From Giardia intestinalis (taxonomy: Eukaryota), in NCBI GenBank assembly GCA_000002435.2, contig CM018792.1: a DNA stretch of 64,000 nt; one strand, given 5' to 3'. Within the stretch, counting starts at the first letter, position 1; each line of letters starts with the position of its first letter. The position numbers were made by a program, and so were the translations under genes. This document shows positions 1 through 64,000 of this stretch, in pieces. The notes beneath the pieces are model-generated. The model did no database searches. It saw only the letters and a list, made by a program, of their open reading frames with translations, and was not told where the DNA came from.

Positions 1-253
1 GGGACCTCAATCTTCCAGTCTTCGTCATTCATCAGGGCTACCGGCTGCTTATCTGCCCCACGGCTGGAATTTGTGAATATTTATTAAACTGCATTCTCCA
101 GAGCACAATCCTGTTTGCTCGCTGATTGCGTCTCTGCACACATCCCATGGGATGGCCCGATGTGCTGTCCTAACCGAAACCGGCTGCATAAGCCGGCCAC
201 GCCACAGACCTGAGCGGCGACAAAGCAACCACTCTGTGACCCCGGCTGGAAAG

Positions 254-326
254 TGCCGAGTTTGGGACTCGAACCCAAGACCGATAGATCTTCAGTCTAC
301 CGCTCTACCATCTGAGCTAACTCGGC
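254..326 (-). tRNA. tRNA-Phe (anticodon GAA)
   Basis: Reverse complement is GCCGAGTTAGCTCAGATGGTAGAGCGGTAGACTGAAGATCTATCGGTCTTGGGTTCGAGTCCCAAACTCGGCA. It folds as a canonical cloverleaf: 7-bp acceptor stem, GCTC/GAGC D-stem, anticodon loop CTGAAGA, TTCGAGT T-loop. Very similar to eukaryotic tRNA-Phe. Confidence 0.85.
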
Positions 327-378
327 GACGGTTGCCGCAAATCGGCAGGACATGTATTTTTTTCTGTGTTGTGCCCGT

Positions 379-2058
379 TTACTGGCGCGATCGGGGCGTG
401 TAGCCTGCAATCTCGACGATCCGCGGCCGGACGTTGTACCGCCACGGCGCGGCGACGTCATTGAAGACCTTCTGGCGCGCAACCAGCGCGTCGTTCCGTC
501 GGATCGAAAGGCCGAGCTCTCGGGCGCAGCTCAGAAACTCGTCCCACCAGCCGAGCTCGGTCAGGAGATAACGCATGATGATATCACAGTCTCCCAGAAG
601 CTCCAAGTCCCAGTTGTGCGGCCGTCCAACCGACTCCAGGTTAATGAGCACCTGCGGCACCGTGCGCGGAAGCTTCCCCAAAATCCCGCTAACTGGCTTC
701 ACGCGGAGCGAGGATCCTATTGCAATAAACATATCTGCTACAGAACAATCGTCGTCGATGAACTCCTCCAGATCTGATGACAACTTCTCACCAAAGAATA
801 TGATTTGAGGCTTAAGAATTCCCCGAATCTGAAGGCCACTCGACCTTCCGTCCGCATGCTGGCCCGAGCTACTGCAGAGGTCATCTAGCTTTATCTTGAG
901 ATAGCAGGGGTCATCGCCCTCGGTTACCTTGTCAAACGGGAAATTTGTGCGCACTGTACTACTAGAGGTGTTGTTCAGCAGCTCTTCCAGGCGTGGAGTA
1001 ATAGAGCTTCCAAGGGCGCTTCTTACAGCAGCCTTAAACTGATCCCCGTCGCCATCCAGCAAAGAGCCAGCTGCATGGACGTCTGCAAGCTCCCTTTCGC
1101 AAAGGAAGCTCCGTCGAAACGATTGGAAGCACTCTCGACATAACGGAAGGCACGCCTCTTCAACCACTGTTCGACGCAAAAGCTCCATGGGGAACTTGGC
1201 CCCGCAATCAATGCACGTAAACGTATGAAACGATCCATGGCAGTTGATGATGTATTTCTGTGTGATCTGCGCCTGGACCTCAAGGCAATCGATATTCTGC
1301 GTATAAATCCTTTGTAGCTGACCACGCTTTTCTAACAATCGCATAAATAGATGCACAACAGTAGGCTTGAACTGAGGTCCTGGGAAAATCTCGGGGCAAA
1401 AGCGATAAAATGGTATTGGATTGCCCCTGAAAAAGTCAAGATTAAACATGTCTGTGGGCTTCTGTAGATTGTACTGCTGCAACCTATTGTAGATTCCATT
1501 TTTGCTGCGGAAATCGGGGATCCCTGCCGAGACAGAAATCCCTGCTCCCACCAGGAAGATGACCTTCCTTGCGCGTCTGAGCTGGTAAATGAATGCCTCA
1601 GGAGATGTACATGACGTAATTCGCTTGCGCGGTAGCTTTACCTCCAACAACTCCAAGACAACCTGCTCCAAGAACTCCAAGAGCACATCGTTTCCAAAGG
1701 AATGCTTCGGAAGCTTCAAGCCCAGGTCAGCGAGAATCTGTGTTGGAGGAACACCAAGTTCTAGTAAAGAAAGGATCCAGAGACGAAACCCGCCCGGAGA
1801 GATGTGCCCGGATAGATCGTCTAGAACAGAATCGTCGTCCTCGTCACCCAGATGCTCCGTTGCAGAGGGTGCAGTATCCACTCTGACGAGATTCTTGGAT
1901 CCAGGATCATGGATGGCCGGAATCCGCATGTCGATGTGGACAGGATAGTCGCAAAGAGAGGTAACAGATACCTCCCGAGATGCGAAGTCCGTTGCAGGAA
2001 TGAGTTCTTCGTTCTCTAGGCCAGAGTGTAGAAGGATGGCTTCGAGAGCCGATTTCAT
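379..2058 (-). CDS. Sir2-family NAD-dependent protein deacetylase (sirtuin), copy A
   Basis: 559-aa ORF. Start is a verified ATG at 2056-2058 preceded by an AT-rich initiator. Sirtuin core motifs are present: GAGISVSAGIPDFRS, TQNID, CHGSF, and Zn-ribbon CxxC..CxxC. Confidence 0.8.
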   Translation of the reverse strand: MKSALEAILLHSGLENEELIPATDFASREVSVTSLCDYPVHIDMRIPAIHDPGSKNLVRVDTAPSATEHLGDEDDDSVLDDLSGHISPGGFRLWILSLLELGVPPTQILADLGLKLPKHSFGNDVLLEFLEQVVLELLEVKLPRKRITSCTSPEAFIYQLRRARKVIFLVGAGISVSAGIPDFRSKNGIYNRLQQYNLQKPTDMFNLDFFRGNPIPFYRFCPEIFPGPQFKPTVVHLFMRLLEKRGQLQRIYTQNIDCLEVQAQITQKYIINCHGSFHTFTCIDCGAKFPMELLRRTVVEEACLPLCRECFQSFRRSFLCERELADVHAAGSLLDGDGDQFKAAVRSALGSSITPRLEELLNNTSSSTVRTNFPFDKVTEGDDPCYLKIKLDDLCSSSGQHADGRSSGLQIRGILKPQIIFFGEKLSSDLEEFIDDDCSVADMFIAIGSSLRVKPVSGILGKLPRTVPQVLINLESVGRPHNWDLELLGDCDIIMRYLLTELGWWDEFLSCARELGLSIRRNDALVARQKVFNDVAAPWRYNVRPRIVEIAGYTPRSRQ

Positions 2059-2097
2059 TTTTCTAAACCCTGAGGCATTTAGGAAGTAACGACTGTA

Positions 2098-4140
2098 TCA
2101 TTTACCTGAAGGCTCATCAGTAAGGCAAGTGCTTTTGATAAGATCTCCGGCAACACGCTTAATGAGACCCGTGAAGGAAGAGGAAATGAGCTCTTGAGCA
2201 GCAGCCCTTTTAGATGCTAAAGGCGAGTGATAATGCACAGAGACAATAGCCGCAGATGAACAAGGCTGAATGGAGAGTTCTGAGATCACGTAAGGCTTCG
2301 CCATTGTCTTCAAATCGTCTGTAAGGCTTTCACGACGCCGCTGTAGCTTCTCGACCAGATCGTTGAGCTGATCATCATATTTCGGTGTGATTCGAAAGTG
2401 AAGTGCATCCAGCTCCTGAGGCAGGGTGGTGGACTTTAGCAGCACACCGGCAACAGCGTTGTCGCCAGACCCAGCCAAGTAGCGGGACAACGGAGATGAC
2501 GTGAACAGACTTACGTCATAATTAGGGTCCTGCAAAAGCTCGCAGTCCAAGGTCTGAGTATCACAAAGGGGAACAAGAGAATAGTCAGTAAAGTGACTAA
2601 TGGGAAGCGAGCTGCTGGTGTGTGCTCTATATGTTGCGCCAGGGTCTCCGGCTTCTTCAACAGAGATATCTGGGGCAAGGAGAGACTTTGGCCAGCGGGT
2701 AATTGTGTCCCATACATCACTATTAAATGTTCCCGTGCTGTCGCCACCACTTGAGCTTATTATTCCAACAAAGCTGTGACAGTACGACGCCCAATGACAA
2801 TTCAGAGGTGCATAGACACATTTCCCTATTGTGTTATGGTAGCTAGCATGACGAATTGCTAGTTCCTTGGTAGATGTTGAGAAACCAATTGCATCAAGGA
2901 TCGTCTTGAATTTAGTGAAAACACTGGATGGAAGTCGTGTTATATCTACAACTACATTCTCTGAGGCAATGACGTTTGCATTCTGCATCAATGCAAGCTG
3001 AGACTTGGTAGAAAACCCTAACATTCCAACAATGGCTTCACCAGTTGAAGTCTGTCCCGTGATAGCGATGGATGTTGGAACACGAAGACTCTTAGAATAA
3101 AAGAATGGGACAAGCGCTTCGGTGACTCCGTCCACGGTTGCCTCCTTAGCTTCTTTGGACTCCTTCTCAAGCAAAGACTCAAACTTGTTATCACAATCTT
3201 TCTTAAGGTTGACAAGTTCGTCTTTGCAACCCATTAGTTCAGCAAGCGATGAAATAGTTGTTTCAATGTCTCCGGGAAGGAACATGTCCATTCCGTCCCG
3301 ACCTACAAGATCGAGGGCCTCCTGCATCAATTGTTCATTGGCAAACACGTCAGCTGCTGTCTTCTCAGGGTGGGCATTGGCATAGAAGCGGAGAGCCTGA
3401 TTAACGTATCCAGCTGGATCGCGATTAATAAGCACTCTAAGTGCCTCATTTGGAACCATTTCTGCCAGGAAATTGAATGGAGCAACGGTAAGGCTTGTTC
3501 CGAGGATAAGCAACATGCTTGTCTTTTCTGCATCTCCAATTATCTCGGGGGCAAGCTGAAACTCCGAAGGTAATTGCTCTCCAAAGAACACTATCCTGGG
3601 CTTTAAAACCCGACCGCAACGTGGGCAATGTGAGACAGATTGGTCCATGGCTGCAGCACGGAAAACGTTCTGGTCTTCCACTTGGTAGGTACACACACCA
3701 GAGACATTCCCTAGACAGTACAAGCCTTTACAATAGCTTCCATGACACTGCAAAATACGCCGGGGAGACACTCCTGCAAATATTTCAAGCTCGTCGATAT
3801 TCTGTGTGTAGATAAATCGCACAAGACCCCTATCTTCTAAGATCTTAAAGAAGTGGTGTGCCATGGTGGGCTTATACTTGTAAGACGGGAAGATAGATAC
3901 TGACAGCGAGGAGAACGGTCGGGGACGCAAGCAGTAGTACGAGAGATCAAACATGGAGGTGGGCGTTGGCAAGTTATAGCGTTCGAGTTGAGAGTAGAGA
4001 CCTGTTCCTTTGGAACGAAAATCCGGTATTCCCGCTGCGACAGAAATTCCTGCACCAGCAAGGATGACAATGGATTCTTTCTTGGCTCTGGAAATACTCT
4101 CTACGAGGCGCTTGAGAGTCTGCCCATAATTAGCAGGCAT
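2098..4140 (-). CDS. Sir2-family NAD-dependent protein deacetylase (sirtuin), copy B, with long C-terminal extension
   Basis: 680-aa ORF with verified ATG at 4138-4140. Motifs: GAGISVAAGIPDFRSKG, YTQNIDELE, CHGSY, CPRCG. Paralogous to the adjacent copy A and separated from it by only 39 bp. Confidence 0.8.
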   Translation of the reverse strand: MPANYGQTLKRLVESISRAKKESIVILAGAGISVAAGIPDFRSKGTGLYSQLERYNLPTPTSMFDLSYYCLRPRPFSSLSVSIFPSYKYKPTMAHHFFKILEDRGLVRFIYTQNIDELEIFAGVSPRRILQCHGSYCKGLYCLGNVSGVCTYQVEDQNVFRAAAMDQSVSHCPRCGRVLKPRIVFFGEQLPSEFQLAPEIIGDAEKTSMLLILGTSLTVAPFNFLAEMVPNEALRVLINRDPAGYVNQALRFYANAHPEKTAADVFANEQLMQEALDLVGRDGMDMFLPGDIETTISSLAELMGCKDELVNLKKDCDNKFESLLEKESKEAKEATVDGVTEALVPFFYSKSLRVPTSIAITGQTSTGEAIVGMLGFSTKSQLALMQNANVIASENVVVDITRLPSSVFTKFKTILDAIGFSTSTKELAIRHASYHNTIGKCVYAPLNCHWASYCHSFVGIISSSGGDSTGTFNSDVWDTITRWPKSLLAPDISVEEAGDPGATYRAHTSSSLPISHFTDYSLVPLCDTQTLDCELLQDPNYDVSLFTSSPLSRYLAGSGDNAVAGVLLKSTTLPQELDALHFRITPKYDDQLNDLVEKLQRRRESLTDDLKTMAKPYVISELSIQPCSSAAIVSVHYHSPLASKRAAAQELISSSFTGLIKRVAGDLIKSTCLTDEPSGK

Positions 4141-4285
4141 TTATTTTGAACCCAGATTTACTAGTGTCTAATATATTCTGATTGGTAGTGGTTAGCTTAA
4201 GGGATGATCTTAGAGTGCGTAGAGGCAGGCGGAAAAGCAACGAAACTGATCTCTAACGCCTAGTTAGAAAGATGACACAGGGTAC

Positions 4286-7200
4286 TCAACGTCTGCGTCT
4301 ATAGTCTCGATGGTCGCTCTCGCTCTCCTCTTCAAAGTCAATGACCTCGGATGAAAATTCATCGTCTCCTTGCAGGTTGTCTGGCTCTGATGTCGCGCAT
4401 GAGCCCGTGATCTCATCGTCTTCGTCGTCCTCATCATAGCTATTCTCTTGAAAAGCATCACTGTCATCATCCTGCTCTTCAGAGGAGGACTCTGAGTCTG
4501 ACTTGAAGAAGGCGTTCCAGCTACCGCCCTCGAGGAACTCAACATAGTCCTCGCGCTTGTTATAGTACTTAGCAGTGAAGTCCTTCCACTTAGTCGTCTC
4601 AGGAGTAATATAGTACTTAATACCCATTGCATTGACCCAGTCTTGTAGCTCGTGAACATACTTACTTTGAATGGAGCTGATAGTGACAGGGTCCATGCGT
4701 ATGTCTCTGTAATGAAAAGTCATGTGGAATGTCGAATCGCGATACAAGTTCAGATTCTCGAAAACCACCATGTCTAAGTCTTCCACAGCAACGATGAACT
4801 GGGTCTTTGGTTCCATGCACCCCAGTCTCCTGTTCTTATATATATGGAATGTCTGGTTGCCTTGGTAAGAAGCAAAGAATGATGGGTAGTTTCTATCTCG
4901 CGTACAGACCTTAAACAAATGACCAGCATAGATAGGATTCTTTTCCTCATAGGCGTGAAGTGCGTCGTTCATGCACGATAGAAATTGGTCGTAAATTTTG
5001 TTTGCCTTTCGCATGTTTTGTGCAGCTGCACGCTCGTGCTCGACCTCTTCTCGGTCGGTCTTTGGCTTAACGCCACTACTCAGCCTCACGCCGGTCTCAA
5101 AGTTGCATAAGAAGGTAATCCCGTTCTGTGGCTTTGTAAGGACAGTCTCGTCATACTCACCCTTGGGAAGATCTCCCAGGATGAGCTGCTTTATGGATGT
5201 TGGGGTTCGAAACATGAAGTAGAGGATAGCGATGTGGGAGGAATCCCGCAGCTTTTCAAAGACACACGTCTTAATGTTTTTATAGAGCAAGCAGATCTTT
5301 ATCTGCCTTGAGGGGTTTCCATAAAGGTACAGCAGACCATTCTCATGGACGTGTAGCCCTCCTCCCTCTTTAGAACGTTGCCGCTCGATGTTAGGCCGTA
5401 CCTGTAGAGGCTGGTTAAGGTTTGAGCTAGAGAGATGGAAATAGTACGGATTGCTGGACTGGAACAGGGAGATGGTTTCTGGCTTCAGTATTGCGCTCTT
5501 CACAGCCTCGCCCATCAGATTGTCTATATCCATGTCAATTTGGATTGGCTCATTTCTATGTAACTCATTTTGCTGCTTCTGTCTGAATGCCGTCAAGTGA
5601 TTGGTCAACTCTTCCACTATTTTTTCTGCTTTGCTTGCGGCACACTCAAAGAGAATCTCCTTCAGAAATACATTAGACGTGCCATACAGCTCTAGCTGAG
5701 GGTAGTTGTCTCGTGCCTTACCAGTCACAACACCTGGAGCAGCCAATTGCATCCTTATAAGAGTAACACCGGCCTCATTGGTCCCAGCAATCTTAATGCT
5801 ATGAATCATGTTCGGATGAATCGGAACAGGCCTGCTGTTAATCATAATAAAGAGAGAGTCAGAAGTGGTCATCTTATAGATTATTGAATCATCTCCTCCT
5901 ATCGCTGACGGATAGTCGTTGACGCTGGAGAACGCCATAGCAATCTCTCGCACCACACCTTCCTTACGGAATTTCTGTCGTCCTGCACGAAACCGTTCCT
6001 CTATACGTTGCTTAAGCTCCAACCCTAGGCGAGCCTGACTCTCGTTGAGAGCCTTTTGCCTGCTAGCACGCTCCTGACGCACATGCCGGCGCTCTTCTAT
6101 ATTGCGATCACGCATAACACTGACCTGCACATCTGATGATTCATCGCTTTCAGATGACTCTGAAGGTTGAGTGAGAGACGTAGCCAACCCACCGGCCTTG
6201 GTTTCTCCCGACTCTGTGATCATAAAGAAGCCTCGCAGACATGCAGTTGTGGAGTTACGCATGTTGTCTGGCCCTGTCAGTACGTGCTGCGTGTCATTGG
6301 AGTGAGCGAGTGCCAAAAGGATAGTATCTCCATAGACAATGTCAAATGAAATTCCCTTATCTGGAATTGTAACATGAGCAGCAGTAGTAAGGAAGAGCGG
6401 GGTAGAGCCAGTGATTATAGTCTCTGCGGTCCTTTTGCTAAGAGAGTCTTGCCCAAGACAGAGAGGAGCAAGCCCAGAAGAGCGAAGTGCCTCCAGAGCT
6501 TGTTCCTTCGTTGTAACACCAGCGCCCGTGGGAGCCCCACAAACACCCCCTAGCTCGAGCTTGTCAAAGGAAAGAGAAATGGAGAGATTGGTTCGCTTGC
6601 ATGTAAGTGTGCTTGAGGTGTTGGCTCGCGCACTAAGGAGTTGCTCTGCTAGGCTCGATAGCGAAGTGTTTTCTTTCACCAGATCAAACGACTCCCTGTG
6701 TACTCGCTCAACTGCCTCAAAAGCAGACCGTACAGCTCCTGCAATACTTATATGGGCGCAAGCGACTGTTCTAGCCACGGCTCCTGTCATGCCATTCCGT
6801 GTGACAGCGCAAATTACGTTTGTCAGGGCGAGCCGACCAGGCTCTGGTCCAGATGCAGAGACGATTTGCAGCTCATTGACTACACTATGCCCCAACACAG
6901 ATGCGTGGAGTGCTCTACGTAAGACGGTCGACAGGCTGTCATCTAGAGTGTCTTTAGTGGCTGTGCTAACTAGAGACACGGAGGCTGTGAGCCGGGACGT
7001 CTTGTTAAGAGCAAGAAGCTGTTGCTCTGTAAGTTGGATATATCGAGCACCAGAGCCAGCAGATAGCTCTTTGGAAATGTCTGCAGAGCCCCCACAGGCC
7101 AAATTGATGGCGGCGTCTAGCATCGTTCGCCGCTGGGACTCCAAGCAACGACCACCCCCGAAAGTTTTCTCTAATGCGTTGTAAACTTTTCCATAGCATG

Positions 7201-7783
7201 ATAAGGCCTCTTGGCTGGCAGCGCGAAGTAGGCTGTGGTAACCACTTGGAATAAAGGAAAGAATATCTAGAGCAAGTTCAGTTACATCGATATTCATAGA
7301 AAAGTTTGGCATGCTTGCAATCTGCGCTCTGAGTTCTTCCATTAACTTGTTTCCGCTCTTCTCAATAATAGAAATGTCAGCAGACATAACGCCAAGGGTT
7401 CGTGTCTTGGACGCTTTAAGCCGCTCCATTGCTTCAGCAAGACCTGGAGGAGGCTTGCCTTTGCCCATTAGCAATACCTCTGTCTCGATGTTTTCAGAAG
7501 ATCTTCCCGTGAACAAGGAAAGCGTCTTGTGGGCGCGCTCGTTAATGGGGAGAAATAAAACAGTCCTCTGGGCCTTCATAAAGAGGACCGGCACACCTTT
7601 CATGTCATTTCCAGTCAGTAAGCGTAGCAGGGAGGCTGTAGCAGAAGATGGAGACGCCGTCATAAAGTCGCTTGTCTGGTAAAGCCAGAAATTGTCCGCC
7701 TGAATACCTTCGTATGCGTCCCATCTCCGGAAGATGTGATGCACCGCCGCATGGTACATGGAGATACTGCTAGACTCTGTCAT
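4286..7783 (-). CDS. SPT16: FACT complex subunit SPT16
   Basis: 1165 aa with verified ATG. Segment VRPNIERQRSKEGGGLHVHENGLLYLYG aligns to the SPT16 [25 protein letters not shown] region. FLEGGSWNAFF matches FFEQGGWSFLE immediately before an acidic Asp/Glu/Ser-rich C-terminal tail. Confidence 0.7.
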   Translation of the reverse strand: MTESSSISMYHAAVHHIFRRWDAYEGIQADNFWLYQTSDFMTASPSSATASLLRLLTGNDMKGVPVLFMKAQRTVLFLPINERAHKTLSLFTGRSSENIETEVLLMGKGKPPPGLAEAMERLKASKTRTLGVMSADISIIEKSGNKLMEELRAQIASMPNFSMNIDVTELALDILSFIPSGYHSLLRAASQEALSCYGKVYNALEKTFGGGRCLESQRRTMLDAAINLACGGSADISKELSAGSGARYIQLTEQQLLALNKTSRLTASVSLVSTATKDTLDDSLSTVLRRALHASVLGHSVVNELQIVSASGPEPGRLALTNVICAVTRNGMTGAVARTVACAHISIAGAVRSAFEAVERVHRESFDLVKENTSLSSLAEQLLSARANTSSTLTCKRTNLSISLSFDKLELGGVCGAPTGAGVTTKEQALEALRSSGLAPLCLGQDSLSKRTAETIITGSTPLFLTTAAHVTIPDKGISFDIVYGDTILLALAHSNDTQHVLTGPDNMRNSTTACLRGFFMITESGETKAGGLATSLTQPSESSESDESSDVQVSVMRDRNIEERRHVRQERASRQKALNESQARLGLELKQRIEERFRAGRQKFRKEGVVREIAMAFSSVNDYPSAIGGDDSIIYKMTTSDSLFIMINSRPVPIHPNMIHSIKIAGTNEAGVTLIRMQLAAPGVVTGKARDNYPQLELYGTSNVFLKEILFECAASKAEKIVEELTNHLTAFRQKQQNELHRNEPIQIDMDIDNLMGEAVKSAILKPETISLFQSSNPYYFHLSSSNLNQPLQVRPNIERQRSKEGGGLHVHENGLLYLYGNPSRQIKICLLYKNIKTCVFEKLRDSSHIAILYFMFRTPTSIKQLILGDLPKGEYDETVLTKPQNGITFLCNFETGVRLSSGVKPKTDREEVEHERAAAQNMRKANKIYDQFLSCMNDALHAYEEKNPIYAGHLFKVCTRDRNYPSFFASYQGNQTFHIYKNRRLGCMEPKTQFIVAVEDLDMVVFENLNLYRDSTFHMTFHYRDIRMDPVTISSIQSKYVHELQDWVNAMGIKYYITPETTKWKDFTAKYYNKREDYVEFLEGGSWNAFFKSDSESSSEEQDDDSDAFQENSYDEDDEDDEITGSCATSEPDNLQGDDEFSSEVIDFEEESESDHRDYRRRR

Positions 7784-7833
7784 AGTTTTTTAAATCCATC
7801 CTGTGCCCGAGGATTTACTGGCAAACTAAACGA

Positions 7834-8790
7834 CTAGAAGAGGTTCCGCAGGATACCACTCATACCCGTAGAGAGAGTAGCCCGCATGTCGAAATCGCTT
7901 GAACATTCAAAGACCTCATAGTTTCTCTCCAGGTTCTCGCTCACCGTTAGCACAGACGCAAAGTTTTTCTTCTGAGTGTAATCGGGAGCGCTCCACACTG
8001 TTGAGAGAAGGTCGCCAAACATCAATACAAAACCCTCATAGCAGAGCTGATGAGACCGGAGAATATGGGAGAGCTGATTGTCATGGAGGAATTTGAGAAC
8101 TGGTATCAATCCAAAAGAACATCCGGCTCCTCTTGCAGACCGTTCAAAACACTGAACCTCTGCCGAGGGGTCAGACCACAGCAGGTCACTGAAGAGACAG
8201 GAAAGTCCTTCGGGGAAATCTCTAAATCTACATATGGTATGCATCTGATCTATTATTTGAAAGGATGGAGAAAGCCCTGCATGAACTGCAAATAGCTCAT
8301 TTTGGATTAAGGCAGCAATAGGCAGCGCTTCAAACGTGTCTATCATCGCTCTCCAAACATCCTTTTGGTGATTAATATCATAGTGTGAGAATTTAGCGCG
8401 AATCTCGTCTTGAAACCCATAGGATTGACAGATCTTTTCATCCTCGTGGTTCCCACGGAGTAAGTATATGGACTTGGGGTACTTTATCTTAAGCAGGAAG
8501 AGGTAGATGATGACCTCCAGTGAGTGAGTCCCTCTGTCAACGTAATCACCTAAAAATAGATAAGTAGACTTTGGGACTTCCCCAGCAATCTTGAAAATTT
8601 CAAAGAGGTCAAAGAGCTGCCCATGTATGTCTCCTATGACAACGATTGGTAAAGCAAGAGAGAGCAAATTTGCTTCTGTGAAGAATATATCTCTGACCAA
8701 GTCCGTTAGCTGTATTATCTCGATATGGGTAGGAAGCCGCTGATGCCGGTAAATATTGTGAAGAAGGACATCGACATCTATTCCTGGCAT
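7834..8790 (-). CDS. Ser/Thr protein phosphatase, PPP family (PP2A/PP4/PP6-like catalytic subunit)
   Basis: 318 aa with verified ATG. PPP signature motifs: GDIHGQ, GDYVDRG, GNHE, RGAGCSFG, and SAPDY at the C-terminal region. Confidence 0.8.
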   Translation of the reverse strand: MPGIDVDVLLHNIYRHQRLPTHIEIIQLTDLVRDIFFTEANLLSLALPIVVIGDIHGQLFDLFEIFKIAGEVPKSTYLFLGDYVDRGTHSLEVIIYLFLLKIKYPKSIYLLRGNHEDEKICQSYGFQDEIRAKFSHYDINHQKDVWRAMIDTFEALPIAALIQNELFAVHAGLSPSFQIIDQMHTICRFRDFPEGLSCLFSDLLWSDPSAEVQCFERSARGAGCSFGLIPVLKFLHDNQLSHILRSHQLCYEGFVLMFGDLLSTVWSAPDYTQKKNFASVLTVSENLERNYEVFECSSDFDMRATLSTGMSGILRNLF

Positions 8791-8872
8791 CGTTTCCGAG
8801 TATTTTTAAATTAATCCTTCCTGCAGAGATTAGGGACTTCTTGGCACTCTCGTTCTAGCTTCGCCTGTCCCG

Positions 8873-10171
8873 ATGACTCGCTTCTCTGGCTCTACTCTTA
8901 CTCCAGCCAGTATGGCTGAAACCCATCACTTTACCACCTCTGAGCTGCCAAAATCGAGCATGAGCATTTGGCAAACCATTCGAAAGGGGCCCGTCCGTAC
9001 CGCCTGGACCCTAACTAGCTATATCACCGCAGTACATGGCGATGCTATTTCGTGTATAGATCTTTTGCATGTGGGGGCAATGCGCTACGTTGCCATTGGA
9101 AGCTACGATGGTGTAGTCTCCATATGGAGTGTAGTCAGCCCAACGATGGTGCATAGGAGGCAGAAATTTACACTCCAGTCGGCTCCTATGCGCACAATTC
9201 AAGTGGCTAGGGGCGCCATTATTGTCTGCAACGGGGGGCATATGTATCATTTGGTGCTGGATGAGCAGCCCCGTCTATTGCATGAACTAAATCGTCCACT
9301 GATAGCTGCAGATCTTGCAGTACCGTCTCCCTACCTCGTAGCCATTTCGAAAAGTAACTGCATCATTCTAGTGGATATTTCTGCGGTCTTGAAGACGTGC
9401 CCTGGGGACGAGAGCGAACAGCCTGCAGAGCTGAGCAGAAGGCAACCCAAGGAGATACTGATTTCAGACATTGTAGAATCCAGCCAGCCCAGAATGTGTG
9501 CCACTGATCCGGATGGAGCCAGTGAGCAGATTCCACAGGTTACTGAACCGACAGACTTTCGACCTACCACTCCTGCCAATGCTATAAGCAACGCCCTAGA
9601 GGATTCAGAGATAGAAACCGAAGATGTGTGCACGCGGACGGCCTATATTGCTTGCGCATGCCTTCTGACACCCACTTATGTTGTGTTTGTTTGCTCCCAT
9701 GGATTCTTTTACCTCTACAACTTTCTTCGGGAGGAGCTTGTGTTTAAATTTCAACTACCTCGCAATGCAATCGCAACATACATGTCTGCTGCCTACACAG
9801 CTTCCACGACTGGGCCTTTTGTGGCAGAGAAGGTGTATATCTCTGCAGCAGATGGGTCTCTGACGGTCTGGAAGCTTGCCATCGAGAAAAAGGAGCTGCA
9901 GCCTATCGCCATGAGATCAAACTACGGTAGTGCGGTAAGCTGCATCACGCTGTCGAACCCGCAATTTGTGGTGCTGGGTCTCTCCAACGGGAAGATCAAA
10001 ATCTACGAAGTAGACAACATCAGCCACAGCATCGGTGTCTGCCGGGCCGTACCCGACGACCAGACCTACCAGACGGCTGGGATCGCCTGCGCTCTGTGGC
10101 TGGACCAAGACACCATAATCGCAGGCAGCTGGGACAGGGGGGTCTTCGTCTACACCCGCCCCTGCGAGTAG
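8873..10171 (+). CDS. Hypothetical protein, possible WD40-like beta-propeller repeats
   Basis: 432-aa ORF with ATG at 8873. WD-like segments such as GSYDGVVSIWSV and DGSLTVWKL. No confident family assignment. Confidence 0.4.
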   Translation: MTRFSGSTLTPASMAETHHFTTSELPKSSMSIWQTIRKGPVRTAWTLTSYITAVHGDAISCIDLLHVGAMRYVAIGSYDGVVSIWSVVSPTMVHRRQKFTLQSAPMRTIQVARGAIIVCNGGHMYHLVLDEQPRLLHELNRPLIAADLAVPSPYLVAISKSNCIILVDISAVLKTCPGDESEQPAELSRRQPKEILISDIVESSQPRMCATDPDGASEQIPQVTEPTDFRPTTPANAISNALEDSEIETEDVCTRTAYIACACLLTPTYVVFVCSHGFFYLYNFLREELVFKFQLPRNAIATYMSAAYTASTTGPFVAEKVYISAADGSLTVWKLAIEKKELQPIAMRSNYGSAVSCITLSNPQFVVLGLSNGKIKIYEVDNISHSIGVCRAVPDDQTYQTAGIACALWLDQDTIIAGSWDRGVFVYTRPCE

Positions 10172-10370
10172 GGAGCGCCAGCGGGTCCGGCCGGCGAAGA
10201 TTGAGAAAAGGAGCGGGGTGCAAGCACGCGCCAACGGGCTCCCGCGAAACCAGAGGTCCCCCAGCGACTCTAGACTGAAGCTGGTGCTAACTGTCTCTGT
10301 TTTTGTTAACCACGCCGCGCTTTTATTTCCAACCGCCTATTTCAATTTAAAATGGTTTACTCTGGGGACG

Positions 10371-13256
10371 CTACCGGTCGTCGAAATTCCGAATGACCTG
10401 CTCATAGGAGGCGACGCCCTTGTTGAACTTGGTCATCAACGTTGCAATAAGCCCTCTGTTGTCCACAATTAGACTATAGACACTGTTTGCTATTGCAATC
10501 AGGCGAGTCATCTCAATGGCCTCTCGCTTTTTCAATAAGCTAGTCATTCTTTCGCTCCCCTTGACGCCCCGAGGACCGCTTTTCCCTTCCCTACTCTCTT
10601 CGTTGATTGTCACGATCTTTCTAATGAACTCGTCGTCTTCGTTGCTAATTATACAGAAGGTTTTGACTATGTGATGAGAATAGACAATGCAGTCATTGAA
10701 CAGTGTATCCAGAATATTAACTACGTTGTTGCTCACTAGGCCCAGTGACATAATGAGCCCATTTGCAAATGCTGACATTCCCGAGACAAGGTCATCCAGA
10801 GACTTTGCGTTAACAAGCGTATCTTGAAACTTTGCTATGCACTCAGTCAAGATTGTGACATACTGGAACTGCAAGCTGTGAATGAAGTCAAGCATGGTGA
10901 TGAGCATTTTGTATGCTACCCCAAAGAATATTATGATAGGGCTCTTGTCTGAACGCAAAGCATTCGCATACACCTCTATCTTGTCATGTGGTACTCGTTC
11001 CAACTTCCTCAGTCGCTGTAAGGTTGTCCATGCTTTTTGGAGCTCAATTTCAGATACCTTTGCTCTCAGAATATGCCTGAATACTAAGTTAAGCCGCTCC
11101 ATAACCGGTGTCGTGAGAACTAGATTGAGTGGATATGTCACATCGTATTGCAAACCTAATAGATTGAGGACTTTAGGATCAGGAGAATCTGTTGCTCTAT
11201 CGGGAACATATGTTTGTGGGTAGAGCACGCTATTAAGATGATGTTTGAAAAGCTCTGGGCACACAATAACGTTCATTCGCTCGTTGTAAGGGAGGTTTGC
11301 TAGCGATGAGGTCTTGATAACCATCTTGAACTTACTTCTTATTCGAAGGATATTCGCCACGCTTCGCGATAAAACAAGCTCGCTGATGGCAGACTCAACG
11401 AAGCACGACAAGAAGTCTCCGGCCATAACCAGATAGAAGGCATATATGTTTTGAAGATGACCCCTAAAGTCAAGATACTCAGGATTGATGAAGAAATCAA
11501 GCACCTTAGTTTGAACACGCGCGTTAATATCTATGAGCTGTTTATATAATCGAATATGGGCCAGCTCTAAGTCCCCAGTACTTCCGTCGCCACAGACCAA
11601 GGAGGCAACCGTCTCCTCCCCATGCCTAAAGCCTTGAGTAGTCTCTCCGGATGCTTCAGCAGAAAGCAGGAGAAGCTCCTGACCAGAAGCATTTGGGCCT
11701 TTGTCTATGTACTGCTTCTTTTTCCACTTCAGTAGAACGGTGCTCCTCCCAATATCACACAGATGAGTTTTGATGTTGTTGAGAAAAAGAGGGACCTGTG
11801 CATCGTCTACTTTAAACATTTGCATCCACGTGTTAATGGTTGTCTTCCCCTGCTCCTCTGCTAACTCCGTCGAGTGAGACTTCCTGATGAAAAAGTCTGC
11901 TGCATCCGAGTCTGGGATCACAGCTTCATTGATGTATCTGTCCATTATTCTACCCAAGGGTTTTAGCGATTCGGAGAGCAGATACTGGAAGACTTCTTTC
12001 ACAGATAGTCCACTAGACTGTAGCACAGCTGTTTCTAGCTGTTGCAGTAATGCACATCCCCTCACCACCCCGAGTCTACTACATAGGTCGGCAACATTCT
12101 CTAAAATAATGTGTATCTGTTTCGTTTTGACCTCTAAAGTCTGTAAACTTAGAGATCCTCTTTCAGCACTGCTCTGCATTTTCCCATAATGCTTTTTCGA
12201 CAAGTCTGCCAAATAAAAATCATACTCTTTTATTATGCAACGCAATGCTTGAGAGAATGCGTTAGCTATCCGTCCATACTCCGGAACTTGGTGTGTGTAA
12301 ATGGTGTTGACAATTTGAAAACGCGCGTGCGCATGGACGAGGACCCTCTGCGTCATTGCTACCAGTGTAGCCGGCAACTCGGTTGCGACTTCTTTTCTGA
12401 TCGTCACCACGTACTCCTTATTCTGCTCAGATACCTGTAAGTAAGTTGTCTGCATGCACCCTTGTAGAACAGCGATACAATCGGAGACAAGTAGGTGTTC
12501 TTGCAGCAGGCTATCATTCATTACCATGGGCTGTTGTATATGCGCTAGAGATATGAAGCTTCGTGAGACAAGATCAGATTGATTCTGCACCCCAAAAAAC
12601 CACATGGGAAACGTGATCCCTGCCTTTGAAAGCTCCATATTAGCATGCTGTGCGGACTGTATGGCAGTATTCAGTGCTATCTCGTTCAATGCTGATTCTC
12701 GTTCAGATTTTGTAGGTAGTGACGAAATTGCTTGCTGCTGCTGTAAAGTAAGGAGCGGCTTGGTTCCAGTATGCTTGCCTGCTACCTGGTCTTCAATGAG
12801 AGGTGCTGCTTGAGGATCAATCGCATTCATAAGCTTGTTCATGTTCTGTTGGGATAATGGCTGAGTGACGGCTCGCTTCTCCACTGAAGTTGGAATAACC
12901 GGCTGCTGAGATGCTTCCTGCTTCGGAAGAGCAGCAGTCGCTGGGTGAGATGCGATGGCAGTAACAAGAGACGCTACGTTTTGGGTTGTATTGTTTGATG
13001 ATAGCGCCGTTAGCCGTGTCATCACTGACTCTGACTTCAAAGGAGGTATGGATGGCTTAGAATCTGCAGGCTTGTCGGTAGTCTTCTCCGGGCTACTACG
13101 AGTGGGATGAGATACCACATTGCTTCCCAGCCTGCTGTACTTATTAACCAAATCCTGGACCTGCGAGGGAGGAGTCTTCCCTTCTGTTGCGAGCTTGGGA
13201 CTTCTGTGTAGGTTTAACAGTTCTTTTACTCGAGGGTCGGCAAACACGCTCGACAT
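10371..13256 (-). CDS. Gamma-tubulin complex component (GCP/Spc97-Spc98 family)
   Basis: The ORF-track start at 13328 would overlap the upstream gene. I chose the internal ATG at 13254-13256 (MSSVFADP...), which is preceded by AT-rich aaatattcaaatc. GCP hallmark region LLQQLE...DRYINEAVIPDSDAADFFI matches the conserved GCP motif W-I-x-E-G-x-L-x-D-P-x-x-EFF. Confidence 0.6.
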   Translation of the reverse strand: MSSVFADPRVKELLNLHRSPKLATEGKTPPSQVQDLVNKYSRLGSNVVSHPTRSSPEKTTDKPADSKPSIPPLKSESVMTRLTALSSNNTTQNVASLVTAIASHPATAALPKQEASQQPVIPTSVEKRAVTQPLSQQNMNKLMNAIDPQAAPLIEDQVAGKHTGTKPLLTLQQQQAISSLPTKSERESALNEIALNTAIQSAQHANMELSKAGITFPMWFFGVQNQSDLVSRSFISLAHIQQPMVMNDSLLQEHLLVSDCIAVLQGCMQTTYLQVSEQNKEYVVTIRKEVATELPATLVAMTQRVLVHAHARFQIVNTIYTHQVPEYGRIANAFSQALRCIIKEYDFYLADLSKKHYGKMQSSAERGSLSLQTLEVKTKQIHIILENVADLCSRLGVVRGCALLQQLETAVLQSSGLSVKEVFQYLLSESLKPLGRIMDRYINEAVIPDSDAADFFIRKSHSTELAEEQGKTTINTWMQMFKVDDAQVPLFLNNIKTHLCDIGRSTVLLKWKKKQYIDKGPNASGQELLLLSAEASGETTQGFRHGEETVASLVCGDGSTGDLELAHIRLYKQLIDINARVQTKVLDFFINPEYLDFRGHLQNIYAFYLVMAGDFLSCFVESAISELVLSRSVANILRIRSKFKMVIKTSSLANLPYNERMNVIVCPELFKHHLNSVLYPQTYVPDRATDSPDPKVLNLLGLQYDVTYPLNLVLTTPVMERLNLVFRHILRAKVSEIELQKAWTTLQRLRKLERVPHDKIEVYANALRSDKSPIIIFFGVAYKMLITMLDFIHSLQFQYVTILTECIAKFQDTLVNAKSLDDLVSGMSAFANGLIMSLGLVSNNVVNILDTLFNDCIVYSHHIVKTFCIISNEDDEFIRKIVTINEESREGKSGPRGVKGSERMTSLLKKREAIEMTRLIAIANSVYSLIVDNRGLIATLMTKFNKGVASYEQVIRNFDDR

Positions 13257-13267
13257 GATTTGAATAT

Positions 13268-14398
13268 TTAGATATTTTGGGCTAGTTCGGTGCACAAAGG
13301 CCCTGTCCACCCTGAAACACATACGCATGCGCTGGCTATGCAGACCCCATGATTCCCACAGACCTCGTTTAGTTCTGCATCAGTTATGCATGCTGTACTA
13401 TAACACATACTGGCGGTATTTATTGGTAAATCCTCGGTACAGGTGCATGCATAAAGCTCAGGCCCGTCTGAGTCGCCTGACACCATGAAACACGACCCAT
13501 AGTTACTACATTCCAGAGGTGTGCTGCTATTCACTGGATAGGAAATGCAAGACTTTGGAATACAGCGGTCTCTGGACGACATGTAGATACTAGCCTCGCT
13601 ACACGCATCACAGTATATGCCTTTATACGGCGCATGGCATGCACAGAAATGAGCAGAGCGACCCGCATCATACGTACAAACTCCATTGCCACTGCATTCT
13701 GTCAGAAGGCTACTCCGCACTTCAATCACGCATTCGGAAGCAACACATCTATTTTCGACTAACTGAAAACCTTTGTCACAGACACATGAATAGGTTGCTA
13801 CGTCATCCACTATCTGTTTGGTACATCGACCGTTAAGACACGGGATTCCGTTGCGAATGCATGTTAGAGGGTAGCACAGCTCTGATTCTAGCAGAGCTGC
13901 TTGGGGGCTACAATGGCAGTGAGGAACAGGTTGCAGTAGGCATCGACCAAGGGAAGAATCAACTGAGCTACAAAGCTGTTCGTTGGATACGCAATTCCTT
14001 GGGTGGCAGCCGTCCTGAGCAAAGAGGGTTCCCTCGTCGCACACAGGCTTTATGTGCTCACAGCTAACACCATAGTAGCGTGGGTCGCATTCGCACAGTC
14101 CCGCTCTGCAGAATCCGTGCCCACTGCATATGTTGGATGGATCCCCTCCAGTAAGGCAGTCCTGAGAGTAGCACACAAAGTCGATGGCAGTGCATCCAGA
14201 GATGCATGAGCAGTCGTATGCACCGTAAGCTGTGAGCACGCATAGCCCAGCATCTCCACACTCTCCCAGCGTCCCATCGGGGTACTCTGTAACGCAGGAC
14301 TCGGGGATACAAGTGGAGTCTACTTTTCTCGTACCAGGTGGACACACTATTGTCGGCAAAGCATTACACAGCAGACCACCCCAAATAAGGATCTGCAT
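13268..14398 (-). CDS. Secreted cysteine-rich EGF-repeat protein (tenascin-like/high-cysteine protein family), not a VSP
   Basis: Track start at 14476 is GTG. The first ATG (14396-14398) gives signal-peptide-like MQILIWGGLLCNALPTIVC. Multiple EGF-like modules, e.g. CSGHGFCRAGLCECDPRYYGVSCE. No CRGKA tail and no C-terminal TM. Confidence 0.55.
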   Translation of the reverse strand: MQILIWGGLLCNALPTIVCPPGTRKVDSTCIPESCVTEYPDGTLGECGDAGLCVLTAYGAYDCSCISGCTAIDFVCYSQDCLTGGDPSNICSGHGFCRAGLCECDPRYYGVSCEHIKPVCDEGTLFAQDGCHPRNCVSNEQLCSSVDSSLGRCLLQPVPHCHCSPQAALLESELCYPLTCIRNGIPCLNGRCTKQIVDDVATYSCVCDKGFQLVENRCVASECVIEVRSSLLTECSGNGVCTYDAGRSAHFCACHAPYKGIYCDACSEASIYMSSRDRCIPKSCISYPVNSSTPLECSNYGSCFMVSGDSDGPELYACTCTEDLPINTASMCYSTACITDAELNEVCGNHGVCIASACVCVSGWTGPLCTELAQNI

Positions 14399-14427
14399 AG
14401 CCAAACTGAGCAAATTAAATAATTGAA
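14399..14427. promoter_or_regulatory. 29-bp AT-rich bidirectional promoter/initiator region between divergent genes
   Basis: Sequence ttatttaatttgctcagtttgg / aaattaaataattgaa lies between the two divergent ATGs at 14398 (-) and 14428 (+). Matches the short AT-rich Giardia initiator style. Confidence 0.5.
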
Positions 14428-15426
14428 ATGGAGCGGGCAGGGAGCCGAAGAGGGTCAGAAGATAAGCCCCGTGCACCTACGACAGCACGAGGAAAGCGTA
14501 TCATGAAAGAGAGGGAGCCCAAGATTGTTGAAAATAATAAGAATACAATCTTTCTTTCAGGCTCCACTGCCAACAAGGACTGCAACGATCTCTTGAGGGA
14601 TCTCCTCTCTATGCGCGCCCCAATGGGTGTGCGCAGAAGATTCAGAGATAGGGAGGCCAATCCCTTTGTAGACGCCAGTGAGCTCGAGTTTTTGTCGCAG
14701 CGGGTTGATTGCTCCCTGTTCTGCACGGGAACAAGCTCGAAGAAGCGGCCATCCAATATAGTTATTGGTCGGATGTTTGATGGACAGGTGCTGGACATGG
14801 TTGAGCTGGGTATTGACCTCTACCTAGGCTTGACTGACATACACTCACCAAAGCCCCAATTCGGGACGAAGCCGGCCCTGATCTTCGAGGGGGACCTGTG
14901 GAGCAATGACACGATATTCGAGGGGTGTAAGTCTATCCTCATGGACTTCTTCCGGGGCCCCACGATCACGGCCATGGCCCATGCATCTCTGCGCTACTGC
15001 CATGTCTTCTATGCGGTCGGGTCCGAAGACTTGCAGACGCGTCGCATCCTTATGCGCACCTATTACCTGTGCACGAGCCGCGAGCTAGAGGAGAAGGAGA
15101 ATGTCAAGAAGCTCCACCAGGAGAGCTGCGGGGGGATCACTATCATCCCCATGGGACCCAACGTCGACTTCACCCTCCGACGGACGCGGATCCTCGACCG
15201 CTCGGAGATGGCTGCGGCCATGCGCCGGCAGCGCGCCAAGAAGGACCCCTCGAAGGTCCCGGGCGTCAAGAACGCAGAGTACGACGAGCTCGGCCGCGAG
15301 TTCGGGACCGTCTACGTCGACCGCCAGGACCTCGACAAGCTCGGCCTGCGGCGCTTCAAGGGGCTCCGCCGCGACCGGTCCGAGAGCGGGGAGGAAGGCG
15401 ACGGAGAGGAGAGCGCCAGCGAGTAA
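14428..15426 (+). CDS. RPF2: Ribosome production factor 2 (Brix-domain protein RPF2)
   Basis: 332 aa with ATG at 14428. N-terminal KPRAPTTARGKRIMKEREPKIVENNKNTIFLSGS matches RPF2 VKPKTKRAKRFLEKREPKLNENIKNAMLIKG. Brix-type fold downstream. Acidic, GC-rich C-terminal region. Confidence 0.7.
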   Translation: MERAGSRRGSEDKPRAPTTARGKRIMKEREPKIVENNKNTIFLSGSTANKDCNDLLRDLLSMRAPMGVRRRFRDREANPFVDASELEFLSQRVDCSLFCTGTSSKKRPSNIVIGRMFDGQVLDMVELGIDLYLGLTDIHSPKPQFGTKPALIFEGDLWSNDTIFEGCKSILMDFFRGPTITAMAHASLRYCHVFYAVGSEDLQTRRILMRTYYLCTSRELEEKENVKKLHQESCGGITIIPMGPNVDFTLRRTRILDRSEMAAAMRRQRAKKDPSKVPGVKNAEYDELGREFGTVYVDRQDLDKLGLRRFKGLRRDRSESGEEGDGEESASE

Positions 15427-15482
15427 ACTGGAGCAGGGACGTATGGGTATATGTCTGTTTCTCGCCCTGGGAGGGGACCGCT

Positions 15483-15564
15483 GGCGCTATGGCCGAGTGG
15501 TTAAGGCGGTTGACTCGAAATCAACTGTGCTCCGCACGCGTGGGTTCGAATCCCACTGGCGCCG
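15483..15564 (+). tRNA. tRNA-Ser (anticodon CGA)
   Basis: GGCGCTATGGCCGAGTGGTTAAGGCGGTTGACTCGAAATCAACTGTGCTCCGCACGCGTGGGTTCGAATCCCACTGGCGCCG. Type-II tRNA with long variable arm (GTGC/GCAC stem), anticodon stem GTTGA/TCAAC, anticodon loop CTCGAAA, GTTCGAATC T-loop, discriminator G73. Confidence 0.85.
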
Positions 15565-15619
15565 CTTGGCCCCGTAACAGCGCCCTCCACGCGCGTCCTG
15601 GCCGGAGCGGGCGGACGAC

Positions 15620-15693
15620 GCTCGTGTGGCGCAGCTGGTTAGCGCGTGTGACTTATGATCACGAGGTCGAGGGTTCGAGCCCCTCCTCGAGCA
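15620..15693 (+). tRNA. tRNA-Ile (anticodon UAU), apparently intron-less
   Basis: GCTCGTGTGGCGCAGCTGGTTAGCGCGTGTGACTTATGATCACGAGGTCGAGGGTTCGAGCCCCTCCTCGAGCA. Perfect D- and T-arms, anticodon stem TGTGA/TCACG, anticodon loop CTTATGA (U33, anticodon TAT). One U-U mismatch in the acceptor stem. 5' half resembles eukaryotic tRNA-Ile-UAU. Confidence 0.7.
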
Positions 15694-15695
15694 GT

Positions 15696-16121
15696 TTACT
15701 TCTGCGCCGCAACCACGTTGACGACCTCGACAAGGAGCCCCTCCTGCAGCTGGGCCCGGACGCAGCAGCGGCAGGGGCGCGTGGCTGGCACGCAGAAGAC
15801 CTCGCGGTAGAGCTCGTTGAAGCGGGCCTCCTCACTGTCGCTGAGAGACGTGGACAGGAAGATGTTGAGCGAAACGATATAGTCCAGACCAGAGTTGGCA
15901 TACTCTAGACACTTTCGGATGTTATCGAAGGTCTGACGCGTCTGCTCCTCGAGACCCTTGTGAAGAGTCCCAGACTTGTCGATGCCCACGGACCCGCCGA
16001 GGTAGACCATCCCGTTAACCACGGCTATCTGGCCGACGTTCTCGAACTTCACCACGTCTGGGCAGACAAGAAACGTAGGCGTGGGCATCCCTAAGTTTTT
16101 AGAAAGAATGCCATAAATCAT
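15696..16121 (-). CDS. RidA/YjgF/L-PSP family reactive-intermediate deaminase
   Basis: Track start at 16127 is TTG. ATG at 16119-16121 gives MIYGILSKNLGMPTPTF... The C-terminal region is RidA-like (GQIAVVNGMVYLGGSVGID...RCCVRAQLQEGLLVEVVNV). The stop codon abuts tRNA-Ile, 2 bp from its 3' end. Confidence 0.65.
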   Translation of the reverse strand: MIYGILSKNLGMPTPTFLVCPDVVKFENVGQIAVVNGMVYLGGSVGIDKSGTLHKGLEEQTRQTFDNIRKCLEYANSGLDYIVSLNIFLSTSLSDSEEARFNELYREVFCVPATRPCRCCVRAQLQEGLLVEVVNVVAAQK

Positions 16122-16499
16122 AAACAATATATAGATTTATAATGATAGATTCGCTGTGGTACCGACCGCAAAAACCTTACTAGAAGATAGAGCAACGCTT
16201 ACCTCTGGAGTAGTGATGCTGCGGCGCTCTATTCACAATCAGAAGAATCGCGCTGACAACCTTATCGACACCGGTTATATACTGCAGCATTCCCCCATAT
16301 CCAGTTAAATTGAAAGTCTGGTCTTGGCGACATAACTATAGCTGAAGGCCTACTCTGAAGATATAGGCTAATAAGTGACGGGATTCAAACTCTATCTAGA
16401 CCTCACGGTGTGATAGAATGAGGGCCTAAGGGATATCTTATTAAATATAAGACAGAAATCCATCAGTAACTTTAGACTGAGCGGCTTAAATCTTAAAAC

Positions 16500-18857
16500 C
16501 TATATTTTGTTACAAAATTCTATCAGACTCAATCCCTCATTGACCAAAACGCTGATATCCAGTGGAAGTGGATTGAGAATGATATTTCTCAAGATCTGTA
16601 AGCCACCGCGAGGCAGGTAGATCGACACTGCATTGATCATATGACTGACATCGCCGTACACAAGCCCTTTATCAGTACCGATGTTCACCACTAAGGTCAT
16701 GGCGACGCGGATCAGCCTGTCCCTCAACGTGAGTATGGAGTCCTCCATTTTCTTAAGGTTGCGGTGGCTACCCGAGGAACTCGATTTTGAAGGGGTTGGA
16801 CTATGAGACCCACCTCCTATCCGTTCCTCAAAGATACAAATGCTCTTGTGTTCAGGATCAAGTTCATGATTAATGGCTGATACCATGTCAAAAACTGCAG
16901 TCTGTAGTGACGTAAGGGCATTTTGTAACTGCGGATTGAGCTCACAGCTTCTGCTGAATGTAGCAATATCTAAGCTTAATTGATTCAAGGCTGGTTTATA
17001 CGAGGTAATCGGAAGTGGCTTTTGCAAAGAGTGCCTTGAACTTGATACCGATGGAGACGCGATAACCTCGAGATCCTTGAGATTTGGCTGGGCCTCTAGA
17101 GTAAAAAGATCGGCAGCGTCGACGGAGTCTTCACTAGTAGGAAGACATGGAGACAATGGTATATCTGAAAGGTAGTAAGAAATAAAGATTTCAGAATTCT
17201 CGACAGCATCCTTTTTAGCCAGGAAAGGAGAGGCTACATAGATCTTGCTAATTTTCTCCATCATTAGATCCACCTCTTCAGGAATAATATTTGCCACAGA
17301 AGAGGGTCGAGATAAAATTGACCGAATATCGGTCGCATTGGATCGCGACGGCTTTCGTTCCTGTTTTCGGGAGTATGAAGATGCATGCAGATCTTCGTAC
17401 TCTAACTGAGTGAGCCGTTCCGCGATTGGTTGGTCCTTACCAGGAGATAGACTATGGTGCGTAGGAGGGGTGTTTACCTGCACGAGGCTGGAGCTAGAGT
17501 AGCTGCGCTCATGCTTTGATGGTCTTACCGCACCAAAATCGTCTTCGCTTTCCTTTAGTCTGTTATCTGTCTGGGTAAATCGTCTAATTAGTAAACTCCT
17601 GGGTCGCACTGGACGATGAGCCAAGTCCTTGATGAATGAGGTCGGCACTACATTCTCAGCGCCCAGTGGGGTGCGCTCGGATACCTGGGCACCTGTCTCC
17701 AGTGTAGACGCTACCTTCTCAGATTGTGCCATTGCACTCGAAGAAGGAAGATCCAAGTTATCTAGATAGCTTGTATCGCTCATTAGAACGGAATTCAAGT
17801 GGGTTATTTGATATTCTTTGGACTTTAAGCCGGTTGCTTGTGGAGTACACGACTGATCACTTTGAACACCCGATCCAGCAGAAGGGTAAGTCTCTTCTGA
17901 GGTGTTAAGGAGAGTCTGTGCAGATCCCTTGTGCAGAGTTTTAAGGACAACAGAGCCTTTAGAATGACTTCCAGGCTGGTGCAGGGTGGAATTGAATTTT
18001 GTTCTGCGGTTTTCTAAAGTACGAGGAGGTGGCACTGGCGGAGACTCTTTCGCTAGTATTGGACTATGAGTACTACTGCATTGACCATTTTCCTTATTCT
18101 CTACATTATGGTTCGCTTGATCTATTTGAGGAAGAAGCTTAGGTGGCTGTCGTTCTGACGAATTGAGTTGTGGGATTCGGTTCCGCCTATGCTCACGCAC
18201 TCTATGGTTCTCGTGCCTTATCTCATTCACTACCTTGAATGCATCAGCTAAAAGGCTAGTTGTTGACAATGCGTCTACGTTGACTCGTACTGACGGATAT
18301 GTGTTGACAAATGAGCTTAGAGAAATTGGAAAGGGCGATTGAGGACTACCTAGAAGAGTGAAGAACCCCTTGTTGGGGACGACAGTCATATATGTTGGAA
18401 GATGAAACGCTTTATCCTTGGTAACCTTATCTAAAAGAGCAGAAAGGTCAAACACATTATCGCTCATGAGACCAAAAGCAATACTGCCTACAGCTGCGGC
18501 GAGACCTCGAAAGTGGTGGGCTCTGTGAGCTGCTGCTCGTGTGACACCAGAGTCTGTCCCGACGAAACACAACTGTACGATGCCGCACTGATGACTCGGT
18601 CGGATATTAGTGTGGACCCAAGCTTGTGACCCAACTTTAAACTGAGTACTCTTTACGAGAAGGAATGCATGAATACATACATCTTCTGCCATTCGAACTG
18701 CAAGCCCTTCAAAGCCATCTCTATCCGACTCCATATATGTAAGCGTCAAATTATCTTGCTGTCGCAATGAAACCCAGATATTGGGCTGGTCAGCGATTAG
18801 AAGTGCTTGAAGTGCTGCTCTGAATTGGCTTGGGTTCGTGATGCGAATTTGATCCAT
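16500..18857 (-). CDS. Hypothetical protein, large Ser/Pro-rich central region
   Basis: Long uninterrupted ORF. Track start is GTG; the first ATG is at 18855-18857 (MDQIRITNPSQ...). No recognisable domain. Confidence 0.45.
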   Translation of the reverse strand: MDQIRITNPSQFRAALQALLIADQPNIWVSLRQQDNLTLTYMESDRDGFEGLAVRMAEDVCIHAFLLVKSTQFKVGSQAWVHTNIRPSHQCGIVQLCFVGTDSGVTRAAAHRAHHFRGLAAAVGSIAFGLMSDNVFDLSALLDKVTKDKAFHLPTYMTVVPNKGFFTLLGSPQSPFPISLSSFVNTYPSVRVNVDALSTTSLLADAFKVVNEIRHENHRVREHRRNRIPQLNSSERQPPKLLPQIDQANHNVENKENGQCSSTHSPILAKESPPVPPPRTLENRRTKFNSTLHQPGSHSKGSVVLKTLHKGSAQTLLNTSEETYPSAGSGVQSDQSCTPQATGLKSKEYQITHLNSVLMSDTSYLDNLDLPSSSAMAQSEKVASTLETGAQVSERTPLGAENVVPTSFIKDLAHRPVRPRSLLIRRFTQTDNRLKESEDDFGAVRPSKHERSYSSSSLVQVNTPPTHHSLSPGKDQPIAERLTQLEYEDLHASSYSRKQERKPSRSNATDIRSILSRPSSVANIIPEEVDLMMEKISKIYVASPFLAKKDAVENSEIFISYYLSDIPLSPCLPTSEDSVDAADLFTLEAQPNLKDLEVIASPSVSSSRHSLQKPLPITSYKPALNQLSLDIATFSRSCELNPQLQNALTSLQTAVFDMVSAINHELDPEHKSICIFEERIGGGSHSPTPSKSSSSGSHRNLKKMEDSILTLRDRLIRVAMTLVVNIGTDKGLVYGDVSHMINAVSIYLPRGGLQILRNIILNPLPLDISVLVNEGLSLIEFCNKI

Positions 18858-19350
18858 ACACGGCACACCCGTGTTAGAAGATAACTGGAGATCAGTTTTT
18901 AAATTAGAGATTTACTCCGTCTTAACTTGTGTCTGTTTCAACTGACAAGGAGGCAAATGCCACTGTAAATCATCAGACAGTCTTTGCAGATCGTGGGGTC
19001 ATTGGAGATGCCTTTCTTTATGGGTGACAACGATTTGTCCAACCATTTATAGGTCTTTTCCGCTTGATCCTTTGCTTTGCACTATAAAGCTATCAGCCTA
19101 GACAACCCCCTACCTTTGACACCGGTGCATTGCTCTACAGCAATGTAGGGATGTGGACTGCGCTTATCTGCGGTCTCTCCACCATGCAGTCCTTGTCTTC
19201 TTAGTCCGCAGCTCCATGGTTGCACGCCAGCACGAGTCGCGCCGCCCGGCTGGGAGGACCCTGGGTCAGCGCCCCGGCCCACCAGTGTGAGGCGTTAGGC
19301 ACCCACTGTTCGCCCACGCCAGAACACTGCTCACCTGTCCACCACACAGC

Positions 19351-19365
19351 ATTTACTACCTAAGT
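19351..19365 (-). promoter_or_regulatory. VSP extended polyadenylation signal (ACTTAGGTAGTAAAT)
   Basis: Matches the Giardia VSP 3' consensus ACTYAGRTAGTRAAY. Lies 13 nt after the TAG stop of the truncated VSP. Confidence 0.6.
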
Positions 19366-19377
19366 ACGCAGCTAAGT

Positions 19378-21147
19378 CTACGCCTTCCCCCTGCAGAGGA
19401 ACCACCAGCAGAGGAAGCCCACGAGGCCCCCCACGACGACGACCACAGCGACGGAGATCCCCGCGATGGCGCCTGTGCTGAGGCCGCTCCTGTTGGCGCC
19501 AGAGGACACACACTTACCACCCTCCAGACTGTACCCATCACTGCACTCCCCACACACATCATCCATCACACAGCTCTTGCAATCACCCACAGAGCATGTC
19601 ACACACCCACTGCCGTCCTTGTTGGGCTTCCTATCACTGTCACAGGAGGTACACACAGCGGGGGTCATGCCAGCATCAGATGGAGCTGTTGGGGCTGTAC
19701 ACTGTGAACAGCCATCCACCCCCACGTATGCCTTCTGACCAGCCAGCTCGACACCAAGGGGGTTCCCACAGGAGAGGACAGACTGCTTGTCCTTGGTGGG
19801 CGAGGGAGGGATGAAGTACCCAGCTGCCGCCTCTGTGCAGACACCATCACCTGCCTTTGTGCACATGGACTTACCCGGCTGAGCTGATATACTATAACAA
19901 CCACCCATGTATAGGAAGTATCCCATAGTACATGATGTGCAGACATTATTGACACATCCTGTATTGCCTTTAGCCTCACTAGCACAGAGACCATCAATAG
20001 GGAACTCACTGTCCTTTCCACAGTAAGAACAGTAGTGAAGCTCCTTCCCTGTGTTGTCGATTACTATTGCATCACAGGCTCCAGATGTCCCACCACAGGC
20101 CGTGGGGTCTTCACACACCTTTGTACACGTGACCCCAGTTGAAGGTTCTCCACTGGGTCTGTAGTTCACCTTGCATTTTGTGCACTTAAATGTGCCACTA
20201 TTTGTGCACTCGGCACACCCCTCGATGCCACCTTTGGTTGTGTCACTACATGAGATGCACTCACCAGAGGAGCTATCCTTCAAGAAGTACCCTTGCTTAC
20301 ATGTCAGGCACTTACTCGGATCTTCCTTCTTGGAGCATGTCGCACAGCCTGGAGCGCACGGATCGCACGCAAAACCCCCACCGTTAGTATTCTCGATGTA
20401 TCCCTCCAGGCATTTTGAACAGGTTGGCGGATTTCCTGCCGTCTTCTCACATATGCTGCACCCGGCAATGCCCTTATCATTTACGCCAGCATCAGGGGAC
20501 GCATCGCCGCAAAGAGCACACGTTTTGTCCTCCTTCATAAATAAGGCCCCGTCAGCGCCCTTGCACCCGTCAAGCGTTTTATCGACGCAGGTCGATGTCC
20601 CGTCGAGGGCCGTCCTGGGGGTCTTATTGGTCCCGCAGTTAGTGCACTTCGGCTTCCCCGTGGTCTTGTCGAAGGAGCATGCCGTGCAATCTGCGTGTAT
20701 CTCACTGCATGCTTTGCAGGTCATTGTTAGCTCGTCTGCATACTGATTGTTCTCACACGTATTAGAGCATGAGTTATCTGACTTCAGATAGGTCCCCGGC
20801 TTGCATGTCTCACAGTTGGTCGCACCGGCCCCGGTACATGTGGCACAGTTCTGATTGCATGGCTTGCAAAGCTTATCGCTCAGGAAGTATCCATCTTGGC
20901 AGGTACTACATGTAGCTGCTCCTGCACTCTGTGGTGCCTGACACTGTGCGCAGTTATCCACTCCCATGACCCCGTCTCTCTGTGTAGTATCAGAGCAGAG
21001 GATGCACTCGTTGCCAGGGGCTACTGGGCTGGCCGGGTTCTGGAATAGATACGCGGCGCCTGCCTTGCAGGTGGTGCACACTCCCTTGTCGGCCGCCGTG
21101 CATATCTCGTTGCCAGGATCTTGTCCTACCTTGTAGCACCCGCCCAT
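19378..21147 (-). pseudogene. Variant-specific surface protein (VSP) fragment, 5'-truncated: no signal peptide and no in-frame ATG at the equivalent N-terminus
   Basis: CXXC-rich ORF ending GGLVGFLCWWFLCRGKA*. The ORF-track start at 21189 is GTG, and the first in-frame ATG (21145-21147) gives MGGCYKVGQDPG..., with no signal peptide. The ORF begins only about 40 bp after the CRGKA stop of the upstream VSP. Body is homologous to the VSP at 60022-62094 from about residue 60 onward. Confidence 0.6.
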
Positions 21148-21216
21148 GAAGAGGAGTCCCACACCATCACTATCACCCCCACACCACACATAGCACTATC
21201 ACTATCACTGTACAGC

Positions 21217-21231
21217 ATTCACTACCTAAGT
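21217..21231 (-). promoter_or_regulatory. VSP extended polyadenylation signal (ACTTAGGTAGTGAAT)
   Basis: Immediately follows TGA of the repeat-containing VSP. Matches consensus ACTYAGRTAGTRAAY. Confidence 0.6.
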
Positions 21232-24200
21232 CACGCCTTCCCTCTACAGATGAACCACCAGCAGAGGAACCCTACGAGGCCCCCCACGACGACGACCACA
21301 GCCACGGAGATCCCCGCGATGGCACCTGTGCTGAGGCCGCTCTTGTTGACGCTTCCGCCGGTGTTGTCGCCGTCTGTTTTGATATAGCAGGTGACAGGAC
21401 CGCCATTGCCACCAGCTGGCGGGGCGCAGCTTACGCAATTAGCGACACCAGTGATTTGGTTGTTATTTCCACTACTAGCTGTACATTTGAAGCATTTATC
21501 ACCGGCACCTTTGTAGTATCCAGGAAGGCATTCAGTGCAGGCATTAGAATCATTGCATTTTGCACAGCCTTCAGAGCACTCCGGACACTTCTCTTGCACA
21601 GGTGCCTGGTTATTTGCAGCACACATAGTGCACTTTCCGTTACTAGCGAGCGTGCAAACCGATTTGCCAGGAAGCTTAGCCACACCATAGCACCCGCCCG
21701 ACATGAGAGTATACTCTCCTGCACATTTGGTGCACTTGCCATCTGCCGCCGTGCATACGCTCGCGTCTCTCCCGGCAGCTGCCACCGTTGTACAAATTCC
21801 GTCGATCGGGGCGTACCCGTCCTTGCACTGAGCACAGTACTTCGCGCCCCCCACGTTAGCCGTGCACTGCCCGTCTGCACAGTTGGTAATGAACGCACCA
21901 GTGCACTCCTTGACGCATGTTCCGGCTGTGCCAGATCCATACAGGAGAGAATACCCGGGATAGCAGGCCGTGCAGGAAGCAGCGTTTGCATCGCCGTTGC
22001 ATTCTGCACACGTAGCATGGCAGGAAGCACAGACACTGACTCCGTTAATATTATCGGCATATGTTCCAGCAGGACAGTTGTCCAAGCATGCATTGCCCGA
22101 AGGAGTAAGCCGCTTGTCTGTACACTCGGAGCACACAACCGTCGATTCTGCTTCTCCAGAGAGCGTTTTGAGGGCACACTTTTTGCAGCCTGTGATGCCG
22201 TGGGTTGCGTCGCTGCATGAGAGGCACATCCCCTTCGAGTCACCGGCCTTCTCTCTAGTGAAGTGCGTCTTATCGGAGGTGCACTCTTCGGCAGTAAGGC
22301 ACGCTCCCGATTGCCCAGCTGCAGACTCTGGCTTTAGATACCGTCCCTCTTTACAGCCAGTGCACTTGTCGGCCTGGTTCGTCATGGCGTTCTCGGTGCA
22401 TCCGTCGCAGCTGGAGTGGCACCCCGGCGTGGCGGCGGGGCATTTCCCGTTCTCTGGTGGTGCGCCGGTACTGCATCTAGCGCAGACATCATTCTGATCG
22501 CATCGTTCACAGTTAGCATCTGAGCAAGAGAAGCACTGCGTACCTGCAGTATTAGGCTTTTGGCCTTCTGCACACTTCTTGCACTCCTTTGCGTCGGAAA
22601 CGCTGTCGTCGGTGTAGTAGCCCGCGCTCCCCTGGCAGTCGACCGCGCTGACGCACGTCCCCGTCGGGTCGCTGGGATTCGTCTTCTTCAGGTAGGGCGC
22701 GGCGCCGTTTGCGTCGCATTTGGTGCACTTATCGGCCGTTCCAGCACACGCCGTGCAAGGGGCGTTGCACTTCTTGCACTCCTTTGCGTCGGAAACGCTG
22801 TCGTCGGTGTAGTAGCCCGCGCTCCCCTGGCAGTCGACCGCGCTGACGCACGTCCCCGTCGGGTCGCTGGGATTCGTCTTCTTCAGGTAGGGCGCGGCGC
22901 CGTTTGCGTCGCATTTGGTGCACTTATCGGCCGTTCCAGCACACGCCGTGCAAGGGGCGTTGCACTTCTTGCACTCCTTTGCGTCGGAAACGCTGTCGTC
23001 GGTGTAGTAGCCCGCGCTCCCCTGGCAGTCGACCGCGCTGACGCACGTCCCCGTCGGGTCGCTGGGATTCGTCTTCTTCAGGTAGGGCGCGGCGCCGTTT
23101 GCGTCGCATTTGGTGCACTTATCGGCCGTTCCAGCACACGCCGTGCAAGGGGCGTTGCACTTCTTGCACTCCTTTGCGTCGGAAACGCTGTCGTCGGTGT
23201 AGTAGCCCGCGCTCCCCTGGCAGTCGACCGCGCTGACGCACGTCCCCGTCGGGTCGCTGGGATTCGTCTTCTTCAGGTAGGGCGCGGCGCCGTTTGCGTC
23301 GCATTTGGTGCACTTATCGGCCGTTCCAGCACACGCCGTGCAAGGGGCGTTGCACTTCTTGCACTCCTTTGCGTCGGAAACGCTGTCGTCGGTGTAGTAG
23401 CCCGCGCTCCCCTGGCAGTCGACCGCGCTGACGCACGTCCCCGTCGGGTCGCTGGGATTCGTCTTCTTCAGGTAGGGCGCGGCGCCGTTTGCGTCGCATT
23501 TGGTGCACTTATCGGCCGTTCCAGCACACGCCGTGCAAGGGGCGTTGCACTTCTTGCACTCCTTTGCGTCGGAAACGCTGTCGTCGGTGTAGTAGCCCGC
23601 GCTCCCCTGGCAGTCGACCGCGCTGACGCACGTCCCCGTCGGGTCGCTGGGATTCGTCTTCTTCAGGTAGGGCGCGGCGCCGTTTGCGTCGCATTTGGTG
23701 CACTTATCGGCCGTTCCAGCACACGCCGTGCAAGGGGCGTTGCACTTCTTGCACTCCTTTGCGTCGGAAACGCTGTCGTCGGTGTAGTAGCCCGCGCTCC
23801 CCTGGCAGTCGACCGCGCTGACGCACGTCCCCGTCGGGTCGCTGGGATTCGTCTTCTTCAGGTAGGGCGCGGCGCCGTTTGCGTCGCATTTGGTGCACTT
23901 ATCGGCCGTTCCAGCACACGCCGTGCAAGGGGCGTTGCACTTCTTGCACTCCTTTGCGTCGGAAACGCTGTCGTCGGTGTAGTAGCCCGCGCTCCCCTGG
24001 CAGTCGACCGCGCTGACGCACGTCCCCGTCGGGTCGCTGGGATTCGTCTTCTTCAGGTAGGGCGCGGCGCCGTTTGCGTCGCATTTGGTGCACTTATCGG
24101 CCGTTCCAGCACACGCCGTGCAAGGGGCGTTGCACTTCTTGCACTCCTTTGCGTCGGAAACGCTGTCGTCGGTGTAGTAGCCCGCGCTCCCCTGGCAGTC

Positions 24201-24815
24201 GACCGCGCTGACGCACGTCCCCGTCGGGTCGCTGGGATTCGTCTTCTTCAGGTAGGGCGCGGCGCCGTTTGCGTCGCATTTGGTGCACTTATCGGCCGTT
24301 CCAGCACACGCCGTGCAAGGGGCGTTGCACTTCTTGCACTCCTTTGCGTCGGAAACGCTGTCGTCGGTGTAGTAGCCCGCGCTCCCCTGGCAGTCGACCG
24401 CGCTGACGCACGTCCCCGTCGGGTCGCTGGGATTCGTCTTCTTCAGGTAGGGCGCGGCGCCGTTTGCGTCGCATTTGGTGCACTTATCGGCCGTTCCAGC
24501 ACACGCCGTGCAAGGGGCGTTGCACTTCTTGCACTCCTTTGCGTCGGAAACGCTGTCGTCGGTGTAGTAGCCCGCGCTCCCCTGGCAGTCGACCGCGCTG
24601 ACGCACGTCCCCGTCGGGTCGCTGGGATTCGTCTTCTTCAGGTAGGGCGTGTTGCCGTTTGCGTCGCATTTGGTGCATTTTTTCCCAGTTGAATCGCATT
24701 CAGCGCAACCATCGATCGATGGACTGCATGCATCAGCCAGTGCGACTGCAAAAATCAAACCAATTCCTACCAACATTGAGGCCAGAAGCTGGCACAGCAC
24801 CGCTCTGGTTTGCAT
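21231..24815 (-). CDS. Variant-specific surface protein (VSP) with about eleven tandem 65-aa repeats; reminiscent of the vspA6/CRP170-type repeat VSPs
   Basis: Ends ...VGGLVGFLCWWFICRGKA*. The track start at 24938 is TTG. Candidate true starts are ATG 24813-24815 (MQTRAVLCQLLASMLVGIGLIFAVALADA) or 24774-24776 (MLVGIGLIFAVALADA, a typical 16-aa VSP signal peptide). Dense CXXC and GGCY motifs throughout. The central region consists of near-identical 65-aa units: KKTNPSDPTGTCVSAVDCQGSAGYYTDDSVSDAKECKKCNAPCTACAGTADKCTKCDANGAAPYL. Confidence 0.85.
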   Translation of the reverse strand: MQTRAVLCQLLASMLVGIGLIFAVALADACSPSIDGCAECDSTGKKCTKCDANGNTPYLKKTNPSDPTGTCVSAVDCQGSAGYYTDDSVSDAKECKKCNAPCTACAGTADKCTKCDANGAAPYLKKTNPSDPTGTCVSAVDCQGSAGYYTDDSVSDAKECKKCNAPCTACAGTADKCTKCDANGAAPYLKKTNPSDPTGTCVSAVDCQGSAGYYTDDSVSDAKECKKCNAPCTACAGTADKCTKCDANGAAPYLKKTNPSDPTGTCVSAVDCQGSAGYYTDDSVSDAKECKKCNAPCTACAGTADKCTKCDANGAAPYLKKTNPSDPTGTCVSAVDCQGSAGYYTDDSVSDAKECKKCNAPCTACAGTADKCTKCDANGAAPYLKKTNPSDPTGTCVSAVDCQGSAGYYTDDSVSDAKECKKCNAPCTACAGTADKCTKCDANGAAPYLKKTNPSDPTGTCVSAVDCQGSAGYYTDDSVSDAKECKKCNAPCTACAGTADKCTKCDANGAAPYLKKTNPSDPTGTCVSAVDCQGSAGYYTDDSVSDAKECKKCNAPCTACAGTADKCTKCDANGAAPYLKKTNPSDPTGTCVSAVDCQGSAGYYTDDSVSDAKECKKCNAPCTACAGTADKCTKCDANGAAPYLKKTNPSDPTGTCVSAVDCQGSAGYYTDDSVSDAKECKKCNAPCTACAGTADKCTKCDANGAAPYLKKTNPSDPTGTCVSAVDCQGSAGYYTDDSVSDAKECKKCAEGQKPNTAGTQCFSCSDANCERCDQNDVCARCSTGAPPENGKCPAATPGCHSSCDGCTENAMTNQADKCTGCKEGRYLKPESAAGQSGACLTAEECTSDKTHFTREKAGDSKGMCLSCSDATHGITGCKKCALKTLSGEAESTVVCSECTDKRLTPSGNACLDNCPAGTYADNINGVSVCASCHATCAECNGDANAASCTACYPGYSLLYGSGTAGTCVKECTGAFITNCADGQCTANVGGAKYCAQCKDGYAPIDGICTTVAAAGRDASVCTAADGKCTKCAGEYTLMSGGCYGVAKLPGKSVCTLASNGKCTMCAANNQAPVQEKCPECSEGCAKCNDSNACTECLPGYYKGAGDKCFKCTASSGNNNQITGVANCVSCAPPAGGNGGPVTCYIKTDGDNTGGSVNKSGLSTGAIAGISVAVVVVVGGLVGFLCWWFICRGKA
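22573..24690. repeat. Tandem array of about 10.9 copies of a 195-bp unit, essentially identical copies, in-frame (65 aa) within the VSP
   Basis: Sequence periodicity of 195 bp is visible directly (e.g. gcacttatcggccgttccagcacacgccgtgcaaggggcgttgcacttcttgcactcc recurring every 195 nt). The ten identical 64-aa antisense ORFs in the ORF track at 22729, 22924, ... 24484 confirm identity of copies. The last copy diverges slightly at 24640-24690. Confidence 0.9.
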
Positions 24816-27800
24816 TAAGAGGCGCACGGGATCCTGCTTCATGTCACGGAATTCAATGGAACACAGCGGCCAACGGAAGCGAGGGCACATCCTCAAGCTA
24901 CACCGGAGACCCGTTAATGCAGCATCCGCCCTCAACAAGCACGACTGAGGAAGCCCAGCGCTGGCTTTCCTTGCTCTGAGAAGGCATAAGTGTATACATA
25001 GATAATGAGTGCATCCATTGCTACATTAACCCAGCTGGCGCTTGTAGCCCTTGACATCCGTAGCCACCGTGTCCTGTAATCTGTCTGATTGCCTGAGTGA
25101 CCATCGTGGGGGACACAGCGATCGTGATGCTCATGGAGTGGCATGGGGCCGGCTCTAGGATCACGCCGCCATCCGGGCAGACGCGCACCACAGAAAGCCT
25201 CTTGTTGCCACCGTCCGAGGCTCACAGGATTGCAGGGCTCAGGGAGCCTCTGTCCCATCAGCGAGACTGGCCTCGCCCGACGCCTCCAGCACTCTGCCAA
25301 TAGCTGGCGGACAAGCGTGCACAATAGCTTTGGACGGAGGGTACAAGGGACAGCAAAACAAGACAGTCAAGTAGGCGTTGACGGTACAAACACTGCCAGC
25401 CCTCAGTCAGAGAGCAGGCATCTGGGAAAGGTGAGGGTTGCTTGTTACTCTACACCTTAACGGCCAGGCTCAACAGTAGTCACTGTTTGAGAGCTCCATT
25501 TGAAAGCACTGTAGATGAGACTCTCTGCCTTCCTGGATGTTGATCCCAAGAATGTGCTGCCTGATTGTTTGTCTCTGCATCGGAGTCGTTGCTAACGGCC
25601 GTCCTGGTGCAGCAAGGGGCCCATACAAGAACCATGTGCCGGGCACTACTCAAGAACAGAACAGATATCGTTGCTACTCATAGGCTTAGACCGATTTTCC
25701 GAAGCGACAGATGTCAAGGGCAAGGACGGGGCCTGTTTCCGAGTCCCTAATTCGAGAGTTTGTGTGAGGACCACAGCACTCTGTTAGACCTTCCTGGAAG
25801 AGGACATCCACACATATCCTTGACTCCAATCCACGTCAAAGAACGCCCAGCGGCTGCCATAGCAGTTGGGCAATGCCATCACTCCTTGCTCAGAGCTACC
25901 CATCGTTGGTGATAAGCAGCTAGCGACAGGGAAAAGCTTCTTTAGACTTCTGATTGCGCCTCAACGTTTTCAAGTCCCCCCTATCGTTTTGCTGAGCCCA
26001 TGTTTCGCTGGTCTGGTGTGCTTGTATCCGTTCCAAAGCATGCTTGAAGTGGCGGCCAAGTGCTAGGCTTCATGTAGTTACCTCAGGCCACAGTGCTCGT
26101 GCGCAATAAGCAGAGTCTCCGGTCCACTGGCCACTGCTCTTGCTGCTCGTAAGCCTGCTCAGTGAGTGGCTATGGCAGGATCCTCCGCAAATGCGTATCT
26201 TTTGATACTTATTTCCATGTGCACAGAGGCAGGTGCACTGTAACTAGTCAAGGCGCCTGCTGCTCAGCCTCCTCGCCGTGGGGGTCTACTGCATACCCCT
26301 TCAGCAGATATTGATTAATGTGCCAGATACAACTACATCCTCAGACTGTCAACTGTGCATGTAGAAGTTTCAGGCCATCCTCTAGCACTGTTCCAATGCC
26401 GCAGAATCTGGATGGGACATCCCGACTACAAGCGCAGCGCAAGGCTAGCGCATTATGTCCGGCACTCTCTTACATTGCAGTTGGCTCCGGCGGCTATTGC
26501 CCTGGACTTACGTTTGGAGATAGGATGATCTGTACCCATCAGTGTGGATGAGCCATTGTCAACCATCGCAGAGACGCTCAGAGTCAACGTAGGCCACACA
26601 TTGATAAGCCGTAATGGATTGCTGGGCAGTCGTAGTACCCGGCAGCGCGCCTTATGGAGCTGTGGCAAGTGAATACGCTGACTTCCGATTCGCCTATCCA
26701 TTAGGGTCCAGACACTTCAAATGGATATGCAGTATATGCTAGCCACGGTTCAGACTGCCAGCTGCATGGATCCTGTGACTGGCCATTAGACATCTTTACT
26801 GTGGTTGTAACACAGTGAAGTGGTACTATATACGCTTGCTGGCGATCATCCGCTATGCACAAATGTACCCGTCGGAGGCCAGTGTATCGGTCACTTTCTG
26901 CTGCGAAGGGAATGCTTAGCCGCTAGCACAGCCGATTCTCTACACCCTACTGATGGCTGTTTTGCGTATATCAGGCTTGGTATCCGCAAGCGAAGTATCC
27001 AGTTAGCAACAGACCAGGGTTATGTTCATCGGAGCAGATGATCAAGCACCAGAGCTGGATTGTCAAGTCCCAGAAGGTGCCACCTCTTCTGGAACGCCCC
27101 TACAAAAACAAGAACCCGACAGCGGAGTTGTGAGGAACTCGAAGTAAGGTCGATCAGGGCACTCTCCTGGGTTCGATGCCATGTTGATTCTAAGGTCTCA
27201 GATGATACAGGAACGCAAAGAATGGCCTCCGCAGCACGCCAAGATTGTGTCATGGAAAGAGCTTCGAAGACTACTGCTCGCTTCATGGACTCTCTTACGA
27301 GTATCCTATGCATCTCTAATAAGGATGAGACGTCCAGCTTAGCATGGATTCCACTACGGTGTCTAAGACAGAATCTGCAAGGGGGTCACTCATCACTATC
27401 TTTCTAATGTATCACTCACTGAAGACCGAGTTCCTATCATAAAGGGCCGAGGAAGAATGACAATAGAATCCATGCAATAGCGCCTGCATAGTTCATTCAG
27501 GGATGAAATTCCAACCTTGGGCCATTTGCCTTTTGACGCTCTCTGTGGATCCCTGAGGAACCTGTGAAGAGGGATGCATTACATAGAAATGATGCTAAGT
27601 AAGCTCGTGGTAACAATTCAATGAAGGCGCCCAAGACAACAAAAAGCGCACCCTCGTCAGCCAGGCAGATCGAGATCACTCCGCAGCCGAAACAACGACT
27701 GTGTGGGGATTCACGTGGGGATTGGAGGCGTGTGCTCGCTAGTACAACATCACGCTCTAACTGGTTGATGCTTCTGAAGCGGGGAAGGAGCACTCTTGGA

Positions 27801-27920
27801 AGACCGTAGTGTCAGAGGTGCAGTACTACAGGCCATAGGTGAGAGTCCCAGCAACACAGCATTTAAAGTATCGATAAGCGATGGAAATATCAGCTTTTAA
27901 AAAGGGAGTATAGATTCAAT

Positions 27921-28298
27921 ATGGGGGACAATAGGCTATCTGTGGAGAATACGTACCAGTTAGGACCAGAAGAGCCCCTCACGCGCTTGGCTATCAGGCC
28001 TCTGGTTCAGAAGGCTCTACAGAAGCAGTTTTTGAATTGGACATATGACGCTAAAACTGGGGCATCCAAGAGCCGCGACACTTGCGCAATGATACAGAAT
28101 TACATAAATGATAGTGCAGTTGTTCCGCCTCGCTACAAGGTTATGGTTCAAGTATTTATTGTACCTCTCAAAGGGCAATGCGTCCGGCTTGCTACGCGTT
28201 CCGTCTGGGAACCGTCCACAGACAATTTGGTCAGCGAAACGTTCACTGGCCGTGATTACGCTGCAACTGCCCTTGTTTTTTACACATATAATGAGTGA
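27921..28298 (+). CDS. Tctex-1 family dynein light chain
   Basis: 125 aa; ATG at 27921 preceded by ttttaaaaagggagtatagattcaat. C-terminal half KYKVMVQVFIVPLKGQCVRLATRSVWEPSTDNLVSETFTGRDYAATALVFY aligns to Tctex-1 [50 protein letters not shown]. Confidence 0.75.
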   Translation: MGDNRLSVENTYQLGPEEPLTRLAIRPLVQKALQKQFLNWTYDAKTGASKSRDTCAMIQNYINDSAVVPPRYKVMVQVFIVPLKGQCVRLATRSVWEPSTDNLVSETFTGRDYAATALVFYTYNE

Positions 28299-28404
28299 TG
28301 AGAAGCGCCCAATCAGTTAAAATCCTCTTTCTAGCTACTTCCCTAGCTACTTTTCTAACTACTAATTGGGACCAAAATGCTCAAGAATGTGACTGAGAGT
28401 AAAT

Positions 28405-30141
28405 TCACTCGGGTAATACATTAGAAGATGCTTCGCTATTGCTGGCGCTGCTGTTGTTATAAGAAGAAACTTTGGCATTGAGCTTCTTGAGCTTGGCTAG
28501 GGCACTGGTATACATCCGCTCCAACCTTTCTATTTTCTTTTGCTGTGCTAGAATTATGGTCTCAACGTGTTTCTCCTTAATTGTGAAGTCTCTGCTGTAC
28601 CACCCAAGTTTGTCTGCATAAACAGGTGTAAATAGGTAAAGAACACTGAAAGACCCGAGACAATATAGTATCAGAATTGAAGTTCGATAATACATCCCAT
28701 AAATGGCCGAAACAACAAACAACGCCTCGACCGATATCCGAAAAGACTGAGGCAGCACTCCTCTCCTGTAGAGGACGCGACCAAGGTGCGGGTAAGGAAC
28801 ACTGGAAATAGTAAGCAAGCAAAGCACTAGAACTGATGTGGAAAATGTTATTTGCTTGAGCATCGGCAGTGGGAGATTAAGGGTCCGAAACCAAAAGTGC
28901 GACAAGGTCCAATCCTGCTCAAATAGCACGCACAGTAAGCCTGCCATGGTGGCTGTAGCCGGCGACGGAAGCCCGAAAAAGAAGTAGACCCCACCCTTGA
29001 CCTGCTGGGCTCTCTTATTTAGGATGAAGCGGACAAGCCTGTAGAACACACAGAAAATATATACCCCCGCAAGTGTTATAGACCAAAGGCCACTGCTATA
29101 AGGGACGAAGGAGCTGGAGATGTGATGGATCAGTAGACCAACGGCAATTCCAAAAGACGTCGCATCTGCCACATCGTCAAACAACTCTCCGTTCTTAGTA
29201 CTACCCCACTTCTCTGCAACACGGCCATCAAATAAGTCGAACAACTGACCCATCATGATGCATGAAAGGACAAGAACACTGAGTGTCCCAGAAGAAACAG
29301 TCGATCCAGGTGGGAGCACAAGGAAGTGTATCCCTAACAAACCGCAAAGCAAATTAAGGATAGAGACGCAATTAGCATACCAATTCTGGGGAACACGTGA
29401 GAGAAACTGTTCTATGGTAACCAGCAGCGTTGCAATGAACAATAGGGCGTTGGAAAAGTATTCTAGATGGGATACATTAAGGGATCGTCGGAATGTTAAA
29501 ATGCGGAAAACATTTGTGTCATGATGGAAGAGGTTTTTGTTGTCGTTTAGAAGAAACTGAATAAATAGGCAAGTGTAAAGGCAGGAGTGCTTAAAGAGCG
29601 ACCGAAGAGTATTTCGTGTAGCTTGGCGACGGATTGTAACGTTAGACCACGAGCTAAGAATGATAAAGAGCATAGCCAATGCAGGATCTATTAGCGAAAT
29701 GTATGTAGCTTGCTCGTCGATAGATTGAGGATTGATTGCCTGGATCACTGAAGACACAGGCTGGAGCCGCGGAATCATTAGAAAGAAAAATATGGGAATG
29801 TAGAAGCACTGTTCTGAGTAGGGTGTTATGCACAGACGTGCTTGTGTTCCTAATAGCCACGGCTTCCATTTGGTGTGTTTGGCAGATTTTGTTCGCGTTT
29901 CAAGGTTGAGAATGTTTGCAGTAGATGCAGCCATACAGACGATGTAGAGCACCAGTGCTAAGGTTGTGTGGCCATTATAGAGCAAAAGAGACACTATGAG
30001 TCCGAGACCTAAGCACAGCCTAATCATTGCATTGGCTCCGGAACCGGTCCGTGATTTCATCAGATGTGAAAGCCCATACCCTGCAGTTACCCATACCAGT
30101 ATGAAAAGGATAAGCAAGGCAAAGGCTGCCTTAGGCTCCAT
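28405..30141 (-). CDS. Polytopic membrane protein of the CDP-alcohol phosphatidyltransferase family (candidate phosphatidylserine/phospholipid synthase) with C-terminal coiled-coil
   Basis: Track start at 30171 is TTG. ATG at 30139-30141 gives MEPKAAFALLILFILVWVTAG. Many TM helices. NLLCGLLGI...DLFDGRVAEKWGSTKNGELFDDVAD matches the CDP-OH-P motif D-G-x2-A-x8-G-x3-D-x3-D, off by one residue in spacing. Confidence 0.5.
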   Translation of the reverse strand: MEPKAAFALLILFILVWVTAGYGLSHLMKSRTGSGANAMIRLCLGLGLIVSLLLYNGHTTLALVLYIVCMAASTANILNLETRTKSAKHTKWKPWLLGTQARLCITPYSEQCFYIPIFFFLMIPRLQPVSSVIQAINPQSIDEQATYISLIDPALAMLFIILSSWSNVTIRRQATRNTLRSLFKHSCLYTCLFIQFLLNDNKNLFHHDTNVFRILTFRRSLNVSHLEYFSNALLFIATLLVTIEQFLSRVPQNWYANCVSILNLLCGLLGIHFLVLPPGSTVSSGTLSVLVLSCIMMGQLFDLFDGRVAEKWGSTKNGELFDDVADATSFGIAVGLLIHHISSSFVPYSSGLWSITLAGVYIFCVFYRLVRFILNKRAQQVKGGVYFFFGLPSPATATMAGLLCVLFEQDWTLSHFWFRTLNLPLPMLKQITFSTSVLVLCLLTISSVPYPHLGRVLYRRGVLPQSFRISVEALFVVSAIYGMYYRTSILILYCLGSFSVLYLFTPVYADKLGWYSRDFTIKEKHVETIILAQQKKIERLERMYTSALAKLKKLNAKVSSYNNSSASNSEASSNVLPE

Positions 30142-30172
30142 GCTATAGGGCTCTTTTTTTAAAGAGGTCAAG

Positions 30173-31423
30173 CTACTCGGTGAGAGTACGGACGGTGTCG
30201 GCAGCCTCTATCACTGAGAGCCGCCGCCCGGTAGCCATGCTCATTATATTGCTGTCTATTTCATTCTTCAAAGCCGGTGCTCTAGGATGACTTTTAGATA
30301 CAGAGCTAAAGGCAGGGCTAGTAGGGCTGGAATAAAGCACATGGCTGTTGAAGCTAACGCGACGTAATCCACGTGCACTATCGCCAATGCTTGTTGCTTT
30401 CTCTCTGCTTATGTCGAGGGCGAGCTCATTGAGGGTAGTTTCGGCAAAGTTAACAAAAGAGCTGCGCTGGTCCACTTGTAGTTCATCCTTCTGTACCTCT
30501 GTCGTTCGCTTCATCTGTTCATATGCTGGATATGCTCTCTCAGATTGCGAAGTAAGCTCGTCTAGTTGCTCTTGTTTGCGTTTTAATGCACTCTCGAGAA
30601 GCGCTACTTTGCCTTCTAACTCACGGATCTTATCGGTTCTGATTTCTAACTGCGCAGCCTGGAGATTCTTTAACTGACTAAATGACTTCTTTGCATCTTC
30701 GAGAAGAACTCTTCGCTCGGTCTTTTCCGTTTCCAGCTGTGCTCTAAGTGTAATGATTTCTGCCCTGAGGCGCTCATTTTCCACATGTAGTTCCTGGTTT
30801 TCGCGACTGCTCTGTCTAGCCTCTTCCGGAGTGCTCTTGTTAGCATTCAACAACAGTACAATTGTATAGAGAGATCTATTGAGACGATTTAAGCATAGAC
30901 ATTCGGTGTCTTCGTCTATATATGAGGGAAGAGTGGAGATAAGACGGCCTTCGTCAGCGTGGTTATGACCTGTATTTGAAAATATGTTAATGTAATTCTC
31001 AAGGGCGTTGACAAGAAGCTCTTCGTTAGTCTGGTATTGGGTGACCATCCTCTTTAGTTTTGCAGTCTCCGATATTAAATTATTTTTCACCCTCTCGCTT
31101 AATTGCAGAGCCTTTTCAACGCTAGCACACTTTGTTTGCTGACCTACATACTCCGTTGTTACTCGCGCTAAGTCGGCCTCTAGTTGATGTAATGAGTCCT
31201 GGAGTGCGCGAATTTTCGTCTGATCCTCCAGTGCTTTATCGTGAGACATCAGCGCCACAGATGTTTGAGACTTTAGGTATAGAGTTTCGTTCTGCTGGAT
31301 CTTCGCCTCTAGCTTAATAACTCGGTCGATCAATGTCCTGTTTTCCTGTTCGAGGGCAGAAACGAGCACATTCTGCATGTCGTTCGTTTTTTCCTCAAAG
31401 AGTAATAAATAGCAGATTGACAT
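30173..31423 (-). CDS. Hypothetical coiled-coil protein
   Basis: 416-aa ORF with ATG at 31421-31423. Heptad-rich, Glu/Leu/Lys/Gln-rich. Its stop lies 1 bp from the upstream gene's start region. Confidence 0.45.
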   Translation of the reverse strand: MSICYLLLFEEKTNDMQNVLVSALEQENRTLIDRVIKLEAKIQQNETLYLKSQTSVALMSHDKALEDQTKIRALQDSLHQLEADLARVTTEYVGQQTKCASVEKALQLSERVKNNLISETAKLKRMVTQYQTNEELLVNALENYINIFSNTGHNHADEGRLISTLPSYIDEDTECLCLNRLNRSLYTIVLLLNANKSTPEEARQSSRENQELHVENERLRAEIITLRAQLETEKTERRVLLEDAKKSFSQLKNLQAAQLEIRTDKIRELEGKVALLESALKRKQEQLDELTSQSERAYPAYEQMKRTTEVQKDELQVDQRSSFVNFAETTLNELALDISREKATSIGDSARGLRRVSFNSHVLYSSPTSPAFSSVSKSHPRAPALKNEIDSNIMSMATGRRLSVIEAADTVRTLTE

Positions 31424-31723
31424 TGCCGTTGCTTATCATCGTCAAATGCAGTACTATATACCACATCCGATCCCAACCATCTGATAGCCGGGCATTGTGT
31501 CAAGAACCAACGAATACTTTTACTTCTAAACACTGAATTTCTAGCTAGTGCATTACTAGATGGAGAGGGTGTTTGCTCTGATGTGGCATCCGATACCAAT
31601 GATGACGCAAACATATACCTAAAACTTAACCAAGCTTTAATCATCCTAGCACTCAAGCATAGCCTCTAGAACTCCCACTGTTCTTACTATAGTCAACTAC
31701 TCAACATAAAAATTGTAGGATTG

Positions 31724-33523
31724 CTATCCCTTTAGCCCCATCTTGAGCTTTGGCTCCTGGACCTGATCAGTCTTGACCTCCTTGGTGCTCCAATCGATCA
31801 GCTCTCCGTTACCAACCGTTACATAATCGCGTGCGTAGTGCATATTGTTATCATTTCTGTCTAAGGGGTCCATAAGGACTCGCAAAATATCGTCTGCAGC
31901 CTTTTCTAAATAGTCCTCACTTCCCTTGGCGTACCTCTTAAACCCAGCATCGTTGCATACAAAATAAACGTGGGTTCCATGTGGAACAAGATAGTATCGC
32001 CCAACCTTTTCGTTGGTGAGAGCACCCTTTGAAGCTATGCACTTAGGCTCATGCTGCTCGCCAGAAACGTAGTAGTGCTTGCCTCCCGGGGCACAGAAGT
32101 GAAACCGAGTATACGCAGATTCTTCCAAGTCAAGATGGTATTGTGCTGGTGGGACACGCCATTCGGGTACAAACACAACAAACATGATTGGTCGCCGATT
32201 CTCCGACTTGTCCAGTGTCCGGATTATATGCTTGGCTGTTCTGTCCATGCACTCCAGCGTATATGGTGGCCCGCACTCAAAAGACCCCTCGGCAATATCA
32301 TAGTCGAAGAAGCTGCCTAGACTGCCAAAGAAAACATCTATCTCGGGAAATGCAGAGCAGAATTGGGAAAAGAAGCAGTTAAGTGGGGAAGCAAAGCACT
32401 CCTGGCTAACCTCAAGGAAGCTCTTGAGGCGTCTGAAGATGTTCTCTGGCGCCGCAGCGTGGAAACTCGTCCCCTCAAACCTTTCCGTCCCAAAGAAGGT
32501 GTGGTATCGACGCAGCAATATAAAGAGAAGCTTACTGAACATCTTCATTTCGGGATCAAAGCGTTTTCCTGACGTCCTTTTATATAGCTCTCGTAACTTA
32601 TAAAAGTGGATACTGGACAGTTTAAACTTTAGATCTAAGCTATGCGATAGGTTATCGGGTAGTTTTACGACATACTTTGCCTCCACCGTGTGCTCTATTC
32701 CCTCGGCCGTGAGAACTACCTCGAAGTCATCATCCGTAAATGCTGGCTTCTTTGTGCTGTACTCCATTGCCAAGTCAGCGAGCCGATTACAAATGCCATG
32801 GACGTCTGACTTCAAGTATTTAGATACAAACGTTGTGGCCGATTCGCTAGCAGTCTTAAGCCGAGCTTCCAACACATGAATATGAAGAATTGCAGGGTCA
32901 AAAGCAAGCAGGTCGCCTTCCAGTTGCTCAAGGTCCTTACGAGTTTGCTCATCCGTCTCCGCTTGCTTCTCGAAACGAGTCTTCATTCTGGTAAGAAACT
33001 GCATGGACACCTTTCTGTACTCTATTGCATCTGATTTGAGGCGCTGTGTGTCCGGATAAGATGGCTTAATACGCATGGGAATTGAGAGAAAAAGCTCGCG
33101 GGCAATGACATCGGGGTCGTCCTTGAGTCTCATCGGATACTTCAGAAGATTATTGCCTACCTCGCCTGCTATACTTTCTGATGGAGTGGCTAACATATCA
33201 AAAAGCCACCGATTAAGCGTTTCTTTTTGGGGATAGGTGAAAAGCTCCTTACGAACTTCCTCCTTGAACCATGTGCGCATATCCTTGACAAAAGAGGCCA
33301 GTAAAATCTCGCTTGCAAGGGAGGGGATAGGTACGCCCTCAGCCCCCTCCTCTATCTTCCTACGCACGTTCTCGAGCATGGGTGTTGTTTGGGCTGTAAT
33401 GTAGTCAGTTACTAGAAAAGAGAAATCGTAAGGTTGCTCTTCAACCTCTGGGGTGTTCTTTGGTTTGGATCGTCGCCTGTCAAAGCCGCCCCGCTGGTTA
33501 CCCCGGCCCCCTTTTGAGTTCAT
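31724..33523 (-). CDS. Hypothetical protein; tentative PCIF1-like (cap-adenosine N6-methyltransferase-like) domain with GPPY in place of the NPPF catalytic motif
   Basis: 599 aa. ATG at 33521-33523 preceded by aacatttataaaataaa. Segment ECFASPLNCFF...ECGPPYTLE is reminiscent of MT-A70/PCIF1-type [DNSH]PP[YFW] catalytic loops. Assignment is from memory of motif patterns and is unverified. Confidence 0.3.
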   Translation of the reverse strand: MNSKGGRGNQRGGFDRRRSKPKNTPEVEEQPYDFSFLVTDYITAQTTPMLENVRRKIEEGAEGVPIPSLASEILLASFVKDMRTWFKEEVRKELFTYPQKETLNRWLFDMLATPSESIAGEVGNNLLKYPMRLKDDPDVIARELFLSIPMRIKPSYPDTQRLKSDAIEYRKVSMQFLTRMKTRFEKQAETDEQTRKDLEQLEGDLLAFDPAILHIHVLEARLKTASESATTFVSKYLKSDVHGICNRLADLAMEYSTKKPAFTDDDFEVVLTAEGIEHTVEAKYVVKLPDNLSHSLDLKFKLSSIHFYKLRELYKRTSGKRFDPEMKMFSKLLFILLRRYHTFFGTERFEGTSFHAAAPENIFRRLKSFLEVSQECFASPLNCFFSQFCSAFPEIDVFFGSLGSFFDYDIAEGSFECGPPYTLECMDRTAKHIIRTLDKSENRRPIMFVVFVPEWRVPPAQYHLDLEESAYTRFHFCAPGGKHYYVSGEQHEPKCIASKGALTNEKVGRYYLVPHGTHVYFVCNDAGFKRYAKGSEDYLEKAADDILRVLMDPLDRNDNNMHYARDYVTVGNGELIDWSTKEVKTDQVQEPKLKMGLKG

Positions 33524-33610
33524 TTTATTTTATAAATGTTTACTTGCACCATCGATCGAACCCGGTAAAGGTCGTGGACGGACAGAATACAAATGGAGAT
33601 ATACAGGCTA

Positions 33611-34294
33611 TCAACGAAAGCGCTTCTGGCGCAGCTTATACATTTTATTGCCGTAGCTATCAAGGCCAATCTCGTCCTTATTACCATAAACAGGGCCCGT
33701 CTTGCAAGCAGAGCGCTGGGCTTCTCGACGAACTTGTTCTTGCTTGACCTTTTCTATCTTACCGGTTATCGAGGTTAAGTCCTGGTTCAAATTGTCGGTG
33801 GACGCCGAGCTAAGATCGTCTGGGTCTACTCTCGCGTTTCCATGGAGTCTACTCTTGGTGTTTACCTTAGTTTCCCGACGACTTATATCAATGCGTTTGT
33901 CGTCACAAAATACTATATGCTTGGTCTTACCCTTCCCGGGTATCCGCATGGCGATGTCTTCGTATTCCTTGCGCAGTTTACGTGCGGTGGCGTCTAGGAC
34001 GACGTCGGCGATGGCATCGTTGGGATCTTCCAGTGGCGAAGATGTGGGGATACTAACAAGCAAGCCTCCGTGCGTCCTTGCATTCTCCATCGCATGGTAG
34101 AACTCGTCTGGATTCTTCTGAGCTGCCTGCTGTGTTAGTGTCTTGATTAAGCGTTCTTTTGCATGGCTTTGCTCCGCCCTTACCTTATAATCTTTCTTGC
34201 GCTCTACATGTCCTTTCTTGGCTCTTGACGCAGGTGTTTGACGCTCCTTCTTTTCAATGCGCTTTATAAAGTTCCTCAGCTTCAATGACGTCAT
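33611..34294 (-). CDS. UTP11: U3 snoRNP/SSU processome protein UTP11
   Basis: 227 aa with ATG verified. KERQTPASRAKKGHVERKKDYKVRAEQ...KNPDEFYHAMENARTHGG...HIVFCDDK...YKLRQKRFR aligns along the whole length to UTP11 (KERSQPGFRKHLGLLEKKKDYKLRA...KNPDEFYYKM...HVFFFDTK...YKFQSRRKR). Confidence 0.75.
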   Translation of the reverse strand: MTSLKLRNFIKRIEKKERQTPASRAKKGHVERKKDYKVRAEQSHAKERLIKTLTQQAAQKNPDEFYHAMENARTHGGLLVSIPTSSPLEDPNDAIADVVLDATARKLRKEYEDIAMRIPGKGKTKHIVFCDDKRIDISRRETKVNTKSRLHGNARVDPDDLSSASTDNLNQDLTSITGKIEKVKQEQVRREAQRSACKTGPVYGNKDEIGLDSYGNKMYKLRQKRFR

Positions 34295-34415
34295 TGGGAC
34301 TTCACCTTAGGCTTCTGGAAAAGGACAAAAATATTAAAAACATTGTAAATGCAAGTTAACAAAATATCAAGCTATCAATTCTTAGAAGAATCATTGGCGT
34401 CCTGGATTGAATAAT

Positions 34416-37400
34416 TTACTTGGAGGAGGCTGACTTGCCGTGGACAATGCTATTGAGCCCGCAAACATAGAAGGGAGACGATCCTAATTCTTCAAATCGT
34501 TGTTGTGAGTGGAGATTGCCCATCTGCTCTTCAAGGATCTCTCTGATAATCTCCTCACACCCTGACTCTCGCTGTATAATAGAGAGAACCGCGTTGCCAA
34601 CCGTGAACACATCCTCTAAGGTCCATCCACCGACGACAACATTGAGTTCAGTTGCTGTTCTCTGCGCTGCGCTGACTGCGTGCTTTACCTTCATTACCAG
34701 CTCAATCAGTGCAAACCTATTCTGATTTGTAACGAGGCTATTACCCACTGAAGTCATCATCAAATTATAATCGTATGCTGTCGCTCCCAATAACGACTGG
34801 TACACCGTTGTGAGGATGCGAGTAGTTAGCCCATACGTGACACCATTAAAAATAAGACGGGGACATATGACCCCTCTATCTGCGCCGTACTTGTATCCAG
34901 TTGTCATCACAAAGCTCAGCGTTATATAGCCGCTATAATGATAGGCTGTCGCAATGGTGGATGCAAAGAGGCCCACCGTTGATCTGAAGATCTCTACCTC
35001 ACCGAGCGCAGGAGAAAGATAACATGCTGACATCAGCTTGCCCACGGGAAAATAGCTATAGCTGGGTACTTCAGCGTATGATCCTATCACCACATATTGT
35101 GCACTTGTACCAATGTATAATGCAAAAGTTATGTACCTTATTACATTCTCATTGACTGGAATGCACTGCAATACAGCCCCTGTAGTGGTATAAAGGTGGA
35201 TCAGGCACTTCTCATCTATCTTTTTGTATGGAAACGATATGGTAATCTCCCTGATAAGATCTGTATTGGTCTTAACTGCCTTGTACCCATCCTTGTCAAG
35301 CTCAGACATACCACACGCTAGCCCGCCCAGAGAGTCCCCCAGGATGTCACAGCCAGGCAAATAACACATTAAATCTGGCCTAATTATCACCGACGAATAT
35401 TTAAGAGAGGTCATCGCATGAACAGCGAGCTTGGTCCAAGTTGCTGGGCTCTGGATCTCTGTTGTGGAGAAGTTCTGTGTAGGAGCCACTCCAAAGCTCG
35501 CTACTCGCTCTGGACCGCGGCTGCGTGATCTATCGATGGATGAAGATGACAAAGAAATAAATTTCTGATCGCTCTTCAACCTTTCTTGAACATTAGTGTA
35601 CTGCAGGGCTTCGTGCGTTATGTGGCCATAAATCGGTATTCCAGTTAAATAAGACAGCTTTTCGTAGTTCTTATCAAATTGCTGATATGCGTAGGGCATG
35701 TAAAATACCAAGGAATCGGGTGACCCACCCGTTCTAGTTATTGCATCTAATATGGAGCGCTTAAAGGCTGCTCGAGTTCGACCAAACTGCAAGTCTAACA
35801 GAAGATTGGTATGCATTGTAAGCATACGGTGCTCTTTAAGTGCCTCAAGGAGCATTGGATCGTCCAAGATTGTTATCCGGTTGACGTCCAGCTTTGACAA
35901 GGGAATGGCATCTCGATAGAGCCTCTGCAGTGCCAGCTTAATTTCTGCGATGCCTGTGTATTCCCCATCACATAGGGCAAGGATGTGCAGGCGTGGATCT
36001 ACAAGCAAAGAAAAGTCAACAAAACTTAGGGAGTATAGGTCACGTCGTAGAAAGATACCGTTTTGAAATAGGTTATCAGAAGGAGGAGAACTTGAATGTC
36101 CGAGCAAAACCTTCTGACTGCATAGATTGCAAGGTCTGGTTGCAATCAGTATGCAGTACATATATGCATCTGGAGTGTATCCAATGCGAAAAGCCTTCTT
36201 CCAGAAATTTGCTTCAGATATCATCAGATCATGTACACATTGATTTTGGTTAATTGTCAGGTCTGACAAGCGCACTGCTAGCTTTTCGGTCGTAGCAGCT
36301 AAGTTATCGCTCAACGTAGCTTTGAGATTGAGCATCACCAGATGCATATTTGCATTGTTTTCTATCCGGAGTCTTTCCACCTTATCGAGGGCAAGACGCC
36401 TCCTGCCATATGTTTGAATAAGCAATGAGGCCCTCTTGCTTTTGCACACAAAAATAAAGTTCCTTCTTGCACAGAGCATTCTATAATATGCTTGAATTAT
36501 AGTGGCTGATGCAGCATCTCTATTATTTGTGGTGGCAGTCATCTGCAGGCTAAGTGGTGTTGCAGTAGTTGTAAGCACTAAGCTGAAATACGCCTCTTCA
36601 GAGAGAGCACTAAGATTGACAAATGGCTTGAAGTACACCGAAAGGGCTAATGAGATAACATTATTGCCGTTTATGTGACCACTGAATGAAGGAGTATACC
36701 TAAATAATCTCTGCAAGTTATCTACAATAAAACCTATATAACTAGAAATAAACGCGTACTGTACCATCATTGCTTGGTAAACATTTGTATTTGTTAGAAT
36801 CTTTCCGTCTACAACCGGAATACTAAAGTCATAGACAAACTCATGCGACAGCATATACGAGTACCTTCGCTTGTGTGCGGAGTTCTTGATGGTTATAGTT
36901 GCTTGTCCTAAGTGCTGCAGATTCTGGTATTCTGAGGGATACTTGAAAAGGGTGCTCAAGAGCGGTCTCTGGACACTCCTGAGTACTGGTTTTGCACCTT
37001 TCTCAAGTGCCTTTGTTTCCGCCACTGTTGTTGCTTCCACATTTGGTGATCTGTCTGTTCTATCTGAACTAGAGATATTGAACGTTATGGGCCCTTCTGT
37101 TTGACTCAAAGTAGAGGCATCTTCAAGCTTATGTGCCGTAGCTCCGCCGCTTATAAAAGAGATGTCATATTCGTCTGAGGCAGGCATGGCCTGGAGAGCT
37201 TGATCGAGAAGATCAAGATCAAATTTTATTGTACTAAAGTGTCTTGGAACGTCTTCGCGAATCCTGGGCTGGGTTGCACCCTGAATCTCTTCGCGCGTTC
37301 CCAAGACTCGCGCGATCAAAGTAGGTCTGACATCTCTTGGATGGCCGAAGAAGACAGGTCCAAGATCTGCATCCTTGGGCACGTCTCCACGAAGCATCAT

Positions 37401-37895
37401 CTCGTACATGCCATAATGATCTATGTCAGCCACGGTTATGTCCTTATAATCGTCGTTATCATTGCTGCGTAAACTCCGCGACCGGGGTGGGGAAAGTTTT
37501 TTCGCCAGGGTTTGAATGGGGGCCACTGAGCCACGAGCCCCGGGGGTCTGAGTGCCCCCAGGTGCTCCGAACAATCTCGCATCTGTGTCCATGTAGTTTT
37601 TGGTAAAGTTGGGCTTCTTTAGCAGCGGGAAGTTAGAGTGCAGGCGAGATCGTGGTTCATAAGGCTTGGGGGGAGGGTTTGGGGGTCGAGTGTCGATGAG
37701 TTCCTTGGTTTTCTTTGCAAGAGACAGCTTTGTTCCTGATTTGGACACGGGACGGGGCGGATATGGTGGATTCTGTAACTTTGGAGGGAGGACGGAGTGC
37801 ACTGGCGCGTCAATGACAACTTCATCCCTTAACGCCCCCGATCGATTCTGTGCAAGCATGTCCAGAAGGGCATGAATCCGGTCTGTTGTGGACAT
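34416..37895 (-). CDS. Large hypothetical protein with IQ calmodulin-binding motifs and a Pro-rich N-terminus
   Basis: 1159 aa with ATG verified. IQ-like segments ATIIQAYYRMLCARRNFIFVCKSKRASLLIQTYGRRRLAL. No further assignment. Confidence 0.45.
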   Translation of the reverse strand: MSTTDRIHALLDMLAQNRSGALRDEVVIDAPVHSVLPPKLQNPPYPPRPVSKSGTKLSLAKKTKELIDTRPPNPPPKPYEPRSRLHSNFPLLKKPNFTKNYMDTDARLFGAPGGTQTPGARGSVAPIQTLAKKLSPPRSRSLRSNDNDDYKDITVADIDHYGMYEMMLRGDVPKDADLGPVFFGHPRDVRPTLIARVLGTREEIQGATQPRIREDVPRHFSTIKFDLDLLDQALQAMPASDEYDISFISGGATAHKLEDASTLSQTEGPITFNISSSDRTDRSPNVEATTVAETKALEKGAKPVLRSVQRPLLSTLFKYPSEYQNLQHLGQATITIKNSAHKRRYSYMLSHEFVYDFSIPVVDGKILTNTNVYQAMMVQYAFISSYIGFIVDNLQRLFRYTPSFSGHINGNNVISLALSVYFKPFVNLSALSEEAYFSLVLTTTATPLSLQMTATTNNRDAASATIIQAYYRMLCARRNFIFVCKSKRASLLIQTYGRRRLALDKVERLRIENNANMHLVMLNLKATLSDNLAATTEKLAVRLSDLTINQNQCVHDLMISEANFWKKAFRIGYTPDAYMYCILIATRPCNLCSQKVLLGHSSSPPSDNLFQNGIFLRRDLYSLSFVDFSLLVDPRLHILALCDGEYTGIAEIKLALQRLYRDAIPLSKLDVNRITILDDPMLLEALKEHRMLTMHTNLLLDLQFGRTRAAFKRSILDAITRTGGSPDSLVFYMPYAYQQFDKNYEKLSYLTGIPIYGHITHEALQYTNVQERLKSDQKFISLSSSSIDRSRSRGPERVASFGVAPTQNFSTTEIQSPATWTKLAVHAMTSLKYSSVIIRPDLMCYLPGCDILGDSLGGLACGMSELDKDGYKAVKTNTDLIREITISFPYKKIDEKCLIHLYTTTGAVLQCIPVNENVIRYITFALYIGTSAQYVVIGSYAEVPSYSYFPVGKLMSACYLSPALGEVEIFRSTVGLFASTIATAYHYSGYITLSFVMTTGYKYGADRGVICPRLIFNGVTYGLTTRILTTVYQSLLGATAYDYNLMMTSVGNSLVTNQNRFALIELVMKVKHAVSAAQRTATELNVVVGGWTLEDVFTVGNAVLSIIQRESGCEEIIREILEEQMGNLHSQQRFEELGSSPFYVCGLNSIVHGKSASSK

Positions 37896-38063
37896 TCTTT
37901 TTTGGTCATGCCAATGTCAATTTGAAGTAAACTCAACGCGCTCTGGTCACTGCCCTCTCAGCTCACTGCTTAGCTGACACCACACAGACCTTTGAGGCGC
38001 CAAGGCGTGGTGCATATTTTGCTACAATCACGCTCCCATCGGTCTCCTTTACATCGTCCAAAA

Positions 38064-38510
38064 ATGAACATTGAAAGGACGTGCATGAGATTAGAAGATT
38101 TACACGCTAAGCTGTTGCGGCACAAGCGTAAGGAAGTAGAGACCATGGTTAAACTTGGAATACTGGCGTCAAGCGTCAAAAATAGTGAGTATGAATCGAA
38201 TCCCACTTTGCTGTTTCAGTCTGAGTTAAGAAGCTCGAGCACGCTGCACCAGTCCCATGGGACCCGGGACCTAGAGAAGCCTGCGCAGCGGAGAAGGTAC
38301 GTGGCCGTCCTTGACACAAGCAACGCTTTCCACGTAATAAACATAATTGCACCGAAAGGTTGTGAAAACGTTGATCCAGAGCTTCGCAGCTTTTCACGAG
38401 TGGACATGGATCATCACATCCATAAGAACAAGCCAGTGAGGGACGGAAGAAAAGGGAAGAAGGACCGCTACAGCTCCGGCGCTGCTATGACCCACAGCGC
38501 GTTTATATAG
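38064..38510 (+). CDS. Small hypothetical protein (uncertain)
   Basis: Track start is TTG. First ATG at 38064 (MNIERTCMRL...) is preceded by tttacatcgtccaaaa. Overlaps the 3' end of the convergent SGF29-like gene by 43 bp. May be non-coding. Confidence 0.25.
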   Translation: MNIERTCMRLEDLHAKLLRHKRKEVETMVKLGILASSVKNSEYESNPTLLFQSELRSSSTLHQSHGTRDLEKPAQRRRYVAVLDTSNAFHVINIIAPKGCENVDPELRSFSRVDMDHHIHKNKPVRDGRKGKKDRYSSGAAMTHSAFI

Positions 38511-38878
38511 GATATCTTTGGGTCGCCGTCGTACCGTAGCTTTACAACAACAGAGCTAGGAATATTGGTACTCGGATACGCCTGGAGCACAGTCGCCGGA
38601 TAGAGAATAGATGTCCAGTTTTGCGTGTTTGTCTCGTACCATACGGCTAATACCCTGTCCCCTGCTTTGTACTCAGCCCCCCTCTGTGGGAACTTGACGA
38701 CGTGCTTGGAGCTGACTCTGTAGGATTCTCTCTTCATGTTTGGCTGTTCTTCTACAATGTCCTCTACCACACACATGCCATCTGTAGTCTCAACTTCTAT
38801 TAGGTTAGCAAGGATCCAGCACATCTCGTCATCATAGGGGACTTTCACGTATGCCACGACTGATTGGCCCTTCTGCAT
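38468..38878 (-). CDS. SGF29-like tandem-tudor domain protein (SAGA-associated factor 29 C-terminal domain homolog)
   Basis: 136 aa; ATG verified with a very AT-rich upstream region. VVAYVKVPYDDEMCWILANLIEV...CVVEDIVEE...RVLAVWYETN...ILYPATVLQ...VVVKLRYDGDP aligns to the SGF29 tudor region (LVAARVKAVDGDEQWILAEVV...YEVDDIDEE...LVLALYPQTTCFYRALI...YSVLFEDTSY). Confidence 0.6.
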   Translation of the reverse strand: MQKGQSVVAYVKVPYDDEMCWILANLIEVETTDGMCVVEDIVEEQPNMKRESYRVSSKHVVKFPQRGAEYKAGDRVLAVWYETNTQNWTSILYPATVLQAYPSTNIPSSVVVKLRYDGDPKISYINALWVIAAPEL

Positions 38879-38944
38879 AATCCTCTTCTCGCTTTTTTAT
38901 CTGATTTTTATTTTTGTCCTGGGCTGAACTCCTCCTCCGTGAAG

Positions 38945-39634
38945 ATGTCATTTATCACGGAACAGAGTGCCATTCTCCGCTTAGCCGTGCTACCGCACGG
39001 TCTTTCTGACATGATAAAAGCATCAAAGGCGCATTTAAATCAATATCTTTTTAATCTGCTACCAACGACTCAGTCCCTCTTATTGGGTTATAAGGACATC
39101 GAACTTATAGGAGAAACAGCAGCACTAACGTACCATTCGTCTCATGTTCACTTTACAGCGCGGTGCACGCTCTTGCTCTTCAGGCCGGAACCAGAGAGCC
39201 TTATACATGCAACGATAAAGCATACGTGGCCTCGCTTTATCTACCTTCTCTTTCGCGGCTCACTACCCGTTTATGTTTCCGATCCAGGTGTGAGGTACAT
39301 CTATAAACAGGGTGTCTATTGTGATAAGGACACCGGAGAGCAGCTTACAACGGACATGGTGCTTCAGGTGCGCGTGAAATCTTTCGGGGTGCGGAAGGGA
39401 TCATACGCGATCACTTGTTCAATGGATGACCCGGAGTATCGCATTGTAAGCAAGCCAGAGCCTGTTGCCACAGAAGCAGAGACCAGTATCTACGATGGAG
39501 TGGACAGCGTGTCTACAGTCTGTCAAGACCCAGGTGGGCCATACTACGATGCAGACGAGTATGAGGCGATAGGTGATGAAAAGAAGGAAATCGACGCAGA
39601 CTTCTATCAGGACCCTATCAGTGACCAGGTTTAG
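38945..39634 (+). CDS. Hypothetical; possible Rpb7-like RNA polymerase subunit (RPA43/RPC25-type N-terminal domain)
   Basis: Track start at 38864 is TTG; first ATG is 38945 (MSFITEQSAILRL...). Segment HVHFTARCTLLLFRPEPESLIHATI resembles the Rpb7-family core V-x-F-x-a-x-v-F-r-P-f-x-g-E-v-l-x-g-x-I. Confidence 0.3.
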   Translation: MSFITEQSAILRLAVLPHGLSDMIKASKAHLNQYLFNLLPTTQSLLLGYKDIELIGETAALTYHSSHVHFTARCTLLLFRPEPESLIHATIKHTWPRFIYLLFRGSLPVYVSDPGVRYIYKQGVYCDKDTGEQLTTDMVLQVRVKSFGVRKGSYAITCSMDDPEYRIVSKPEPVATEAETSIYDGVDSVSTVCQDPGGPYYDADEYEAIGDEKKEIDADFYQDPISDQV

Positions 39635-40650
39635 ATTCTGGACGAGTAACCCCTGCATGCCTGGAGCCATCTCACCACATCCCGGAGAGTATCTCGTGCT
39701 GGGCGGTGGGTGTGATCAAGATCTGTTTCAGCATGTTTGCTGTCTCCGAACCAATACATGCATGCATATTCTGTCAGTTCTTGTGGGTAGTTTGTCAAAT
39801 GGAGGATTCTTCCAATGTAAACTAAGGGTTTTATCAGCGCCCTAGGAAGCTGTATGGACAATGTTCCTGTCCCGCATAGCTTGGAGGTTTCCCTTGCTAA
39901 TTCTGCGATTGTGATGTCCTCACCTCCAACATAATATATATGTCCGTGTGCCCCTGCTGATATGGCATTTGCAATAGTGCGTGCTGCGTCGTCCCGGTGC
40001 AGAATTGAGAGCCCACCAGGGGTGATGAAACTAAGGCGTCTATGAATGTACTCCATGACATTTCCCGCTGTCACCAGACGATCATCGTTCGGGCCGTATG
40101 TCTCTGCCAGACGTAGAATGACAAGTCTGCGCACGATATCCGGGGATTGCTTTAATAGAAAGGCTTCAGTATCACGCTTAGCAGAAGCGTAGTTCAGGAG
40201 CACGGGCACAGGCTTTTCAGACAGTGTTCTTCTCGCTGGGCCTGCTGCAGCGGATGAAATGTAGATGAAGTTGACTTGCTTGGCAGTGCGGGCCAGTGCA
40301 GAGATCAGCGTTTTAGTATATGCAAAGCTACTATCGTATGCATTAACACGAGCAAGGTCGCTCCATGCTGAGACTGCTGCTAAGTGGACCACCGTGTCAA
40401 ATTGTAAGTTTCTGATTGCCTGCTCTACAGTCACGGGGTCATCAAAGTTGCACTCACAAAGGTTGTGTTTGACCTGACTAGAAGAAAAGAGTTTGAGGAG
40501 GCCTTTTGTATCACTGGTTTTGCGATGCGTACAGATTAAAGAGGCGCCGCGCTTAATTAACTCTGAGGCCAGAGCCAGGCCGATGAAGCCTGTTGCCCCT
40601 GTAAGCAAAATGGTGCTGCTGTTAGTGAGTGCCCATCCCTCACAAGACAT
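39631..40650 (-). CDS. NAD(P)-dependent epimerase/dehydratase family protein (extended SDR)
   Basis: 339 aa; ATG at 40648-40650. N-terminal Rossmann motif ILLTGATGFIGLALASELIKRG; extended-SDR-like architecture. Confidence 0.6.
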   Translation of the reverse strand: MSCEGWALTNSSTILLTGATGFIGLALASELIKRGASLICTHRKTSDTKGLLKLFSSSQVKHNLCECNFDDPVTVEQAIRNLQFDTVVHLAAVSAWSDLARVNAYDSSFAYTKTLISALARTAKQVNFIYISSAAAGPARRTLSEKPVPVLLNYASAKRDTEAFLLKQSPDIVRRLVILRLAETYGPNDDRLVTAGNVMEYIHRRLSFITPGGLSILHRDDAARTIANAISAGAHGHIYYVGGEDITIAELARETSKLCGTGTLSIQLPRALIKPLVYIGRILHLTNYPQELTEYACMYWFGDSKHAETDLDHTHRPARDTLRDVVRWLQACRGYSSRI

Positions 40651-40685
40651 GTATGCCCGGCACAGCAGAGACTATAAAAAATCTC

Positions 40686-41585
40686 ATGCTTTTCTTCAGA
40701 GATGGATGCTGTACCACTGTAGAAGGGACTACTGCAGACGTCCTAACTACTGCGCCCCGGGGTGCATACACCCGCTTTTGTACCGTCCATCGAGACCGGA
40801 TCCTGTATCTGGCCGAGCATGTTACACGACTCCGCAAGTCCCTTTTGGGTATGTTAGATGATCGCTATGTGGAACTGTATCATCTCTCCATACCCAACAT
40901 GAGTAAGCACAGACAAGAGGCGGAGGACAAATTCACTGAGGCTTTTTTGGCTGAGTATATGATAAAGGCTGCTGACTGTATGTTGAAGCAGATTCCGACC
41001 GGTGACATACGTGTAGATGTGCACCTATCTGCATACGAACCTGGATTCCCCATGTTTGCGCTGGGCACTCCCGTTCCTAATCAAGATGAGACCAAAGACA
41101 CAGTTATTCTGGAGAGAGGAGAGCGAAGAACACCTACCATAAAGGATACACAGTGGATTAAGGAGCGCAAACCACTGGAAAGCTTTCTCGGAGACACCGT
41201 GGAAGAAGTTGTTCTAATGGATGATGAAGGCTATCTTTATGAAGGAATATCATCTAACTTCTTCGTGTTGTTGCGGAGGGACGACGGAGCACTAGTCCTT
41301 CAGACGGCAGAAGACGAGTATGTTCTTCGGGGCACAATTCGATCTATGGTCTTATCCACTGCCAAGGACCTGAATGTTTTGGTCGAGATGTCTCGTCCCA
41401 GAATAGCAGACATAAACAAGTGGATAGGGGTCTTCATCACTAGTACTACGCGTAGAGTGAAGCCTATTTCTCGCGTCTTCCTCGACGGAACCACTTACGA
41501 CTTTTCTACAGACGAGCCTTCCCGTTTTAAAGATGCAATAAGACAATCCGAACTTAGTCATGGATCTCTGATAGCAACTGAATAG
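40686..41585 (+). CDS. Aminotransferase class IV family protein (branched-chain/D-amino-acid aminotransferase or aminodeoxychorismate-lyase-like)
   Basis: Track start at 40629 is GTG. I chose the ATG at 40686 (MLFFRDG...), preceded by gactataaaaaatctc. GAYTRFCTVHRDRILYLAEHVTRLRKS and EGISSNFFVLLRRDDGALVLQTAEDEYVLRGTIRSMVL match fold-type IV PLP-enzyme motifs. Confidence 0.55.
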   Translation: MLFFRDGCCTTVEGTTADVLTTAPRGAYTRFCTVHRDRILYLAEHVTRLRKSLLGMLDDRYVELYHLSIPNMSKHRQEAEDKFTEAFLAEYMIKAADCMLKQIPTGDIRVDVHLSAYEPGFPMFALGTPVPNQDETKDTVILERGERRTPTIKDTQWIKERKPLESFLGDTVEEVVLMDDEGYLYEGISSNFFVLLRRDDGALVLQTAEDEYVLRGTIRSMVLSTAKDLNVLVEMSRPRIADINKWIGVFITSTTRRVKPISRVFLDGTTYDFSTDEPSRFKDAIRQSELSHGSLIATE

Positions 41586-41640
41586 ACCTAACCGTGTGGC
41601 TTTTACTTCTACGACGAAGTCCAGGCCAAAATCGCTGAAT

Positions 41641-42417
41641 CTAGGCCTGCCCCCCGCATATTGCAACACTAGCGCTGGCACCAATTCTATCTGCTCCTGA
41701 ACACACCATTTCCTGTGCCGCTTCTGCGCTGCGGATGCCTCCAGCCGCCTTGACCTTCATCTTGTCTCCAGCAACCAACCTCATAATGCGTACATGTTCG
41801 GCCTTGGCCCCTCCAGCCTTGTGCATACCCGTTGACGTCTTGATGAAGTCGGCTCCAGCAGCTAGTGAAAGAAGAGATGAATCAATGATAAGGTCATCGG
41901 TTTCAAGACAGGTACACTCTAGGATCACTTTCAGAGTAGCAGGCTTGCTCCCATAATGGCAAACACTTGCAACCGCTTTGATGTCCTCATAAACCTCTTT
42001 GTACATGCCAGCCTTCAGCCATCCACAGTTGATCACCATATCTATTTCCTGGACACCGAGCTGGACGAGCTCCCTCGTTTCTGATATCTTGGCTGCAGTC
42101 GTCATGCATCCTAAAGGAAATCCTATCACACAGCACGTCTTGACTTCAGATCCAGCAAGTTTCTTTGTAATCTGTCTGGCGTAGCAGCCATTCACGCAAA
42201 CGGCAGTAAACCCAAATCGGACTGCTTCATCACAGAGCTTGTCAATGTCAGCAGGGCGTGCATCCAGGTTTAAATTAGTGTGATCAATGTATTTGGCCAG
42301 ATCGCTTGCACAGCTTCGTGGAAGGGCCCCAGGGTTAACGCTGGGACGAACGGGGACTCCAAGCAGGTCCTCCAGATGGCGAGCGCGCTCCTCGATGAGA
42401 CCAACAAGTGACTCCAT
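41641..42417 (-). CDS. deoC: Deoxyribose-phosphate aldolase
   Basis: Track start is TTG; ATG at 42415-42417 (MESLVGLIEERARHLEDLLG). IDHTNL...AVCVN...GFPLG...DMVIN...FIKTSTG...KAAGGIR are DERA/DeoC hallmarks, including the Schiff-base lysine context. Confidence 0.8.
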   Translation of the reverse strand: MESLVGLIEERARHLEDLLGVPVRPSVNPGALPRSCASDLAKYIDHTNLNLDARPADIDKLCDEAVRFGFTAVCVNGCYARQITKKLAGSEVKTCCVIGFPLGCMTTAAKISETRELVQLGVQEIDMVINCGWLKAGMYKEVYEDIKAVASVCHYGSKPATLKVILECTCLETDDLIIDSSLLSLAAGADFIKTSTGMHKAGGAKAEHVRIMRLVAGDKMKVKAAGGIRSAEAAQEMVCSGADRIGASASVAICGGQA

Positions 42418-42469
42418 TAATTGGCTTTTATTTATTATAAAACCCTTTAGCAATGATACAGAACCTTAC

Positions 42470-45400
42470 CTACTTCTTTTCGGGCGGTGGCGCTATTCCC
42501 AAAGCATCGCAGAGCTCATTGCGTGCACCATTTATTTCTGTTGTTGTTAGAACAGGCCAATCGTAAGATGTCAAGATCTCCACTGCTCGCTTCACAGTTG
42601 CATCATTCGGGGGAGATGTAATAAGTAACAGCTCAAGAATTCCGTCACACGCTGTGTCCCGTAGCCTGCTAATCTTGTGCCCAAGGAAAAGAACAAGCCC
42701 CTTGATGGCTCGCTCATATGTTTTTATGTATCCACTCCGCTTCGCCACGATTCCGGCACCAGCAAAGCAAGCCACCACTACCTGAAGTATCTGAATTCTC
42801 GATATCCCCTTGCCTAAAGTTATGAGGTTGCCTAGGAGTTCGAAGAGCTTTGAGTCGCTCTCTATAGCTACATGACTAATCAGAAGGAAGTTTAGCAGCT
42901 TAATTGAAGCATCGGTTACATTAATAGAATATGAATCTGTCAGATTGGAACGTTGTACAGTCTTAGTAATCATATCGTAAAGAGCCATCTTAGCTATCTC
43001 ACCCAAGGACAGAAGCCTTAGCTTAAGATCGTCAGGCATGCGAATTCGGTTTGACGTGGAGCCTGTGAGCAGAATCTTCTTCTTTGACTTGTCGAATATT
43101 TCAGAAAGAAAGTTAACAAGATACGTGGATGTCGTCTCTGACATGACGCCGAAGGAATAGGAGAATGCTGCTGCTGCCATGCCCGTATAGCTCTCATGGC
43201 CCATAAAAAGAACAACCAGAACATTAAGTGCGGTATGAGCCAATCTTGGCACGAGGGTCAACAAATTGACGGTAGAATCATCATCTAAGGGGTCATCATC
43301 GCGAGACTCGCGTTTGTGTAAGTCGTACAAATAGTTGTTGGAATCTATCTCTTCCCGCTCTTGCCGATCTCGACGAGCTTGCTCCTTCATCTGGGACACG
43401 ATCTTCTTTTCTGCAATGTAGTCCTGCATGTACCACTCCAGGTGATCCAGATTGATGCCAGGGACGAAGATAATCCTATCTTTACAATCTTCATAGAAAG
43501 AGATGAGAGAGTCAATCCTCATTATATCAATTCTGCTGCCAAGAAATTCTATAACTGCGCAAATATAGGTATCGCTAAGAAATGCGGTGACACAACCGTT
43601 TTTACGCAACACGCTACGCAAGATCCGGAAGCCCTTTAGCCGTACCAGACTCCCTACGTCTCCTCGTTGACTAGAACTGTAATCGTGAAGGCATACATTG
43701 AAAATCTTCAAGAAGGATTGCTTCTGTGCATCAGTAATATTGTCAAGAGCCAACAGGGTGCTTTCAACGGTGGAAAGGATATACAGGCGTAGAACATAGC
43801 CAGAGGGAGAAATCCCCTTATCCAACTCCGTTAATATTGCACTCAAAATGTAGCTGACTTCTTCGCGTCGAAAAGAGGCCGGAAGAAGCCCTAAACCGGT
43901 CAGATATGCGAGCTGAGATCTAAAGTCTGTGTTTTCCAGACAATCTTTGAAAAACTCATTTGAAAGAGGAGATACCGTGTTTGCTGTATCCCGCATAACA
44001 TGTGCAGAAGTAGTTCTTTCGGCTGTGACCCGCATAGACGCCGTATAATAGTCTGCCAGAGCACGTAGCGCCAGAATAACGTCATTCGTGTTAGACGTAT
44101 CAAACATGGCAATTGACATGCTATCTATGGTAGAGGTTATAGAATGCTCTAAAACGGATAGCAAATAGAGCAAGTATACGGAATATATGTGCTTATTTAG
44201 GATAGTTCCGCCTGTGAGATTCGGATTTGTACTTGCAAAAGCCTTGATCAAGAGAGCGGTAGCACTTATGATACTAGTATTTGCATCGGCGTTGTCCCTA
44301 AAGCGCTTTCCCCTTGCAAACAATTCGGATTGCATAGTCGACAATTGAAGAATTAAGTTATTAGCTTCTGAAGCACGAGAATCTTCAGAATCAGCCAGGA
44401 GAGTGAGACTGTTTGCAATACCAAGAATAAAACCACAGTATGAGACCCAGTCATCTTCGCAGGAGGTGTCTTTAAGACAGTCCACTAAAAAGCCGATGAT
44501 CCTGAGGGCGCAACCGCACCTATCCTCTGCCCCACCTAGAGCCTGTATTAGCAGGGGTAGAGCGCGTGCAGCATAATCTCGAATAGCATCATCCCAATGG
44601 ACAAGATATCTATCACAGATGGCTCCGACAAAATTTTCTGCATAAGACTTATCCAAGGCAGCTAATCGAGGGGCAATCTCCATGTAGCTGATCTTTCGGG
44701 CGCCCAAAGAAAAGTAGTCGACCAGCGCTGAAGATAGTACAGCCGAAGGGACGTATGGATCACCAACACGGCCCGCAAGCTCCTGAAAGGCAGCAGCAGC
44801 TGAGCGGCGGAGGTTAATTTCTCTGTCAAAGCAGGTAACCACAAGCAGCTCCGAGGCTAGTTCCGAGCAGACGTCACGCAGCTGCACAGAGGAGGAGTAG
44901 ACCCGTGCCAGTGCCCAAGAGACAAAGCATGCAGAGTCCTTCACAATGGACCATGCCCCCTTTTTGCGCTCAAATCGAAGAGACTTTTTCGTCACATCAA
45001 AAACCTCTGGTATTCTGCTGGGGGGTAAATAGCCGTGTCTTATAAGCTCTCCTAAGGCCATATTTGCCCCATGCCACGTTTCTGGTGTCTCTGCCGGTGA
45101 AAAGTAGGATAGTATCTCGACAATAACTTCGTCAGCAAATAGAAAAGGGAGCCGACCCACAACAAGAGCAAGGCCTCGGGCAGAAGATAGACGGATGCCG
45201 GTGTCATCATCTGAAATACCGACCAGGAGGGAGTCTATGAAGTAGTCAAAAGACGGAGGGACATAGAAGCCCTCCAGCTCGAGCAACTTCTCATGGTGTA
45301 AAAGAATTCCTTCTGCTTCAGCATCTAGGAGTTGTTTGCGCCATCTAAAAGGCTGAGTTGGAAGATACATTGATGCTAATCTAGTCGATAGCACAATGCA

Positions 45401-46345
45401 CAATCTTCTAATCTCTCTGCTATCATCCTTGAGTAATATGGACAGAGTATGCTCCGGTGTCTTTATAATGCTATCTCCAAGCAGCCTAATGTGGTCACGC
45501 TCAGAAAATCGTACTATGTAGCTCAGGGTGATCAAGTATGCAGGAGTTCGATTGACAGTTGTGTCCCTTCCCCGCCTAAGGATAGGCGCAACGCAATCTT
45601 TGTTTCGGACAATTTCAGCAGTGTATTCTCTTAGCTGCACATTGAACTCCTCTAGAATAGAGGGGAGCAGAGTGTCTCTGAGATCCGGGCGCGTAACAAA
45701 GCGTGCCAGCATTTCGGCCGCAATAATGTATTCCTTGCCCATGGATTCAAATGCTTGCTTAGCGAGTGTGACGACGGTGTCTGGTAAGGTACCGCTACTG
45801 TCTACAAGATGGATATCAAATGGTACTCCAACCAGGATGGAAAGAGATGCAAAGAGCACAGACACAACTTGCTGTTTTGCATTAGAAGAAACATCCTTCT
45901 CATCGTAAACATCGTTGAACGATGGGATAGTGATTTCAGAAGGGTCTGTTTCTGGATTATTCTTGTCGAGACTGGCGATAGAAAGCTTTTTAGCATCCCA
46001 GCCATACCAGCGGGAGAGTAAGTGGATGCAGGGCTCCAGGTGCGTGACACTGTTAGGGAAGTAGCGTCCTACGGCAGAAAGCTGTCTCACTTCTATCAAT
46101 AGATATAGCATAGTGTAGAGCCATGGCTGCGATATCGCTCCCTTTTCAATATCCTTCTGCAAGTGTGCGACTAGAGGCTCTGCCAGTTGGGCGAGGTGGG
46201 TGTCCAGGAGGTGAGGAGACTCAAGATATTCCCTGAGTTGTACGCCATACCGCAGAGCTAGCTGATAGCCAAACTTCTCAACTGTCTCCTTAAGCGCTCG
46301 CTCAGTGAGAGAGATCAGATCCGCTATGATATCTGTTGAAGGCAT
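42470..46345 (-). CDS. TBCD: Tubulin-specific chaperone D (tubulin folding cofactor D), HEAT-repeat protein
   Basis: 1291 aa with ATG verified. N-terminal LREYLESPHLLDTHLAQLAEPLV...LYLLIEVRQLSAVGRYFPNSVTHLEPCIHLL aligns to TBCD [23 protein letters not shown]...[31 protein letters not shown]. Confidence 0.7.
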   Translation of the reverse strand: MPSTDIIADLISLTERALKETVEKFGYQLALRYGVQLREYLESPHLLDTHLAQLAEPLVAHLQKDIEKGAISQPWLYTMLYLLIEVRQLSAVGRYFPNSVTHLEPCIHLLSRWYGWDAKKLSIASLDKNNPETDPSEITIPSFNDVYDEKDVSSNAKQQVVSVLFASLSILVGVPFDIHLVDSSGTLPDTVVTLAKQAFESMGKEYIIAAEMLARFVTRPDLRDTLLPSILEEFNVQLREYTAEIVRNKDCVAPILRRGRDTTVNRTPAYLITLSYIVRFSERDHIRLLGDSIIKTPEHTLSILLKDDSREIRRLCIVLSTRLASMYLPTQPFRWRKQLLDAEAEGILLHHEKLLELEGFYVPPSFDYFIDSLLVGISDDDTGIRLSSARGLALVVGRLPFLFADEVIVEILSYFSPAETPETWHGANMALGELIRHGYLPPSRIPEVFDVTKKSLRFERKKGAWSIVKDSACFVSWALARVYSSSVQLRDVCSELASELLVVTCFDREINLRRSAAAAFQELAGRVGDPYVPSAVLSSALVDYFSLGARKISYMEIAPRLAALDKSYAENFVGAICDRYLVHWDDAIRDYAARALPLLIQALGGAEDRCGCALRIIGFLVDCLKDTSCEDDWVSYCGFILGIANSLTLLADSEDSRASEANNLILQLSTMQSELFARGKRFRDNADANTSIISATALLIKAFASTNPNLTGGTILNKHIYSVYLLYLLSVLEHSITSTIDSMSIAMFDTSNTNDVILALRALADYYTASMRVTAERTTSAHVMRDTANTVSPLSNEFFKDCLENTDFRSQLAYLTGLGLLPASFRREEVSYILSAILTELDKGISPSGYVLRLYILSTVESTLLALDNITDAQKQSFLKIFNVCLHDYSSSQRGDVGSLVRLKGFRILRSVLRKNGCVTAFLSDTYICAVIEFLGSRIDIMRIDSLISFYEDCKDRIIFVPGINLDHLEWYMQDYIAEKKIVSQMKEQARRDRQEREEIDSNNYLYDLHKRESRDDDPLDDDSTVNLLTLVPRLAHTALNVLVVLFMGHESYTGMAAAAFSYSFGVMSETTSTYLVNFLSEIFDKSKKKILLTGSTSNRIRMPDDLKLRLLSLGEIAKMALYDMITKTVQRSNLTDSYSINVTDASIKLLNFLLISHVAIESDSKLFELLGNLITLGKGISRIQILQVVVACFAGAGIVAKRSGYIKTYERAIKGLVLFLGHKISRLRDTACDGILELLLITSPPNDATVKRAVEILTSYDWPVLTTTEINGARNELCDALGIAPPPEKK

Positions 46346-46436
46346 GGACTCTGCAGAATAAACAAACTCAATATTTCATTTCACCATGTCATATTAAAAT
46401 GAGTGACATCATGTGACGGCAAGGAATCAAAAACAG

Positions 46437-47066
46437 ATGGCTCGGCTTGTGGAGATGCTCATGGACATTCCCCCGGTTTCTCGTGTTGCGGCAATTACGG
46501 CTGCATTCCTCTCTCTGGGCACAACGCTTCGCATTATGAATCCGTTTCTTTTTAACCTATCGTGGCCTGCGATTATTTACAGGGGCCAGCTGTGGCGCCT
46601 GGTCACGTCCTTCCTCTACTTTGGAGACTTCAGTATAGGAGTCATCTTCACCACCGTTCAGAACATCTCCTACTTGAGGTCCCTTGAAAAGGAGACGTTT
46701 GCTGGCCGGCCAACAGAGTTCTTGCTCTTCTTGTTCTTTCTTTGGGCGTCTATACTTCTCATCAGTTTTATCTATTCTATGTTTTACGTCACAACCCCAT
46801 TCTTCACAGGGGTCATGTATCTCTGGGGGCGGACGAATCCCGACAAGCTAATTAGTTTTTACGGGATCATCACCCTCCAGGCCTGTTACCTGCCCATAGT
46901 GTTCATAGTCATAACGCTCTGGCAGAAGCAGAGCATTATCCCGCTCCTAATTGGTGTGGGCCTCGGGCACGTCTTCTACTTCCTCTACGACATTTGTCCG
47001 CGTGTGTATGGCACGTCTCCGATTCAGAAAGTAGCTCAGCGAATTGAAAGACTCTTTAGGCGTTGA
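46437..47066 (+). CDS. Derlin (ERAD Der1-like family)
   Basis: Track start at 46413 is GTG; ATG at 46437 gives MARLVEMLMDIPPVSRVAAITAAFLSLGT..., matching the Derlin N-terminus ([24 protein letters not shown]). QLWRLVTSFLYFG matches FQIWRLITNFLFFG. Four TM segments. Confidence 0.75.
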   Translation: MARLVEMLMDIPPVSRVAAITAAFLSLGTTLRIMNPFLFNLSWPAIIYRGQLWRLVTSFLYFGDFSIGVIFTTVQNISYLRSLEKETFAGRPTEFLLFLFFLWASILLISFIYSMFYVTTPFFTGVMYLWGRTNPDKLISFYGIITLQACYLPIVFIVITLWQKQSIIPLLIGVGLGHVFYFLYDICPRVYGTSPIQKVAQRIERLFRR

Positions 47067-47151
47067 ACAGATTTGATCAATCTGTAAATTGATTGATAGA
47101 ATTAATAGAATCAATAAAGATTGATTTAAAAAAATCTATTAATTCTAATTG

Positions 47152-47928
47152 ATGACCAAGAAAATAAAAATGTTTTCGTACTATCCTAGGCCTAGCTACT
47201 GGCAAGGTGAATTCAACTGCATGCCCTCTCGTGCTCGCTATGTGCCCACTGCAAGGACAAGATCCCCACCTCGCTCAGCAACATCTCTACCGAGATCCAC
47301 GCGGGATTTACATGCTTCCAGAACTGCAACGTTTAATCCAACAGTATTCAAAACATACAATCCCGAGGCTCGAGCAAGCTTCACCAGCAAAGAGGTAGTG
47401 ACACTCACAGGGCCTGCCCCAAGATACATTGATGGCCATGCGATATACTGCCTCGAAAGCGTGCAGGATCCTCATGTACGAGTCGTGAAGGGAACAAAAG
47501 TGCAAGCATTTGATGCCGGCAAAGTCGTACTGGAGTTTCAGCTCCCATATGGTGTTTCCGCTACAGATATTAATGTTTTGTTCGCAGAGAATAAGCTGAA
47601 CATCCAGGTACCGCACTGTTTATCAGCAACTCAAGAGTGCCATATAGTAGATGTTGTTGACGGTCTTCTGGGTGATGAATACGATGAATATGGTCATTAT
47701 GAAAGCCTACAGGCCGAGATAAACAAAGAGGAGCAATTAGAGAGGCAGAAACGACAAGAAGAGGAAGAAAGGCGGCGATATAGGATGCTAATGGAAAGGG
47801 AGCGAAGGAGAGCTGAGGAGCAAGCATATACACAGTACAGGCCCAGAAAGTCTGATATTTTTGAACCAAGCGGATATTTCTTTCCATTTTCTAACCAGTC
47901 TAACTTTTCCCGGTTATTCTTTATGTAA
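47152..47928 (+). CDS. Hypothetical protein with possible CS/HSP20-like beta-sandwich domain and charged coiled-coil C-terminus
   Basis: ATG at 47152 follows an extremely AT-rich spacer. Segment KVVLEFQLPYGVSATDINVLFAENKLNIQVP resembles p23/CS or small-HSP core strands. C-terminal EEEERRRYRMLMERERRRAEEQ. Confidence 0.35.
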   Translation: MTKKIKMFSYYPRPSYWQGEFNCMPSRARYVPTARTRSPPRSATSLPRSTRDLHASRTATFNPTVFKTYNPEARASFTSKEVVTLTGPAPRYIDGHAIYCLESVQDPHVRVVKGTKVQAFDAGKVVLEFQLPYGVSATDINVLFAENKLNIQVPHCLSATQECHIVDVVDGLLGDEYDEYGHYESLQAEINKEEQLERQKRQEEEERRRYRMLMERERRRAEEQAYTQYRPRKSDIFEPSGYFFPFSNQSNFSRLFFM

Positions 47929-47930
47929 AC

Positions 47931-50900
47931 CTAACACATGTACTTGGTACTTGAGTCGCCAATGATAATAATGGAATAGCCAACTAGATATCTGAGGCTG
48001 CTTTCTGCAATGGCATCTGCAAGACACGAATAAAGCCCCTTTTCTCCCTTAGTCCACTGCTTCATAAAATGTGCAGTGATATTGTCCAGCTCGCCAGAAA
48101 TACCGTCCCAAAGGGTGCCGAGCATCAGTGGAGAAGAAGAATAGTATTGATATGTTCCGACTTCATATCGATGTCCAATAGGGATGTGGCTCAGAGAAGA
48201 GCATCCCATGAAGAGGCAAAATGGCAGCTGCTGAAGCTCTGCGATTGAGTTTAACGGAAGAACTGCTTCCCCGCATCCATGACCAGCAAAGAAGAACACG
48301 CCGTCCGCTGTCTCTTTTAAGAGGGCTAGAGGTTGTCTAGAATCTGCTGACCCGCCCTCTACTTTCCCCAACAGGCCATCCCAATTACCAGGCAATTCTA
48401 ACATTAAGCCTTTCATACGCTCCCGGGTGCGCCTTAGATCTCCTAGTGGATCGATCAAAAAGCGTCGCTGCGGACCGATCCTCGTTTCTGCACCGGCATG
48501 GATTCGTGACACCATCGTCTCGGGGGCAAAGAGAGGACTATGATCGAAAGGAAACCTATAAAATGCGCTGTCTGTATTAAGAACAACTTTAGATACTGCC
48601 ATTTTCACAGATGCTTGGCTTAATTTCCGTAAAATATAAGCAATCTTCACGCAACTAAGAAAATATCTAGAAGCATCACCAGCAAAAAGGACCGTGCTTA
48701 GCTCCTGCGCTGCTTCTGGGGACATGAGAAGAGTAGAAAATTGTCGACACCCAGAGGCAATCACACTGTCGAGTGTCTGCCTGGCACCCAATACAGCTGG
48801 TGTTTGTGCTATGCTATCATAGACTTGTGAAAAAGGTAGAGAGAACAACACCAAGTGCAAGGAGTGGAGTGCAGCAATTGCATTAGTAGAGTCCTTTAAC
48901 TGCATTGTAAGATAAGAGCACGCCAAATTAGCTGATGGAAGAGCAAAAGTAGATAGGTCGCTAAGAATGCCTACAATAAGGGTCAGGCTAACAATAATTA
49001 GCTCCAGATCTGAGTTTCCTCCACGGGAAATGCCCATTAGCCCCAGGATAGTTAGTGAAAACGCTGATTCTTTGCCTACACTGGCAGTTACGGAAGACAG
49101 GCTCTTCAAAGGCTCAATGGCCAGAGACATCACCTCCATAAGTAGTCGGTAAATCTCCAAGATGTCCGATTGAATACACTCATATTCACAAACCGATTCT
49201 CCTCTAAGAGTGTCCCTAAGGAGGTGAGTACATATGTCTAAGTTATATTTGGGGTCTAGAAGTCCTTTCCATGCACCAATGAAAGCAGGGAGTAACTGAG
49301 TAGCGCACTTTTGCATCTCTGCATTGGCGATTATAAGTGTTTTGGCCCATTGGGCTTTGTCCGATTCAGTAGGCTTTGAAGTCTCCAAAGTAGACAATGC
49401 AGCTGCGTGGCTGAAGAACAGTGCTCGCAGTATGTTGCCATGTAGATGCGCAAGGGTTCCTAGCCAGGAAAAGCTACCTTGGCTTGTGGAGCTAACAGCT
49501 GCTGCTAATAAGGTTGTATAGCTGGAGAGGGCGTCCACACCACAAAGCCTGGAAAGAATCGTCATTGCTGTGCGAATATCTAGAGATCCATAGAGCTTAA
49601 CCGAAAAGCCTTTCAAGTTGATAGCTGCTGATAGAGAACATCCCTGCTCCGAGGCTTGGCTCAACGCAGCGTTATGAGAAAGCGATGACAAACATTGACC
49701 ACTCGGTTCCTCAAGAGCATGAGACTGAGCAGTCATAGAGCGACTAAAGACATCGCAAAGAGAAACAATACGGACATAATGGCAATCTGCAGATGTAACC
49801 TTATAACTAGCAATGTCTGATGCACACCGAGGACAGAGTGTGTAATTATACGATGCGCGAGCAAGCGACTTGTGTAACGATAATCCGGGTGTGACAGAAT
49901 GAAACGGACACTGCACGTCATAAGATGGTGATACTATTAAAGTTGCAGCTCTCTCTGAATTAGAAACAGCCCAATCAATTAGCTGATAAACCCCAGCAGT
50001 CAGGCCTGGCTGCACCAAGAGATTTCGCGACAGCTCCTCGTGCTCTGTCTTGTAAATAGACGCCTTGATCAAGGCTATTCTATTCAGAAGAACAGGGGTT
50101 ATATCTTGTAAAATCGGCTGGCAAGCCAGTTCCAACGACTTGAGCAAGCCTACAACGAACTCTGTTGAGCTCCCACTGGGAGATGAGAAGAGGCTATACT
50201 GTAGTTCGGTCGTCACAGATATATCTGTAAAGTTACCTACAAGCAGCTCCAGGAAGGGGCGCAGAATGCCCGTTAGAGCCAACCGGTCCTCGTGATTGAG
50301 TGGAAAGGTAAAGTATCCATACAGCTTTCCAGAATCGCAGCAGAGCACCTCACAAATAAGGAGTATTGCATAAGTAAATGTGAAGATGTCTGGCCGTTGT
50401 AGCAAAGCAGAGATCTGGGAGCTAAAGGCTCTCAAACCGGACTTGACGTTCATAAGCTGCTTAAGAGTGCGTGACCCAAAGAGCAGAGCGCTCCAGTTTT
50501 GCGGCGTATATATAACTGCCTCAGTCGCAGAAATGAGAGCAGACTCTGCGCGTAGGTACGCCAGCGACGAATAAATGTCCGAAGTGCACAACACAGTGTC
50601 GCCAACGGATAAATCCTCCAATGCAAGATCATCGTGATGCATGGAAGGGGGCACCTGCTTAACAACTTTCGTGCCGTGTTGTCCAAAATCTGTCTCGAGC
50701 ATGCGACAACGTGTTAGTTCATCAGAGACCATCGAGAAGAAGTCAAGGCATGTCAACTGGAGAGTGTCGTGGTACTTTCGTGAGTAGAAATAGACCATGA
50801 TAAATTGGTCTAGAATGATGTATCCGTACATAAGCAATAGGTAGAGCTGGGAAGTAAGCCTTGCCTTTGATATGTAGGACATGAGCGGAGACCTTTCGAT

Positions 50901-52859
50901 GATAGCTTTCACAGAGAGAACCGGAAGGTCGTTGAGATGCAACGCCTGTGCTTGCCCCATTGATAAAGAAACGGCTTTTAAGAGGAACTGTACTGCAAAG
51001 CAGCGATGAAAGAAGAGCGCATGCATGCCATAGATAATGTTTTTCAGGTGATTTGTATTAACATACCCCTGCGTAACAAGCCTCTTTGAAAAGGCGTCGT
51101 AAACACCTCGAACAAATTTAGTCAAATTAGTAAACGAATGCTCTCTGCTAAATATTTCACACAATCTCGTAATGTCTAACTCAGACAGCTCAATAAAGAG
51201 AGGTATAGTCTTGCAGTATGGACCCAATATCCCCAATGCAAAGGGATACGTATGAAGGCTCCCATATACAAAGGAAAGTACCGAGCTATAGAATGACGCA
51301 CTGGACAAAGCGGTTAAGACGGTGGTACGTAGCGTTTCTGTAGCATGCTGGTCACTAGACAACAGTGGCATAAGTATTTGTAAGAACACATCCAATTCTA
51401 CGGAAAAACGAGAAGCAATCCGCGTGCACGAGCCACTCATTGACGGAGTTTTTAGGTTGGCTTTCTGGGGGTCTCCCTCAAAAAGCTGTATGATTTGGGG
51501 ACAGAGACAGTAATTGGCAGCCTCTGCGGTGACAAGAAGTAGAGTTTCTGCCATGTAGAATGTAATCATGACTCCCTCTACAAGAAGTGGCAACTTGGCT
51601 GCGTTCTGCGCCAGAGCTGATAGCTTGTCCGAAAGTAAGTTGTACAGCACATTTAACTGTTTCACCGAAGAAACCCTGTCTCCAAACACAAATGTGTACT
51701 CTAGGATGTGGAGATATGGCTGCAAAAACATAATTATGGGATTGTTTTCGCGTAGCATTGTACAAATCAGTGACAGACTGATCAGATCACCATCAAAAAG
51801 CTGCCGAACACTTTGTGTGTACGCCTTTGTGGTTTTCTTGAGAAGACCAGTGGTAGCAATCCGGGTTTGATCAAAGTTAGGTATCAAATTTGTTTCATCT
51901 AAATAAATTCCCTTTGTGTATAAAAAGTACGTTAAATAATATTGAAAAGATTGCCACGGATTGGATTTTTTTGATTTAAGAAAGTCAATCTTGTAGTGTA
52001 CTCTGGTACAGCACTGTTTGAATAGAGGCAGTAGCTCGTGCATAAACCTGTCACCTTCTGAATCAGCAGTGGTTGTTGTTGACGAGGATGACTCGCTCAG
52101 CTCAATGGAGTACTTGTGTTTGATAGACAGGAAAAAGGGAGTGGGAACGAGGAACGAGAGATAGGTTCCGTTGATATCTAAGAGCGTCTGAGTGTTTGGA
52201 TCAAATGTAAACATAAATGAAACTACAAGGTGGTAAGCAAAAACCTTCAGTAGCTCTTTGCAGTCGGGTATATAGGGTGTCCCCATAGCAACGGTTACTA
52301 ACACTGGCTGAAGCTCCTTAGCGGAAAAGGAACCCAGTAATTCAGTGCACACTGCCGTGATTCGACTATAACACGTCTCTAGGGGAGATGCTGACGGTCT
52401 TCTAGATCCTGCCTCAACGTCCTCTGCAGCAGAGCTTGGTTGGGCATGTAAACTTGAGTACTGGATTATGTACGAAATGATAGTTTGCAGTGGGCGTGTG
52501 GACAGCTTCTTCAAAAGAAGGAATGTCTGGGCAAGTATCTCCAAAAGGCCTATCAGTACCTCTAATTCATAAAATTTGGCAATGGGCTGCTTCAAGCTGG
52601 TAATGTGACGCATCATGGTCAGCGAGATGTTTTTGACCGTATGCACCGTGCTCCCAGCAAGATTCCCTTGCGCAGCATTTGCCAAAAGAGCTCCCAATAA
52701 AGACGTCAGCGTGGATGACAGAGAATAAAGCTCATCTGAAGACATAGGCAGTGAGGCTACATTTATGTGCGTCAGTATCCGCATCAGCACGCCATCTAAT
52801 TCTTTTGAATCATCACTTATGCAGCAGGCCAAGGCGTTAATAAGCTCTGTCAATGACAT
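47931..52859 (-). CDS. Separase (ESP1-like caspase-fold cysteine protease)
   Basis: 1642 aa with ATG verified. C-terminal catalytic region contains the separase His/Cys dyad contexts FFFAGHGCGE and CLFMGCSS. Long helical N-terminal region as in separases. Confidence 0.6.
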   Translation of the reverse strand: MSLTELINALACCISDDSKELDGVLMRILTHINVASLPMSSDELYSLSSTLTSLLGALLANAAQGNLAGSTVHTVKNISLTMMRHITSLKQPIAKFYELEVLIGLLEILAQTFLLLKKLSTRPLQTIISYIIQYSSLHAQPSSAAEDVEAGSRRPSASPLETCYSRITAVCTELLGSFSAKELQPVLVTVAMGTPYIPDCKELLKVFAYHLVVSFMFTFDPNTQTLLDINGTYLSFLVPTPFFLSIKHKYSIELSESSSSTTTTADSEGDRFMHELLPLFKQCCTRVHYKIDFLKSKKSNPWQSFQYYLTYFLYTKGIYLDETNLIPNFDQTRIATTGLLKKTTKAYTQSVRQLFDGDLISLSLICTMLRENNPIIMFLQPYLHILEYTFVFGDRVSSVKQLNVLYNLLSDKLSALAQNAAKLPLLVEGVMITFYMAETLLLVTAEAANYCLCPQIIQLFEGDPQKANLKTPSMSGSCTRIASRFSVELDVFLQILMPLLSSDQHATETLRTTVLTALSSASFYSSVLSFVYGSLHTYPFALGILGPYCKTIPLFIELSELDITRLCEIFSREHSFTNLTKFVRGVYDAFSKRLVTQGYVNTNHLKNIIYGMHALFFHRCFAVQFLLKAVSLSMGQAQALHLNDLPVLSVKAIIERSPLMSYISKARLTSQLYLLLMYGYIILDQFIMVYFYSRKYHDTLQLTCLDFFSMVSDELTRCRMLETDFGQHGTKVVKQVPPSMHHDDLALEDLSVGDTVLCTSDIYSSLAYLRAESALISATEAVIYTPQNWSALLFGSRTLKQLMNVKSGLRAFSSQISALLQRPDIFTFTYAILLICEVLCCDSGKLYGYFTFPLNHEDRLALTGILRPFLELLVGNFTDISVTTELQYSLFSSPSGSSTEFVVGLLKSLELACQPILQDITPVLLNRIALIKASIYKTEHEELSRNLLVQPGLTAGVYQLIDWAVSNSERAATLIVSPSYDVQCPFHSVTPGLSLHKSLARASYNYTLCPRCASDIASYKVTSADCHYVRIVSLCDVFSRSMTAQSHALEEPSGQCLSSLSHNAALSQASEQGCSLSAAINLKGFSVKLYGSLDIRTAMTILSRLCGVDALSSYTTLLAAAVSSTSQGSFSWLGTLAHLHGNILRALFFSHAAALSTLETSKPTESDKAQWAKTLIIANAEMQKCATQLLPAFIGAWKGLLDPKYNLDICTHLLRDTLRGESVCEYECIQSDILEIYRLLMEVMSLAIEPLKSLSSVTASVGKESAFSLTILGLMGISRGGNSDLELIIVSLTLIVGILSDLSTFALPSANLACSYLTMQLKDSTNAIAALHSLHLVLFSLPFSQVYDSIAQTPAVLGARQTLDSVIASGCRQFSTLLMSPEAAQELSTVLFAGDASRYFLSCVKIAYILRKLSQASVKMAVSKVVLNTDSAFYRFPFDHSPLFAPETMVSRIHAGAETRIGPQRRFLIDPLGDLRRTRERMKGLMLELPGNWDGLLGKVEGGSADSRQPLALLKETADGVFFFAGHGCGEAVLPLNSIAELQQLPFCLFMGCSSLSHIPIGHRYEVGTYQYYSSSPLMLGTLWDGISGELDNITAHFMKQWTKGEKGLYSCLADAIAESSLRYLVGYSIIIIGDSSTKYMC

Positions 52860-52890
52860 TTGATTTAAGTGATGAAATGCTTGGCAATGC

Positions 52891-54096
52891 CTAGTCTTTT
52901 ACTTTTGTCTTCAGCTCCTGCTCACCACAGAGCCGAGGGTCACAGTAGTCCGAAGCTTCTGCAAAGAAGTATTGATGCTCGGCCAGATAGTCCAATAGGA
53001 GGAGAAAGCGACTCAGAAGGTAGTTGATGTCAGTGTTCATTTCCTTCAATCTGTCTGGAAACTGTATTAGAACACGAAGCAGGTGATCTGCACCAAAGAT
53101 AGTCAGCACAGATGCGTCATTTGACGACTGGAATTGTTTCAAAGACTGTGTGTCCATGCAAAAGTAGAGGAGGGGCTCCTCGTTTTCATAAAATAGAGAC
53201 CCATTTGCGTACATCGCTGCGAACTGCTTCAAGACTATTGACTCAAAAAGGCTCCGGAAGAAAAGCTTGGATGGCTCTATGGCAGAGTTGTCTAGAGGAT
53301 CGGTCCGAAATAGGTCCAATATGGAAAGTATGCTGTGGCGTGCTGGAAGCTTGAGAACCCTCTTCTTCTGACACATGTACTCGCTGAAGATCAAGCGCCG
53401 AAGAAGATCTGTTGGCATGAGCTCGGCCCCGTTGCATTCGGGATTGATATGGCAATACTCCAATCTGTTAAGCTTTGCTGTGCGCTGTATCAACACGTGA
53501 GATACTTCTAGTGGAAGAATTACGCTCGTCTTGTTATTGCAATCCAAATCTGAGGCTGTCCCGTTCCCCATAACCTGGTTACTCTTGGCGACAGAGTCTC
53601 CTGGATGCACCATGGTTGTCCAAGTCTCGCGCCGAATGCTCTCATAGGAAAAAGACGATTGACCCATGGCAGTGCGACTGTACGGTAGGGTGGTTGGCTT
53701 GATGAAGAATACATTGACGGCCTGATCGGGGCTCAGCGCAGAGTAGTCTATCTCTCCTTGAAGAGGCATGGTGTTGCGCTCTTCCTGGCTTAGCTTTCTG
53801 AATACCGATGCAGGGATAGTCTCTCCTTTAAAGTAGACAAGCGTCTTTCCATTGGTCTGGTATTCAACCGATTTTAGTACGCGTGCCACAAACTTCCTGG
53901 ACATCTTGCTGTACATCACTGGGTGTGCCAAAAGAAATTCTATCCTGAACTCATTGAGCTCTCCAGAGTGAACGTCGAAGAGCCGATCGTAGCCAAACCA
54001 GCGAACTGAAATAGATTGCTTACTATCTATTTCTTCTATTACAATATGGTAGTAAATCTTCCCCCGCTGGAGAATTGCATGATCACCAACGTTCAT
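52891..54096 (-). CDS. MRG/Eaf3-like chromatin protein (chromo-barrel plus MRG domain)
   Basis: 401 aa with ATG verified. N-terminal ...SVRWFGYDRLFDVHSGEL is chromo-barrel-like (HYQGWKSSWDEWV in Eaf3). C-terminal GADHLLRVLIQFPDRL...LLLLDYLAEHQYFF matches the MRG domain core (YGAxHLLRLfvkLPe..). Confidence 0.55.
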   Translation of the reverse strand: MNVGDHAILQRGKIYYHIVIEEIDSKQSISVRWFGYDRLFDVHSGELNEFRIEFLLAHPVMYSKMSRKFVARVLKSVEYQTNGKTLVYFKGETIPASVFRKLSQEERNTMPLQGEIDYSALSPDQAVNVFFIKPTTLPYSRTAMGQSSFSYESIRRETWTTMVHPGDSVAKSNQVMGNGTASDLDCNNKTSVILPLEVSHVLIQRTAKLNRLEYCHINPECNGAELMPTDLLRRLIFSEYMCQKKRVLKLPARHSILSILDLFRTDPLDNSAIEPSKLFFRSLFESIVLKQFAAMYANGSLFYENEEPLLYFCMDTQSLKQFQSSNDASVLTIFGADHLLRVLIQFPDRLKEMNTDINYLLSRFLLLLDYLAEHQYFFAEASDYCDPRLCGEQELKTKVKD

Positions 54097-54153
54097 TAGA
54101 ATTTTTTAAGGAGACTGGTTGCTGTGCGAAGATGGCACGGTTTACTGCTGGGT

Positions 54154-54488
54154 CTAGGGCTTGAACTCGGCGTCCATGGACGTCACGGCGATGATGAAGT
54201 ACTTGCCTTCGGGGATACAAATAATTTCACGCTTGTCAGACCTGATACGGACGTAATTAAGCTCGTTTGTGGGGTCTATGTCGCGTATAGCAGATCGAGA
54301 CAATACAGTATAGGATGAGACAAGTTTCACGTATCTGGCAGTCATTTCGTCATCGAATGTGCTCCGGATAACTGTGCCGTCGTCCATGAGGACCAGAAGA
54401 CCCTGCACACCCGGATGGGTGCTAATTCTCTTTATTGTAGCCTCTACGTCATTCTGTGTGTTAGGTTATGCGGGAGATAACATACCAT
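54154..54488 (-). CDS. Dynein light chain roadblock-type (LC7/DYNLRB); two exons: ATG (54486-54488) and 54154-54453
   Basis: Spliced product MNDVEATIKRISTHPGVQGLLVLMDDGTVIRSTFDDEMTARYVKLVSSYTVLSRSAIRDIDPTNELNYVRIRSDKREIICIPEGKYFIIAVTSMDAEFKP aligns end-to-end with human DYNLRB1 ([36 protein letters not shown]...[35 protein letters not shown]). The unspliced ORF lacks an in-frame ATG covering the N-terminus. Confidence 0.8.
54454..54485 (-). other. 32-nt spliceosomal intron: GTATGTTATCTCCCGCATAACCTAACACACAG
   Basis: 5' GTATGT follows directly after the ATG. 3' end ACCTAACACACAG matches the Giardia fused branch-point/acceptor consensus [AC]CT[AG]AC[AC]CACAG. Splicing restores the roadblock reading frame precisely. 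Confidence 0.8.
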
Positions 54489-54590
54489 AGCGTTTTAGAC
54501 TTTCGCAAAACCATGATTTATGTCAAATGGCTGTGGAATAGTGGGACGATACTAAAGACATAAATTCTTGGAAAATCGATTGAGCAGGCC

Positions 54591-55910
54591 ATGTCTGCCG
54601 CCACCCTTGTCAATACGCTTCAATACAACGTTCCCTTGCAATTTTCAAGTAATGGGAAGGTTGTCACAGGAGTCGTCAGGCGGTATTCTGGCGAAGACCT
54701 GCAGAAGAATGCTGACCTTCATGCAGCTTTTGTCTCCCTCTACACACACATTCTCCCCGATGTCGATCGAGACGAATGCAAGCGTGATCTGCTGGGACCC
54801 AACACTATCCATATTGGGGTGTTTCGTTCGGACCAGGAAGTCCGAGGTGACTGGCAGACCAAGCCGATTAGAATCCTTAAGCACTATAAAAGGTATCACG
54901 CAGACCCTCTCGGGGAAGATATTGAGATATTGCCCGGAACAGACTCCGCTGTAGAAGAGGCTGCGGACACCTACAAGCCCCGATCAGTGGACTCATCATT
55001 CTCTGGGCCAACTGATGATGACGAACCCACAGGGGAAAGACTCATTAGTCGTATCATGGAATATGTCAAGGCCCCGAAACAGCGAAAGGAAGTGGGGAGG
55101 TTTATAAAGGCCAAGCTTCCTCGCCTTCATGCCCAACTTAAGACAGGAGAGTTGCGTGAATCAGATTTAGATGCAACCAAGCGAAAGATACGCCATAAAG
55201 ATAGGATTCTTGGGGGTGCAAGCATCTTAATCCGAGATAACCCTGAGGGGATTACTGAACCATGCCGTCTATGCCAATTGATTTACATTGGCGTTCGAAC
55301 TCGATTTCAGCTTCTCAAATTAGGTAGGAAGCTCTGCGCTACCACTATTTATACAGAAGCCGTGGAGGAATTCCATTCAGATGTGTATTTTACCTATGCT
55401 GGGAGCAACGCAATTCGCTTCTTCAAACGATGTGGACTAGACGACGATCCCATGATTGCAGGCAGGTATGCACACTTGGACAATGAATGGACAGATGTGT
55501 TGCCGATGGCCAGGCTTCTCAAGATCCCGGCCCACATGGAGCAGATCCTATCGTCTAAAGATAACAAGGGCACAAGCAGAGCCGCGCTTTATACTATGTG
55601 GCGTGATGCTGCTTTTCGTAGATACGCAGAGGAGTCCCACTTCGTTAGTCACTGTGTTGCTGAGATGGACCGGATGCAACAGAGACTCGCAAGTTTGGAG
55701 AAGGCAGAGAAGTTGTACAATGCCGTACTTACACAGGAGCGCAGCCGATGCATAATGTATGAGCAGATAATAGCAAAGTTGGAGTCTCAGCTCCTTGACG
55801 CAGGGATCAAGCCAAATATAGACAGGGACGAAGTGCTCAAAAAGGTAATAGAACAGATTGCAGCGGCAAATACTTTAGATGAGCACGATGCTGAACATAA
55901 AAAAGCATAG
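54591..55910 (+). CDS. Hypothetical protein
   Basis: 439-aa ORF with ATG at 54591 preceded by taaattcttggaaaatcgattgagcaggcc. No family recognised. C-terminal coiled-coil. Confidence 0.45.
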   Translation: MSAATLVNTLQYNVPLQFSSNGKVVTGVVRRYSGEDLQKNADLHAAFVSLYTHILPDVDRDECKRDLLGPNTIHIGVFRSDQEVRGDWQTKPIRILKHYKRYHADPLGEDIEILPGTDSAVEEAADTYKPRSVDSSFSGPTDDDEPTGERLISRIMEYVKAPKQRKEVGRFIKAKLPRLHAQLKTGELRESDLDATKRKIRHKDRILGGASILIRDNPEGITEPCRLCQLIYIGVRTRFQLLKLGRKLCATTIYTEAVEEFHSDVYFTYAGSNAIRFFKRCGLDDDPMIAGRYAHLDNEWTDVLPMARLLKIPAHMEQILSSKDNKGTSRAALYTMWRDAAFRRYAEESHFVSHCVAEMDRMQQRLASLEKAEKLYNAVLTQERSRCIMYEQIIAKLESQLLDAGIKPNIDRDEVLKKVIEQIAAANTLDEHDAEHKKA

Positions 55911-56008
55911 ATGTAGATCACAGTAGATATGTACCGCACAGCTTCGTTTCTCACTAATTCCTACAACTTGATATTAATTAAGTCCTGTTGCTGCATACTC
56001 ACCGCACT

Positions 56009-56215
56009 ATGATAGCACCACCTACGTATTCATACACCGAATGGTACATAGAGCGCTTTAGAACTCTCCTGGCTGCTCGCTTTCTCAAACCCAAGGATAT
56101 CGTCTACCTTTCTGTTCTGGGAACATTAGGGTACCTGTTTGCTTCACAACTAATTAAGGAATTGCGGAGCTTGTTGGTCTTCAGCTTAGGGTCGCGACTC
56201 CTGACCAAAGAGTAA
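56009..56215 (+). CDS. Small putative single-TM protein (uncertain)
   Basis: Track start is TTG. ATG at 56009 gives a 68-aa product with one hydrophobic helix (IVYLSVLGTLGYLFASQLI). Sits in an otherwise empty 334-bp spacer. Confidence 0.2.
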   Translation: MIAPPTYSYTEWYIERFRTLLAARFLKPKDIVYLSVLGTLGYLFASQLIKELRSLLVFSLGSRLLTKE

Positions 56216-56244
56216 ATTTAATTCTTGCTTCTCACTTTGGCCCT

Positions 56245-58515
56245 ATGGGGAGGTCGACCATTCAGGTGCATGCCCGCGTACGACCTCCTGGGGCCAACCC
56301 TGCTATGAAGGTAACAGGGAACGTTAAAGAAAACTACTCTATCGACCACGTTGATAACCGTCTCGGGTTGGTTGTCAATAATTCAGGCGTGGGGCGGAAG
56401 GATCATACATTTACGTTTGATCACATATATGACCCTCAGAGTACGCAGGAGGAGGTTTACAATAGGCTAGCGCAACCCGTGATCACAGATTTCATCAATG
56501 GCTTCAATTGTACCATTTTTGCATATGGACAGACCGGTTCTGGTAAGTCCTACACTATGACGGGCGGGTCTGGTTCATACAACGACCGCGGATTGATGCC
56601 CCGCGCCCTCGAGCAAGTCTTTGGCTTTGTGGCTAACTCCACTGAGACACGCGAGTACGAAGTTTGGCTTAGTTATATACAGATCTTCAATGAAATAGGC
56701 TATGATTTGTTAGGCATTCCAGGTGAGAACAACCCACGTCTCGAAGACCTTCCTAGAGTTACCCTTCAAGAGGACTCTGAGGGGGCTCTGCACGTGAGAG
56801 GGCTGTCTGCGCATAAAGCCACCAATGTGGAGGGCGCGCTGAACGTTCTTTGGAATGGTGACCTCAATAGGGTTGTCTGTGCCACTTCTCAAAACCAGGC
56901 ATCTTCTCGATCTCATTGCATATTCACAATACATATTAGATCTAGAGAACCGGGATCAGATGTTGTTCGTCAGAGTAAGTTTAACTTCGTCGATCTGGCC
57001 GGTAGTGAGCGTGTAGCAAAGACCCACGCCGATGGCGCTATCTTGCAGCAGGCCCGATATATTAACCAAAGTCTTTTCTATCTGGAGCAGGTCATTCATG
57101 CCCTTGGCAAAAAGAAGACCGATCCAGATTGCCACGTGCCATATCGTAACTCCATGATGACCATGTTCCTTAGAGACTCCATTGGTGGGAATTGTCGCAC
57201 AATCATGCTTGCTACTATTGCTGTCGAGACGCAAAATATGAATGAGTCCGTCTCAACCGCACAATTTGCTATGAGTGTTGGACAAATAGAAAACAAAGCT
57301 AGCATAAATGAAGACATTGATCCCAAATTACTGATTAAGCGTCTAAAAGCAGAAAACAAGGCGCTCAAGGAAGAGCTAAAGTTACTAAAGGAGGGTAGCT
57401 CTGCAAATGCAGCCAGGATTCTCAGTGACGATGACATGGAGTATGTTCGGTCTCTTCTGGACATATTTATCGCTGACCACAGCATTCTGACTCTGGATGT
57501 TGGCTCATGGGTTCGTCTGCAGTATGCTCTGCGCTTGATGAGAGATCGCCTTGCAGAGGGCGTTGGTCCAACTCCGGCAAAAGCTGATGAGACAGAGATA
57601 AATAAGCTGCGTCTTCTATTGCAGCAGCGAGACGCAGAGGTAGAAGTCCTCACGAATATGATTGGAGGGGATCAGCCCCGGCCTCAGGTTACGGCTTCTA
57701 ATGGACCGATGTACACGTATGACAACCTTGAGAATGACTACAGCATTAACGTCCCTTCGCATCAAACAGAGCTTCAGTACGGCCCCACTGAATCAGGGTC
57801 ACCTCACAGTTCTGCCTCTACTTTGCCAGACATGCCTGTAGCCGGTTTCCCGGTAAACAAGCAGTTGGGTGGTAACAGTGCCGAGCGGACCGCTCTAGCA
57901 CGAACCCGAGGCTCCTCACAAGATCAGCAACAACAAGTGCTCCGTACAGATCTCCTGAGCGATCCTCTTAAGTACGCCTCCATAGATGTTTCCCTTCTGT
58001 CAGCTAAAGACTTGCAAGATGAAAAAGGTATCTTCAAGGCATTCTTGGAGTCGTATTACAACAAAGATACACTGAATCAGAATAAGGCAACCTTGTCTAA
58101 GATGTACAAAGAAGTTAAAGCGCTTGCAGAGGTAGTCACGAAATCTAAAGAGTTGGCTGACTCGCTCAAGCAGCAGATCTTCGTCATTGTTGAGCGATCC
58201 GGTACCGAAACTGAGGAGACGGATTTACTTAAAAAGAACCTTGCGCAAACGGCAGTAGAATATAAGACTGCCATTGAGCAGTTAAAGGTCTTGAAAGTCC
58301 AGGTGAATAGCTTAGAATCGAGTCTAGAGCAGAGCAAAAAGGACATCAAAATGCATTTTGTTTCTTGGTATAAGCAAGCTGCAACTGCTGTAGCCAGCAG
58401 AGAAAACCGTATGAAAGCATCTATTCAGGAGACCACAGCATCCAATACCCAGGATATAGACCAGGACATTGCAGAATTCTATCAGCTTTCTTCTCAGATC
58501 AAGGGCCTGAACTAA
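56245..58515 (+). CDS. Kinesin-like motor protein (N-terminal motor domain, C-terminal coiled-coil)
   Basis: 756 aa with ATG at 56245. P-loop GQTGSGKSYTM, switch I SSRSH, switch II DLAGSE, neck-linker region, then long coiled-coil. Confidence 0.85.
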   Translation: MGRSTIQVHARVRPPGANPAMKVTGNVKENYSIDHVDNRLGLVVNNSGVGRKDHTFTFDHIYDPQSTQEEVYNRLAQPVITDFINGFNCTIFAYGQTGSGKSYTMTGGSGSYNDRGLMPRALEQVFGFVANSTETREYEVWLSYIQIFNEIGYDLLGIPGENNPRLEDLPRVTLQEDSEGALHVRGLSAHKATNVEGALNVLWNGDLNRVVCATSQNQASSRSHCIFTIHIRSREPGSDVVRQSKFNFVDLAGSERVAKTHADGAILQQARYINQSLFYLEQVIHALGKKKTDPDCHVPYRNSMMTMFLRDSIGGNCRTIMLATIAVETQNMNESVSTAQFAMSVGQIENKASINEDIDPKLLIKRLKAENKALKEELKLLKEGSSANAARILSDDDMEYVRSLLDIFIADHSILTLDVGSWVRLQYALRLMRDRLAEGVGPTPAKADETEINKLRLLLQQRDAEVEVLTNMIGGDQPRPQVTASNGPMYTYDNLENDYSINVPSHQTELQYGPTESGSPHSSASTLPDMPVAGFPVNKQLGGNSAERTALARTRGSSQDQQQQVLRTDLLSDPLKYASIDVSLLSAKDLQDEKGIFKAFLESYYNKDTLNQNKATLSKMYKEVKALAEVVTKSKELADSLKQQIFVIVERSGTETEETDLLKKNLAQTAVEYKTAIEQLKVLKVQVNSLESSLEQSKKDIKMHFVSWYKQAATAVASRENRMKASIQETTASNTQDIDQDIAEFYQLSSQIKGLN

Positions 58516-58523
58516 GAACTGCA

Positions 58524-59534
58524 CTACTTAAACAGGTTTCCGCGTACCATCTTCAAATACTTGCTGTCTGGCCTTTTAAGAGGCGTAATAAAGTTTTCCA
58601 ACTTCTTATGTATCTTTTTGGTGTCAACTGTACGATCTTTGTTAATGAGTCTGTCCCGTCGTGGCCTGGTGCTTGCCTTTTTTGCTTGCAGCCTCTTCAG
58701 TTGCTCCATGACTACCATGGGGTTGGATGCACTGCCAGATTGCATCACATCTTGGCAGAGAGTAACGAGAAAATCCGAGTCGCAGAAGCAACCTCGCCAT
58801 ATCTCTGGTGCGCGCTTCTCGCGGGTAGAGGTATCTTTCTTGCTAGGGGTTTGGTTCATTGCGTCTTCCCCTTCGAGCAGTGATATTGGCCTCTTTGGTG
58901 CCTTCTCGTGTTCAGGGAGACAATCAGAATACTCAGACTGGTTTGAATGCTCGTCATCATTTGTATCTTTATTGGGGAATGCGCTAACGGTTGTATATGG
59001 AGTTGGAACGCCCAACGGAATAATCCCTCTCAGATTTGTATGTATTCGTCGTGCATATCTCTCCATATCCTGCAATAAGTAGCTTATTTGTCCGCCTATT
59101 GATTGATTTATTACAACTAACTTGTCTGTCTGATCAATGGAGGAGAGCCCTCCGTGTATCGTTTCCAGAAAGGACGTCATTGTCGGTAGAAATTCATCGG
59201 ACGGTGAGTCACCGAGGGTAGGCTCAAACCAGGGTCGATCCTCCAAGAGTTTCACTGTACTAGCTTCCATTTCTCTCACAGTGTTGTTTAATCCAATGAT
59301 AACCTTTGACAGCTGAGAGGCCTTTTCACCTGTGCTTGCAATTGCTTCACTAAGCTCAGCATTGGCCTGAAATAATGGAAGAGACCCGCTGTCCGGCAGC
59401 AAAGACACCTGCTCAAGAATCTTTTCAAAATTAATTCTTAGTCCTACAAGCTCATTGAGAAGTGTATATTGCTTGTAAACTTCCTTTGCTTGGGCCAATT
59501 TCTGTTCCGACCCATCGTCTTCAAATAACTGCAT
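58524..59534 (-). CDS. Hypothetical protein
   Basis: 336-aa ORF with ATG verified at 59532-59534 and an AT-rich upstream region (caaaaataa). No recognisable domain. Confidence 0.4.
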   Translation of the reverse strand: MQLFEDDGSEQKLAQAKEVYKQYTLLNELVGLRINFEKILEQVSLLPDSGSLPLFQANAELSEAIASTGEKASQLSKVIIGLNNTVREMEASTVKLLEDRPWFEPTLGDSPSDEFLPTMTSFLETIHGGLSSIDQTDKLVVINQSIGGQISYLLQDMERYARRIHTNLRGIIPLGVPTPYTTVSAFPNKDTNDDEHSNQSEYSDCLPEHEKAPKRPISLLEGEDAMNQTPSKKDTSTREKRAPEIWRGCFCDSDFLVTLCQDVMQSGSASNPMVVMEQLKRLQAKKASTRPRRDRLINKDRTVDTKKIHKKLENFITPLKRPDSKYLKMVRGNLFK

Positions 59535-60021
59535 TTATTTTTGAGTCGAGGATTTGCTTTGTTTTAGCAGTCTGTTCCCTTCAACTCACAAGAGGCAGGT
59601 ACTGTTGTAGCTTCTCTTGTTGAGCAAATGTGCGGCAGCATGGCTTTTGTCAATGGTCTATACAGCTCAGCGGCAGAGCCACCCTCTCTGAGACGACCTG
59701 TATAAAGAGCGAGAGCAATAACAAAGCATCAGGATAGCGATCACTAGCCAAGTGTGGTAGAACACGTGATAGTTACAGGCATCACATACAAGAAGGCTGT
59801 GGGCACTATGGTGGAGGACAACACTCAATACTCCAGAGTTGGATGCCACAGCGCCCTAAGTACTGGTAGAGATGCGATCTGACAGTCGGCACTCTCCACT
59901 GGGCACGTACTGGATAGCCTTCTGAGATGAAAGTTGATGATAATCGAGATTGACTAGTGACCCCAAAAACAGAGCTTGTTCACCAGAAGAGTACAACGTC
60001 AGCAGAATCCTATCAGGATTT

Positions 60022-62094
60022 ATGCTACACCACAGCCTTTCTACTGATACCCCTGTTCGTGGCGAGCACCATCGCAGTGACCTGCCAGCAAGACGGGAAC
60101 CATACAGCGACCTGCGCACAGAATAAGTGCGAGACGGTCGGGGCCACCGAGATCTGCACCCAGTGCAGGGCCGGGGCGTCCCGGTCGACGGCTTCTGCCG
60201 GCCCCCCGGCTCCCCCCAGGCCGCGGCAGCCGGGTGCACCAAGGAAGACGGGACTGCCCTCGACAAGACGGCAGCCACCTGCGGGAAGTGCGGCGACGGG
60301 TACTTCCTCTTCATGGGCGGGTGCTACAACAAGGATGCACACCCTGGCAGTGACATATGCACACAGGCTGAGGGAGGACTGTGCACTGAGTGTAATACAA
60401 AGAACGGCCTGTTCAAGAACCCGGCTGCAGCACCGAAGCCTGGTAATGAGTGCATTCTGTGCTGGGACACGGTGGGAGATGGCGCGACAAAGGGAGTAGA
60501 GAACTGCGCCACATGTACAGCACCGGGGAATGCAGGAGTAGCTACATGTGATACCTGTCAAGATGGATACTACAAGGACTCTCTGGTATGTATGCAGTGT
60601 GATCAGTCTTGTCTGACCTGCGATGGAAGTGGTCCGAATCAGTGCACCTCTTGTAAGGAGGGGAAGTACCTGAAAGGGACTGAGTGTGTAGACAAAGGTA
60701 CGTGTAAGACTGACTACTACCCCGATGACACTAGCATGACCTGCGTTGCCTGTAGCACCATACAAGATTGCACAGCATGCACAATGGACCAGTCCACGGG
60801 GAAGCCAAAGTGCACTAACTGCGGTAGTCAGAAGATCCCCAGGACGACCCTCGACGGGACCTCGACCTGTGTGGAAAATTCTTATGCTGGGTGTCAAGGC
60901 ACAGACAAGGAGCTGTTCATGAAGGAGGACCAACCGGAGTGCCTGCTGTGTGGAGATGCTACAACGGGAACAGATCCGAAAGATAAAGGCGTCGCTAATT
61001 GTAGGACATGCACTAAAGCCAGCGCTACTGGAGCCGCACCGGTCTGTGAGACATGCAAGGAAGGATACATTAAGAATGGAAATGGTGCGGGCGCCACGTG
61101 TGAGGCTTGTCATCAGAACTGTGCCACATGTTCTGAAGCTACGACAGAAAATAAGTGCCTGACCTGCAAAGAGGGGTTCTTCCTGGCCGGCACCGGCGAA
61201 GGAAAGTGCATCTCGTGCGAGAATGGTAATGATAGTGGCTACAGCGGGCTTGCAGGATGCCTCTCTTGCACAGCCCCAGCCGCCCCGGGCCCGGCCAGCT
61301 GCAACCGCTGCAAGATCGGCTACACGCTACAGGGAACAACGTGTGTGAAGACCTGCGAGGATGAGACTGCCTGTGGGGGGACCTCTGGGGCCTGTGATGC
61401 CATAGTGATCGGTGCCAATGGAAAGGAGCTTCACTACTGTTCCTATTGTGGAGAGGCTAATAAGTATCCTATCAACGGTGTCTGTGTTAGTACTGGTAAT
61501 GAAAATGGGAATACTTGTGCTAAAGGTGTATGTACACAGTGCACTACGGGATACTTTATGTACATGGGAGGCTGTTATAAGGTGACAGAGGTGCCGGGTA
61601 AGTCCATGTGCACAAAGGCAGGCGATGGTGTCTGCACAGAGGCGGCAGCCGGGTACTTCATCCCTCCCTCGCCCACCAAGGACAAGCAGTCCGTGTTGGC
61701 ATGTAGTAACCCCCTTGGTGTCGAGCTGGCTGGTCAGAAGGCATACGTGGGGGTGGATGGCTGTTCACAGTGTACAGCCCCAACAGCTCCATCTGATGCT
61801 GGCATGACCCCCGCTGTGTGTACCTCCTGTGACAGTGATAGGAAGCCCAACAAGGATGGCAGTGGGTGTGTGCTGTGCTCTGTGGGTGGTTGCAAGAGCT
61901 GTGTGATGGATGATGTGTGTGGGGAGTGCAGTGATGGGTACAGTCTGGAGGGTGGTAAGTGTGTGTCCTCTGGCGCCAACAGGAGCGGGCTGTCTACTGG
62001 CGCCATCGCGGGGATCTCCGTCGCTGTGGTCGCTGTCGTGGGGGGCCTCGTGGGCTTCCTCTGCTGGTGGTTCCTGTGTAGGGGGAAGGCGTGA
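60022..62094 (+). pseudogene. Variant-specific surface protein (VSP) with two compensating frameshifts in the 5' region (pseudogene or sequence error)
   Basis: The ATG at 60022 and the VSP body (60127-62094, ending ...GGLVGFLCWWFLCRGKA*) are in frame 0. The signal peptide and first CXXC module (..CYTTAFLLIPLFVASTIAVTCQQDGNHTATCAQNKCETVGATEICTQCRAG) are encoded in frame +1 from about 60025 to about 60200. Frame 0 hits TAA at about 60118, and the frame returns to 0 in the C/G homopolymer run gccggccccccggctcccccc (about 60195-60215). The C-terminal 165 aa are nearly identical to the VSP fragment at 19378-21147. Confidence 0.6.
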
Positions 62095-62108
62095 CTCAGG
62101 TAGTGAAC
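62094..62108 (+). promoter_or_regulatory. VSP extended polyadenylation signal (ACTCAGGTAGTGAAC)
   Basis: Directly follows the TGA stop. Matches ACTYAGRTAGTRAAY. Confidence 0.6.
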
Positions 62109-62367
62109 GCTCCGTTGGTTGTTAGTGCTCAGTGAGCGTCTGCTGTCCATCCACCCAGTACTGTTCTGAGGGCAGTGTGCGCTGGGAGCGGTCTCCAGGG
62201 CCCTCCCGGCCGGGCGGCGCGACTCGTGCTGGCGTGCAACTATAAAAATAGAGAACAACTGTACCATGATATAGCTAAACAGCCACAATCTCTTACTAAC
62301 TACAGGAAGCACGACCATTGCAATTCCTTTACAAAAGTCTAGCTTCAGATAAAGGATGCTTATATCT

Positions 62368-63705
62368 TCAGGTAGGCATAGACAGGTGAGCAAATATAGT
62401 ATTAAGGAAAGTACTACAAACAGTGCTCTTTACAGATGTAGCGGCATGTAGTGCCAACCTTAAAGTCTTCTCGGTGCCCTCCAATGAAAGAAGCTCACAA
62501 AGGCTGCATTTGTTATCAAGGTAAGCACACCATACAAGGGCTGTCCATCCATTCTTATCTGGTATACCCGCTGCGTAAGGTAATAGGAGTCGTATTGCAT
62601 GTAAGTCCCCTGTAAAAGCTGCGATGTGCAAAGGCGTAAAATGCATCAGCGTATCCTGAAGCATAGCCTCGTAAGGCGCAAGTAATTCTATTATTTCGTG
62701 TCGATGCAGAGAGACTGCTAAGTGGAGGGCTGTGATGTGGCTTAGTAAGTGACCACAGATGGTGACCGAGGAAGCTAGACGCATTCTAGCCTCATAGATC
62801 CGCAGCTTTTCAACAGCAGGAGCACAATTCTTCAGTACTGCTATAAATAAAGCCGTGTGCCCATTTCTGGCCACAAAGCGTGTCGTACTGTAATCAACAC
62901 ATAGAGTGTTCCTTGAAGCATCAGAGCAACCACCTTCAGAAATGGTTTGCATCAAGGGTGTTTCCCCACAGACATCTCGCTTAAGTCCCCTGAAGTAATC
63001 AATTGCTGCTTGGACTTCCGCAATCCGAGGATTCCTGTACAGTACCTGATCTTGGCTATCGCTCTTGACCAAAGTATACTTAGATGGCCGAAATGCAAAG
63101 TCAAGAATTAGCTCTTCTCCTGTCGGCGAAAATGATGTGCTCTTTTTAGATAGGTACCTCCGGACAAGGTCTCGCTCCTTAGTAGCAGAAGCATGGGCCA
63201 GGAACATGCTTTGTAATATAGATGCCAACTTATCTAGAAGGAGCCTACCATATACTGCGCGTGTCTCTATGCGGTTGGATCTGAGAGCAGGGAGGCATCT
63301 TAACCCTTGTATCAGTGATATCGATGAATATCCATAGTCATCCACAGCAATCAAGGAGGCAGAGAGGCAATCGGTAAGCATCGCGAAAACGTCAGGATCG
63401 TCTGTGATCGTAAATAAGTACGTAGCGAGCCCCAAAAGATCAAGAAACACGGAGTAGATGAGCAGCTTTGAAATGGGACAAATAGTAAGGGCTGCCTCAT
63501 CAATAATATCCTGGAGAGAAACAGAGTGCTTCTTTTCAATCTCGCAAACAGCCATGTCCTGCACAAATTTAACACTGAGTATCCTGTTTAGACATTTATG
63601 GTTCAACCCCATTAGTAGTCGCAGGCGCCGGCACAGGTCCATCGACTGTGTTAAGTCCTCAGAAGAACAAGAAACTAAAGGAATAATTTGCAGATCTTGC
63701 GGCAT
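62368..63705 (-). CDS. Ankyrin-repeat protein (Giardia 'protein 21.1'-like; possible degenerate NEK-kinase-like N-terminus)
   Basis: Track start is GTG; ATG at 63703-63705 (MPQDLQIIPLV...). C-terminal half has ankyrin repeats (GHTALFIAVLKN..., TALHLAVSLHRHEIIELL, TPLHIAAFTGDLHAIRLLL, GWTALVWCAYL). Confidence 0.5.
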   Translation of the reverse strand: MPQDLQIIPLVSCSSEDLTQSMDLCRRLRLLMGLNHKCLNRILSVKFVQDMAVCEIEKKHSVSLQDIIDEAALTICPISKLLIYSVFLDLLGLATYLFTITDDPDVFAMLTDCLSASLIAVDDYGYSSISLIQGLRCLPALRSNRIETRAVYGRLLLDKLASILQSMFLAHASATKERDLVRRYLSKKSTSFSPTGEELILDFAFRPSKYTLVKSDSQDQVLYRNPRIAEVQAAIDYFRGLKRDVCGETPLMQTISEGGCSDASRNTLCVDYSTTRFVARNGHTALFIAVLKNCAPAVEKLRIYEARMRLASSVTICGHLLSHITALHLAVSLHRHEIIELLAPYEAMLQDTLMHFTPLHIAAFTGDLHAIRLLLPYAAGIPDKNGWTALVWCAYLDNKCSLCELLSLEGTEKTLRLALHAATSVKSTVCSTFLNTIFAHLSMPT

Positions 63706-63742
63706 CTTCACCACAGCAGCGGAATTTGGGTCTAAGAAGCAA

Positions 63743-64000
63743 TCAATTTTTAGCTGAATTGTCCGACTGCAGCAGCTTTATTTCATACTCGGGCTCATAG
63801 CCTCTTACCGTCAGGGCCGCCAAGAGGTGAGCGGAAAACTCTGCTGCAGTGGTGACGCAGGAGGTGCTAAAGACGCCTTGGCCAGCAACATTTAAAACCA
63901 GTTGGACACCTCCACGGGTCACCGATAACAGGGGATATTGCTCGGGAGAATACTCTATCACGAAGTCGGGGTCAGCTAGCGTTGCTATGTCCCAGTGACA
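63743..64000 (-). CDS. 3' portion of a gene continuing beyond the window end (hypothetical protein)
   Basis: The reading frame is open from the window edge (..CHWDIATLADPDFVIEYSPEQYPLL...SDNSAKN*). The track 'start' at 63961 is GTG, so the true start lies beyond 64000. Confidence 0.35.
   Translation of the reverse strand, partial: CHWDIATLADPDFVIEYSPEQYPLLSVTRGGVQLVLNVAGQGVFSTSCVTTAAEFSAHLLAALTVRGYEPEYEIKLLQSDNSAKN

Follow-up and report, generated by a model that had tools for sequence, protein, structure and literature searches.

The gene carrying the repeat array in the window, which is the whole stretch of 64,000 nucleotides of Giardia intestinalis DNA analyzed here, is identified by its sequence as vspA6 (CRP170, vsp67, GL50803_221693), which encodes a type I membrane surface antigen involved in antigenic variation. 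The full reading, in which the array is the vspA6 repeat domain, its units are modular and its copy number would be changed by recombination, is given a probability of about 0.9. vspA6, its 195-bp repeats and its varying repeat number are already known, and the current understanding of antigenic variation is left unchanged by this analysis. Among the variant antigens of Giardia, VSPA6 was the earliest to be characterized, and a cytotoxic antibody has its immunodominant target in the VSPA6 repeats.

Identity of the Gene

Over its full length, the window protein is 100% identical to the protein KAE8304195.1 / XP_001707734.2, which belongs to the PacBio reference of G. intestinalis WB. Version 1 of XP_001707734 is GL50803_221693, to which CRP170/VSPA6 was matched at 100% identity in a proteomics study (PMC7332775), and the 65-aa repeat printed in that study is the unit of the window array. 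The published vspA6 consists of an initial 99 bp, followed by 195-bp repeats and then about 1.3 kb (PMC2996952); the layout in the window, with 99 bp, 195-bp repeats and 1,342 bp, is the same. The link to vspA6/CRP170, which the first-pass annotation had proposed, is therefore confirmed by the accession, the 65-aa unit and the layout.

The locus in the window and the known vspA6 / CRP170 / vsp67 (Adam et al. 1988, PMC2188815; Adam et al. 2010, PMC2996952; Mueller et al. 2020, PMC7332775) are the same locus, having in common the 596 non-repeat residues, the 65-aa unit, the leader, the period, the 3' part and the 6E7 epitope, so that the agreement holds both inside and outside the repeats. The sole difference is the copy number: the window has 10.8 units, version 1 has 26.8, and the expressed gene that was cloned has ~22-23+. 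The window gene, with a CDS of 3,546 nt and a predicted mass of 119 kDa, does not reach the 5.4-kb mRNA and the 170-kDa protein of the expressed gene. As copy number is a documented variable character of this locus, the mismatch indicates a shorter version of vspA6 rather than exclusion from it.

Table 1. Features of the vspA6 locus, with positions counted from the first nucleotide of the window.
Feature	Position	Strand	Remarks
vspA6 (GL50803_221693) CDS	21231..24776	-	1,181 aa + TGA stop, 3,546 nt; 100% identity and coverage to KAE8304195.1 / XP_001707734.2; PF03302
Candidate initiator element CAatgTT at start codon	24772..24778	-	context TCTGGCCTCAATGTTGGT fits the PyAatgTT consensus of PMC2996952
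5' unique segment, 99 bp	24678..24776	-	putative signal peptide MLVGIGLIFAVALA, then first CXXC; ATG-to-array distance 99 bp
Repeat unit 1, variant edge copy	24483..24677	-	3 substitutions, AA to NT: GAAPYLKK to GNTPYLKK
Repeat units 2-10	22728..24482	-	9 x 195 bp at 100% identity; translation of each copy CTKCDANGAAPYLKKTNPSDPTGTCVSAVDCQGSAGYYTDDSVSDAKECKKCNAPCTACAGTADK
Repeat unit 11, partial	22573..22727	-	155 bp, matches consensus; array stops within CKKC, then unique AEGQKPNTAG...
3' unique ectodomain and conserved C-terminal anchor	21234..22572	-	~1.3 kb, 446 codons; 1,342 bp with stop
Conserved VSP C-terminus (last 38 aa)	21234..21347	-	transmembrane helix and CRGKA tail; ends ...GLSTGAIAGISVAVVVVVGGLVGFLCWWFICRGKA
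Candidate polyadenylation signal AGTGAAT	21217..21223	-	7 nt past stop
Downstream VSP-like ORF	19378..21189	-	41 bp past vspA6 stop; PF03302 E 1.4e-40
Antisense ORF, repeat by-product	22560..24692	+	710 aa; exactly one antisense unit frame without stops

The assignment of the gene to the VSP family, already made in the first-pass annotation, is supported by a match of the protein to the Pfam profile PF03302 (E 3.8e-63, 214 bits, cut-off 31.4), by the hydrophobic anchor with the CRGKA end, and by the Cys-rich CXXC ectodomain, the whole protein of 1,181 aa containing 144 Cys (12.2%) and 52 CXXC. The start was placed at the ATG of MLVGIG..., rather than at the upstream TTG given by the ORF finder; a hydrophobic stretch is visible at this N-terminus by inspection of the translation, and the reference annotation picked the vspA6 start with SignalP. 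The sequence CAATGTT at the start codon corresponds to PyAatgTT, which has been found in expressed VSPs and in VSPs that are first in an array (PMC2996952). Surface expression of VSPA6 and mutually exclusive switching have been reported in the literature. The 3' end of vspA6 shares 93% DNA identity with the 3' end of the neighboring VSP (family D5). The polyadenylation signal consensus of Giardia is AGTPuAAPy, which the AGTGAAT downstream of the vspA6 stop is presumed to fit.

The VSP-like ORF downstream of vspA6 has neither a PyAatgTT element nor a signal peptide and is probably a pseudo-VSP, which would make vspA6 the first gene of a two-gene linear array; such linear arrays and psi-VSPs have been described (PMC2996952, PMC7000408). 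A Pfam CLIP-domain match (E 4.3e-12) was rejected as a summed artefact of the repeated Cys pattern, as no single stretch passes. The window also contains a Giardia U6 snRNA, which supports the assignment to this organism.

Structure of the Repeat Array

As determined by Tandem Repeats Finder, the positions from 22573 to 24677 form a single array of 2,105 bp with a period of 195, 10.8 copies, 99% matches, 0% indels and a score of 4189. The base-by-base comparison gave zero differences across ten full 195-bp periods (22573-24522) and three differences in the whole array, at 24650, 24652 and 24653, all within coding unit 1. In the register of the coding (minus) strand, the units fall into the three classes of unit 1, units 2-10 and unit 11, as listed in Table 1. 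Since 195 = 65 x 3, the array is in frame within the 1,181-aa ORF. These results bear out the earlier description of in-frame identical 195-bp (65-aa) tandem repeats inside a VSP. Its count of about eleven identical copies is made more precise as 10 perfect periods among 10.8 copies, and its end at 24690 lies 13 nt past the true end of the array.

Each 65-aa unit contains 8 Cys and 3 CXXC, in agreement with the CXXC modules that had been ascribed to each unit. The third-position GC is 0.85 in the repeat unit compared to 0.58 in the remainder of the gene. A 29-mer of the unit has 10 exact occurrences in the window and one further occurrence with 3 mismatches, compared to 0 matches in 100 shuffles of the window.

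When two units were searched against 1.84 billion representative proteins, only 25 matches passed E <= 1e-3, with A6-S2 at the top; this small number shows only that the repeat unit has few detectable relatives. The 29-mer had 0 matches among metagenome contigs. The exact-protein look-up of encoding contigs returned 0 for the window vspA6 protein and 0 for the protein P0002, and vsp67 / 221693 had no match in the paper supplements searched.

Epitope and Predicted Fold of the Repeat Unit

GAAPYLKK is given as the epitope of the cytotoxic mAb 6E7 in the section of PMC7332775 that cites Mowatt et al. 1994. The window protein has 10 copies of this sequence, one in each unit except unit 1, where the three substitutions give GNTPYLKK instead and the epitope is lost.

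For the first 228 aa, the AlphaFold2 model has a pLDDT of 86.4, and its secondary-structure pattern recurs exactly every 65 residues. The predicted model superposes on solved furin-like repeats, and all units are predicted to fold alike, as a furin-like cysteine-rich module of the R-spondin type. At the level of profiles and sequences, the vspA6 protein had 0 matches to Pfam Furin-like / GF_recep_IV, the precomputed matches to PF15913/PF14843 were limited to the paralogue P0003, and the PDB sequence search gave 0 matches for the vspA6 repeat protein. The model and the sequence together suggest that units could be gained or lost without disturbing the fold. As units would be added or removed in this way, copy number would set both the length of the ectodomain and the valency of the epitope.

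Copy Number and Probable Homogenization of the Array

The number of units is 26.8 in the 2007 assembly (P0066), 10.8 in the window and 5.8 in the VSP AS6 record (P0065). In the protein comparison, the exact internal units amounted to 25, 9 and 4, respectively, and the 596 residues remaining after their removal were identical in the three proteins. Version 1 of the RefSeq protein, with 2,259 aa and a start 38 codons upstream, differs from version 2, with 1,181 aa, by 16 units, and the predicted mass is ~224 kDa for 26.8 units compared to 119 kDa for 10.8 units, with 6.6 kDa for each unit. Two sister loci also changed between the RefSeq versions, one by +6 units of 64 aa and the other by +2 units of 67 aa, with identical flanks.

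The expressed vspA6 gene has been described with ~22-23+ copies, a 5.4-kb transcript and a 170-kDa antigen. Compared to these values, the 10.8 copies and 119 kDa of the window therefore point either to an allele with fewer units or to an array that was shortened in assembly; in the tetraploid, 10.8 copies may be the length of a real allele or just the length at which the assembler arrived. vspA6 alleles of ~8, 9 and 23 copies have reportedly been described. The variation of vspA6 alleles in copy number is stated in the passages on this gene in PMC2996952 and PMC7332775. The earlier proposal of this locus as a candidate for length polymorphism is thus in line both with the literature and with the three records, which differ by whole units only.

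Because the internal units are perfect, the edge unit has diverged and the records differ by whole units, we infer that unequal recombination or replication slippage acts on the array. When in register, either process would alter the copy number and at the same time homogenize the units, as in concerted evolution. This mechanism is read from the pattern of the repeats. The perfect identity of the units alone fits both ongoing homogenization and a single recent expansion. Recent expansion, concerted evolution and assembly collapse, the alternatives listed in the first-pass annotation, are the right set and are not fully separable from sequence.

A single recent expansion, in which the array is young, concerted evolution is not ongoing and the copy differences between the records are all technical, would explain the zero substitutions over 10 periods. 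Little divergence would be expected in any case, as the allelic heterozygosity of WB is very low, at 0.01%, according to the figure quoted in PMC7048089. However, the three paralogous loci, with units of 195, 201 and 192 bp, are uniform internally and different from one another, which is the pattern expected from repeated homogenization within each array after the divergence of the genes. In addition, only the edge unit has diverged, as expected if interior units exchange more often, and allelic variation at vspA6 is reported in the relevant passage of PMC2996952. The single expansion is thus considered quite improbable.

Another explanation is that all chromosome copies of WB-C6 carry ~23-27 units and that the PacBio assembly or polishing cut a real gene to 10.8. 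The 26.8 units that the 2007 assembly of WB-C6 has at the vspA6 locus, together with the literature values for the expressed gene, favor such a collapse, and perfectly identical units offer an assembler no anchor. However, arrays of 2-5 kb are normally spanned by single PacBio reads. Furthermore, the two sister loci gained units in the new assembly instead of losing them, so that the collapse is not systematic, and in the VSP AS6 record no more than 5.8 units lie between identical flanks. The condensation of such repeat arrays by assembly is a warning given in PMC2996952, but allelic copy-number variation at vspA6 is also reported there, in the passage on this gene, independently of genome assembly. 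A collapse therefore seems unlikely, although distinctly less so than a single expansion. The possibility that the plus-strand ORF is the gene, or that the array is mainly a non-coding DNA element, is negligible. The ORF is indeed open, but the chance of a stop-free antisense frame in a 195-bp unit of 65% GC is estimated as ~0.2 per frame, and all the hallmarks of a VSP are present in the sense frame, which also agrees with peptides detected by mass spectrometry (PMC7332775). One antisense frame of the unit happens to lack stops, and the ORF consequently stays open over the whole array; it was rejected as a gene, and the identical antisense ORFs pointed out earlier do exist as one ORF, but as a trivial by-product of the repeat.

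It is a tentative and rather doubtful proposal that the 16 units by which the 2007 and 2020 reference sequences of WB-C6 differ are a real difference and that the array expands and contracts mitotically, either within laboratory time-scales or among the four copies of the chromosome, perhaps with GC-biased homogenizing recombination. Such recombination may act here and would then account for the higher third-position GC of the unit. If true, mitotic array change would add a second layer of variation in antigen size and epitope valency, independent of VSP switching.

As the reference versions differ by whole units, the repeat numbers in vspA6 and its sister genes should be treated as unverified. 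The uses of the reference that are affected include proteomic quantification, primer and probe design, epitope counting and structural-variant calling.

Comparison with Known Systems

The likeness of the predicted units to R-spondin Fu1-Fu2 and to the cysteine-rich domains of ErbB and the insulin receptor comes through the model only, a detectable sequence relationship to any PDB chain being absent, and the biology of the furin-like repeat proteins is unrelated, as a Wnt agonist differs from a parasite coat protein.

Among the related VSP loci, vspA6-S1 (vspG3M, vsp175; AAA82585.1 / XP_001704454) shares the leader and the unit sequence with vspA6, has a closely similar 3' part and belongs to the same 90% identity cluster. 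However, it has only ~0.8-1.8 units and 0-1 copies of the 6E7 epitope, shows scattered substitutions outside the repeat, and lies at a locus of its own on the 2.76-Mb contig that also carries vspA6. vspA6-S2 (AAA82586.1 / XP_001709457) and XP_001710273 share the leader, homogeneous tandem units and a related 3' part, with 64-78% identity, and the assembly versions again disagree in the number of their units. The units, of 67 aa (201 bp) in the former and 64 aa in the latter, differ in sequence and lack GAAPYLKK, and the two loci are found on large contigs (4.02 Mb and 1.97 Mb) other than that of vspA6. vspC5 (vsp90), the Giardia VSP with 105-bp repeats, resembles vspA6 in that its repeats are identical, in frame and more than 20 in number and that alleles of differing copy number are reported (PMC2996952), whereas its unit is unrelated and shorter and its repeats reach the conserved 3' end, by which published description it is set apart from vspA6.

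Repeat Array

Tandem Repeats Finder detected a sole array in the region of 20-28 kb, at 22573-24677, with a period of 195, 10.8 copies, 99% matches, 0 indels and a score of 4189. Compared base by base with itself shifted by 195, the sequence showed unbroken identity over 22573-24649, with zero differences across ten full 195-bp periods. A 29-mer derived from the unit had 10 exact occurrences and one more that differed at three bases, and it was matched in 0 of 100 shuffles. The array lies in frame within the minus-strand ORF (195 = 65 x 3), and each unit carries 8 cysteines, three CXXC motifs included, and one epitope of the cytotoxic antibody 6E7. The ten perfect periods and the 29-mer count relative to the shuffles confirm the in-frame 195-bp tandem repeats proposed in the first-pass annotation, although its end coordinate was 13 nt too far and its count of about eleven copies is more exactly 10.8.

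Features of the window (positions on the given strand)
Feature	Position	Strand	Remarks
tRNA-Phe(GAA)	253-326	minus	
Two adjacent Sir2-family ORFs, tandem	379-2058, 2098-4140	minus	PF02146, E 3e-51 and 9e-46
Giardia U6 snRNA	10209-10310	minus	Rfam RF02494, 135 bits; confirms Giardia as the organism
EGF/teneurin-like cysteine-rich ORF	13268-14476	minus	
Brix-domain ORF	14428-15426	plus	
tRNA-Ser(CGA)	15483-15565	plus	
tRNA-Ile(TAT)	15620-15693	plus	
VSP-like ORF	19378-21189	minus	41 bp past vspA6 stop; PF03302, E 1.4e-40; CRGKA tail
vspA6	21231-24776	minus	
Repeat unit 11, partial	22573-22727	minus	155 bp
Repeat units 2-10	22728-24482	minus	Mutually identical
Repeat unit 1 (coding direction)	24483-24677	minus	All 3 substitutions of the 2,105-bp array: 24650, 24652, 24653
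Tctex-1 dynein light-chain gene	27921-28298	plus	
Third VSP-family ORF	60127-62094	plus	PF03302, E 1.3e-48; locally GC-rich, long overlapping antisense ORFs

The substitutions in unit 1 (24650-24653) change GAAPYLKK to GNTPYLKK, and the edge unit therefore lacks the published 6E7 epitope. The NT variant also opens the repeat region in the sister VSP loci A6-S1 and A6-S2. Antisense ORFs were noted at first pass, and a plus-strand ORF of 710 aa is indeed present; however, it carries no information and was rejected as a gene, because one, and only one, of the unit's antisense frames is free of stop codons and is open of necessity across all copies.

Gene Structure and Identity

The vspA6 product, with 1,181 aa, 144 cysteines and 52 CXXC motifs, matches Pfam PF03302 (Giardia VSP, E 3.8e-63) and ends in a hydrophobic anchor followed by CRGKA, which bears out its initial assignment as a VSP. 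AGTGAAT, located 7 nt past the stop, is consistent with the Giardia polyadenylation signal. The mechanical ORF listing begins the gene at TTG; in biological terms the ATG at 24776 (MLVGIGLIFAVALA...) makes the sensible start, and its context, CAatgTT, is the initiator element proposed for VSP genes that are expressed (PMC2996952). The gene as measured has 99 bp ahead of the array and 1,342 bp after it, in agreement with the layout published for vspA6 (PMC2996952).

The 2007 annotation placed the protein start 38 codons 5' of the current one. The stretch 5' of the ATG (24777-24890, minus) is open in frame, with the translation …MKQDPVRLLMQTRAVLCQLLAS. This translation is nearly the same in vspA6, A6-S1, A6-S2 and P0004, a 66%-identical VSP, and the mature N-termini diverge, which suggests a conserved promoter-proximal region of the subfamily. 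GC3 is 55/65 (0.85) in the unit versus 259/446 (0.58) in the 3' unique part (21234-22572; Fisher p 1.9e-5), and the 99-bp leader has 0.33. The high value in the unit may stem from codon selection or from GC-biased conversion as the array recombines.

Along its full length the protein shows 100% identity to KAE8304195.1 / XP_001707734.2 of G. intestinalis WB. The gene for this record lies on a contig of 2.76 Mb in AACB03, the chromosome-scale reference built from PacBio reads (PMC7000408). Version 1 of XP_001707734 is the 2,259-aa "hypothetical protein GL50803_221693", which has 100% identity with the CRP170 sequence (PMC7332775). The repeat printed for CRP170 in the same paper is the exact unit of the window, circularly permuted, and the target of 6E7 is GAAPYLKK inside this unit (PMC7332775). 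The window gene is vspA6 itself in the current reference genome, and no mere relative; the link to vspA6/CRP170, proposed at first pass, holds for the RefSeq protein, the unit and the layout.

Genomic Neighbourhood

Housekeeping genes (Sir2 x2, SPT16, phosphatase, gamma-tubulin complex protein, Brix, Tctex-1, PCIF1 and Utp11) flank vspA6 on both sides, and the locus is therefore chromosome-internal, as also reported in the literature (PMC2996952). The ~3.1 kb upstream (24777-27920) contains no ORF with a family match, which fits the gene-poor VSP surroundings reported before. The VSP-like ORF downstream is without a PyAatgTT element and without a signal peptide; it is likely a pseudo-VSP that makes up, head to tail with vspA6, a linear array of two members, an arrangement that is known (PMC2996952, PMC7000408). 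The start of the Brix-domain ORF overlaps the opposite-strand EGF/teneurin-like ORF by ~49 nt.

Copy Number and Evolution of the Array

The exact units were stripped from three deposited versions of the vspA6 protein, and the remainders were compared. The remainder was the same 596 residues in all three, with zero differences, and the predicted mass per unit is 6.6 kDa.

Repeat content of three deposited vspA6 proteins
Version	Exact internal units	Total copies	Predicted mass (kDa)	6E7 epitopes
P0001 (window)	9	10.8	119	10
P0066 (2007 Sanger assembly)	25	26.8	224	26
P0065 (VSP AS6, AAN52109.1)	4	5.8	86	5

The copy-number polymorphism anticipated at first pass is thus seen as whole-unit differences among three records, and it is already documented in the literature. 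From RefSeq version 1 (2007 assembly) to version 2 (2020 assembly), vspA6 (P0001/P0066) lost 16 units, while XP_001710273 (P0071/P0003) gained 6 units of 64 aa and XP_001709457, which is vspA6-S2 (P0002/P0069), gained 2 units of 67 aa, in whole units only; both sister loci shifted oppositely to vspA6. Because the versions differ in three repeat-bearing VSPs, repeat numbers in either Giardia reference are untrustworthy without read support.

The figure of 10.8 copies may reflect a genuine allele of the tetraploid, or it may have arisen in assembly. Assembly collapse of a longer array is a less likely source of this number, since arrays of 2-5 kb normally fall within the span of PacBio reads, the sister loci were lengthened rather than shortened in the new assembly, and an even shorter record is known. 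In-register unequal crossing-over or gene conversion, or replication slippage, would both alter the copy number and homogenise the array. Judged from the sequence, the array appears to show the classic pattern of such recombination or slippage, because the interior units are perfectly identical, only the edge unit has diverged, and the units of paralogous loci are uniform within and different between loci. A single very recent expansion is the weaker alternative.

Predicted Fold and Comparison with Known Systems

An AlphaFold2 model of residues 1-228 (leader and three units), built on a 26-sequence alignment, had a mean pLDDT of 86.4, and its strands and one short helix repeat exactly every 65 residues. 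The closest solved fold (Foldseek) is that of the paired furin-like repeats of R-spondin, with a TM of 0.60-0.67, and the cysteine-rich domains of ErbB and IGF1R are far behind. The sequence search against PDB chains gave no match, and the likeness to R-spondin is one of fold in the predicted model. The ectodomain may be a string of like modules, so that the gain or loss of whole units would alter its length and epitope valency with the fold undisturbed. This fits the published account that repeat number underlies the size heterogeneity of 6E7-reactive VSPs (Mowatt et al. 1994, as cited in PMC2996952 and PMC7332775).

Of 1.84 billion representative proteins, no more than 25 matched the unit at E <= 1e-3, and its detectable relatives are thus few. 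The family of A6, A6-S1 and A6-S2, evolving "through gene duplication and divergence", is already in the literature (PMC2996952, PMC7332775). Among the defining characters of vspA6, the window gene departs only from the ~22-23+ copies of the expressed gene, and this copy number is a known variable character of the vspA6 locus.

Follow-up and report, generated by a model that had tools for sequence, protein, structure and literature searches.

Results

Organization of the locus

The stretch of DNA analysed here, referred to below as the window, comprises 64,000 nucleotides of contig CM018792.1 from the 2020 PacBio/Illumina assembly of Giardia intestinalis WB. It contains a VSP gene on the plus strand, preceded by an upstream intergenic region (59535-60021) that lies between the VSP locus and a divergently transcribed gene for a 336-aa protein. 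Translation bears out the first-pass annotation of this DNA in placing the ATG at 60022 and the C-terminal body of the gene in one frame, which the ATG shares with a long ORF at 60127-62094. Read from this ATG, the frame encodes a nonsense peptide, MLHHSLSTDTPVRGEHH..., and closes after 34 codons (60022-60126) with a TAA at 60124-60126; the early stop had been recognized correctly, although its position had been given as about 60118. The hydrophobic leader had been assigned to another frame, and this too holds: the next frame over encodes a leader and a first cysteine module (YTTAFLLIPLFVASTIAVTCQQDGNHTATCAQNKCETVGATEICTQCRAG, 60026-60175), in agreement with the tblastn alignments described below. 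Within that frame, which runs one base after the frame of the ATG, the remnant signal-peptide leader YTTAFLLIPLFVASTIAVTC occupies 60026-60085 on the plus strand and the first cysteine module CQQDGNHTATCAQNKCETVGATEICTQCRAG occupies 60083-60175, the boundary falling between YTTAFLLIPLFVASTIAVTC and QQDGNHTATCAQNKCETVGATEICTQCRAG.

The body of the gene follows in the frame of ATG 60022 and extends over 640 codons, from 60175 to 62094. It includes a transmembrane segment (61999-62076) and the CRGKA motif (62077-62091), its last residues reading ...FLCWWFLCRGKA before a TGA at 62092-62094. A pattern search places the polyadenylation signal AGTGAAC, which conforms to AGTRAAY, at 62102-62108, 8 nt past the stop codon.

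The family membership of this body is clear. Its 640 residues hold 75 cysteines and 27 CXXC motifs, as expected of a cysteine-rich VSP ectodomain, and the transmembrane segment followed by CRGKA is the C-terminal arrangement of VSPs. The frame-corrected protein scores 164.4 bits against Pfam PF03302 (cut-off 31.4), and its best 120 database matches consist of cysteine-rich surface proteins from Giardia, PF03302 being present in nearly all of them. A further hallmark of a VSP, a signal peptide in frame with both start and body, is missing at the locus. A protein search with a chimera of the shifted-frame peptides returned no gene calls with the same frameshift from other assemblies.

Leader and start codon

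The displaced leader retains the character of a signal peptide. Its mean Kyte-Doolittle hydropathy is 1.79, versus -1.22 for the ATG frame, and it aligns to the leaders of the proteins P0007, P0123, P0104 and P0020; the first cysteine module is identical to that of the intact WB paralogue P0007 in 28 of 28 residues. No in-frame start codon stands ahead of the WB leader, and the context of the ATG at 60022, TTatgCT, does not fit the initiator (Inr) consensus PyAatgTT. A pattern search for the VSP initiator, [CT]AATGTT, found none anywhere in 59001-62500; the VSP at 21231-24776 of the same window is unlike the locus in this respect and has the initiator CAATGTT. According to Adam (2010, PMC2996952), PyAatgTT occurs at the start of 41% of 260 WB vsp genes with complete 5' ends and in all vsp genes that earlier publications had described. 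Compared with the canonical starts of two other VSP genes, CAATGTTGCTAACAGCCTTT (L003) and TAATGTTCCAACTG (L002), the locus has lost its PyAatgTT initiator. A scan with sigma-70 promoter and terminator models, which are not applicable to a eukaryote, found nothing.

The frameshift in the G run

When seven VSP relatives were aligned by tblastn, the leader and module peptide matched in the leader frame with E values of 1e-16 to 1e-30, and in all seven the match passed to the body frame at nucleotide 60175, between ...AG and GVPVDGFC, that is, between the pattern ...C(R/K)xG and GVPVDGFC. Nucleotide alignments show what happens at this point. The WB window reads GCCGGGGCGTCC, and seven other sequences (L002, L005, L006 and L009 from DH; L003, L007 and L008 from ENA) read GCCGGGGGCGTCC: the run is GGGGG in seven of the seven and GGGG in the window, at 60173-60176 on the plus strand. 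G4 is found in both WB assemblies, those of 2007 and 2020. Since the relatives have G5 and the window G4, the return to the body frame is a 1-nt loss in the G5 run at 60173-60176, the single real frameshift of the locus.

This result differs from the first-pass annotation, which had invoked a nearly compensating +1/-1 pair of indels and had mapped the return shift to the C-rich stretch gccggccccccggctcccccc (60199-60217). There is only one indel, the -1 in the G run, and the missing base belongs about 30 nt upstream of the suspected stretch. The C-rich stretch itself is translated in frame, as RPPGSPQ; the first of its two C6 runs is C6 in every aligned relative, and the second differs in length only in L006 from DH, where it is C5. 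Patterns covering the G run, in either the G4 or the G5 form, matched nothing among JGI metagenome contigs, a collection that accordingly offers no Giardia sequence of this tract.

Syntenic orthologues in A2-type assemblies

Orthologues of the locus are present in three A2-type assemblies: ENA ERZ28528424 NODE_39 (L007), ENA ERZ27317378 (L008) and DH AHGT01000091 (L009). The kinesin gene and the gene for the 336-aa protein adjoin the locus in all three, and L007 additionally has the ankyrin gene and a complete VSP. Over 59535-60395 the window is 93% identical to these orthologues, and in the four-way alignment no gap column other than the G run occurs before 60405. The 5' shift, which had also been ascribed to an indel, has no counterpart in this alignment, in which the G run is the sole gap column against the three orthologues throughout 59535-60404. 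What distinguishes WB at position 60022 is a substitution: all three orthologues have GTG where WB has ATG, the spacing to the leader is identical, and the sequence CTACACCACAGCCTTTCTACTGATACCC that follows the position is the same in the orthologues and WB. The WB ATG is a point variant of the orthologous GTG that happens to fall in the frame taken by the body once the G is deleted. An out-of-frame ATG hits a given one of the other two frames about half the time by chance, so the apparent compensation between start and body needs no special explanation. A +1 insertion after the ATG, as the MLLTAF-type start of L003 would suggest, was considered and set aside because the orthologues have identical spacing; for the same reason, an insertion separating the ATG from the leader, if it ever happened, would have to be ancient.

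The orthologue in L007 is a single frame of 753 codons from an upstream stop to CRGKA. Leader (LCYTTAFLLIPLFVASALMAAC) and body share this frame, yet no start codon precedes the leader, within which the first in-frame methionine is found, in ...SALMAAC, four residues before the first cysteine. The A2-type orthologues thus have G5 and one frame, and the two-frame arrangement of WB is not conserved. The start-less leader is found in both WB (A1) and the A2-type genomes, which indicates that the start was lost before the A1/A2 split. The view that the gene looks recently functional finds no support here, given a leader without an in-frame start in the A1 genome of WB and in the A2-type genomes alike.

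Could the arrangement in two frames be functional, either through programmed ribosomal frameshifting or as a reversible on/off switch in the G tract? The shift does lie in a homopolymer, within a tract of the form G5...C6...C6, and in a second VSP, L006 from DH, the latter of the two C runs in this tract is short by 1 nt. On the other side, the DH genome may contain homopolymer errors of the 454 type. The frame opened by the ATG ends after its 34 codons, some 50 nt short of the G run, and with the TAA ahead of the run ribosomes starting from the ATG would never reach it. Moreover, the orthologues are single-frame, and the leader is without an in-frame start in any lineage. We regard a functional frameshift or switch as extremely unlikely.

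Agreement between the WB assemblies

The accuracy of the WB sequence was assessed by comparing the window with the 2007 annotation, which is Sanger-based. Two hypothetical proteins of that annotation are encoded antisense to the VSP gene. The first, GL50803_20674 (XP_001707758.1, 152 aa), corresponds to an ORF at 59856-60314 on the minus strand, which extends across the G run as well as the ATG region; the second, GL50803_20672 (XP_001707760.1, 362 aa), corresponds to an ORF at 60025-61113 on the minus strand, which covers the G run. Exact-sequence look-up showed both to match the window from the first residue to the last. An indel between the Sanger and PacBio assemblies would alter the antisense products, and the two assemblies therefore agree at both sites, an agreement that, being drawn from the identity of these products, excludes, in those frames, any indel or non-synonymous change. 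Over 7.3 kb, an Illumina-derived Logan contig also agrees with the window at 100% identity, with zero 1-nt indels. The 2007 annotation contains many spurious antisense ORFs.

The conserved genes elsewhere in the window are intact. One neighbour, a VSP of 1181 aa, is KAE8304195.1 / XP_001707734.2; the 2007 version of that gene had 2259 aa, which marks the window as belonging to the 2020 assembly. Neighbouring pairs of ORFs on the same strand were considered as genes split by frameshifts, which would have been a sign of poor assembly, and turned out to be separate genes. The 593-aa gene model of 2007 was likewise considered as proof of G4 in the Sanger assembly and was discarded, since its first methionine is identical with G4 or G5; the run has no bearing on it because there is no ATG before the leader.

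These data speak to the possibility that the locus is an artefact, with the true WB sequence having G5 and an in-frame ATG and encoding an intact VSP. A deletion in a G homopolymer is at a typical site of PacBio consensus error, all relatives have G5, and 85 indels had to be corrected in the draft of this assembly, with gene truncations resulting from such errors (Xu et al., PMC7000408). Nevertheless, an error of this kind would have to be reconciled with 2007 antisense products that are identical to the 2020 window over both intervals given above and with a 5' defect that recurs, with the same spacing, in three independent A2-type assemblies; restoring G5 would still leave the leader with no start codon before it. 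An artefact is accordingly very improbable. The first-pass annotation had offered homopolymer sequencing error and an inactivated VSP as alternatives, and the agreement of the 2007 and 2020 assemblies leads us to reject the former, the inactivated gene being supported. The broken reading frame of WB being genuine, no correction of the assembly is needed.

Annotation history and the internal methionine

The 2007 gene model at the locus, XP_001707761.1 ('VSP [Giardia lamblia ATCC 50803]'), begins at the internal methionine of FLFMGGCY and spans 60313-62094 on the plus strand. It has no signal peptide, and its 593 residues are exactly the product read from that methionine in the window (P0121). 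This model is probably vsp68 / GL50803_15123 of Adam 2010, a mapping made by length, mass, cysteines and CXXC motifs: vsp68 is listed with 593 aa, 60.4 kDa, 71 Cys and 26 CXXC, as a clade I gene without Inr on chromosome 4 (PMC2996952). Two genes listed beside vsp68 in that table likewise lie within the window: vsp66 at 19378-21189 and vsp67 at 21231-24776.

The model did not persist. In the 2020 annotation the kinesin-9, 336-aa and ankyrin proteins have the consecutive accessions KAE8304215, KAE8304216 and KAE8304217, with no VSP entry between them, and the protein cluster of the 593-aa product consists of 2007-derived members only. Xu et al. (2020) gave VSPs without a proper signal peptide either a corrected start or the label of pseudo-VSP, and arrived at totals of 133 VSPs and 208 psiVSPs (PMC7000408). 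The locus has the properties of the latter class: it is VSP-like, it has no proper signal peptide, no alternative start rescues it, and it has no protein in the 2020 annotation, where the flanking KAE8304216.1 and KAE8304217.1 follow one another directly. From this gap-free accession series and the description by Xu et al., we infer that the locus was annotated as a psiVSP in 2020. The identifiers GL50803_15123, GL50803_33783 and GL50803_14297 are not mentioned in the main texts of the searchable literature; the portion of one proteomics supplement that was covered contained none of them, and its numeric matches were coincidental.

Might the 593-aa protein nonetheless be expressed from the ATG at 60313, reaching the membrane through its C-terminal motifs and with no classical signal peptide? 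The 593-codon ORF is intact and includes the CXXC motifs, transmembrane segment and CRGKA, with the polyadenylation signal behind it; genes of this kind were scored as 'complete' by Adam 2010 (PMC2996952), and according to Li et al. 2013 (PMC3656445) the targeting of VSPs to the surface needs no specific N-terminal sequence. The methionine, on the other hand, has no Inr at 60313, and the N-terminus it would create, MGGCYNKDAH, is hydrophilic, with a mean hydropathy of -0.76. The methionine itself falls midway through GYFLFMGGCY, a conserved module with an internal position in all intact VSPs. The protein was dropped in the 2020 re-annotation, and the gene identifiers are without mention in the searchable literature. 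Expression from the internal methionine seems very unlikely to us.

Mosaic structure of the gene

The similarity between the window and its A2 orthologue is unevenly distributed. The flanks, 59535-60395 and 61927-62400, have 92-93% identity to the orthologue, and the central 1.5 kb has 72% or does not align at all. Within the leader and first module of WB, short segments are unlike the orthologue and like other VSPs: the leader patch GAGCACCATCGCAGTGACCTGCCAG is the same in the DH paralogue L005 and differs from the gene's own orthologue, and P0007, the intact WB paralogue, contains the peptide DGNHTATCAQNKCETVGATEICTQCRAG unchanged. The 3' 730 nt have 87% identity to the VSP at 19372-20103 of the same window. 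Among the proteins of 2007 there is also a near-twin, XP_001707790.1, with only ten residue differences, clustered in the last 70. Judged by these patterns of identity, the mosaic is most likely accounted for by segmental gene conversion among VSP genes. Gene conversion also explains better than recent inactivation would why an old pseudogene should retain an open body of 640 codons.

Discussion

What, then, is this gene? We consider it highly probable that the locus is a psiVSP, a silent VSP copy in Giardia intestinalis WB that cannot be translated into a surface antigen. The leader is without an in-frame start and without the VSP initiator, a defect common to WB and the A2-type syntenic gene and therefore old. 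WB has additionally lost one G of the G5 run at 60173-60176, parting the leader and first cysteine module from the body. The ATG at 60022 is a single-base variant that stands in the body frame by chance and opens only the ORF of 34 codons. Such a gene could not give rise to a secreted VSP: a transcript would be expected to yield either the 34-aa peptide or a signal-less product of the internal methionine. The body may have been kept open, and 'fresh' in appearance, by repeated overwriting from other VSP genes through gene conversion, and the copy may survive as a source of sequence for recombination and not as an antigen that is expressed.

The locus resembles the published psiVSP class (PMC7000408) in having a VSP body, transmembrane segment, CRGKA and polyadenylation signal together with no proper signal peptide or start. 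It departs from the class in two respects. psiVSPs tend to occur in arrays (PMC7000408), whereas this gene is solitary, between the AATF-like and ankyrin genes; and it keeps a near-complete leader and the first cysteine module, both wholly missing from the array member at 19378-21189. The likeness to the no-Inr clade I gene vsp68 of Adam 2010 covers size, cysteines, CXXC motifs, the missing Inr and the vsp66/vsp67 neighbours. That description differs in treating the gene as 'complete' from an internal ATG and as a member of a linear array, in which the window locus does not lie, and the frameshifted leader is not described there (PMC2996952).

A further analogy is offered by the silent VSG archive of Trypanosoma brucei, a large reservoir of non-expressible copies with frameshifts and missing starts that exchange segments with other members of the family. 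The protein family, the organism and the control of expression are unrelated between VSGs and Giardia VSPs. In T. brucei, VSG pseudogenes have been shown to donate segments to an expressed gene by conversion; to our knowledge the like has not been shown for Giardia VSPs.

Could silent copies of this kind be maintained by selection? Adam et al. 2010 proposed that no-Inr vsp genes are unexpressed and possibly serve as recombination cassettes (PMC2996952). In line with this proposal, both the A1 and A2 lineages have a start-less and yet open frame of about 650-750 codons, and stretches from other VSPs have taken the place of its central 1.5 kb and of small patches in the leader. That the locus is a selectively maintained donor cassette, and that psiVSPs form an archive in active use for new mosaic antigens, is a tentative suggestion to which we give rather little weight. 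If it were true, psiVSPs would resemble trypanosome VSG pseudogenes and would not be decaying junk, and the syntenic comparison of A1 and A2 would be one concrete test case for the archive idea of Adam et al.

The locus belongs to a class that has already been published, in the Giardia genome that has been studied most thoroughly, and in that sense is already known, which leaves it of little importance beyond bookkeeping. The bookkeeping has some practical consequences. It would be wrong to take the 593-aa VSP model of 2007 for an antigen that can be expressed, and in counts of functional VSPs, or in the design of VSP vaccines or serology, the copy is to be grouped with the roughly 208 pseudo-VSPs. 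The inactivation can be dated to before the divergence of A1 and A2. Finally, the conserved flanks and replaced middle seen between A1 and A2 make the gene a tidy example of a mosaic VSP, which could be used in a wider study of recombination.

VSP genes comparable to the pseudogene

The absence of a start codon recurs in a second VSP of the window, located at 19378-21189 on the minus strand (XP_001707733.1). The N-terminal ~90 residues of this linear-array member are wholly missing, and the start-less gene lies 42 nt 3' of the stop codon of an A6-like VSP. As with the pseudo-VSP at 60022-62094 (+), its protein records are exclusively 2007-derived. It probably corresponds to vsp66/MM1.

The adjoining A6/vsp67-like gene (21231-24776, minus strand) is a true VSP that has a CAATGTT initiator and a signal peptide, and it contains 10.8 copies of a 195-nt repeat at 22573-24677. 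Its product is 1181 aa long in the 2020 annotation (KAE8304195.1), whereas both the 2007 annotation and the vsp catalogue of Adam 2010 (PMC2996952) give 25 repeats and a length of 2259 aa. The repeat number of this gene therefore varies between assemblies or clones.

A close relative of the 593-aa model of the pseudo-VSP is encoded outside the window. The 2007 protein XP_001707790.1 (P0001) is identical to the model over the first 524 residues, and the 10 differences between the two are clustered within the last 70. This near-twin is probably vsp69 (GL50803_33783).

A start codon is also missing from L006, a VSP of isolate DH, in which the second C run of the G5...C6...C6 tract is C5 instead of C6 (AHGT01000044.1, about 1650-1680). 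The first-pass annotation had placed the return frameshift of the pseudo-VSP in a homopolymer stretch; we observe a C-run frameshift of the expected type here, in a gene other than the one studied. The shortened run may reflect genuine slippage or, alternatively, a homopolymer error in the DH assembly.

Antisense and upstream sequences of the pseudogene

Two minus-strand ORFs of the 2007 annotation overlap the pseudo-VSP, encoding the hypothetical proteins GL50803_20674 (59856-60314) and GL50803_20672 (60025-61113). Records of both are 2007-derived only, and both ORFs were almost certainly called as genes in error.

Between WB and A2-type genomes, the intergenic sequence that precedes the VSP is near-identical apart from a patch of ~70 nt at 59734-59804, which accumulates about 17 differences. 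Short-read Logan contigs stop at the edges of this patch, the A2-type contigs L010-L012 at 59726 and the WB-type contig L001 at 59811. What could these contig ends represent? They could mark the boundary of a repeat or the end of a transcript, or reflect allelic variation.

L001 (SRR2642204) is 100% identical to the window except for the precise absence of a 32-nt Giardia-type intron, GTATGTTATCTCCCGCATAACCTAACACACAG (54454-54485, minus strand), positioned directly 3' of the start codon (ATG, 54486-54488) of a Roadblock/LC7 dynein light chain gene. Since exactly the intron is missing and the remainder matches throughout, the contig appears, judging from this alignment, to derive from spliced RNA. 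A literature search for the dynein light chain intron returned no match. The intron appears to be the known dynein light chain intron.
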